Shown here piece after piece: positions 1-64,000 of a stretch of 64,000 bases of DNA. The translations under genes were made by a program, and so were the position numbers. The DNA comes from Felis catus (lineage: Eukaryota). Below the pieces are notes generated by a model, which saw only the letters and a list, made by a program, of their open reading frames with translations, did not search any database and was not told the origin of the DNA. Positions within the stretch are counted from its first letter, which is position 1; every line of letters starts with the position of its first letter. Where the stretch lies: the NCBI RefSeq assembly GCF_018350175.1, contig NC_058369.1, forward strand, positions 372,001 through 436,000, written 5' to 3'.

Positions 1-159
1 TGCCCGGGCCCTCCACCTACAGACCCCCAGCCCATCCGGCCAAGGTCAGCGTCACTCACCTGTTTGAAATCAACTACAGTCCAGGACCCAGAGCAGAAGC
101 TCAAAGACATTCCCCTCCTATAGGCGGGTGGGCAGAGCCAGCAGGCCCGTGGGACCTCT

Positions 160-235
160 GTCATTCATCCTGCAGTAAACATTTATGGAGCGCCTACTGT
201 ATACAAAGCCCTGTGCAGATGCGGGGACACAGCCT
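160..235 (-). mobile_element. L2 3' end relic
   Basis: Contains tcattcatc...aaacatttatggagcgcctactgtatac. Confidence 0.55.
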
Positions 236-2277
236 GGCATACAGCAGGCTTGGTGGGGAGAGAGCCACCCAGGGAGCCCAGAATTGCCCTTTGGGCACAT
301 GGGACCCCGCCCCCCGCCCCACCTCCCAGCCCTGCCCAGGCCGCCCCCGGAGACCTCACCCAAGTCTTGGTGTCACCCTCACTCTATTTGGTGCGACTCC
401 GCCCTCCTCTGGGTTACGTTGACCATCAGGCCATACTTCCTTCAACTATACCTTCCCTCCACCTCCTCCCGGCCCTGCCACCCTGAAAATCAGGCGCCTG
501 GGCGGAGGCAGGACCCCAGGGCCAGCACAGGACCAAGAATACGGTTGGTTTTGCAAGTGAATTATGTGCCAGTGACAAATGTTACAAAGAGGGGCTCCAC
601 GTGGCAGGGTCCCTGGAGGAGGTCCTTCCTGCCAGCACTCGGCCCCAGCTGGACCTCCAGCCACCCTCTATGCCCAGGTCGTGGGGGCCCATGGCACCCG
701 GCGCCTGGCCGTGGTGGGGGATTCCGGCACCTTGCTCAGGTTGTACAGGAGCCCGAAGGCACTGTGGCCACGGAACGCGTGAGTGTCGCAGCTCCGGCAT
801 CTGCTGTGGCCATGCCCACCTGGCTCTCGGCACCCGGAGCCTCGGTCCCATGGCTGGAGGAACTCACGAGAGGCCCAGGGGAAGGCGGGGGGGGGGCTTC
901 AGCAGGCTGACGTGTGGAGCGGCCTCACCCCCACAGCCTTCGTGGGTCTGGGGGCTCTCCCACCTCGGGGGCAGGTGTGGGTGACCAGTCCAGTGTTTTC
1001 TGGCAGCCACACCCAGAATCCAGGGGTCCAGGTATACAGTAGGAGGCCAGTAAACATCTGCTCCCCTCTGGCGTGGCCCTATCTCTCTCCTTGTCCACGT
1101 GTCCTAAAGAAAATTCCAGACTCAACACATTTCACCCCTAAGTGGCGCAAGACCACTCCCAGCCCCCTTTCCCTGACGTAGTCACATCCTGGCCACCTCG
1201 CCCAGCCTGGGTGACTGACCGACCGGTTCCCTCCCCGCCTGGGGGACTCAGCAGCCGCTACCCTCCGTGGTCCAGGAATGAACTTCCCAGGAGCGCTCCA
1301 ACTTCTTTGCTCCCGCCTCCCATACGTACAGGGGCTAAACTGGGGCTGTGCCGAGCAGTGCAGGGGGGAGGGCCACCCCCTCCCACGGGGGCCCCAAGCG
1401 TGAGGCCAGCGAGCCCTGAGGTGGGAGCTTGGACACAGGGTGGCCTCAGAAAGGGACTTCTTCCACTCCTGGGCCCACAGACGGCCCTTTGCACCGCCCA
1501 CCCCTACGGGGCTCTCAGGAGCCCCGGGTTCCTGTCTGTCCTTCCCACGTGGGGAGAGGGCCGAGGGCTGCACGCCTGAGCCCCAAACTCGGGCTGGGGG
1601 GGCTGGGGAGAGGCCTGGAGATCAGTAGAGGGCCCAGGTCACAGTGTTCTCACTGACTGGACGCACACGGATGGGGGTTTTAATCCAGCCCTGCCCGGGC
1701 GACCCTGGTTAAGTCGATGTCCATCTCTGCCTCAGTTTCCTTGTCTGGAGTCACCCCAGGCATTTCCCAGAACTGTCCAAGGAGCCTCACCCTGGCCCTC
1801 AGGGATGGTGACACTGTGCCCACCCCTGCGTCCGTCTCCCAGCTCGGGGACTGCTTGAGGACCAGGCCGTGATAACATGGAGTGCCCGGGGCCTGGGGGG
1901 CTCTTGATCCAAGCGGGGACGGCACAGGGGTTATTAGGGAAGCTTCCTGGAGGAGGTGGTGATGCCTGGGCTGAGTGCCCCGCACGAACAGGACTCTCGG
2001 GAGGGTTGCCAGGCTGTTCAGTGCGGCTGGAAGGCAGCAAGGCAGGGGGGCAGAGGAGGAGAGCGGGTCGGGGAGGGGAGGGGGCGGCATGCGGGGCCGC
2101 GGAAAGGAAGTAGGGTGGGCCTGGAGGCGAGGTCTGAGGCAGGAAGAGGTGAAGGTCATCGGCCAGCTGTGGAGCAGGAGACGGGTCGTAGCGATGAGGC
2201 CATTAAGGCTCAGAGAGGGGCCGACCCGCTGAGGGGACACAGAATTGGAAGGCAGCCCTTTCCTTATTGATTTACTC

Positions 2278-2298
2278 TGCTGCCACCTGGTGGCAGCA
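2278..2298. promoter_or_regulatory. Palindromic CTCF-type motif
   Basis: TGCTGCCACC-T-GGTGGCAGCA; the minus strand reads CCACCAGGTGGCAG, which matches the CTCF core. Confidence 0.55.
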
Positions 2299-4240
2299 TG
2301 CAAATTCAAGCAAGAGCGAGAGCTCTGGGCCGGCCCTCTCTCCAACCGCCCCAGGGGAGGAGCTGCTACGGTTCACAGCCGCGGTGCCAGGAACAAATCG
2401 TTGCCAAACCCCAGGAAATGTATGCTGGTGAGCGTCGGAGGAGGCCAGGAATTTCCCGAATTTCCCAGGAGCCCAAGGCAGGGAAGCGGTTCCTATAGAA
2501 AGCCCAGAGGGGCCTTTGGTGCCCAGAGATGGGGGCGAACGAGGCTCGTTGGAGGGGATGTCGACTGAGCTCATTGCTGGGAACAGAAAGACCCAGAAAG
2601 TGCGGCCCCCGGTGTTTCCCATGGGCTCAGGCGTGTGAAGCCGGCCAGGATCGGTCTGCACAAGGCAAAGACGAGAGCCCGGCGGGGAGGCGAGGACCGG
2701 GGCTTCGGGTGGATTTGCCAGAGCTTGGCTGGGGTGGTACAGATTCAGGCAGCCACAAAACCACAGGAACAATGCAGGGGCCGCCTCGTGAACCCAGTGC
2801 CTGTCGTGCGGGCACCGCACCCGGTCACCACCCCTGTGATCTCGAATTAGAAGCTTCCCAGCCTGCAGCCCTCCAGGCCCTCAGCACCCTGCCCTCCTGA
2901 TGGCGGTTAATGGCTAACAGGCCCTCAAGGACGGCACTTTCTCAGCTGCGGACTCTGCAAACCTTCATTTAATCCCTGCGTCCGGCCTCAGATGGAGCCT
3001 AGTGTTCAGACCTCCATCCGATGGGCGAGGACACGGAGGCGGGGAGGGGTCGAGTCGGTGGCCGGGGCTGGTGCAGTGGGCAAGTGGCCACACTAGGGAA
3101 CGAGCCCAGAGTCAACACGTAACCACCACGACACGGATGAACCTAGTATACAGGTGGTGCTCGATAGAGGCAGCTTTGGTTAAATCTGCTCTCCCTGCCA
3201 GAGCCACGTCCTCCTCCCCCATCCCCAGACTGCAAGCGCGGGCTTACTAAGTGCTCTGTGGGTGGGGGGGACCCTGCCACAGGGACAGGAGGGTCGATGT
3301 GCCTCAGGCCAAGGCAGGGAGAAAGGGCAGGGGCCGAGCACCCGCTGTGTGCAGGGCTCCGGAGGGCAGGGCCGTCACCCTCATCTCTGGGGGCCATGGG
3401 GTTGGCTCGCCTGTGGCCACAGGCTGAGGGAGCCTGGGGACCAACTGGGCCCCGGCTGAGGCGCTGGCTCTGGGCGCCCCTGGGGCCCCGGCCCGCCCAT
3501 TCCCACAGCGGATCCGTTGGCTCCCTCCCCGCACCCTGCCCGAGTCCCGAGCCCCGAGGACGTTGCCTATTGCGACAGCGGCCGTTGGAGCATCCTGGGG
3601 GAGGCGGGAAGTGAAACAGGGGTCATGGGGGAGGGGGCTGGGCCCTGGGGACCCTCGGCTGCCCCCGGGCAGAGCACTCCGGCTAACTGGAGGTCAGGCC
3701 CAGCTGGGGCCAGGGCACTGGCCGGGCCAGGCTCGGCGGGGGGAGGGGGGGGCTTCAGGGAAGCTCAGGGGGGCTGGGGGTGGGAGCCCCTTCCGAGGAC
3801 TTGTGCCGGACTCCAGATGCTGACCCCGTGACAGTGAGTTCTTGTGAGCGACAGCCAGAGGGGACGGGCCGCACAAGGCCGTCCTGCTGTGAGCCCTGGG
3901 GGCTGGGTGTGGACCCCGGATCCCCCGTGTGGGCAGGAGCCCGTGGGGGAAGCCCCCGCCCTGCCTCAGTCTTCCGTCCCTGCGGAACGTCAGGACACAG
4001 ACCGTGCAGCATTGTTGACACTATGATAGTGCCCGGGGTAAACTGAGGCACGCGGGGGCCCCAGCCAGCGTCCTCTGGGCCTAGGGTGCCATTTTCAGTA
4101 AAAACACAGGACACCCAGGTCAATGTGAGTGTCGGGGAAGCGAGGACTAACTTCGTGGCGGCGGGGGGGGGTGTCCTGTGCAGAACTGGGGATACACTTC
4201 TACTGAAAGACATTGCGTATCTGACCTTCCCATTTAATTG

Positions 4241-4392
4241 TGTGGTCCTGGCCGTGGGACTCATCCAGTGACCCTGCCGGAGCCAACCCCGGCCCCTTGC
4301 ACCCCCCCAACTCTGGGCGGGGGAGAGGAAGTGGGGACACCTGGCCCCACCGTGGGGCAAGGGCAACGGCCTCCGGGGATGGGGGCTATAAG
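4241..4392 (+). promoter_or_regulatory. ELANE proximal myeloid promoter
   Basis: TGTGGT (RUNX) 4241-4246, AGAGGAAGTG (PU.1/ETS) 4324-4333, TGGGGCAA (C/EBP-like) 4353-4360, CAACGG (MYB) 4364-4369, TATAAG 4387-4392. This is the known factor set for neutrophil elastase promoters. Confidence 0.8.
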
Positions 4393-4441
4393 AGGGGCAG
4401 GTGGGCACAGGGGTCAGAGACGCCAGAGCCCCAGCCCGACC

Positions 4442-7186
<2,745 letters not shown>

Positions 7187-7222
7187 AAAGCGCGCCGCTG
7201 GCTGGGCCCTGCCCACGGTGAC

Positions 7223-7228
7223 AATAAA
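7223..7228 (+). terminator. ELANE polyadenylation signal
   Basis: AATAAA 36 nt after the stop codon. Confidence 0.85.
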
Positions 7229-8239
7229 AGCCTCTTGGTTTTCGTAAGAATGCGTGTGTTTCTTGGTTGTACACGGGGGCCCCAGAGTGGTCCGGAAAGT
7301 GTCTCGTGGGCGTGTCGCCTCCAAACGGCAGCAAGTTTGGGGCCCTGGGGTAAGAAGACCTTCCCCACCCTCCACAAAGGATGCCAGCTGCCACCCGGGT
7401 TCCCAGCGTCACCGGATTGAGTCACTGCTCACGCGGCACAGGGACCGGTCCAAGTCTCTGCCACCGTTCACTCATCCGGCCCTCTCTCCGGCCCTTGAGG
7501 CGAGTCCTAGCCCTGCCCCATTTTACAGGCAAAGAAGTCGAGGTACAGACAGGCGTGAAGCTGTGCTCGGCAGGCAGCCTCGGTTTGAGTCCCAGCTACG
7601 TTGGGCACCTGTCTTTCCCTGAGCCTCGGGTTCCCTGCAGGAAGGAGTGAGGGGAGGGGTTCGGGTCCCACACCGGCCTCGGCCTCACGAACCCTGCCCG
7701 CCCCCCCACTGGAGGTCAACGGCCTGGGCCCTGCCGCACGGTTCTGGCCTCTGGGGCTCCCTCTGCCTTGGGGTGCTCCCCTCCCACAGCTCCGCCCAAG
7801 CGCTGGCCGGGGCTCAGTCGGTCAGTCACTCTTCCAACCCAGCCCTGCAGGCTGGCGGTCGTTGGTTCGTTCGGCGCCGGGCGGGGAGTGTTCAGGGTTA
7901 TTTATTGAAGACGTTCCAAATTTTGTTGCAGTTTCCAACTCTTACATAACCTGGACTCCATAGCCTAATGGGCTTTTGTTTCCAGTTTCTGATTTCAATA
8001 AGGAAACATGTTAGGATCTAACAAATCGCACTGGCTACATTTTTTCTATTCTCTGTGTCTGAAACAGTCCACAGCAAAGAGGAAAGCCGTAGACGGAAGA
8101 TACCGTGCAATGTGCCCACTGGGGATGTCCAAGGCGCGACCCGCCCTTGCGTTCCCAGCACTGCCCCCCTCCATGGGTTCATGAGACATTGATCCATCGT
8201 CCTGACCTTATAAAGGGTCACGCAACCCATTCTGCTCAT

Positions 8240-8605
8240 CAGAACCTGCCAACCCTTGCTCGCAGTGATTGGCTTGGGAAGGGCCATGTGATCAAAGCTC
8301 GGCTAACCAGAGGCGGCCTTGAGAAACTGGCTGGAGTGATGGGGAATTGGGAGAGGGGCCCACTGAGCCACTGGGCTGAGTCTGGGGCCCCTGGGCCCAC
8401 AACAGGGGAGCCCGCTGAGGAGAAAAATCACCAAGGAGGAAAGGACAACTAGAGACAGAGACACCTGATAGCGGGCAGGCACCTGGATCAGGCTACACCT
8501 GAGAGCAGTCCCTGCACTTTCCATTTAAATTTCCGTGTTGAAGACCCCACCTGGCTCAGCTTGTTTTTTCTGTCATTTGTATCTGACGCACCCCCTTTCT
8601 AACAT
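8240..8605 (+). mobile_element. Degenerate MaLR LTR (MLT1J/K-like) upstream of CFD
   Basis: cagtgattggcttgggaagggccatgtgatcaaagc and cctggatcaggctacacctga...ttttctgtcatttgta resemble MLT1 LTR blocks (recognised from memory). Confidence 0.5.
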
Positions 8606-9092
8606 TCCATTTGTTGGGGTGTTGGGCCCCAGAGCCAACAGGGACAAGGCTGTCAGGTGACCTTCCCACCCCCACCGACCTCCTCTCTTAGTTGGAGGAG
8701 GAAGAGAAAGAAGGGAGGGGCAGAAAAACGGAGGAAGTTGGTTGTTTACAAACTGTGGCCTCCAGCTGCTGTTGCAAAACGTTGGGGGCGGGAAGGGCAC
8801 TCTGGGGAGCCTGGGCTGGGGGGCTGAGAGTGGGTCCGCCTGAGGGTCTGCGGCCCGCACGGGGACCAGCCCTGGACCTGACACAGAGGCAGGAGTCCCC
8901 TCCAGCCGCCTGTCCTCTCGGTGCGGGGCTCCCGTGGAGGGTGGGCACGGAACAGGCAGGCTCCCCTTTGCCCTGCTGGACGGTGGCCACGCAGCAGAGC
9001 GAGCCTTGGGAGCCCCGCCCCCTTGCCCGCTCCTACAAGTGTCAGTGCCTGGGGGCCCCAGCCTGAGTCCCCGCTCAGGCCACAGCAGCAGC

Positions 9093-10962
9093 ATGACCGC
9101 CTGCCTGGTGCACCTGGTGACGCTGGTCCTCCTGGGCGCAGCCGCGTGTGGTGAGTGACAGGGCCTGGGCCTACCGGGACAGCTGGGAGCCACCTGTCTG
9201 GAGGGCGGTCAGCCGCCCCCCCCCCCTGCCATCAGGCAGCAGTGTCCCCGGCTCCAGCAGGTGAATGGAAAGCTCTGAAAAGGAAGGATTTTCCCCAAAC
9301 TTCGAATATGAAGCCTGAGCTCTCACAGTCCAAGCTCAGCCTCCAGTGAGGGTCAAGTTGTTGGTGCAAACGGCCGGGACTGCTGGGTCTGGTCAGCCAC
9401 ACTTAGCGAATTTGCCCCAGAATCCCCTGCTCCCAGTGGGCCCGGACTGGACTCCAGGCCTGCCCCCCCCCCCCCGACCAGACTCCAGGCTGGGTACCCC
9501 CCCACTGGACTGGACTCCAGGCCTGCCCCCCCCTCCGACCGGACTCCAGGCCTGGGCCCCCCCCCCCCACCTGACTGGACTCCAGGCCTGCCTCCCCCCA
9601 CCGGACTGGACTCCAGGCCTGCCCCCACCCTCCTCACCGGACTTGACTCCAGGCCTGGGCTGCCCGAGGGCCGGGTGGGGCAGGGAGGCCCGCCCCCTGA
9701 AGCACACACCTGCCCTCCCTCCCCCAGCGGCGCAGCCCCGGGGGCGAATCCTGGGCGGCCGCGAGGCCGAGTCCCACGCGCGGCCCTACATGGCGTCGGT
9801 GCAGGTCAACGGCAAGCACGTGTGCGGCGGCTTCCTGGTGTCCGAGCGGTGGGTGCTGAGCGCGGCGCACTGCGTGGAGGACTTGTGAGTGTCCGGAGCC
9901 AGCGGGGGGCTGGGGGGGGGCTGGGAAGGGGGGGACGCGGCTCTCATGTGGACCCCCCCACGCCCAGGGCCGACGGGAAGCTGCAGGTGCTCCTGGGCGC
10001 ACACTCCCTGTCGCAGCCCGAGCCCTCCAAGCGCCTGTACGACGTGCTCCGCGCAGTGCCCCACCCAGACAGCCGGCCCGACACAATCGACCACGACCTC
10101 CTCCTGCTGCAGGTCTGCCGAGCCCAGCCTCAGTCCCGCCTGCTGCACGCGACCCCCGCTGCCCCGCCGCCCGCCCTGACCCCCCGCTCCCGCCCCTTCC
10201 CGTAGCTGTCGGAGAAGGCCGAGCTGGGCCCCGCCGTGCAGCCCCTGGCCTGGCAGCGCTTGGACCGCGACGTGGCGGCCGGCACGCTCTGCGACGTGGC
10301 CGGCTGGGGCGTGGTCACCCACACGGGCCGCCGGCCGGACCGCCTGCAGCAATTGCAACTGCGGGTCCTCGACCGCGCCACCTGCAACCACCGCACGTAC
10401 CACGACGGCACCATCACCCAGAGCATGATGTGCGGGGAGAGCAACCGCCGGGACACCTGCAAGGTGGGGGGGGGGCGGGGCGGGGGGGGCGGGGGGAGCA
10501 ACCGCTGGGACACCTGCAAGGTGGGGGGGCGGGCGGGGGGGGGCGGGGGGAGCAACCGCTGGGACACCTGCAAGGTGGGGGGGGCGGGCGGAGCAACCGC
10601 CGGGACACCTGCAAGGTGGGGGGGGCGGGCGGGGGGTGCGGGGGGAGCAACCGCCGGGACACCTGCAAGGGGGGGGGTGCGGGGGTTGGGGTGCGGGGAG
10701 ATTAACCGCTGGGACACCTGCAAGGTGCGCGGGCGGGGGTCCCTGCAGGCGCGGCTGCAGCGCTCACGGCCCGGCCCGGCCCGCCGTCCTGTCCCCGCAG
10801 GGCGACTCCGGGGGCCCGCTGGTGTGCGGGGGCGTGGCCGAGGCCGTGGTCACGTCGGGCTCGCGCGTGTGCGGCAACCGCAAGAAGCCCGGCATCTACA
10901 CGCGCCTGGCGAGCTACGTGGCCTGGATCGACGGCGTGATGGCCGAGGGCGCGGCCGCTTGA
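9093..10962 (+). CDS. CFD: Complement factor D (adipsin); join(9093..9150,9728..9884,9968..10112,10206..10463,10801..10962), 259 aa
   Basis: Signal peptide ...LVLLGAAAC, propeptide AAQPRGR, mature N-terminus [17 protein letters not shown]. Triad in SAAHC, DHDLLL and GDSGGP; S1 Asp in RDTCK; factor-D self-inhibitory loop TSGSR. GT-AG junctions, total 780 nt. Confidence 0.96.
9441..9660. repeat. Minisatellite in CFD intron 1
   Basis: About 7 copies of GGACT(GGACT)CCAGGCCTG followed by a C-run, unit about 30 bp. Confidence 0.88.
10439..10730 (+). repeat. Six-copy tandem repeat of the CFD exon 4 3' end plus splice donor
   Basis: AACCGC(C/T)GGGACACCTGCAAG ends at 10463, 10520, 10574, 10615, 10669 and 10724, separated by G-rich spacers. 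Five of the six copies are followed by GT. Confidence 0.93.
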
Positions 10963-10996
10963 CGAGGCCCCGAGGGGCGGCCGACCGGGGTCGCGC

Positions 10997-11002
10997 AATA
11001 AA
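10997..11002 (+). terminator. CFD polyadenylation signal
   Basis: AATAAA 34 nt after the stop codon. Confidence 0.85.
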
Positions 11003-11992
11003 GCATCCTCTCCTGCACGCTTCCTGCCCGTCCTGAGCACGCGCGGCCGCGCGGGGGCGCCCGTGCTCCTCCACCCGCGGTCCCGGGAGGTGGCGGGGAA
11101 GCCGCCCTGCCGGCGAGACCCTGCTCTGGGGGGAGCTTCAGCTTCACAGACCCTCTCGAGTCACTCTGTTCTGTGACCCCCGTCCCGCATCGGGAAACGG
11201 AGGCTCAGGTGGGGGGAAGCTCCTGGGCAAAGTCTGGATTCGAACCCAGGATCACAGCCCCGGCGTTCATAGTCACTTCCGGGGGCTTGGGGGCTCCCAG
11301 AATGAGGAAGGCTGATGCTTGTCCTAGAGCAGTCACACTGGCGGTCTGAGGGACTCCCTGCCCTCCTGGGTCTCAGTTTACCCTTTCTGGTAAAGGGTCC
11401 AGTTTACCCAGGCCCCGAGGCCCCGTGCTTTCTCCCACCTGGATGAGGGGCCATCGAGACCCACACCTGCTGGGGCCCAGGTGGTAAGCGTGGCCCACAA
11501 AGGGGGCTCACGACTTCCCTTTTGTTGAAAAGAAGACTGAGGATCTGAGAGGTGAAGTCATGTGCCCACCCCTGGGGATTGTGAATCGGGGGTTTGGAAC
11601 CGGTGGCCAAGTTTTACTTTTCCACCACAGAGTGTTTACCTTGGAGTCATATGCTCATGCCTACAAAAGCATTTATGGAGCACCTGCTGTGTGCACGGTC
11701 CTGGGCTGGGCACCATAGTCACTAAGACCTGCTCATAGTAACTCAAATATCCCATTACACAGGATGTAACTCACTCAGCCCTTCTGATGATGGACATGAG
11801 GCTCAGAAATCTCGTGTGTAATTTAAGAAACTGGACACATTTAAATAAGGGGGGGGGGGGGAGAGACAATTGCTGGCCATCCAGACCCGGGAGACTCATT
11901 CATTCAATAGGTATTTCCTGGATGAAGTGATGTCAGGGAGTGGCTTTGAGATGATCCAGTTTGGGGGGAAAGTGTGGGTGTGGCTACGATGA

Positions 11993-12163
11993 CTAGATTC
12001 AGCAAATAAAAACACGTCCGGTTAAACGGGAATTTCAGAAAAACAACAACTACTTTTGCATGATGAGCGTGTCCCGTGGTATGTGGGACGGCCTTGTACT
12101 GAAACGGTATTTGTTGTTCGTTTGAAACTCAAATGCAGCTGCCCCGCTGACGACCTGGCACCT
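11993..12163. mobile_element. Palindromic MITE, MER53-like
   Basis: Inverted arms gaatttcagaaaaacaacaa (12030-12049) and ttgttgttcgtttgaaactc (12111-12130) match at 16/20 positions; inner gtccc/gggac pair; resembles the MER53 consensus as recalled. Confidence 0.65.
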
Positions 12164-14370
12164 GGAGGGTCAGAGCAGGGCCTGGGGAAGAAGGGCTGGG
12201 GGCCGGCGGGCCTGCCCCACAGGAAGGGGGCGGGTTTCCGGGCTGGAGGCACAGTTCGGGCGAGGGCCTGGCGGGAGACATTGTGGCTTCTGCAGCCACG
12301 AGGGAAACCGCAGCCCGCTCACCCTGGAGCTCACCCAGCAGCTTCCCCAGACGGGCGGGTTCTCAGGTGCCAGTGAGTGTGGTCGGCCCGTCAGGGGCAG
12401 CGGGATGACCCCGAGCCCCGGGCAGGCGCAGGAACGACCTGGGTGTCCAGGGGGCACGGCCCGAGAATAAGAAGCCAAAGGCCGCCCCGGTCCTGCTTTC
12501 CCACTTGTTTCTGGAGGTCAGGGCCCCGGTGGGCCCAGGGCAGGGGGTAGGAGTGGTGGTTCGCGTCTGACTAGGGGCTGGCCGGTGTGACATCTCCCGG
12601 GGCATCTTCACCCCCCTCCCGTGGTCAGTGTGGGAGCCACAGAAGGTTCCGGTGAACAGTGTGGGGAGGCAGGCCATGAGCTCGGTGGGCACTAAGCCCA
12701 CAGCAGCACACACATCTTCCGGACGTGGTCCCGGTGGCCGCCTCTGTGACACAGGGCCTCCGCTCTGACGAGGCTGGCCGCACACCCAGCCGGCCGGACT
12801 GAGCCGTCTTCACATACTAACTAGAACAGGGCCTTGCTGTTGACCCCAGAGGCAGGCGCTGTGGGGACACACGGGTGTCCCCTGGCGGGCACAGGACGGG
12901 AACGCGGGACCTTGCTGACCTAACCCGCCTGGCGAGCTCATCTGGGGCTCGGCAGGGCCCACGGGGGATTGGCCACCGGGATGGCCAGGCGCACCCACGC
13001 GACCGTGCTCATCCCGGTTCGCGGGCTGTTCTCGTCCACCCCAAACCTGGGGACAGAGAGCCACCCCCGGGTCACCGTGCTCAGTTTCTGCGGGTCCGGA
13101 AGCGGACGGCACAGCGGGGCGGCGTGCTCATGGCAGGGAGGCACAGGTTCCGGGTGGGGGTGGGGGGCCGGGAGCAAGGCCACTTCCAACCGCTCGGGGG
13201 TCACACGCACCACTTCTGCGCAGGGCTGGACGCAGGCGTGAGCCCACCCAGACCCGAGGGGGGGGGGGCGCGGACCCCACGTGTCACCCGTGGGGGTGAG
13301 TCGTGTCCGTGTCCTAAAACCACAAGTTAACCTGGAGCGGGTGAAACAGGGGTGTAGGACAACGGGCCCTTTGTCCCAACGCAGATGGCTGACAGCACTG
13401 GCGGGGTGGCTGGAGGCCTCGTGAGGGACGTGGGCAGCACGGCGTGGGGGCCCGAGAGGGGTGCAGGGACGCCACGACAGGCGACCCCCACCTCAGCCGC
13501 GCAGACGGCACAGCAGTGGTGCGGGCACGGTCAGGGGGAAAGGGCCCCCGAAGCAGATCCCCACGGAGGAGAGGCCTCTCCCCTGCTCCCCGCCTACACC
13601 TCAGTTAGATGAGCAATTTACACAGAGCCTCCCCTCCACCGGCTCACGGATGGCTGTCAGCAGTGACCACTCAACCGGGGGGGGGGGCTGCCCTCGGGGT
13701 CCCCGTGTCACTAAAGGGGCACCAGGCAGTGGTGACCAGCAGGGTGGGAGGCGAGGCGGCTGGCAGAGGCCCAGCCAAGGGCCGGCTCCCTGCCCTTGTC
13801 CGCCCCCACCACGCGCCCACCATCAAGGCCCACGGCTCAGACAACAGGCCCTCCGGGGCAACACGGCCCGGGCCTCGGTAAGGGGCTCCGAGCCCCCACT
13901 GCCCGGCGAGCCCCACAAGCACAGGTGCAGGGTCTGACCCCCGCAGGGCATCCACCCGCCCCACCCTCCCTGCACCTTCCAGCAAGAAAGCCAGAGAAGC
14001 CATTAGCGCTCCACAGGCAGGGCGCCGCGTCCGGAGGCCTGGGGAGCAGGACATAAGCTGGATGCGATTGGGAAAGTGCTCATTGGCAGGAGGCGGGACC
14101 CCCGGGGACCAGACCTGAGCTCCCAGAAGCCCAGGGGCGGGAGCAGCTCAGGGCCTGCAGCGGGGAGGCTAGAGGGAGGCAGGGAAAAAGGAGAGAGACC
14201 TGCCCATCGCCCACAGGTGCCCGGCCTGCTGCCCCGTGCAGGGACCTTGGTGACTGGCATACACTAGGTGCTCGATAAATGCTGACAGAGCAAGAGAGTC
14301 ACCGGGCACGGGAGCCCAGGGGAGGAGAGCACCCTTGGCAGGGACAGGACACCTGTGACCTGGCAGGACA

Positions 14371-14376
14371 TTTATT
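14371..14376 (-). terminator. MED16 polyadenylation signal
   Basis: TTTATT on plus (AATAAA on minus), about 510 nt past the MED16 stop; the first such hexamer I found downstream. Confidence 0.7.
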
Positions 14377-14885
14377 GGGCCTGCTGACGTCAGAACCATG
14401 CGGACGCACGGGCAGGAACAGGGAGGACGCTGAGGCAGGTGTCATGGGCAGTACCCACCCAGACACTGGACAAGTTCACGGGGCACGTTCTAAAGAACAG
14501 AGACCCCGGGCCACCCTGGACCCTTCGAGCCAGAACCTGGGGCCTCCGGAGGGGCCGCTGGGGGTCCAGGGAGGGCAGCACGTGAGGCCGTGAGACCCAC
14601 AGGTCTGTCTCGGTGGCTGCCTGGGGCACGTGGACAGGGGGCCGGCCCTCCTCCTGGAACCACCACTAGGCTCCGAGGGACAGAAAGCAGTCCCGGCTGG
14701 GCCGACAGGCACCAACTCGCGGCTTCAGGCCGCGTCCACCCCTGCCCCGTCCGTTGACGGGACACGACCTTGGCCGATAAAGCCCGGAAGGCCGTGCTTC
14801 AAGGATGCCCGTTTCTTGATGTACCCGATGAAGGTCGGGGGTGTGTGGAACGTTCTGTCGCCGAGAGGGCCTAGGGGCCCCCCGG

Positions 14886-17791
14886 TCAGGGGTAGCTGAG
14901 GGGCACCCGCCGCCAGAGCCCCCCGCACAGGCAGTTCTTGATCCAGCGCTGTTCCCACTGCTTGACGGCCGTAGTCTTATTGGGTGACCTGAGCATGGTG
15001 ACGCAGCCACACCTGGGGGCAGAGCCGGCAGGGTGAGGCGCAGGGGTGGGGGGGTGGGGGGCCTGCCCTCCGCCCTGCCACTGGGCCTCTGCACGTGCTG
15101 CACCCCCACCGCCAGAGCACCGTTCCCGGAGCCGCCCGACACCGAGCTGGCTCCGCCACACCTCTGCGTCCCGGCTCAGCCCCGTGAGTGGCCACGGGTG
15201 TGGGGTTTGTGAGTCCCGGCCTGGCCGCTCCCCGGCAGCGTGACCCTGAGCGCCAGAACCTGCTCCCGGTCCCGGGGTTGTGTGGCGGCAAGTGGGGCTG
15301 CGTCTGCAAAGCGCCGGCCTTCGTTTCCGCACCCGCCGGGTGACGGAGAGCTCCCCCGGGGCAGGCTCGGGCTGCGGGCACAGCTCGCCACCGATGCCCC
15401 AGGAGAGGGTGCTCAGGAACCCCCAAGGCGGCCGCGGCCCTCGCTGGGAGGCGCTCCCACGACCCGTGTTCACAGGCAGGGAGACAGGCTCGTGGCGGGA
15501 AGCCACCGGCCCCGGGACAGGGCTGAGGGCGGGTCCGCGCGGCGGGCGCTCACCGGGTACAGGCCTTGCACTCCTCCGTGGGGTAGGCTCCCAGGTGCAG
15601 CCTTCGCAGGTGGTCGATCTTGGGCTGGCCCGGCGCCCTGGCGGACGAGAGGGGACACGTGAGGCACGCACACACCAGACACAGGTCATCTCTGACGCGT
15701 GCCCTCTGCCCGCACACTCAACGGCGCCGGAAAGCTCTGGAAGCCACCGAGACCCGCGGGGAGGGGCCGAGAACTGCGTTTGAATGTTTCCAAAACAACG
15801 CATTTTAAATCTCCTCTTCTCTTAAAGTTTTTCCCGAAACCCAAACCCAAATGAGTCAGGCGGTCCCTCCCACGGCAACACAAGAAGGAAGCTGCCAGAA
15901 GGGGGCGGGCTCAATGCCCGAAGCATCACACCCAAAGGGGGCCCCCGGGTTCTGACTTTCCTCCTTTGGCTCATCTGCGATTTCTGAAATTTCCACCCAA
16001 AGTAATGGACCTCGCAGAGGATTCGCGGGTCTCTCTTCACCACGTGACCGTCCAAAACGGGGAAGCACCTTGTGCGACCTGGGGTCAGTGACCACACCTT
16101 TCTCGCCTGAAAAGTGGGGACAAACCCCTGCCCCGTGGTGCTGCTGCGCAGCGAGGGCTCACACGGGAGTCTACACTAGGGTGACTGCCCCCTTACGGGG
16201 GCAGAGGCCGCAGACCGGGTCCTCAAGGTCAAGCACACGGCACTCCACGCAGGGGTGACACGCCAGGCGGAGGGCAGGACACGGCCGAGCGCAAAGACGG
16301 AGAAAGGCGGCGGGGGAGTCGGGGACGAGCGGGGCGTCTCTCGGGGACAGCGTTCAGGCGGAGCCCCGAAGGCGGCACCAGCAGGGCGCACGCGGAGGGG
16401 GCGAGGCGGAGCCGGGCACACACCTGCTGAGGCCGTCGGGCTGCACGGTGGCGCAGGCAGGCAGGGCGGGGGCCTTGCCGAACTGCAGGCGCAGCGGCTG
16501 CTTGGGCTGCAGGCGGCTGACGAGGCCGTCGCTGACGGGCAGCCAGTCCAGGCTGGGAATGAGCAGCTGGCTGGGCAGCAGGCAGCACTCGTCGACGAGC
16601 GCCTCGTCCGGCTCACTCGTGGGGCCCTCGTCACGGCCTGCGGGGAGGGGACCGTGGGGGCGTCGCGCTGGGCGGCCCTGCCCGGAGCGCTGCCTGCCGG
16701 GGGCGGGGCACCGAGGCCTCCTTGGAGCTCGGAGCAGCGGTCCCGGGCTCAGGCCCCAGCTCTACCCTGACCTCCCGAGCGTCAGGACCCACTTATTCGT
16801 TTAACAAGTACACAGGGAGCGCTGGGTGTCCTTCCGAGAACAGGGCCTGCCGCAAACACGCGACCCGGTGACACAAGACAAGCAAACGGGCGCAGACGTT
16901 TAGCGAGCACCTGTGCTGGGCACTGGGGACCACGACCGTTTAAGCTGGGGGAGCCTGTATTTGGGGAGTGGGGCGTCTCAGCCAGGACTCGTATTTTGAT
17001 GGGGGACGAGAGCCGAGGGCTGGCGTCTTACAGCAGATCCAGAGCTTGGTGAGCAGGCGGAAGAGCAGGGACATGCTGTCTTGGGTGTCTGAGGTGGCCG
17101 TGTACACGGGCAGGCAGCTGGGCTTTAGCAGGCCCCAGATCCGGATGACGACCATCAGCTCCCGCAGCATGCCCAGCGAGGTGCCGTCCCGCAGGAAGCT
17201 GTGTCCCGGCCGCAGCGGGGAGCCCTGTGGGGGAGGCACCCGGGCCACAGGCCTAAGCGCGTGCAGCATCCTAGGACCCCGGTGTGCGGGGAGATGGGCC
17301 GGCTTCCCTCGCACAGGCCGGGGGAGCCCCGGGCACCGGCCCCCGGCTTTTCTGACGCGCAAGGGACGGACGGCCCCGGCTCCTGGACGCCACGCAGTGC
17401 CAGCAGGGGACGGGAAGCGGTCCCCCCTGGCAGGTGATGCGTGCGGGGGTGGGGACGCAGCCCGCTGGCTCTGGCAGCAGCGCAGCCGGGACCATGGAGG
17501 CGGCCTGGGGGGAGGCGCCGCACCTGGTTGGGCAGACTGGCCAGCAAGTAGAGCACGAAGTCGCCCACCCACTGCAGGAGCTGCTGGAGCGCCTGCAGCG
17601 TGTTCATGTCCAGGACGAACTCTTCCGTCTTGAGGTTGATCATGACCTTGTCGATGTCTGGGAGGAGACGGGAGGTCAGGCGCCCCCCGGCCTCACGGTG
17701 CACGCACCCGGGGGCCGCGCCGACGCCCGGCAGCACCCACTGCGAGAGCCGGGCCCTGGGTCAGAGCGGCTCCTCTCCGGCCCCGGCCCCG

Positions 17792-17827
<36 letters not shown>

Positions 17828-20800
17828 CCTGGCCCGACCGATGCTCCCCTGGGGCGAGCCCGGTGAGGGCCGGGGCAGCACCCACCGGCATCCGTGATCT
17901 TGGCGCAGACCTCGGTCAGCCGGTCGCCGGGGCTCTTGTCGGGCGTGTTGAGGAAGTGTGGGCGCAGGAGGGACTTGAGCGTGGAGCTGACGGCCACGAG
18001 GAAGAGCTTGGCGTGGTAGTCGCACACGCGGGCCACCGTGCAGGGCGACAGCTTGCACAGCGAGGCCTTCATGGCCAGGATCCGGGTGGACAGGACCTGG
18101 GCGGGCAGGTGGCGTGAGCGGGCGGCCCCCGAGGGGCCCTCCCCCGTGGGGCGGGGCGGCAAGTGTGAGGGGCGGGGCAAGGCGGCAAGTGCGAGGGGCG
18201 GGGCAAGGCGGCAAGTGCGAGGGGCGGGGCGAGGGGCGGGGCGCCCTCCCCCCCCCCCCCTCCCCGCCTCCAAAGAGGCCCTCCACCTGCTGCAGGGCCG
18301 CGTTCTGGCGCGTGTACTCCTCGTGCAGCCTCTCCACCAGGCTCTGCACCATGGCGGGCTGCACGTGCAGGAGGGTGTCCCACCAGTCGTAGCCGGTCAC
18401 CATGCAGTACTCCAGCAGGAAGAGCAAGTGCCGCAGGGCCAGGCTCACGTCCAGCGCGTGGCCCATGGAGGGCGAGATGCGGAGCATGCTCAGCTGCAGG
18501 GGAGGGCGGGGTGGGGAGCGCTGCGGGACCCCGCACCCCCTCCCCGGGCCGTCCCGCCTGCCAGGGGGTGGGGAGGCCGCACGCGCTGTGTCTGCGCTGC
18601 GGCGGCACCTCCGAGGCCCCACCACACCCGCACGGGGCTTCTCGGGGACCGGCCTGTCACCAGGCTGCGTGGCCGGCGCGGATCCACTCGAGGGCCGCGG
18701 GGGTCTCCGCAGAGACACAGACCCTGTTCTCCGGAAGCGGAACGCCTCACGCCAGGCCGGGCCCGTCTCCTGGAGACCCCAAGGGCGGAGCAAAGGAGCA
18801 AGGGATTCGCTCACGAGTCAGGAGTCGCAACGTGAATGCAGAAGCCGGTTTCCCAGTCAGCACGGGAGGCGGGGGGGGGGGATGGGCGGGCACGGCCACA
18901 GGGTGAGCGCACACAGCTCGCCCCTTCCTCCAGGCCCCCTTCCTCCAGGCCGAGGCCAAGTCCCCTCCGGGAACAAGGACACCCGCTGAGCACCCACTAC
19001 GCTTACTCGCTTCACCGCGCTTGATTCCAGAAATCCTACCTGAACAGCAACCACCCCAACGGCTCCTGCTGAGCACCTACTAGGCGCCACGGACCACGCC
19101 GGAGCTTTGATTAGACCTCAGAGGCGACGGCCTCGGGCCGGCGAGCAGCAGGGAGGCGGCTCTGAAGCTTACCTTCCCGTGGTTGTCGATGCCGACCAGG
19201 GCCAGAGACGTCCAGGAGAGCTGCATGGCCTTGAAGTGGACGGCGGGGCCGGTGGTCCGCGGGCGCTTGATGGCCGGCTCGTCCGCGGAGCGCGGGGCCG
19301 CAGAACTGTAGAAGACGGCCATGCTCTGCAGCGACAGCCGGTGCACGATGTGGACGCTGCCGTCGTGAAAGGCCAGGGCCAGCCCTATAGGCCAGAGCAC
19401 AGGCGGCTCAGCCGCGTGGGGGCCCGCCCAGCTCCCCACGGTGGGAAGGGACCGCCCAGGGGAGAGGCGTGGCCCCAGGCCGCCCACAGCCCACCAGCCG
19501 TCCCCCACAGCCAGCCGCTTTCCCCGCATCCTTTGCCAACAGCCCCAGGTTCGGGCTACGCCCCACCTCCTCCCCGAGGTGTGGCTGATGGGAGCAAATG
19601 GGTTCCTTCCAGGGAGACGGTGGGAAGGGACGGTGAATGCAAAGGTCCCGGGGCCCAGGAGCACACAGGGGCCTCGAGGGGAGGATGGGGGGTGGGGAGG
19701 CCTAACCCCCACGACCAGTGGGCGGCAGGGTTAGGGCTCACGTTGAGTCCTGACTCACTTGAGGTCAGGGACACCTGCAACTGAGCCCAGGACCGACACC
19801 TGAGGCGCCATAACAGAGCGCTGCCTACCTAAAAAGTCCGCCCCAAGTTCCCAACCTCTTCCTTATTGGTCACTAACAGCCCTTTATGCACGCAGTGTTC
19901 CGTTAGCCAGTCTCACGGCCCGGGAGCGTGTGGGATCCCGGAAGCGGGGCCACCTGGCGGACAGGGGCGGGCCCCATGGCCCTAAGACTTGAGCCCCGGG
20001 CTCAGAGCCCACCGCCCCCAGGGGCTCGCGCCAGCTGTACCGAGGCCGGGGTAGAACTGGGTGTCGCTGGCCACCTTCAGGTCAGTGTTGGTGAGCGAGA
20101 TGGGCAGCTTAGGCAGCGCCACGGCAGACACGCGGTCCAGGTCGTTGGTGGCCGACAGGATCCGCCACTTGAGAATCATGGGCTGTTTGTCACCAACTGA
20201 AAAGGGGGCCGGGGGAACGGGAAAACAACAACAGAATGAGAAATGCCACACGGCGGACCCCCGCCGGGGACGCCAGGCACGGCCGCCCCAGCACCCCCGT
20301 CTCCGGCCCTGCGCTGGGAACCCGGCCCCGCTCCGCCCTCGAAGCACTCCATAGCCCAGGCAGCGGAACGGTCCACGGCAGGCACGTGACACACGTGGGC
20401 CACCAGTCCTGCCCCGGGACCTCGCCCGACCAGGAGGCCACAGGCAGTGGGAGGGAGGCCGCCGTGACCCTGGCTGAAGCCGGAGCAGAGAAGCGGGGTG
20501 CACCCCACTCCCGGCCACCACAAGCCCTGGCGACACAGCCAGCTCGCAGTGCGTCTTCTCGTGACAGGACAGGTCCGGGGCGAAGCCCAGCTCGGCCCGC
20601 CTGCTAAGGCTTGAGCTGGACGGTCGAGGGGCCACAGATCCGCGCCCCCTGCACCCACACCCCCCAGCAACAGGCAGAGTGGCTTCCGGGAGTCCCGGCG
20701 TGGCTAGAGGGCGCAAGAGGAGACACAGGGTGGATTTGCCGGGACGTGCCTGGGCAGGCAAGCCCGCGGGGACACGTGGCCACGGGGGGCGATCAGCACG

Positions 20801-23800
20801 GCCCACGCTGCCGGAAGGTGACGGCAGGCACACAAACCAGGTAGGAGCGGCGGAGGCGGTGCCCCCCCCCCCCCCCGCCCCGAGCCGCGCGGGGCCACGG
20901 CTGTGAGCCAAGTCGAGCTGGTTGTTACACGGCACAACCAACCGTCAAACAGCGTCTCCCAGCCGCCCACCTGTCTCGAGCGCTCGGCTCTGAACGGCTT
21001 GTCACAGCTCATAAACCTGCCGCAGACCCGAGCCCCCCAGGGGAAACTGAGGCCCAGGGGGCACTGAGACTGCCCGAGGCCAGAGTGCAATTTCGCATCT
21101 AACAAGGATGACGTCCAGACAGCACCCGCGGGCCGGTGGTCACACCGAGCACTGCACAAATGCTACGCGATGGCTGTGGCCAGGCTGGCCCTGGGGCTGG
21201 TCACCCACTGCACTGGGGCATAGGGACCGTGCAGACCTGTGTGGCCCTGCCCGCCACACACGGTCATGCCGGCCGCCAGCTACGAGCTCACTCGGGACGC
21301 GGGGTCCGGGGAAGGTGCTCATGCTAACCACTGGGCCCCTGCAGCGGGCAGCTTCTGTAACCACCCCGTGGCCCCCGTGGGGGGGCAGGAGCCGCGGGGC
21401 CTCTTGACGTGGCTTCATCGGTAGTTCCCGCTTAGCACCCTCCCGAGCAGACAACCGCTCCAGGGTCCATTAGCGCTAATCAGCAGAGAGCCCTGCTCTC
21501 ATCAGCTGCAAATGCTATTTGTGGGCCCCGGGGGGCCTTCATCCCCTCTGAGCTCCAGCGGTGAAAATCAAGTGGCTTTTCCGACTTCGCAGTCATTAAA
21601 GGCTGGGCCAGCACGTCCCGAGCTCTGTCGGGGAGCGGGCACGGTCTTCAGGGAGGCTGGCACCATCTGGAGCCACCGGGGGCTCCACATTGAGTGCAGG
21701 GACAGGGGAGGGGGAGGTGAGCCATTGGGTCCGTCCTGGGGAAACTCCGTCACCCCCTCTGGGTCTGTTTCCTCACCGTAAACCAGGGTTTCTGGAGGGT
21801 TCTGTTTTTAGGATTAGGTGCCCTCTGTGGCCCAGGGGACTGTGTGTACCCCCAGCCCTGCCGCACCGCCTGCTTGCTCCCCTTTGCTCAGCCCGCTCTA
21901 GCTCCTGCCTCATGCCCCAGGACCTTTGCACCACAGCTCCCTCAAGCAGGCACATGCTCCCCGCAGGAGGTGTGAGAGTGAGGCAGTCAGGCGACCCGCC
22001 TGTGGGATGACCGGGTAGGACCTCGCCTCTCTGAGCCCCGGGTCAGGTGGCTGTCTGGGACAGGAGCGAAGAGGCTGCGTCGGCAGGGGTGAAGAGGGTG
22101 GGGCAGGCTGACACGGCCTGGCTGCTCGGAGCAGCTCCCTCACGCTGCCCCGGGAACGGGGAGACTCACCCACAGGCGAGATCTGCTGGAAGACGTTGTT
22201 CACGGGAAGCCCCTCCTTCCGCAGAGACCAACATTCCACGATGCTGCTCGTCTGGCTGGACGCACACAGGAGCACCTGCGGAGGCGGCCGCTGGTCCGGA
22301 GTGTGGAGCCGGAATGGCAGATTTCCCCCAGGGGAGAGCAAGGGGGAAGCTTCACGAAGCCGGGGCCTTACACTGGAACCCGGGGTGACCGCTGGACAAC
22401 TGCCCCAGAGACGTCCCCGTCCTGGTCCCGGGACCCGCAGGCTGTGGGGCCCGGCGTCCTCACGAGGTCCCCACGAGGGTGGGGCAAAGGGTCAGAGGCA
22501 GAGAGCCGGGTGGACCCCACGCTGCTGGCCGTGAGGATGAGGAGGGGCCGCGAACCCAGGACGGGGCGCCTCGGGAAGCCAGAAGAGGGGGACACAGGGC
22601 TCCCTGGGGCCCCGGGGGGGGGTGTTAGCCCCACGTCCGACCCCGGACCCCAGAACTCGCGGGGAGGAGCGTGCGGCCAGGGGAGCGGGCCCGGGGCCGG
22701 ACTCACCTGCTCTGACATGTCACGGGCCAGGAACTTGAGGTGGGTGATGGCGGGGAACTTGTCCTTGCGGTTGAGGTCGGTGGTGCAGCGCATGAACAGC
22801 GAGGGCAGGATCTCGGTGTCGATGCGGCACTTCTCGCTGACCACGCTCACACACACCTTGTAGAACTGCACGGGGGAGGCGCTGCTGCCGTCCGCGGTGG
22901 CCACCACGATGTTGCCGCCGCCCGTGAAGGCGATGTCCGCCAGGGCCACGCGGCCACGCAGCCGGCACAGACTCTCCGTTGACGTCAGCACCTGCCCGCT
23001 GGGCTTGAGCAGGGACACGGTGACCAGGCCGCTGACCGTCACTGCGATCCAGCCCTCCATTGGCTTGCCGCCGAATAGCGTGAGGGACGGCGAGAATTTG
23101 ACGCGGGAGAACTTCTCGCCAAAGCTGGAGGCGCCCGACTGTGGGGGGAGAAGGGAGCACGGGGTCTGCTTACTGCCGATGCTGGACCCAGCTGAGGACG
23201 TCAGCAACAGATGGCCTGCCCAGACTTTAGGGGTCTGCCCTTTGTGACCTGACAACCCCCCCTTGGGGTGTAGAAAGAGGAATTCTGGGGTGCACTGGAT
23301 TCTGAGAACAGCTGTCAGTTAAATGAACAGTTCACTGAGGATACCAGCCACCAGCTGAATGGAAGGTTCATTAAGGACAGCAGCCATCAGTTAAATGGGG
23401 GCTCACAGAAAACACAGGTGCTGACAGCCTGATCGAAGGCATGAATCGGGCGAGTTGGGCCGGGACTACAAAAACCAAAGGGTGCTGGTGGCGGGAGAGG
23501 AGGAGCCAGATGGCGGGGGGACAGGCAGGGTGCACGGTCTCACCTACTGCAATGGCATCGGCTTGCTCGGGTGAACACCCACCTTTTCCACGTGCAATGC
23601 CAGCTTCACCCCATTGTGCAGCCAGGACAGCGCCACGATGGGGTCCCCCTCCACCAAGCTGCCCACAGAGCTCTCCCAGCTGTTGGCCAGGTGGTCGGCC
23701 ATGCTCCAGCACTTGATCTGCCCGTCGGCATCAGCCGACAGGAGCCGGGAGCCTGTGGACCACAAACCCACACTGCAAACCCTCAGGGTGCACAGGGGCA

Positions 23801-24965
23801 GCGATTCCAGTGTGTTCAGGGCCTGGGAGGGGCAAGCTGGTGGAGGCTGAGCAGGGGAGTGGCATAAGGTGTGTTCGCGGGGACGTGACAATTTTAACAG
23901 ATTGAGGGTTCAAGTCCCAGCTGTGAAGTCTGGGGACGTGACCAGGAAGAGACAGAGTGTGTTACCCTGAGATTCAGGATCGAGGGAGAGCATCGCTGTC
24001 CCCCTCAGTCATGCAGAACCACCCGTGCCCAGGCCGGGCCTCACCTGACTGGTCCCACTCCAGGCAGGTGATGGCCTCGCTGTGCTCTGAGTTGACGGAG
24101 TGCACATCCCAGGGGTGTTCCGTATCCAGGATGTGGATCATGCGGGTGAGGTCTGCGGGGACAGCACACAGCACAGCAGCGGTAACAACCAGGAAGCTAC
24201 GACAACCCCGGGAGGGGTCAAGGATGAATCCAGCGACCATGCCACCCACGGGGGAGTCAGGGGCATCTGCTGCTGACCACACAGACAGCCTCCACACAGG
24301 TGCTATGGAGGAAGAGGCTTCTGTGTTCCCTTGGAAACCGAAGCAGGCCTGAACCTGGCCACTAGCGTCACGGTGTTTTTATAAGAGACACAGAAAATAG
24401 AACAGGGAGAAAATGATCCCCAAAGGCTAACGATGGGCATCTCTCCACGGTCTCTTCCCCTTTAAATTTCTCTGCTTTTCTGTTTTTTTCCTAATACATA
24501 TTACCCAGACAGTAAAGGGAAAACAGCCCCCAACTAAGTACCTTAGACGTTTTCAAATGCAAGACAGTAACATGGACGGTCTGGAAGCCTTAGTGGACCC
24601 CGCTCCCCTTGCCCCATTTCATCCCTCGGGGGCGATTCCAGCACCAGGTATGGGGAGCACAGCATCTGGCCTCTGCACACCTGCGAGCCTGGCGTCCTCA
24701 CTACCCCGTTATGGATGAGAAAACCCTGAGAGGGCCCACATGGGTGAGGGGCAGCTCCCAGGCAGGCCTGGAGACCCAAAGTTCCCCCACAGGGACACAC
24801 AGGAGCGGGGCTGGGGTCAAGGAGGCACACACCCTGGTCGTCATTTCGAAGGTCGGTGGTGAAGGCAATGAGGTTACGGCAGGACCAGGCACAGGCCAGA
24901 GGCACCGACGGACAGTGGGTACTCTTGGGCCATCTCTCCCACTCGCAGACGTAAGCCAGATCCAT
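14886..24965 (-). CDS. MED16: Mediator subunit 16; complement(join(14886..15012,15554..15637,16424..16637,17032..17224,17524..17657,17886..18096,18287..18493,19173..19384,20041..20196,22170..22275,22707..23138,23583..23752,24045..24152,24833..24965)), 828 aa
   Basis: Begins [31 protein letters not shown] (ACAATGG context); internal WD40-like segments such as [15 protein letters not shown]; ends [25 protein letters not shown]. All 14 coding exons GT-AG with matching phases, total 2487 nt. Confidence 0.96.
17792..17826. repeat. C35 homopolymer in MED16 intron 10 (G35 on the sense strand)
   Basis: 35 consecutive C. Confidence 0.85.
18147..18240. repeat. About 26-bp tandem repeat in MED16 intron 9
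   Basis: GGGGCGGGGC(AAGGCGGC)AAGTG(C/T)GA, about 4 copies. Confidence 0.75.
19949..19960 (-). promoter_or_regulatory. Possible CTCF motif in MED16 intron 7
   Basis: The minus strand reads CCGCCAGGTGGC. Confidence 0.3.
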
Positions 24966-26279
24966 TGTGCCCACAGGCCACAGGTCACACCCCGAGGACA
25001 GTCACCAGCTCCTGGGGCTGGGGGGGGGGGCGGCGGAGACTGGCTCATCAGTGACATTCACTGAGTGCCTGCAGGATGCCGAGCTCCACACTGGACACCC
25101 GGTTCCCACAGGGAATGAAAGGAACCCAACCGATTCTCTACGATTCCCTGCCCTTGGGTCTCATGTGCTGTGTGATTGAAGCTGAATTTTAAACAGGGGG
25201 ACGGGGAGGTCTCATCAGGGAGACAACATCAAAGCAGAGGTGTGAGGGAGCGAGACACACGATGTCTGGGGGAAGGTGGAGGGGACAGCAAACGCAAAGG
25301 CCCAGAGGTCGGACGGAGCCTGGGGTGTTCAAGGAGTGGCCAAGCAGCCCAGGCAGCTAGAGCAGATGAGTGAAGGGAAAGGGGGCCAGAGGTGATGAGG
25401 GTGGGTGGTGGGGACGCTGGAGGCCTTCACCCTAGTGGGGTGGGGGGGGAGCCCGGGGAGGGCGATGAACTGTTTACATTTGCGCAGGACCCCTCGGGCG
25501 GGCTGGAGTGCACCACCAGGGGTGGGGCGGAGGGGAGTGCACTGGTCCCCGTAGGCAGCAATAAAGGCAGTGGGAAGCGCATGCAGAGGTCGGGCCTGGG
25601 TCCATCCTGGGGGAAGAGCTAGGAGACCCCATCCAGCGGAGGCAGAAAGTCGTGCCCGAGGCGGGACTTGCTGAGCCCAACAATGACAACGCTCTACGCG
25701 CAGGCACCGATTACAGGTTACTCCTTCTTTCACAGAAGTGCCATCAGCTCCCTTTCTCTGAGTCATGACCCCCAGGTCCCGCTACGTCTTCGAGCCCAGA
25801 CCAGGGACACCAAGGCCCCTCCCACAAGCCCCCCGCAAGTCTTTAAATTCTGCCCTCAAAGCCCCAGACCCCATCCCCTACAATCTTTCCTTTCCAGAAT
25901 CCCCTCCCAGTTTACCCCTTGAGCCCCGAGCCCGGCCTAAGCTCTCAGACTCCACCCCAGGGACCCCAAACCCTTCACCTGCCAGGTGTTCACGGGGCCC
26001 TCCTGGTCCCACCGCCAAATCCCCCATTATCCTCGAGCCTCACCCCCAGCCCGGGCCAGACCCCCAGTTAGTCCCCGGCTCCACGCAAGTTTCTGCCACA
26101 ACCCCCAGACCCCGCCCAGCGACCCCCGCCAGCCGCGCGCCCGGCGCCCTCTGACCCCGCAGGCCCCGCCCCGGGCCCACGGGTCCCCGCCTCCTCCGGG
26201 CTGCGTTCCCACCCTCCCCGGCCGCGGGCGCCGAGCGGACGCTGGCTGTCCCCTGCGGGCCCCGCAGCCCCGCGCTCAC

Positions 26280-26370
26280 CAGGCCGGCCCAGGCGCCAAG
26301 CCGAGCAGGCGGCCGCGGCCCCGAGTCTCTCTAGCTCCCCGGTTCCGGCGCCGCCATCTTCCCCGGGACC
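26280..26370 (-). other. MED16: MED16 non-coding exon 1 (5' end approximate)
   Basis: CTG|GTGAG donor at 26280/26279 inside a CpG island. Splices to the exon 2 acceptor at 25011. YY1-type AAGATGGCGG at 26360-26351. Confidence 0.75.
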
Positions 26371-26445
26371 AACGAGTCGCCCGCGCAGCGCGGCCGCTTC
26401 CCGGAGGCTTCTGGGACGGCGGCGACTCCGCCCCTCTTCCGGGAT

Positions 26446-26647
26446 ATTTGCATATGGGACTTTACAGCGTCCCAGCAGCCACCTGAGTTATATTTGGTGG
26501 AACAATGAACCACTTTTTCAGTTTCAGTGAGTGATCGCATTTGATCGCACTATATGTTGTAGGAATATAGGAGAAAGATGGATCGCTGACTCCTTTTAAA
26601 AGAATTCACCCTTTGTGTAAAGACATTTTCTTTGGGCACTATAAATA
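26446..26647 (+). promoter_or_regulatory. RNA Pol III type-3 (U6-class) snRNA promoter
   Basis: Octamer ATTTGCAT 26446-26453; SPH/ZNF143-like TTACAGCGTCCCAGCAGCC 26462-26480; PSE TCACCCTTTGTGTAAAGA 26606-26623; TATAAATA 26640-26647. Octamer-to-PSE spacing 160 nt and PSE-to-TATA spacer 16 nt match U6 promoter architecture. Confidence 0.85.
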
Positions 26648-26653
26648 TCCTTC

Positions 26654-26790
26654 NNNNNNNNNNNNNNNNNNNNNNNNNNNNNNNNNNNNNNNNNNNNNNN
26701 NNNNNNNNNNNNNNNNNNNNNNNNNNNNNNNNNNNNNNNNNNNNNNNNNNNNNNNNNNNNNNNNNNNNNNNNNNNNNNNNNNNNNNNNNN
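26654..26790. other. Assembly gap or masked segment (137 N)
   Basis: Run of n characters. Confidence 1.
26671..26777 (+). ncRNA. RNU6-9: Inferred U6 snRNA gene hidden in the N-gap (transcribed sequence not visible)
   Basis: Both PSE and TATA spacing put +1 at about 26671, and a 107-nt U6 fits wholly inside the gap. From memory, human RNU6-9 lies head-to-head about 300 bp upstream of MED16. Inference only. Confidence 0.6.
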
Positions 26791-27629
26791 GACTCTCCCG
26801 AGCGGGGAAACTGAGGCTCCACAGGTGAAGCGACTCTCCCTTTGGAGGCCCTTCCCCGGTTTTTAGGTCCTCCCGCGGGCTGCAGGGGAGGGCAGGAGGC
26901 TTCGGGCCGGGGCACCCCGCGGGCAGGGGGAAAGGGTCCTCGTGCAAGTGGCTGCACCCTCTGGGACCCCGGGCCTCCGGCGCCCATGCCAGCCACGTGG
27001 ACTTCCGCGATTTAGTGTCTGTCCTTAAAACTCTTAGGATGCCTGTTAAACGGGCCCCCGCACACCCAAGCGCCCAGACCTGGCCCGAGAGAAGGAACCA
27101 GGCTCCGTGCAGAAACACAAAGGCCTAGCTGGAGCATCCCGGGGCTCATGTATAAAAACCCCACAACGATGGGGGTGCCTCAGAGAGACCCAAGGCTGCG
27201 AGGGCCAAACCTGGACCGTGACCAGGATAAATAATACCGGATGGCCCATCGAACTAGAAAGTAAATCTTCATGTGTCCCCAATGGTTGCATAAGTGAACG
27301 CCTGGGGGAGAAGAGACAAATGTCCCTGCAGCATTCTCAATAATTAACATAGATCTTCTGTCCTCAGGGAGGTGGTTCCCAGCCCCCAGTCCTCTGTGTG
27401 GGGGGCACGCAGTAACGCCTTCCGGCCAGGATAGTGTGGCGGGGAAGGAGCTTCCCAGTGTGGAGCCCCACCAGCACTCCCAGCCGGGAGACCAGGGTCA
27501 ATGTCAGCAGTGAGGAGCCTCGTGGGCAGCGGGGCCCCCAATGTGATGGCACCAGCGAGACACTTCCCTCAGCGTCTGAACCCCCCGCTGGGTTCATCCT
27601 GCAGGACACTGGGCCAATCCCGGACACAC

Positions 27630-27865
27630 ACAGGGAGGCCACGTGAAGACGCAGGCAGGGGCTGGAATGAGGTGGCCACAGGCCAAGGAATGCCAGGGAC
27701 CCCCAGAAGCTCGGAAGAGGCAAGAAGGCCCCTCCCCTGCAGCTTCACAGCCCTGCCACAGGTTGGGTTTCGACTCCGGCTTCCAGGACTGGGAGACAAG
27801 AAATTCCTGTGGTTCTAAGCCACAGCTGGGGTACTTTGTCCTGGCCACCCCAGGACGATCACACA
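27630..27865 (+). mobile_element. MaLR LTR fragment (MLT1C/D-like)
   Basis: ggccacgtgaagac...ggccaaggaatgcc...ccagaagctcggaagaggcaag...aaattcctgtggttctaagccac...aca match MLT1 LTR 3' blocks. Confidence 0.8.
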
Positions 27866-28127
27866 AGTGACTTTTTGGACGGTGGGCAGCTGGGAAATGG
27901 TGGAGCTGGGGTTGGAACGTGGGCACCTGGGAAGGGCACGAGCCAGGCGGCAGAACCAGCGGCCTCTCCCTATACACCTCCTCAGTGTAAGGCTTCATCC
28001 CCAGGCCTTCGGCCCTCAGCGACTGAGACTCCACACATCCTGAGCACCTCTGTGCACCTGCCCCCCCCCCAGCCATACCCCCAAGGAAAGCCCCACAGCT
28101 GGAGACCAGAGACCAGAGCACCAGAAA

Positions 28128-28133
28128 TTTATT
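28128..28133 (-). terminator. R3HDM4 polyadenylation signal
   Basis: TTTATT on plus (AATAAA on minus), about 930 nt after the stop. Confidence 0.7.
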
Positions 28134-28163
28134 GAACTCTCCACTTTTCCCAAAGCACAACTA

Positions 28164-28164
<1 letters not shown>

Positions 28165-28204
<40 letters not shown>
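28165..28204. repeat. (AC)20 microsatellite in the R3HDM4 3' UTR
   Basis: Perfect dinucleotide run. Confidence 0.95.
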
Positions 28205-28206
<2 letters not shown>

Positions 28207-29066
28207 GAGGGGTCCCCCAGCCCTGCTCTTGTGGGACATGCCAGGGTGGCCAGTGAGAGGTCAGCCCAAGGCAACGGGCCAGAGCTAGGCTAGGGGAAGG
28301 GCAAAGGGACACGGACAGGGGAATGGGGCAGTCCTAGGGCAGAGGCTTCTGGCTGGAAGTCCTGATCCCGCAGGATGAAGGGAGGAGGTGTGTAGAGCAA
28401 ATGGGGCCCCAAGAGCCACCAAAAGCCACCCGTGGAGGACAAACATGTTCCAAAAGGGTGGCAAGACCAGCCTTTAAGATGCAGCCCCTGTCCTAGGGCG
28501 TGGGGCACACGCGCAGGCGCACACGACAGAACACACCTGGAAAAAGGGGCGGAGCCCCAGGCCCCCCCTCCCCCACATCCAAGCCAAAAGCTGGGGGATG
28601 GGGGAGGATCAAACAGGGACTGGAACAAAGTCCCCCGATTTATCAGTTGGGGCAAGTTTTTGGTTTTTCTTCCCAAAAGGGAAATTTAAAAATCTACAAC
28701 AAATCATGCCAAATTCATTAAAAGTGATAAAAACCCAGCCTGTCGCTCCTTGCTTAAGTTTCAGACGGGGCCGAAAAAGCTGAACGAAGAAGGAACACGG
28801 AAGTGACCAGGCCGGGTCTCCTCGCTCAAACTCAAGTCCCGGAGCGGGGAGCTGCAAGGCCAGGACAGTCCGGTGTGGGGGGCCAGGGCCTCGCGTTTAT
28901 CTGGGAGAGGCGGGCTGGGAAGGAGTCAGAGGGATAACCCCCCCCCCCAGGGGTAGAGCACGTCTGCAGGGACAAATCCTCCAAATAATAAAGATACTTT
29001 AGCGAATGGCACGGGAGGCCTGGGGGAAGGGAGGCTGGGGGCGGGGGAGGGGGAGGGGGGCGGCCA

Positions 29067-37777
<8,711 letters not shown>

Positions 37778-38226
37778 GGCCCGGACGCTGCTGCCGCCGC
37801 CGCCGCCGCCCGGCAGGGCCTTCTCGGGCCGAGCAGGAAGTGACGGGCGCCCAGAGGCGGGCCGGGGCGGGGCCTGGAGGCTGGACGCGCGGGGCGGGGA
37901 CCGAGGCCGCAGGGCCAGCCAGATCCCGGGGCACACACGGGGAGACCGAGGCGGCGGGTAGCGAGATCCCCGCCCCCGAAGCCTGGAGGCCGGTGGGCGG
38001 GGCACCCAGCCTCCAGGGGCTGGTCGGGGAAACCGAGGCCTGGGGAGCTAGGAAAGAGGGGGGCATCCATTTCAGAGGCAGGAGACAGATGAAATGACCC
38101 AAGCCGCGCCCCCACCCCGGCCCCCAGCCCCGAGTCCACCAGACTCTCCCAGTCCTGTTTCAGTGCGGCCCCTGGAGCCCTGACTCCTTTACTCATCTCT
38201 GAAAATAGACGTTAAAAGGAGGGGAG

Positions 38227-38430
38227 GGGGGCGCCTAGGTGGCTCAGTCGATTAAGCTCTGACTTGGGCTTGGGTCATGATCTCGCGGTCAGTGGGTTCG
38301 AGCCCTGTTGGGACTCTGTGCTGACAGCTCCGAGCCTGGAGCTGCTTCAGATTCTGTGTCTTCCTCTCTCTCTGCTCCTCCCCCACTCACACTCTGTCTC
38401 CCTCTCAAAATAAATAAGCATAATAATTAA
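38227..38430 (+). mobile_element. CanSINE (feliform type)
   Basis: ggggcgcctaggtggctcagtcgattaag head, tgtgctgacagctc segment, CT-tract, A-rich tail. Confidence 0.9.
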
Positions 38431-38509
38431 AAATTTTTTTTAATAAAACAATTTTTTTTTTTTTTACATAGGGCAACATCAGTTCCCACCCCCTTTCACC
38501 CCTGAGGAT

Positions 38510-38870
38510 TTGTTCATTTGACAAATGTCCACTGTCAGCAGGGCCCAGTGATGGGCTCTGGGGTGTGGCAGTGGCCGGGACAGACCCTTTCCCCTCGGAG
38601 TGGGGCAGGAAAGAGGAGTTCTCCGAGAGAGGGACTGGCGGGCTGCAAAGTGAGAAGAGTGTGTCAGGCAGAGAGGACAGCCAGTGCAAAGGCCCTGAGG
38701 TATCCAGAGTGACCAGAGCTGGGTGATGAGTGAGCATGAGGGGGAAGGAGGCACAGGGCCGAGGGTGGACCCGTGAGCCCTGCGGTCCTGTGATGGCGGG
38801 TCTGGCAACGGGGAGCTGTGGGAGGGTTGGGAGCAGAGAATCGAACCTGTGGAATCTGGCTGGAACCCAC
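38510..38870 (-). mobile_element. L2 relic
   Basis: ttcatttgacaaatgtcc... and gaggacagccagtgcaaaggccctgagg are typical L2 blocks. Confidence 0.55.
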
Positions 38871-39646
38871 CCTTCAGTCTACAAGAAAAGTGGAAACCAG
38901 GACCACGTGAAGAGACGCCACAGGGAGACAGCGGCCGCAGACAGCCTGTTGGAAACTGTGCCGGACCATGACCGGATCACTTTGACAAACACACAGGGTA
39001 CGGGGGAGGGGCTGCTAAAAGAGCCCCCAAAGCGCGTACTATGTGGCATCATACGGATAAATGTGAAAAGAGCCAAATGAATCAAAGGTGATATAAATCC
39101 AGAGAGAAGGCGCCTGCGGGGGGGGGGGGCGGCCAGCAGGGGGTCCTGGGGGGGTTGGTTCCCGCTGGTTCTGGGGGGCGGGGATTGGTTCCTGCTCCCG
39201 CCCCCGAGAACTAACTGCCCAATAAATGTGCTAATTCTAGAGCATGCGACCGGGCCTCCCCCCCATTCTGGGGTCTCCTTTCTGGGGAACCTGGGTTGGT
39301 ACCCTCCTCACACCCGCCTGGACCCTCGGCCGCCCCAGGAGCTGCCGCTGCTCTCCCCACAGCCCCCACCTCAAAGAAGTTTCTCTTCCTTTTCTGATTG
39401 TTTAAGCCGTTGTCCAGAATCGTCCTCAAGATGGAAAGCGGGTGGACAGAAAAAGTATCTGGGGTACGTGGGGTACACATGCCCTTGCAAACTGCCCTCC
39501 ACCTGGTTCCTACCCCCAGTGGCACAGGTGCCCACGCCCCCAGTGCGAGTGTCCAATAGGGGCAGCCAGTCAGGCAGGGGGCCACACCCCCATCCACAGC
39601 CAAGGAGTCCCCGCAGGCTGTGTACTTCAAGAACAGGTATCTTCTA

Positions 39647-39856
39647 GGGGCGCCCGGTGGCTCAGTCGGTTATCGTCTGATTCTGGCTCAGGCCATGATC
39701 TCGTGCCCACCTTGGGCTCTGCGCTGACAGCTCAGAGCCTGGAGCCTGCTTCAGATTCTCTGTCTCCCTCTCTGTCTGTCCCACCCCCCCACCCCCGCTT
39801 GTGCTCTGTCCCTCTGTCTCTCAAAAATAATTAACGTTAAAAAAATATATATGAAA
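39647..39856 (+). mobile_element. CanSINE (feliform type)
   Basis: Full head, body and tail; 18-bp TSD AAGAAC(A/G)GGT(A/G)TCTTCTA at 39629 and 39857. Confidence 0.93.
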
Positions 39857-40509
39857 AAGAACGGGTGTCTTCTAACTGCCAGTTCCCCGGCGGACCTGAC
39901 CTGCCCTGCTCTGAGCCTTCTATGGCTCTCCAGTGCCCCTTCTCCCAGCCTCTGATGGGGGCTGGCCTCCCTGCCAGCCAGGGCCCACCCACCCGGAGCC
40001 CCAGCCACGCGGAAGGCTAACAGGGCGCCTTCTCTGGTCTCTGTTTTGTCCCCGCCGCTTGCCTGTCCTCTGAGTCTCAACCCCCTGGTTAGGCTCGCCC
40101 TCTAGGGTCCACAGCAGCCTCCACACAGCCTCCCCCCTCCCCTCTCCCCTGGTCCCGCGAGCCCCACCTCCAGCCTGTCCCTCCAGGGCTGCGGGGCCAG
40201 ACTGTGCAAGGAGAGCGAAAGCGGGAGAAGGTGGCTGTGCACGTGAGTGGAGGGCGCACGGGCAGCTGAAGGAGTGGCCAGCGGCTGCGGGAGAGGCGGG
40301 GACCAGGGGGGCGCAGGGGATAAAGTGGCCGCGGCTGCGTCGGCAGCAGAGAAGCCGCCCTGCCCCGCGGAGTCGCCCTCCGGGTCTGGTGGCCTGCAGC
40401 CGAGACCCTTCCCAGGCTCCGCGGGCGTGTCCCCAGCAGGCAGCGAGGAGGAAGGTCGCCGCCTGGGCGCAAGCCGGCGGGCGGCCAGGGGGAAGAGGGC
40501 GGCGAAGCC

Positions 40510-44030
<3,521 letters not shown>

Positions 44031-44398
44031 GGGAGCGTCCGGCCCCAATCCGGGCGGATTCTGCGGGAGAGAGCTGGGCCCCTGTGGGACAGGTGCCGTT
44101 TGAACAGCAACCGCTCGCATGTGGTTATTAATATCTCGGTTTCTGTGCAAGATAATCATAGTGAAAACGTCCCCCCCCCCCATGTCCCCTCGGTACGAAT
44201 TTGCTGTGATGTCTGCTCCCACTGATATCCTAATTACTTACTTCTGTATTTCCTGAAATTGAAGACACTTTGATACTGGCACTCTCTGGAACGTTCCCCC
44301 ATAGCACTGACGGACATCTTGCAATCGTAACGTTATAAGCTTCGTCCCATTTTCAGAAATACGGACATGTGAACAGCGTGTGATTTTTAAAGTGCTGA

Positions 44399-44404
44399 AA
44401 TAAA
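44399..44404 (+). terminator. KISS1R polyadenylation signal
   Basis: First AATAAA I found after the stop (about 370 nt), at the end of an AT-rich 3' UTR. Confidence 0.65.
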
Positions 44405-45774
44405 GTAGTGTTACTGCTACCCGGTGAATGTCCAGCGTCCCGGCTGGGGAAAGGGCGGGTGTCACGGAGTGCACAGGTGCTCCCTGGAGCACGTGCACAG
44501 AGCCGCTCGCCCGACGGACGGACGGATGGGCGGACGGACGGCTCCTTGAGAAAGCGCCCCACAGCGGAGGGAGGCAGAAGAGCGGCCGATTCTCACTCCC
44601 GGGCCTGTGGAGTAACTGGGCTGGGCTGGGCTGGACGGGCGCACCTAGCGGCCGGACCTGGAAGGCCCCAGAAGGCCTTCCTGGCAGGCCTAGTGGCGGA
44701 GCAGTCCTCTCCCCACGCCCCCACCCCCCACCCATGTGGCTGTTGGGCTTCCTTCCCGCATGGCCGCATGGTGCTCCCGGAAAGTCAGGCTCATCCCTTG
44801 GCACAGGTTCCAGGAAGAGCCTGGAGGCCTGGGCTCAGAAGCCCCACACCGCTGTTTGCACCCGGATTGCTGCGAGCCGTCAGAGCCTCGCCCCGCCCAG
44901 ATGTCGCTTGGGTGGGGCTGCCTGCGCAGGATTAGTTCAGCCTTCCCCCAACAGCCCTGCTGGCTGAGGCTTAGTCACTCCTGCAGGACCCCCGCCCATC
45001 TCTGGGAGGGCTCCAGGGCTCCCAACTTATCTGGAAACAGCACGGCCCTGCAAGTAATCCAAATTGGCAGCGATGTTAATGTGAGACCAAGAGGCCAAAA
45101 CACAGGGCCATTTCGACATTGGCCTGAAGCTGGCTTGTTCTTGTCTTCAACACCAGCCTCCAGACCGGGCAGGACAAGAGGGTGGAATTCTCCCCTTTGC
45201 CCACAGGCCCTGCCGCCCCCGCCCACTCCCTGCCCTCCAAACTCACCCTCTCTGTGCAGCTGCTTGAACTGCTGCCATCCCTGTGGCCTCTGGGCCTTTG
45301 CACATGCAGGTCTGGCTGTCGTGCCAGCTGTGCCTCACTCATCCATCAAGTCTCAGCTCAGCTGGCTCCTCCTCCTCCTCCTCCTCCGGGAAGCCTTCCT
45401 GGAGCTCTCTGCGCCCAGCGCTGCCCCCATCACGGTTCTGATGTCCCTGTGTTGTACCTGCTGGCTGCCTGTCTCACGTGGTCCCCCACGTATCCCCAGC
45501 GCCCAGCGCATGGTCGGGCTGATTAGATATTTGCGGGATGAATGACCAAGTGTGTTGTGGGGGTTAAGAGAGAAAGTGTGTGCAGAGGGAGTGGCACAGT
45601 TTCTGCAGGAAAAACGTTTTTTTTTTAAAAAAAAAAGAAGGTGAAGGGGGCTCTGGGGTATTCACGTCAGAGAAATAAAAGCTCCGGGACAGAAAACCCG
45701 CACACTTAGCTCACCTGCGGCAGCCGACACGCGGTACCTTGGGCGTCCACGACACGCGTGTGGGCAAGCACACT

Positions 45775-46225
45775 CGCCCACCCACACCATGGGACACAAC
45801 TCAGCAGCAGACAGTTGTGGGCGCGGGGCAGACACGTGGCCCCTCGGACGCATCTCCCAGAATCACGCGGGGAAAATCAGGCAACCCCCAAGGTTACACG
45901 ACACGTGTGGTTCTAACAGCACCTGGAGGAGAGAGCGTTATGGGGATGGAGAAGAGACCGGTGGTTGCCGGGGTGAGGGCGGTAGGGGCGGTGAGCGAGG
46001 TGGGCGGGGGGGGGGGGGCAGCAGGAGGGACCCTCGTGATGGCACACTCCTGTCCCATAAAACGGGGAAATCCAAAGAAGGTGGGCGGATCGCATCAGTG
46101 TCAAAATCCTGGTTGTGATACCGTAGTGCAGTGTTACAAAATGTCACTGTCGGGGGAAGCCTGGCGAAGTTCTGCGTCAGGATTCACGATTATCTCAGGA
46201 AAACACACAAAGTTGAAGGGCTGAA
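45775..46225 (+). mobile_element. Old L1 3' end (L1MC-like), GC-shifted
   Basis: ccggtggttgccgggg and atcagtgtcaaaatcctggttgtgatacc...gggggaagcctgg...acgattatctca correspond to L1MC 3' UTR blocks. Confidence 0.7.
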
Positions 46226-46257
46226 AGGGAGGTCTAGGAAGAGGAGTCGTTTGGGGC

Positions 46258-46745
46258 CCATTTAGCTGGACCTCGTTTTCGGAGCCCCTCCCGTGTGCCA
46301 GGCTCTGCGCTGGGGGTCGGGCCACGGCAGTGAGGAGGGGCTTCCTGTACACAGTCCCTGCCTGGTCTTGGACGGAAGGGGCAGACTACCTGGAGAGATG
46401 CAGAGTTAGAGCAGCAGAAAGGGTCATGAGAAAGACATGTGTGCCCCTCGTGGGTCACTGGGAGCCTGACCTTGGTGGGGGTGAGTCCGGGAAGGCTTCC
46501 TGGAGCAGGCAAGTCTGGGAAATGTGAACGCAGCTCGGAGGTGGGGGAAGAGCACAACAGATGGGGAGCACAGACAGTGTAAAGGCCCTGGGGCAGGAAA
46601 CATCTGGTGAGAAAGAGCTAGAAGGCCTGCGGGGCCAGAGGAGAGTGCAGTGGGAAGATTGCCAGCTGCAGGGATAAGCCGGATCTTTCCTGAGGGTGAT
46701 GGGAACCATGGAGGCTCCTAAGCAGGGAGGGACACGGCCAAGGTA
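46258..46745 (-). mobile_element. L2 relic
   Basis: gtgtgccaggctctgcgctggg, gggaaggcttcctggag and gtgtaaaggccctggggcaggaa are L2-like blocks. Confidence 0.55.
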
Positions 46746-46904
46746 GGTGGAGACTTTTCCGGTTTATTACTTCATTACTACCACGGGTCTTGCCTTTTGA
46801 GCTGCCAGGACCAGGCATATGCCAGCACAGCCCATCCGAGAGAGCAGGTGGGATGGGCCTCAGGGCCACCTGATGGGGATAAACCCTGGGGGTCTGGGGT
46901 AGGG

Positions 46905-47030
46905 AAAGGGGCTAATTTCAATTTCCGATAAACAATGAACAACTTTTTAGTATAAGTAGGTCCTGTGCAAAACTTAGGATACACTTAAAATTTAACCGCG
47001 AATCCGGTATTTATCTGGCAATTCTACCGT
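46905..47030. mobile_element. MER53-like MITE fragment
   Basis: aatttcaatttccgataaacaatgaacaactttttagtataagta...aaatttaacc...tatttatctggcaa. Confidence 0.65.
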
Positions 47031-47121
47031 AGGACATTCAGAAGGAGCCACAGGGGACAAAATAACTCCGCGGGCCTCAGTTTCCCCGTCTGACCCGGGA
47101 AAGTCGTTTTCAGGGGACACG

Positions 47122-47135
47122 GCGCCACCTGGCGG
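47122..47135 (-). promoter_or_regulatory. CTCF consensus site between KISS1R and ARID3A
   Basis: The minus strand reads CCGCCAGGTGGCGC, inside a small CpG cluster. Confidence 0.6.
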
Positions 47136-47707
47136 CCTCAGGCGCCGGCCCCGCCCCTGACTGCAGTCCCGTCGGTGCCCGGCAGGTGGGGCGCGCACCC
47201 CACCGAAGTTCCCGGCTCGACCCCCACAAAGGAGCCGCCAGCGCTAAGGGGCGGTCGCCCATGGGAACCCCATACCAGACCCCGGCCCAGCGTCTCCCCG
47301 ATGCGGAATGGGTCAAGCGAGCCGCATCATGAACTTCCTGGGTCGCAGGCACTTTCGTCTCCTCGGTCTTGTCTATGAGAAACTATTAAACGTGATACTT
47401 TACTGTTTTTACAAAACCTAATATAATTTAGGCTGGATTCATTAATATACATCCGTTATTGGTACATTTGCTTTTCTCTTACTTTAAAAGTTGTTGAAAT
47501 CGCATTTTCGTGGACCCCGGCTTGCAGGGCCAGGGCAACCCGGGAGCCAGGTGCAAGTGACGGAAAACAGGGTTGAGTCGTTTCCACGGGGCCCAGCACC
47601 CCTGTCCGGGCTTGTTTGTTTTGGAAATCAAGACGGTGAATTGTTCCCCTCCACCTCTGTATAGACAGACGCCAAAAATCCTGTGGGATGAGGGAGGGAA
47701 CACACGA

Positions 47708-48040
47708 ATTCACTCAACCAACATTTATTGAGCAACTACTATGTGCCAGGCACAGCCTCAGGCCTGGAAACCCTGCTTCAAGCAAGGAAGAGTGGGTCAA
47801 GTGAATACCGGACGTATCAAAAACAGAAGCACCTGGATGAAGACAAAACAGGGTGACATGATGGGGTCACGCCTGACCCTGAGAGGTCAGGGAGGGACCC
47901 TCTGAGGAGCAGAGGCTCCAGTGTGAAGCAGGAGAGGGCACGGGCCATGGGGTGACCTGGAAAGGGGACGCCACACAGAAGGACTGGCCAGTGCAAAGGC
48001 CCAGATGTGGGAACATGTTTGAGGAGGAAAAACATGGGGA
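47708..48040 (-). mobile_element. L2 3' end relic
   Basis: ttcactcaaccaacatttattgagcaactactatgtgccaggcac is the reverse complement of the L2 terminus. Confidence 0.8.
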
Positions 48041-48065
48041 GGTGGACTGTTTGGGATCTGGGTGA

Positions 48066-48303
48066 ATTTTTTTTAAAACTATTTTTTCAATCTTTTTTGT
48101 ACATTTATGTATTTTTGAGAGACAGAGAGAGACAGAGCATGAGCGGGGCAGGGGCAGAGAGAGAGGGAGACACAGAATCCGAAGCAGGCTCCAGGCTCTA
48201 AGCTGTCAGCACAGAGCCCGACGTGGGGCTCGAACTCACAAAGGCGAGACCATGACCCGGAGCCAAAGTTGATGTTTCACCAACTGAGCCACCGAGGCAC
48301 CCT
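48066..48303 (-). mobile_element. CanSINE (feliform type)
   Basis: T-rich tail, gagagacagag tract, gctgtcagcacagagcccgacgtggggctcgaactcac; flanking 17-bp direct repeat GATCTGGGTGAATTTTT at 48055 and 48322. Confidence 0.92.
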
Positions 48304-48884
48304 CCCCCGCCTTTCTTTTTTGATCTGGGTGAATTTTTAAGAGGGTGCTTCCCCCACCCTCCCCCACCCCTGAGTGGGGAGCTGGCTACTTTTTCCCCGG
48401 GGGGGGGGGGGGGGGAGGTGTCCCAAACCCGCAGGGGCCTTGCAACATGGTCTGGACAGGAAACCTTATAGGACTTGGGTCTCTGTACCCATTTCCCAGC
48501 TTGCAAAACAGAGACCAAAGAAGGGTCAGCACCAACTGGAAATCACATAGCAGGACCAGGAGGACCGAGGTGGAACCAGGGCCTGCTGCCCACTCCCAGT
48601 GGAGCCAGCAAGTCTGCGAATCAATTCCCAGCTCCCTCCCTGGGCTAAAAATAGGATGGCCTCACTGGAGGCAGCTGGGAATCCTGCAGCCCCTCACCCT
48701 CTAGGACTGGGCACCTCTGGGGAAGTCGCTATGTATGGACAACTTTCCCCAGGGAAATGGGGGAAGGGCAGCACCCCCCCCCACCCCGCCCTTGAGAGTA
48801 CCCCGCCGTGCCCCTCCTTTTGAGCAGAAGGAAATGGAACCCTCAAAACGAGTATACGAGGAATGAATTAACGTGGACTCATTT

Positions 48885-49090
48885 GGGGGTGCCTGGGTGG
48901 CTCAGCCTTTGAACGTCCGGACTCTTGATTTTGGCTCAAGTTGTGGTCCTACACGCTGCGGAGGCCAAGGGATCCAGCCCTGCGTTGGGCTCCCCACTGA
49001 GCGTGGAGCCTGCTTAAGATTCTCTTTCTCTCCCTCTGCCCCTCTGTGTACACGTGCGCTCCCTCTCTAAAAAGAAAGGATAAAAAACAA
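48885..49090 (+). mobile_element. Older CanSINE
   Basis: gggggtgcctgggtggctcag head and CT-tract; 15-bp TSD with 3 mismatches (AACGTGGACTCATTT / AACATGGGCTCCTTT). Confidence 0.85.
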
Positions 49091-50299
49091 ACAAAACATG
49101 GGCTCCTTTTACAAGGGAAGACGGAGGCAGAGAGGCTCACGAATCTCACCTGGGTGGGGCAGGGAGTGCCTTCTGATGTCCTTGGCTCTAGGATGGGGAA
49201 GAGGCTTTCCTGCACTTGGGAGAAGTGGCTCCTGGTGGGGGGGGGGGTGCCTGGACCCTTATGGTGGCTGTCCTCCCACCTGGGAGCTCACCTGGGTCTC
49301 TCCAAGCTTCCCCTCTTTGGGCAGATGTCTCTGCCCCTCCCACTGGAGGGGGGTGTGGACGAGCAGGCAGCTGGGACTGGGTGTTTAATAGCCTAAAGGT
49401 GGAGGCCTCTCACCACCTGCTGCCATTAGGCTACAGGAGGCCCTGGGGCTCGAGGGCTGGGTTCCTGAAAGGTGGGCAGGACTCCAGCCCTGGGGTGGGG
49501 GCAGCCTCCAGGCACTCATCCCCTGGGCTTGGGAATCCCACCCCCCACCCCCACCTGAAGCAGGAAACCTGCACTTTGCACTGGAGGCTTGAGGTCCTGA
49601 GAAGATGTCAGTAGCGTGAGCCTTAGGGTACATGAAACCAACACTGAAAACCAGGGGCCCACTCCACCCGGTAGGACCGTGGACAAGTGGCCCCCAGGCC
49701 AACTGCCCACCCGTGCTCCCACTGGGTTCACATCTGGGCTGCAGCCGGGCCCCTGCAATTAGTCCCAAGGGTGGCCCCTGGACCTCAGACCTCCCAGCAG
49801 AGCCCACATCCACATCCCCACCTTCGAGGCGCCCTACTCTGTTCCTCGGCGTCGCTCTCTTTGAAATGAGGACATTAAGAGTCTCTCCTACACAGAGATG
49901 TGAACGTGCATAGGACACATGGCGGGCAAGGGGAGGCTCAGAAGATGAAAATTATTATCAAGTTATTATTACCAAGGAGATTATCTTGTCTCTCCTCCTA
50001 GAGGGTGACGGTCGGGGGCAGGGGTCGTCACGATTTCACAAGGAGTCTTCCCGAGGACCAGCACGCACTCCCCCACCCCCACGCTTGTGTCCAAGCAGCG
50101 CTGCCCCCCCCCCCCCCGCCCCCGGCGGCAGCTTTCCCTCTCCTAGGCCTCTCCCCACCCTGCAGCACCCCCGACGAGGGTCCTGGCCTCCTCCCTGAGC
50201 CCCCGGCCTGCTCTCATTTCTCTTCCTTGTAGCTCCAGTCATCACCGAGTCTTTAATCCCCATTTTACAGATGTGGCAACAGAGGCTCTGTTGGGGGTG

Positions 50300-52050
50300 G
50301 GGTGGGGGGGGGGGCGAAGTCTCTAGCTCCAGGTCGCTGGGCTATGGGACAGGAGTGAAACTCCGAGCCCGGAAGGGCAGGCCCGTCCTAGATGCCGGGA
50401 GAGCTGGTGAAGGGGTCCCGGACCCGGCTCGGGTCCCTCCAGCCCGCCCTGACGGAGGTCTAAAGCCCTCCCCTCCCCCTCGGATGCTCCCAGTCCCTCC
50501 CGCGCCCTCGGCGTCCTGTGCGCTCGGAGCCGCGGCGCGCACTTTGCCCACCGTCCCTAAGCAGGGGGCGGGGCCTCCCGCGAAGCTGTTCCCCTTCCCT
50601 TTTATTATTTATTATCATTTAAAGGGGCCGTGACCTGAAAATTTCTGGCCACTCTCTCCCCCTCCCCAACACTCCTGGGCTGGCGGTGCGTCCTCGGACC
50701 GAGCGCGGGGGTCGAGGGGGCGTCCGGGAAGGGGGAGGGGGCCTCACGAGACCCCTCCCCGCGTCCCGGGCCGCAGCGCTGAATCACCGGCGAGGTATTT
50801 GCATCTGAGAGCGATTTGTCACCCGGTGATTTGTCTGCGGGGCGGTGAGCGCGCCGGCGGGGGGAGGGGAGGGGCGGGGGAGGCCGCGCGCGGGGAGACT
50901 CTTACCAATCGGGTCGGATGGGGGTGTAGACGCGGACTCGGCGGGCGGCTCGGTGAGTCGGCGCGCGGCACAAACCCGGCGGCGGCCGGGAGCCAGCAGC
51001 GCGCAGCTCGCGGCCCGGGCCGGAGGCCAGGCGCGGCCGGGGCAGGGCCGGACGCCAGGCGCAGGGCATGCGCCCCCCGAGCGGGCCCTGCGCGGTGAGG
51101 CGGGGGGGAGGCTGGCCTTTTAAGTTGCGGGTTCCGGTCCCGGGTGGGCGCAGTGCGCCCGGGAAGCCAGTGAGGGGGGTCTCCAAAGTTGGGCAGGCAC
51201 AAGGGTGGGGGCCCAGGACCGGGAAGGCGACTCCGGTGGGTCCGAGTTGGGGTGGTTTTCTCCGCGACCCCCCTCGGAGACCTCACCCCCTACCACATTG
51301 CGCTAGGGCCGTCGGGGGTCCCGAGTGAGCGCCGCCCCCCACCCCCCAGCGGAAGGAAATGGTCTCTAGGCGCGCGCGGGGGGCTGCGCTCCGGGTTCTT
51401 ATCTCATTTTTTTTTCTCCCCGGAATCGGGTGCTTTATTCCCGACCCCCGAGCGGAGTGGGAACGCCGGGTGGGGAGGGCAGTTCCCTAGCGACCCTCGC
51501 CAGCTTGGAGGGCTTACTTATAAAGTGTCGGCTCCGGAGCTGAAAGGGACCCCTGGAGGAGGACCCCCCCCCCCCATGCCCACGCCCGGGCGTGGGTTCG
51601 GCCGGGCAGCCAGCGCTCTGGCGGGGATCCCCGGGAAAAGCCCCCCCGCCTCGGTCAGTGCCCCCCAGACACAAAAGCGGGCGCAGGAAGCGCGGGGAGC
51701 GCGCGTTTGTCAACTCCAACGTTCGGCGTCCGACCCCAGGCGGCGGATTTGTCAATAATCTTCCGTTTTTAGTCGCCCGGGCCGGAGGGGTTGCCCCCCC
51801 CCCCCCATGCAAATCGGTCGCTTTCCAAGAAGCCTTTGAAATCCGGACTGGGGTTTTTGTCGTCTTATTTCTTCTCTTTCTTCGGTTTTTCTTTTCTCAC
51901 TTCCTCCGGGCCGCCCCACTCCCGACTCTCCTAGCCCCCTCCCCAGCTTTCTGCCCCACCCCACCCCCTCTTCCTTTCGTGGAGTGAGGGGCCCCTTTCG
52001 CCACCCGCGGGCCCCAGCCTTGCACAACTCTTTAAATAACCGTGTTTTGC
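50300..52050. promoter_or_regulatory. ARID3A promoter CpG island with candidate non-coding exon 1
   Basis: Dense CpG; CCAAT box TACCAATCG near 50905; candidate donor TCG|GTGAGT at 50952/50953 (a weaker alternative near 51095); octamers at 50797 and 51807. Confidence 0.65.
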
Positions 52051-53549
52051 AAGGCCCCGGCCCAAGCGGGTGACCTCTCTCTCCGGGAGGCATTGGGGGG
52101 AGGGTGTGGCCCAGGATCCCTCTGGCCCCCTAGTCAGGTTCCAGCGACCACCCAGCACACCCCCACCCCTGCCTGGTCCTTGCCTGGGAATGCCTCTCTC
52201 TTAGGGTTGTCATAAAGTGGGGGGTAGGGGCCGAGGACAAAGGGCTCTTGGGGGAGGGGTCTGGAGGGGGTGGGCGTCGCCAGCTTAGGGTTAATGGCGG
52301 CCATGGGGGCCCCAGGCAAGGCCCAGGGGAGCTCTGGGGTTCCCACCTGCCCCCTCCACCAACCCCAACGTGGAGGCCTGCCCTGCTCCCCTCCCCCACT
52401 GGGCGACCCGGAAGGGTCATTAAACCCAGCAGGCCCGGGGGTGGGAGGCTGGGGGGGGGGGGGGAGTGGCTTCCTCTGGCCTCTTCCTTCTGCCCCCCAA
52501 AGAGGAGGGGGGTGTTGCCTGGAGCGTTTCCGTAGGGAGGGGGGGCTTGTCTTGAAGTTGTCAAATGTGGGGGAGGGGTAGTGGACCAGACTAGACACTG
52601 GGCGTGAAATGTCCCCTCTGCACTTCTTAGGGCTGGTGGGGGGGTGACCACCAGTCCCTGGAGGGGTGGAGAGTGGGGGGCTGGGTGCTACTTCGCTGCC
52701 CCTAAGGACACTATACTGGTCACCCTCTCGCACTGTGGCCTCTGAGAGGGTCTTTGTGCCCTGAGACCCCGTCCCTACTGGATACCAAGGTCCTTTGGGG
52801 ACATGACCCTCTCCCATTTCCCACAGGGGTCACCCACCGCCCCCCCCCTCCCCCCCGCCTCACTGCCCTTTCACCTATCCAGATGGAAGCAGCAGGGGGT
52901 CTGGGGAGAAAGCAGAGGGCCACTGGGTCCCTGTGGCTCTGCAGGGCCCCTCCCCTGACTGGGTGTGTTGAGGGGGGGTCTATACTGCAAGACTCCCCTG
53001 AGTGGGTTCAGGCTCGGATTAGCAGGTCACTCTGGGAGTTGGGAAGGTGGCCAGCCTGGGGAATGGGTGTGAGCTAGCTAGCGACCAGGAGCCTCTGCCC
53101 TCCGGCCCCTTCTGTGTGTGGGTCCCTGTCTGCCCCCGGAGTGGCTTGGGGGTTCATTTGCTGGGTTAGGGGCAGTCTCCTGTCCCCTCCCCCCATCTCC
53201 CGTCCCCCTTCCCCATGATGTGACATCTGTGTTGTCACTACTGGGCCTGTTGGCTTCTGCCCGGTTTGTTTTACTGGCGGTCTGGGCGGGTGGGGGTGTG
53301 GCCTGGGCTTGGTGGGGGGGGGAGCTGGGGTGGGACCTGCGTTCTTCTGTTTGGTGAGGCCTAGCAATGCCAGGTTCCGGGTGTCCCTGCCTGAGACCTG
53401 GGCAATTAGGGTTGGTGGTGGTTTGAGGAGACCCCAGACTGGGGCACAGCTCCTTGCCTTCTGGGGGCGTTGGCCCCATTTGGGGTCCCAAAGGGCAGGA
53501 GGACTCCCCTGCAGAGATCACGTGGGGTGGTGAGGGAGGCTCTGATGTC

Positions 53550-53815
53550 ACTCAGATCCTGGTTCAAATCCCAGCCTTGCCGGGAACGTGCTGTGTGTCC
53601 TCCAACAGGGCATCTCCTGGCCTCAGTTTTTCTCATCCGTAACATGGGGACCATCCAGCGCCTCCTTCCCTAACACGACATGGTGCCTGCCGTGTGCCTG
53701 CCTTTACCGTCACACACTTGCTTCGTCCCTGCTTGAGCACAGAGGTGGGCGCTGTCAGGACACCATCTTGCAGATGGGGAAACTGAGGCCTAGAGAGGTC
53801 AAGGCTGAGGAATGG
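53550..53815. mobile_element. MIR fragments
   Basis: cctggttcaaatcccagcc...gcctcagtttttctcatccgtaacatgggga and ttgcagatggggaaactgaggcctagagagg. Confidence 0.65.
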
Positions 53816-54638
53816 GATGGGAGCGTGAGTGAGGAGGGTGATCACAGGACCGGTATACAGGAAGCCCTCGGTCTGGGCCAGCCACAGTCTTGGTTGGCCT
53901 GAGTGGAGGGGGGTGGTGCCTGGAGCCATCTGGACGGGGCTGCACCAGCAGGGGTCCAAGCAGCACCCGGAGCTCGGAACCAGAACCCGGAACCCATCTG
54001 GACTCTGGTGCCTGGTAGCTGGCTGTGGCCAATCGGAGGCCGGGAATGCCCCGTCCCCCTGCTGTGTTTATGAAGCAATAATCCAAGGTCTTCCCCAGGA
54101 GGTGGGGTCAGGAACCGCATGTTTCTTTGTGGCCCAGACTGGTGGGGGCCACCTTCAGACCCTCAGGAGTTCAGTGCAGGGTGACCCCCGCTTCCCAGCC
54201 TCCCGGAGGGCAGACAGAGTGGGGGCGGATGGGGAGAGCACCATCTACCACCTCCAGGGAGGCCTCCAGGTCTGCACCCGGATGGGAATGGTTGGGAGAG
54301 ATTTTCCCAGAGGCCTTTGCGGTCTGACCTCAATCGGGAGGATGGGGCCGAGGAGCCCTGGAGTGTGGTCTGACGGTCTCTCCTGCCGCCCCCAGGTCTC
54401 TGCAAACCCGTGAATGAGCCAGACACCAGCCGCCGTTGCCCGGTGCCTGGCGTGAGAAGGAGGCACCGCTGGCATGCCCTCAGCCTGAGCACGGCGGCCC
54501 CCGCCCCCACCCCCCGCCACCCTGCACTGTCCCGGCTCCCCTGAGGCCCCCACACTGCAGTGCGGCCAGGCCCCCTCCCCGCAGGGGCCGCCCCTGCCGC
54601 CCACGTCTGGTGCCCGGGGCGGCCCGGCCCGCAGGGCC

Positions 54639-56218
54639 ATGAAGCTGCAGGCGGTGATGGAGACACTCCTGCAGCGGCAGCAGCGGGCACGCCAGGAGCT
54701 GGAGGCCCGGCAGCCCCCACCGCCCCTGCCGCCGGAGCTGCCTGCCGGCCCCCCGGCCCGGGCCAGGGCTGCCCCGGACGAGGACAGAGAGCCAGAGAAG
54801 GCCCGGATGCAGCGGGCCCAGATGGCCGCGCTGGCCGCCATGCGGGCCGCTGCTGCGGGCCTCGGACACCCGCCCAGCCCCGGCGGCTCTGAGGACGGGC
54901 CCCCCGGCCTGGAGGACGAGGACACGGCCCGGGAAGGGGCGCCAGGCTCACCTGCAGCCCCGGGCCGAGTCCGGGAGGCACCAGGACGTGCCGAAGGTGA
55001 TGAGCACTTGGAGGACGCGGGCTCCGACGGCGACCTGTGAGTTGGGGGTCTGCGGGCTAGCCGCGAGCAAGCGGTGGGTGAGCGTTCGATGCGTACCAGG
55101 CGGCTCTGGGCCCTGGGGACACAGCTGCGCAGGCAGGACCAGACGCTGTCCTGCCGACTGCTGAGATCCGTGCTGTCCCTTAGAACCTTCTGGAGGACGG
55201 TGGACACGTACCAACCAGGATAGGAGCCACCGTTCCAATTGCGGGGGCCCTGAGTTTGTAGCTTTATGCCATCTTGATCTAAGGGCACTGACCACGTGTG
55301 GCCAGGAGCCCCGTGCCCGGCGAGGCTACAGCAGGTTCAGTGGCCCCGGGGGGAACCTGCACAGAACGGGTGCTGGCTGGCCCGCTGGTGCGTTCCGCCT
55401 GGATCGCGCGCAGGCCCCGAGCTGAGTGCTGGCAGGGCCCCGGGGGGACCCTTCTGGGAATACATTGAACGAGCAGAGAAACAGGGTGATTGTGGGCTGT
55501 GATAAGGAGTGCCGAGAAGACGAAGGATGGGGGTAGGGAGAGGTGTCTGGGGCTGGGAACAGCATGCCTGGCAGAAGGAACAGCCTGAGCAAAGGCCCTG
55601 CGGCAGGAACTGGCTGGGCGATCCTCCAGGCCCGCCAAGGAAGCCTGTGCAGCGAGTGCAGGAGGGGTTAGCAGGTGGGGCTCTGTGCCGACGGGAAACA
55701 AGACAGCGTAGGCTATGGCCCACGCCCCTCCCAGCACCTGCAATGGGGTGACGGCTGCTCTTCTGTGCAGAGAGAGGGAAATCGAGGCTCTGGCGAGGAG
55801 CAGACCCTGCCCTGGGGCTGCAGTGAGCTGGCGCCATCTCCCCTGACCTGTGCCCTCTGCCTGCCCCAGGAAGCCAAAGTGGGAGGAGGAGGAGGAGGAG
55901 GAGGAGCTGGAGGAAGAGCTGGACGAGGAGGAGGACGAGGAGGAGGAGGACGAGGAGGAGGACGAGGACGAGGAGGCGGAGTACGAGGACGAGGAGGGGC
56001 TGGGGCCCCCGGGCTCTTCCGGCCTGGGTCCCGCGGCTCTCATCCCCCGCAGGGCCCCGCCGTCCCAGGCTTTCCGGGGTGACGGCGGGCCCCGGGTGCT
56101 GGGCAGCCAGGAGCGCCCAGGGGCTGGCCTGGCCCACGCTGGAGGGGCCGCCCACGTGGCGCCCCAGCTGCAGCCGCCGGACCACGGGGACTGGACGTAC
56201 GAGGAGCAGTTCAAGCAG
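54639..56218 (+). CDS. ARID3A: ARID3A (Bright/DRIL1), 5' partial; join(54639..55036,55870..56218). ARID-domain exons lie beyond the window.
   Basis: MKLQAVMETLLQRQQRARQELEARQ, RMQRAQMAALAAMRAAAAGLGHP, acidic tract, then DHGDWTYEEQFKQ|GT. The exon 2 acceptor is probably at 54396. Confidence 0.95.
55883..55996 (+). repeat. Coding GAG/GAC triplet tract (Glu/Asp-rich)
   Basis: 38 codons, of which 34 are acidic; almost all are GAG or GAC. Confidence 0.9.
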
Positions 56219-58782
56219 GTGGGTCGCGCGTCGTGACGGGGGCCTCGGGGCGGGCGGCACCCAGCTGCACGCTGGGAGCCCTGCAGAACGCCCCGCCGAG
56301 ATGGGGGCCGTGGGTGGGACCGGCCGGCCGTGGAATGCGCGGATGTGGGGGAGGGAGCAAAGCCAGGAGAGAGAAGCGTGGGGGCTGCTCGGGCACGGAG
56401 TGTGTACCAGGAGGACCCGCAGAGAGACAGCAAGGAAAGGGGCCCAGGCAGAGGCCACGCGACCCGACCGGGCTCGGCCTGGGTTGTGCGTTCGGGGCGA
56501 GGCCCAGCGGATGGACGTGTGGGCAGAGAGGTGGGGGCTGGGGCATACGGGCCGGAGGCCTTGCCGGTCAGCGTGGAGTCTGGCGTGTCGAGGCCACAGC
56601 CGTTGGTTGAGCCGGGGGTGGCCACGTCGCTGTGGACTGCAGAGCGGCTCCCTGGGGCTACAGAGGGGCGGGGAGGAAGCAGGGCCGTCCTGGTGCCTTC
56701 CCTGCGGGCGGCCGGGGCAGAGGAAGTGGCCGGGCGGGGGACCCTTTGAAGTTGGGCCGAGCTGGGCTGGGCAGATGGAAACCAGATGGCGTCCGGCCGG
56801 GCTCACATTCCAGTCCGTGGCCAGCTGGGCCCTGCCCCGACCTCCAGGAGTGGCCGGCGGGGGACCTGGCGTTCCCCGGCCCAGGGCCTGAGCCTCGAAG
56901 GGCTCCACTGGACAGGCCAGCGTGTGAGAGCCGGGAGGTGGCTACGAGTGGCCTCCCAGAATTGGCTGTGGGCCCCTCTTGGCGGAGCTCTGGAGGAATG
57001 GACCAGGAACTGGCCTCCGGGGACGAGGGCATGGGCTCCAGCCTCTCTTGGGGAAGAGCGATGTGCATCCTGCAGTCCTCCGAGACCTGCCTCAGGCAGA
57101 GACAGGACCCGTAAAGTAGAGGACCTGAGATCGGACACGTGCTGAGGGGGACAGGCCAGGAGCTATGAGGAGGGGAGGGGTGTAGAGGGGGGACGGTGCC
57201 CCCCACACCCCCTTCCTGCTGGAGGCTCCACCCCGGCGTGTGGACGTGAGCCTGCTCCCTGCCTCAGTGTCTCTCCCCTTCAGAAGGAGACACCAGCGGG
57301 CTGGGTTCCTGCCTGTCCCGTTTTGCAGGTGGGAAAACTGAGCCACAGTGTTGCTCTTAACGTCCTCTGGGTCCAAAATAACACAAATGGGCACAGCGTG
57401 GGCAAGTTATATTTATTTGTTCACGGAATATTTACAGAGAGCTCCAGGCTCGGGGGCTGGAGAGCTGGATAGATGCACCCAGCATTATAGGGTCATGGCC
57501 AGGCCCAAAGGGAGACTCAAGGCCACACAGTCCTTGTGAGGTCAGAGTTTGACAGGACCCCTAACCTCCCACCCCTGCTCAGTGGCCTCAGCCCCTGGGG
57601 CTCAACACTGACTGGAGGCAGGTCACAGGCTCAGACCCCAAAGCCCCCGGGCGTGTCAGGAACAAAGGGCCACGGTAGCCACCCGCACTTGTCTGGAACA
57701 CGATGGTGATATTTCAGGGATGCCCAGGGGTGGGGAAACCGAAGCCAGAGGGGGTCAGGGAACCCCAAGCCACGTGCATGTGGTCAGTGTCAGGGTCATA
57801 CTGAGCCCCTACAGACAGAGCCCCCGTGCTGTGGTGTGGAGGTCCGTATACCAGGAAACACTGAAACTGCTGAGGCGGTCAGGGGGGGACAGGGGGGGAC
57901 GTGGGGGGCCAGGTGGGAGAAGCCTCTCGGGCTGTGCCGTGAGGGTCAGGTGCATGCACACCGAGGGATGGTGCACCTGGCGGAGAAGACGGCTTGGGCA
58001 AAGGCTCTGAGGCGGGACCCAGACTGGCTCGTGTGTGGAGGCCAGATGCTGCCAGGCTGGGCCCCGCAGGAGACGGAATCAGGTCCCCGGGCAATGGGGC
58101 TGCGGGAGGTGCGGGCCGGGGGGAGGGGAGGGCCTCTCTGCAGCACGGGGACTCGTTCCCGCCCGGCCGCGGCAGGTCCAGCTGGCCGAGCACCTGTGTC
58201 GCCGGTGTCGGCACTGTCCTGGGCCATGTTGACTCTGGCGCCTGCCCCACAGCCTTCCTGGCACGTGGCAGCCGGGCCGGCCGGCCGCCCACTTGGCACT
58301 GTCTCTGCCTCTTCCTCCCCAGTCTTGGCAGGGCCTGGGCCGACTTCCCCTACGAACCCTCGATAGCCGTGAAGTTCCGGGTGGCTGCAGGTCCCGGGGC
58401 GGCCAGGGCGGGGAGGGACCCGGAGCAGCAGGCTCGTGGCCACGGAACCTTCCCTTGAATCACTGGGGCCTCCCCGCTGTAGGGCCCTGGGAACACGCGG
58501 GGACGGGGCCCACACGCCTGGAGTCCATGGCCAGGATCGGGCAGCTGCAGCAGCCATTAGGATCTTAGGCTCCTGGCATCACACGTGGCATCCTGGTGGC
58601 TTCCTGTCCCCAACACAGTGTGCCTGGGCTCTAGAAAGTGGCATTGCAGGATTTTAAACCAGACTTTTTTTTTTTTTTTTTTTTTTTAAACCCTGCCTCC
58701 CCTCCAGCAGACTTTTAACCTCAAATCTTTGGCTGCTTAAGGATCGGGATCCCTGGTCTCAGCTCCTCAAACGTGGGGACTG

Positions 58783-59706
58783 TTTTCAACAGCTTTATTG
58801 ATATCAAGTCTCATAGCACGTGATTCACCCAAAGTGTGCGACTCAGTGGCTCCTAGCGTCTTCACGGAGTTATGCGTCTATCACCCGTCTATTTTAGAAC
58901 ATTCTGGTCACCTCAAAAATGAACTTTTGTAAATGCATCTTTTAGTCCTTATGCCCCCACCCCCTCTCCCAGCCCCTCCCCCACCAGCCCCCTTCCTGTG
59001 CCTGGATGAGCCTGTTCTGGACGTTTCACACACGTGGGCCCACACCCCGTGTGGACTCTCGCGTCTGGTTCCGTCTCTGAGCGTCGTGTGTTCAGGGTCC
59101 GACCGCGGGGCGGCGGGTGTGCGCGCCTCACTTCTGCGGCCGAGGGACGTGCGCGTGCGTGGTGGATGCACCTGAGGGGCGTGCACGCGCACGGCGGACA
59201 CGTTCAACTGTGGGTGTGCGCGTGCGCGGTAGACATGGTTTCCCCCCCTGTGGACGTGCGCGTGCGCAGTGGACACACCGGAGTGGCGTGCGCCGTGGAT
59301 GTGTTCGTCTGCAGATGTGCGCGTGCTCGGTGGACGCGGTCATCTGTGGGTGTGCGCGTGCGCAGTGGGTGCACCGTGTGTCTGCCCTCACCTGTGGATG
59401 GCGTTGCTCACACCTTGGGCTTTTGTGAGTCGTGCTGCTGTGAGCACGTGTGCGCGTTTTGTGTGGATGTGTGTTTTTAGCCCTCGTGGGCACAACCCCA
59501 GGAGTGGGATCGCTGGGTCAGGCGGTAACTCTGTCTGACCTTTCGAGGACCCGTTGACCGCTTCCCCCACAGCGGCACCACCGTTTTCCTCCCCATGGCC
59601 GCACGAGGCTCTGGCCTCCCCACGTCCTCACCAGCACTTGTGATCACCAGCGATTACGGCTTTGGCGCCCAAGTCAAGGTGGGGTGAGGTCTCACTGTGG
59701 TTTGGG
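58783..59706 (-). mobile_element. Old L1 3' region (L1MB-like), strongly GC-shifted, in an ARID3A intron
   Basis: Colinear L1 blocks: aacagctttattga, attcaccc..aagtgt, tattttagaacatt, ttctggacgtttca, ccaggagtgggatcgctgggtca..ggtaactct, cacgtcctcaccagcacttg, tctcactgtggttt. Confidence 0.85.
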
Positions 59707-62700
59707 TTGGTGTTAAACGTAGGGGTGTCTTCCCCCCGCTTTTCAAGGTGATGTCCTTCCGCTGCCTACCCTGTACAGGTAGGGTGACAGCTCCGGCTGG
59801 CACGTCACCTAACCGTGCAGGAAGCTGATGGGCCTCTCACCGGGGTCCCCTGCACACACCGTGGATCCTGCCGGGGAGGGCACTTGAGTGCTGGACCTGT
59901 TTTTCTGACGGAGATTGGCGTGGGGTGGCTGGGTCGACCGCCCAGTGCCACGGATGAGGTGTCTGCGCTGGGACCGGACTCCAGGGTGCGCTGGAGGGGC
60001 GGGGGCGAGCCCTGCCTCGGCTTTGGGGCTCTGGGGACCCCTGGGCCTCTGTCCCCTTTGTCTGCAGTGGAGGCGATGGGTCCAGGGCCTCACATCAGGT
60101 GTCAGGACCTGGGGCCTGGACACACACGGGCACTTAGGTGGGAAGGGCCACCTGCTGCCTCAGGCTCCAGGCCCCAGGGGCCTCTGTGTCCTCTCTGGGG
60201 ACCCTGCCCAGGCCTCCTGGGATCCATTTTATGCCTGTGGGTGTCCTGCTTCCCTACAGCAGGCCCGGCCCAACGCAGAGTGAGGCTGGGGTCGCATTTC
60301 ATTTTTTTTCTGGCCCTTTCATCTCGCTTAGGTTTTTTTTCTGGTTTTTGTTTTTTTCCTAGTTACAGAAGATACGCGGCTGCTTTTTTAACTCCATTTT
60401 CGATTCCAGAACTAACACGGATACCATTCTCGTGGAAGGAGAAAGGGAATCTGCTGGCCTTCCTTTGGCCATTCATGTCCAGAAACGTGTCCTGTAAGGT
60501 GTCAAAGTGCCATGTCTCGGGCTGCCAGGCTGGCCGCTGCTCCTGTCCTCACTCAGTGTCTCTGTGGATCCGAGCGCTCCCCGTCGCTGGCTTCTCCTTA
60601 GCTACTGTGGTTTCCTCGTGGGGCTGACGACAACAGTGTCTGTTTCCCTGTTTGCCTGTTGTAAATGATGCTGCCGTGAACATCTTTGGCCCTGGGCAAC
60701 ATAGGGTGGGGGTGGGGATTTGGGGAGGAGCTGACAGATTTTCTTTGTCTTGCCTGGGAGCCCCCAGGGCTGCAGGGAGCCCTTAGGGATTGGGGCTGGG
60801 CCAGGGGGAAGGTTGAGGAGAAGGTTGCCCAGACGCTCTGGGGCTGGGGCTTTGTGGGATACGTAAGAGTTTGCTAGATGGAGAGAGAAGGGTAGAGTGT
60901 GCGTCTGGGAACCGTGTGGCTGGAACATCCAGTAGGAGGGGTGGGGGTGAGCAGACATTAGGGCAGACGAAAGCTGGGCTCTAGGGGAGCCTTGGCAGGG
61001 TCTGGAGTGGGGCAAGTGAGCGATATGGGTGGACCCCTCTGGGCCTGTGGTCCGGACAGGACTGGAAGAGGCTCAGTCTGCTGGGCCAGGGGCGCAGGGT
61101 GAAAATGTTTCTGGTGGAAGAGGGTGTCCTGAACAGAGGGCACAGCCTGGGCAAAGGTTTAGAGGTCAGACAGTAGGTCCTGAACCTGGCGACATCCGTC
61201 TGCCGTGCTTGGAACAGAGTGGGCAGCAGGCCAGGCCCTGTGTGTCCTGGGGCCCGTCTCTGATGCCCAGCCTCTTCCTGTGGTGCCAGGAGCCCGGGGC
61301 CGTGTGCTTGGGGGTGGGGAGGGTGTTGAGAAGCCCCTGGGAACTTGGCCCACCCCGCCTGGGGCAGCGCCTGCCTCATCAAAGCCGCTGTGGCTGCTGG
61401 CACGGAGCCAGCGGGCCGTGGCGGGCATGGGGAGGGTGCCTGCCCGCCAGCCCCTGGCACTGTGCCCCTGCCCGTGCCAGCCCTGGGAACCGCACTGACT
61501 CAGCGGAAGAACCTTATCTGGCCCCTGCGCCGCCACCAGCCACCCAGTCACCGCCGTGGGGTCACGGCCGCCGGGGCCTGGCCCCACGCCCACCACCCGT
61601 TCCCCACCCTAGTGGCCGCTGCCAAGCTCCCGGCCCGCCCCACGCTTTCTAATAACACACGCAGCCACTGCAGGGAGTGGTGCCCAGCGGGCAGTGTCCA
61701 CGTTCTGTGTCCGGTTAGGGGATGGGCACGGGTGAGCCACACAGGGTGCAGCCCTCAGACGTGGGGGGGTGGGGGGGGGCAGGTGCGGGGTCCCCGGGAC
61801 CTGGGGGGCGGGGGGGGCAGTCTCCAAGAGCCCCGTGTTTGCTGGCATCTGTGTTCACCGGAGCGGGGGGTCCGGGGGCATCCTGGGGCCCTCCGGGTGT
61901 TTGTAACCCACGCGTGTGCTGATGCTGAGGCTTTCCTGCGTGTTCATCTGAACATCCTGGAGCCATGCGAACTCGCCTGCAGCGTCTTTTATGCGTATCT
62001 GTCGCCTCAGAGGTGTGTTTGTGCGTCCCCTCGCCTGCTGTGATTGTGCACACGTGCACGGGCACCGCGTGACGGGTCCCTCCCTTCGTGGACGTGTTGG
62101 TATGTGTCCTGCGGTCTGGACGTGCTGTGGAAGGCCAGGCCCACGTGTTTCAGAGTGTGGGGAGCCCAGTGCATTGCATGTCCCCTGGGTCCCTGTGTGA
62201 TGGGCTGACCGTCCCCCGTGGTTGTATGCAAATACAGGGAGCTGGAGGCCCGCGTGCGTGTGAGCCTGGTGTCCCCCCCCCCCCCCCCCCCCGCGACGGG
62301 CTCACCTTGGCCCTGAAGCGTGAGGTCGAGGTGCGACCCATTAACCATTAGCCAGAAAGTCACATTGTCCAGGTCAGTGACGGCTTCAACTGGCCCTGGG
62401 GTCAGCTCAACCTCCCAACCTGCCTGCCCCCTGCTGATGCTCCCCAGGGAGCCCTGAGGTGTGAACAGGGCCTGGGGGCAGGTTGCGGGGGTGAGGGGGG
62501 GGGCTGCCAAGTTCAATTTCTTCTTCAGCTCTGTGGGATCTTGGGCAGGGACAAGCTCTCCCCGACCCAGATGTGTCGTCGGGGGGGGGGGGGGGCTGCT
62601 GGGTGGGGCTCTGCCCTCTCCGTGCCTTAGTTTCCCTGTCTGCGTCGTAAACCCCCTGTCCCTAAGTTTCCAGATCCCGGGGCCAGCATCGCCCCTGGGG

Positions 62701-64000
62701 ACGTGGAGGGGCGTCTCCCTGGCTGTTTGCAGCCGCCCTGTGACCCCATTTACAGACGCTGTCGCCCTGCTGGGTCAGGGGAGCGGCTGGGGGTGCAGGC
62801 TGGTGGGTGGGCCCGCGCAGAGGGCGGGGCACGGACCGCCCCTTCTCCGCTGGCCAGGCTGCACGCGGCTGAGGACAATTGGGGGGGTCACGGGGTTAAA
62901 TGGTATCCAGTCTGCCTATTGAAGGCCCCAGCACGGGACGCGGCCTTGCCCCGCTGGCAGGGGTCTTGTGGGGTGTGTGTGGGGGGGGGGGCACAGAGCC
63001 AGCACCACCCACCACCCCCTCCGGACCAGGCCCGGCACCTCAGGGCCACACTCTGGTCCTCCCTGACAAGGAAAGGGGACAAACAGAAACATTCCAGGAA
63101 GAAACGCGCTGTGAGCTGATGGTAGTCAGTCCCCCGGACTCCACGTCTGCCGGGACGCCAGGACGTGGGTTGGGGAACGGTCTCCTCGGGTGTCGTTAGT
63201 TGAGATGAGCCTGTGCTGGAGTGGGGTGGGCCCTGAGTCCGATGACCCGTGTCCCTGTAAGAAGAGAGCCTTGCAGGCGGACCTCAGGCAGCCGCGGGAG
63301 GCCTGGCCTTCTGTGGACCCTCTGTGGGGATTGGTTGGGGGCGGGGTCGCGGCCGGGATCCGGGCGGGAAGTGCCAGGCTGTGCCCCCGCGAGTGTGCCT
63401 GCCTGAGCCTGGTCCTTCCACGAGAGCGCGGGGTGTCTGCTGTGAACCAGCCTGCGTCCTGGGCCCTGGGGACGCATCTGTGGACAAAGCAGGCAGAGGA
63501 GGCCGTCCCGCGGCGTGGGGGTGTGGGGCCCAGTGGGCTGGGCTGGCACCGTGGCAAGGGCGGGCTGTCTGGGGCCATTATCTTCGAGAGAGTGAGGGCG
63601 TGTCTTGTTTGTGTGTCTGGCTGGAAGGGAGTGTCTGTGCCTGTGCCAGGGACCACGTTGGGGTGGCGTGGCCTGCCAACCCATGGGGAGGGCCGTGGGT
63701 CTGTGTGCGCCCTTGGCCGTGTACGGGGGCTGTGGGTGTGTCTGGGCAGGGTGGTGGGTCTTGGGGTTCCTCTCCAGGTGCGGTGGCCCCTGGGCGTGGG
63801 TCTCACATCTGCCCAGGCTGGCGTGGTGGGGGGTGGCCTTGGGCCCTAGTTCCTGGTCCAGCTGTGTCCCTGTCTGCTTCGTGAGGGGTCTCTGGGGGTA
63901 CCCCCCATCCCGGTGGCACCTGCCCAGCCCCCCGGCCCCAGGGGCTCCCCGTGGCAGGCCAGGTGGGGGCTGCTAACTTTCCTAGTGTTTTTCATCGCCC

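What the first reader, a model, noticed from the sequence alone, without database searches (positions are those of the whole stretch)
26446..26790. A U6-type snRNA gene appears to be hidden exactly inside the only N-gap
Seen: octamer (26446), SPH-like element (26462), PSE TCACCCTTTGTGTAAAGA (26606) and TATAAATA (26640) occur in the order and spacing of a Pol III type-3 promoter, and the sequence turns to N six bases after the TATA box. Known: in U6 promoters +1 lies about 65 nt after the PSE start and about 31 nt after the TATA start; both give about 26671. The gap leaves about 120 nt after +1, which fits U6 (about 107 nt plus T-run) but not 7SK, RMRP or RPPH1. From memory, human RNU6-9 is at this position next to MED16. 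Inference: a true transcribed U6 gene, not one of the many promoterless pseudogenes, is invisible to annotation here. The promoter could also serve as a species-matched U6 promoter for shRNA/sgRNA expression.
Basis: partly seen in the sequence, partly recalled or inferred. Interest (0 to 1): 0.75.

Follow-up and report, generated by a model that had tools for sequence, protein, structure and literature searches.

The report
Probable U6 gene under N-run
A complete, correctly spaced RNA polymerase III "U6-type" promoter sits beside the MED16 gene and points into the window's only run of N, so a U6 spliceosomal RNA gene very probably lies there; this is a known, ordinary locus, and it is probably hidden only because the letters were masked or left unassembled.

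Summary
On the + strand there is a perfect octamer (26446-26453), a proximal sequence element (PSE, 26606-26623) that keeps the main SNAPc contact bases, and the window's only TATAAATA (26640-26647). Their spacing matches published U6 promoters. The joint pattern occurs once in the window and never in 100 shuffles. Both PSE and TATA put the start site at about 26671, which is 17-18 nt inside the single N-run (26654-26790, 137 nt).

The surrounding gene order is CFD, MED16 (-), N-run, R3HDM4 (-), KISS1R (+). The same gene order is published for cattle. The MED16 CpG-island promoter lies back to back with the Pol III promoter.

The RNA itself could not be examined. So "U6" is a strong inference (about 0.75), resting on promoter type, the room available (about 120 nt against 107 nt for U6), synteny and the non-random position of the N-run.

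The claim that the gene is "invisible to annotation" is not supported. The N-run is probably a deliberate mask of human-identical sequence, or a gap caused by a multi-copy sequence. Promoters orthologous to human RNU6-9 have already been collected from the genome alignment of 241 mammals and assayed. The finding is ordinary and of low interest.

The parts
26280..26445 (-). 5' end of MED16: a TATA-less CpG-island Pol II promoter and a probable non-coding first exon. Minus-strand motifs are CCGGAAG (ETS/GABP-like, 26442-26436), GGGGCGG (Sp1-like, 26434-26428) and AAGATGGCGGC (YY1-like, 26360-26350). A candidate splice donor G|GTGAGC lies at 26280|26279.
   Evidence: Sequence read on the minus strand. 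GC is 0.76-0.80 and CpG observed/expected 0.82-1.01 at 26000-26399. MED16 exons lie downstream on the same strand. The motif names and the exon boundary are my inference, not tested.
26409..26416 (-). ZNF143/Staf-like core TCCCAGAA, upstream of the octamer
   Evidence: The core alone is not enriched in the window, so this is weak evidence.
26446..26453 (+). Perfect octamer ATTTGCAT (Oct-1/POU2F1 site) of the distal sequence element, at about -225 to -218 from the predicted start
   Evidence: 5 in the window against 0.32 expected. The position agrees with the published DSE range of -240 to -196.
26470..26477 (+). ZNF143/Staf (SPH)-like core TCCCAGCA, just downstream of the octamer
   Evidence: Only a partial match to the 18-nt site, so this is weak evidence.
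26454..26605 (+). AT-rich spacer of 152 bp between octamer and PSE, about one nucleosome in length
   Evidence: GC is 0.48 at 26400-26599 and 0.38 at 26600-26799, in a window that is 58-73% GC. The nucleosome reading comes from general knowledge of U6/7SK promoters and was not tested.
26606..26623 (+). Proximal sequence element (SNAPc site). With 26606 = -65 it keeps CC at -62/-61, T at -59, AA at -52/-51 and G at -49.
   Evidence: unique; 0 in shuffles. The contact positions come from the SNAPc-PSE structure paper PMC9652321.
26640..26647 (+). TATA box TATAAATA, 16 nt after the 18-nt PSE match. A TATA box after a PSE is what assigns a PSE promoter to Pol III.
   Evidence: unique in the window; 0.01 expected. 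The rule that PSE + TATA means Pol III is from PMC9652321.
26654..26790 (+). N-run of 137. It contains the predicted start site (26669-26671) and the whole predicted transcribed region (to about 26775-26777 for a 107-nt U6, terminator T-run included). The letters were not examined.
   Evidence: only N-run. The start site follows from buffalo U6 numbering, TATA -31..-24 and PSE -66..-46. U6 = 107 nt. The gene itself is inferred.
26860..26864 (+). First visible T-run (TTTTT) downstream of the N-run. It is a possible back-up Pol III terminator about 190-195 nt from the predicted start.
   Evidence: Its function is inferred only.

Best explanation
The stretch 26446-26653 is the upstream promoter of a small-RNA gene transcribed by RNA polymerase III (type 3). 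Oct-1, and probably ZNF143, bind the distal element at about -225. SNAPc binds the PSE at -65 to -47. TBP/BRF2/BDP1 bind the TATA box at -31. Pol III then starts at about 26669-26671 on the + strand, inside the N-run.

The gene under the N is most likely a U6 spliceosomal snRNA gene of 107 nt. It would be the carnivore (feline, by the run labels) counterpart of the MED16-adjacent human gene RNU6-9. It is arranged head to head with the MED16 CpG-island promoter, about 300 bp away.

The N-run is probably there because of what it covers. Either the sequence is identical to human and was masked on purpose, or it is a multi-copy sequence that broke the assembly.

Shown: the promoter elements, their spacing, their non-randomness and the flanking genes. 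Inferred: the start site, the identity of the RNA, its terminator, its activity and the reason for the N-run.
For: 1. Elements and spacing. The joint pattern gives 1 match against 0 in 100 shuffles.
2. PSE and TATA give the same +1 (26671) under published U6 numbering, TATA -31..-24 and PSE -66..-46. The PSE keeps the SNAPc contact bases named in PMC9652321.
3. PSE plus TATA specifies Pol III.
4. The N-run leaves 120 nt after +1, and U6 is 107 nt. Read as 107 + 2x15, the run's length gives +1 = 26669, within 2 nt of the promoter-based estimate (my arithmetic).
5. A 137-nt run placed at random in 64 kb would start in the 24 positions that fit between the TATA box and +1 with probability about 4e-4 (my arithmetic).
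6. Gene order: MED16 on the minus strand (Med16_N E 7e-32; PDB MED16 E 1e-90); an R3H-assoc exon on the minus strand and a five-exon KiSS-1 receptor on the plus strand (E 1e-65). The order CFD, MED16, R3HDM4, KISS1R is the same in cattle.
7. Human U6-9 is one of five active U6 genes with a complete DSE, PSE and TATA and lies close to the start site of an active protein-coding gene. RNU6-9 promoter orthologs were sought by lift-over across the 241-mammal alignment.
8. Other windows of this genome were noted to carry irregular, exactly sized N-blocks over conserved sequence. These are unchecked leads.
Against: No letter of the RNA was seen, so nothing directly shows U6. Rfam finds nothing in or beside the N-run.

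The true length of the N-run is only presumed exact. No T-run is visible until 26860-26864, so the terminator is also only assumed to lie under the N.

The SPH/ZNF143 match is weak.

The cattle gene list that does include 'U6' entries elsewhere shows none between MED16 and R3HDM4. The mammalian promoter screen found most non-primate RNU6-9 promoter orthologs weakly active. So activity in this species, and even universal presence of the gene at this locus, is not assured.

The human MED16/RNU6-9 adjacency rests on memory. No held paper names both.
Confidence: 0.75

Rival explanations
1. The promoter is real, but the RNA under the N-run is another SNAPc/BRF2-dependent small RNA of about 85-120 nt, such as a Y RNA, a vault RNA, tRNA-Sec, a U6 variant or an undescribed RNA.
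For: Type-3 promoters are shared by some fourteen Pol III gene types in human. Promoter anatomy alone does not name the product. Lengths of about 85-115 nt would also fit 120 nt (my knowledge of Y, vault and tRNA-Sec sizes).
Against: Synteny with the MED16-adjacent U6 locus (human position from memory). U6 is the type-3 product that is identical between mammals and multi-copy, which best explains a mask or gap exactly here. U6atac (126 nt), 7SK (about 332 nt), RMRP and RPPH1 are too long if the run's length is exact.
Confidence: 0.07
2. The N-run is an ordinary assembly gap whose true length is unknown. In that case the flanks may not be 137 nt apart and the size argument fails. The promoter may then drive a longer RNA, or a rearranged or decayed gene copy.
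For: The scan's program states that the length is only estimated. A T5 run at 26860-26864 could end a longer transcript.
Against: It is the only N-run in 64 kb of otherwise complete, very GC-rich sequence, it has an odd length, and it is placed to within a few bases over the predicted transcript. Gene order across it is intact. Notes from other windows describe N-blocks as exactly sized. A gap caused by a multi-copy sequence would itself point to U6.
Confidence: 0.13
3. The motifs are parts of the MED16 bidirectional Pol II promoter or a chance constellation. No Pol III gene is present.
For: Octamer, ZNF143, GABP and Sp1 sites are also common in CpG-island Pol II promoters. The Z-core is not enriched.
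Against: The PSE and the TATA box are each unique in the window and correctly spaced from each other and from the octamer. The 200-bp AT-rich island is foreign to the surrounding CpG island.
Confidence: 0.03

Closest known systems
Human RNU6-9 (U6-9), one of the five active human U6 snRNA genes
   Same: Complete gene-external promoter with DSE, PSE and TATA. Lies close to the start site of an active protein-coding gene. From memory, that gene is MED16, with R3HDM4 on the other side, which is the arrangement found here.
   Different: No sequence comparison was made, because human sequence and the N letters are barred. Non-primate orthologs of this promoter were mostly weak in a reporter screen, so activity here may be lower than in human.
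Characterised ungulate U6 promoters (buffalo, bovine, porcine)
   Same: Same element set and numbering. Buffalo has TATA -31..-24 and PSE -66..-46. Here the TATA and PSE starts both give +1 = 26671.
   Different: The buffalo octamer is at -203..-196 with SPH upstream of it. Here the octamer is at about -225 (closer to the human position described) and the better SPH-like core lies downstream of it. It is unknown whether those ungulate genes are orthologs of this locus.
Other type-3 Pol III genes (7SK, RPPH1, RMRP, U6atac, Y RNAs, tRNA-Sec)
   Same: Same promoter logic: Oct-1/ZNF143 enhancer, SNAPc on the PSE and BRF2-TFIIIB on the TATA box.
   Different: Product sizes do not fit 120 nt (7SK about 332 nt; U6atac 126 nt), or the genes sit at other conserved loci (my knowledge).

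Membership tests
Pol III type-3 (gene-external, SNAPc-dependent) promoter | PSE matching the SNAPc consensus at about -66 to -46 | tested here: met
   TCACCCTTTGTGTAAAGA at 26606-26623. 0 mismatches to the consensus pattern, unique, 0 in shuffles. It keeps CC -62/-61, T -59, AA -52/-51 and G -49.
Pol III type-3 (gene-external, SNAPc-dependent) promoter | TATA box at a fixed distance downstream of the PSE, which gives Pol III rather than Pol II specificity | tested here: met
   TATAAATA at 26640-26647, 34 nt after the PSE start. Buffalo U6 has PSE -66 and TATA -31, a difference of 35.
Pol III type-3 (gene-external, SNAPc-dependent) promoter | Distal sequence element with an octamer (and often a ZNF143 site) about 200-240 bp upstream | tested here: met
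   Perfect octamer at about -225. The ZNF143-like cores at 26409-26416 and 26470-26477 are only weak matches.
Pol III type-3 (gene-external, SNAPc-dependent) promoter | Occupancy by SNAPc, BRF2 and Pol III, and transcription from +1 | not testable with these tools
   No ChIP data.
U6 spliceosomal snRNA gene (Rfam RF00026) | U6 sequence and structure: 5' stem-loop, ACAGAGA box, AGC triad, internal stem-loop | not testable with these tools
   The predicted gene is entirely N (26654-26790), and the operators bar looking the letters up. Rfam finds nothing in the window or near the run at E up to 5. That says nothing either way.
U6 spliceosomal snRNA gene (Rfam RF00026) | Transcribed length about 107 nt ending in a T-run | tested here: inconclusive
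   120 nt are available after the predicted +1, which fits 107 nt. This holds only if the N-run keeps the true length. The T-run itself is not visible, and the first visible T5 is at 26860-26864.
Ortholog of human RNU6-9 | Position between the MED16 5' end and the R3HDM4 3' end, divergent from MED16 | tested here: inconclusive
   The window side is met: MED16 (-), R3HDM4 (-) and KISS1R (+), in the same order as cattle. The human side rests on memory plus 'protein-coding start site close to U6-9'. No held paper names both genes.

The most novel reading that the evidence does not exclude
The N-run hides not U6 but a previously undescribed SNAPc/BRF2-dependent small RNA of about 100 nt, conserved enough to be masked. 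It would be transcribed head to head with MED16 from a shared Oct-1/ZNF143/GABP control region.
Probability: 0.04. Interest if true: 0.5.

Novelty: already known. Interest (0 to 1): 0.12.

Why it matters
It matters little beyond housekeeping. If the reading is right, this is one of the few promoter-bearing, and therefore presumably expressed, U6 genes of this species, as opposed to the many promoterless retrocopies. It also shows the compact back-to-back arrangement of a Pol III snRNA promoter with the Pol II promoter of a Mediator subunit.

For the scan, the useful lesson is methodological. N-runs in this genome can sit exactly on conserved functional elements, so a 'gene hidden in a gap' probably reflects how the sequence was prepared rather than an annotation gap.

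The practical idea of a species-matched U6 promoter is standard. It needs the last ~17 promoter bases, which are also N. It is also tempered by published data that non-primate RNU6-9-type promoters are mostly weak.

Tried and rejected
1. Rfam gathering scan of the whole window and a permissive scan of 25000-29000 found no U6 or other relevant family. This is expected, because the candidate is all N.
2. Reads. The look-up of sequencing runs on the right flank found DNA runs of one organism and feline or gut metatranscriptomes. I then asked read laying for 26791-29900 only, to test whether an abundant RNA runs out of the N-run to the T5 at 26860. Nothing was laid, and no letters of 28667-28707 were sent to any tool afterwards. 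So there is no base-level continuity test and no expression test.
3. I did not lay reads across the N-run. I also did not open published tables of orthologous promoter sequences, because both would reveal letters under the N.
4. Paper searches for RNU6-9 together with MED16 found none. Domitrovich and Kunkel 2003 (PMC154217) is not held. The Nat Genet 2026 supplement is not held.
5. The Pfam scan of the first ten right-flank ORFs found nothing. ORFs picked by codon-position GC periodicity then gave R3H-assoc and 7tm_1.
6. The ARAGORN 'tRNA-Trp' at 27750-27834 is rejected as a gene. It is 85 nt long and has no Rfam tRNA match even at E up to 5.
7. The SPH claim was tested with the core pattern and is not enriched, so it is kept only as 'SPH-like'.

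Full report
**What is in the sequence**

- ATTTGCAT at 26446-26453.
- A PSE, TCACCCTTTGTGTAAAGA, at 26606-26623.
- TATAAATA at 26640-26647, followed by six bases and then N from 26654 to 26790.

A script confirms that this 137-N stretch is the only N-run in the 64 kb. It also shows that the promoter is an AT-rich island: GC is 0.48 at 26400-26599 and 0.38 at 26600-26799, in a window that is otherwise 58-73% GC.

**Is it more than chance?**

Yes.
- The octamer occurs 5 times in the window against 0.32 expected.
- The PSE consensus pattern matches once with no mismatch, against a mean of 0.00 in shuffles. The next-best site has 2 mismatches and lies elsewhere.
- TATAAATA is unique, against 0.01 expected.
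- The combined pattern octamer-N140-165-PSE-N12-20-TATA occurs once and never in 100 dinucleotide-preserving shuffles.

The 'SPH-like' element is the weak member of the set. Only the core TCCCAGCA (26470-26477) resembles a ZNF143/Staf site, and that core is not enriched (13 against 8.8 expected). A second copy on the minus strand (26409-26416) does lie on the other side of the octamer.

**Geometry**

Published numbering for a characterised U6 promoter (buffalo) is TATA -31 to -24, PSE -66 to -46 and octamer about -200. The human octamer lies 13-17 bp further upstream (PMC3958870). Applied here, the PSE (26606 = -65) and the TATA box (26640 = -31) both put +1 at 26671, and the octamer then sits at about -225.

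With that register the PSE keeps the bases that the SNAPc-PSE structure paper found to matter: CC at -62/-61, T at -59, AA at -52/-51 and G at -49. It differs only at tolerant positions (-60, -53, -48) (PMC9652321). A TATA box downstream of a PSE is what turns an snRNA promoter from Pol II to Pol III and recruits BRF2-TFIIIB.

The anatomy is therefore that of a type-3 Pol III promoter pointing rightwards into the N-run.

**Surroundings and continuity**

The program's note asked for continuity to be tested first. At base level this could not be done.

At gene level the flanks are in the expected order.
- To the left, on the minus strand: MED16 exons (Med16_N E 7e-32 at 22371-23255; Med16_bridge E 1e-15 at 17696-18814; PDB MED16 residues 147-294, E 1e-90). 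CFD lies further left, according to another note on this window.
- To the right: an R3H-associated N-terminal domain exon on the minus strand (32569-32991), which marks R3HDM4. Beyond it is a five-exon rhodopsin-type receptor on the plus strand at 40.3-44.0 kb. Its last exon matches the KiSS-1 receptor (residues 242-380, E 1e-65).

The order CFD, MED16, R3HDM4, KISS1R, ARID3A is the published order in cattle (PMC7655849). MED16 is also a conserved neighbour of Kissr-1 across vertebrates (PMC3502363). Frame is irrelevant here, because the run lies in intergenic DNA.

The minus strand just left of the octamer is a CpG island: GC 0.76-0.80 and CpG observed/expected 0.8-1.0 at 26000-26399. It carries ETS-like, Sp1-like and YY1-like motifs and a plausible first-exon splice donor at 26280|26279. 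This is the 5' end of MED16, about 300 bp from the predicted Pol III start and divergent from it. The motif names and the exon boundary are my inference.

**What lies under the N**

This is inference. The letters were not looked up. Four arguments point to U6.

1. **Room.** From 26671 to 26790 is 120 nt. U6 is 107 nt including its T-run and U6atac is 126 nt (PMC13484765). 7SK is about 332 nt. RMRP and RPPH1 are longer still (my knowledge).
2. **Placement.** A 137-nt run dropped at random into 64 kb would begin in the 24 positions between the TATA box and +1, and so cover the whole predicted gene, with probability about 4e-4. The run is therefore tied to what it covers. It also has over a thousand genomic copies, which would break a short-read assembly. 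The operators state that N-runs may be deliberate masks. First readers of other windows of this genome independently described irregular, exactly sized N-blocks over conserved elements. Those notes are unchecked leads.
3. **A numerical coincidence.** 137 = 107 + 2x15. With symmetric padding the gene would start at 26669, within 2 nt of the promoter-derived 26671.
4. **Locus.** Human U6-9 is one of five active U6 genes with a complete DSE, PSE and TATA, and a protein-coding start site lies close to it (PMC2082468). No held paper names both genes.

**Cautions**

- No U6 letter was seen. Rfam is silent, as it must be on N.
- The terminator is not visible. The first T-run after the N is TTTTT at 26860-26864, so a longer transcript cannot be excluded if the run's length is not exact.
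- In the cattle gene list that includes 'U6' entries elsewhere, none is listed between MED16 and R3HDM4.
- A large reporter screen of Pol III promoters lifted from the 241-mammal alignment found that RNU6-9 promoter orthologs from most species are weak, with strong activity arising in primates (bioRxiv 10.1101/2024.09.30.615957). The gene here may be only a minor contributor to U6 supply.

**Reads**

The look-up of sequencing runs on the right flank (26791-29900) found DNA runs of one organism. It also found metatranscriptomes labelled feline, gut or mammal that hold the stretch, which agrees with a felid origin. I then asked read laying for the right flank only, deliberately not across the N. 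The aim was to test whether an abundant RNA runs out of the N-run to the T5 at 26860. Later tandem-repeat scans were cut to avoid them.

**Comparison with what is known, and verdict**

This works like, and by its promoter is a member of, the type-3 Pol III promoter class. Membership of the U6 family proper could not be tested. Orthology to RNU6-9 is supported on the window's side by synteny. The promoter alone, taken from the visible letters, is ordinary.

The 'hidden gene' aspect probably reflects how this copy of the sequence was prepared. Public pipelines annotate U6 by covariance models wherever the letters are present (my knowledge). Orthologous RNU6-9 promoters have already been collected and assayed across mammals.

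My estimates are:
- about 0.75 that a U6 gene lies under the N;
- about 0.07 for another small type-3 RNA;
- about 0.13 for a true gap of other length, or a decayed copy;
- about 0.03 for no Pol III gene at all.

Novelty: already known. Interest: low (0.12).

Noticed in passing
window 26280-26480, minus strand: The MED16 CpG-island promoter and the Pol III promoter are back to back. ETS-like (26442-26436) and Sp1-like (26434-26428) motifs lie within 20 bp of the octamer, a YY1-like AAGATGGCGGC lies at 26360-26350, and two ZNF143-like cores flank the octamer. [quoted passage not shown]
   Followed up: partly
window 26800-26835: Just right of the N-run, the string GGGGAAACTGAGGCTC followed by CACAGGTGAAGCGACT resembles, from memory, the core of a MIR SINE. 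If so, an old repeat abuts or enters the right end of the N-run.
   Followed up: no
window 27750-27834: ARAGORN calls an 85-nt 'tRNA-Trp', but Rfam has no tRNA match there even at E up to 5. It is probably a false positive or a decayed tRNA-derived repeat.
   Followed up: partly
window 30743-31574: C-rich minisatellite of period about 40 (also read as 73, 78 or 110), about 20 copies at about 70% matches. It lies in the R3HDM4 region and causes the strong negative GC skew (-0.31) of 30-32 kb.
   Followed up: no
window 41209-41912: GC-rich minisatellite of period 32/63, about 11-22 copies at 80-84% matches, inside the first intron of the KiSS-1 receptor gene (exon positions).
   Followed up: no
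window 5135-5597, 9442-9658 and 10432-10727: Further G-rich minisatellites left of MED16. The one at 10432-10727 is the tandem amplification in CFD that another note on this window already describes.
   Followed up: no
window 28160-28203 and about 28125: A (CA)n microsatellite of about 22 units. Just before it is an AATAAA on the minus strand (about 28131-28126), which may be the polyadenylation signal of R3HDM4. That would put its 3' end about 1.3 kb from the N-run.
   Followed up: no
Nothing is concluded from this, and the letters were not used further.
   Followed up: no
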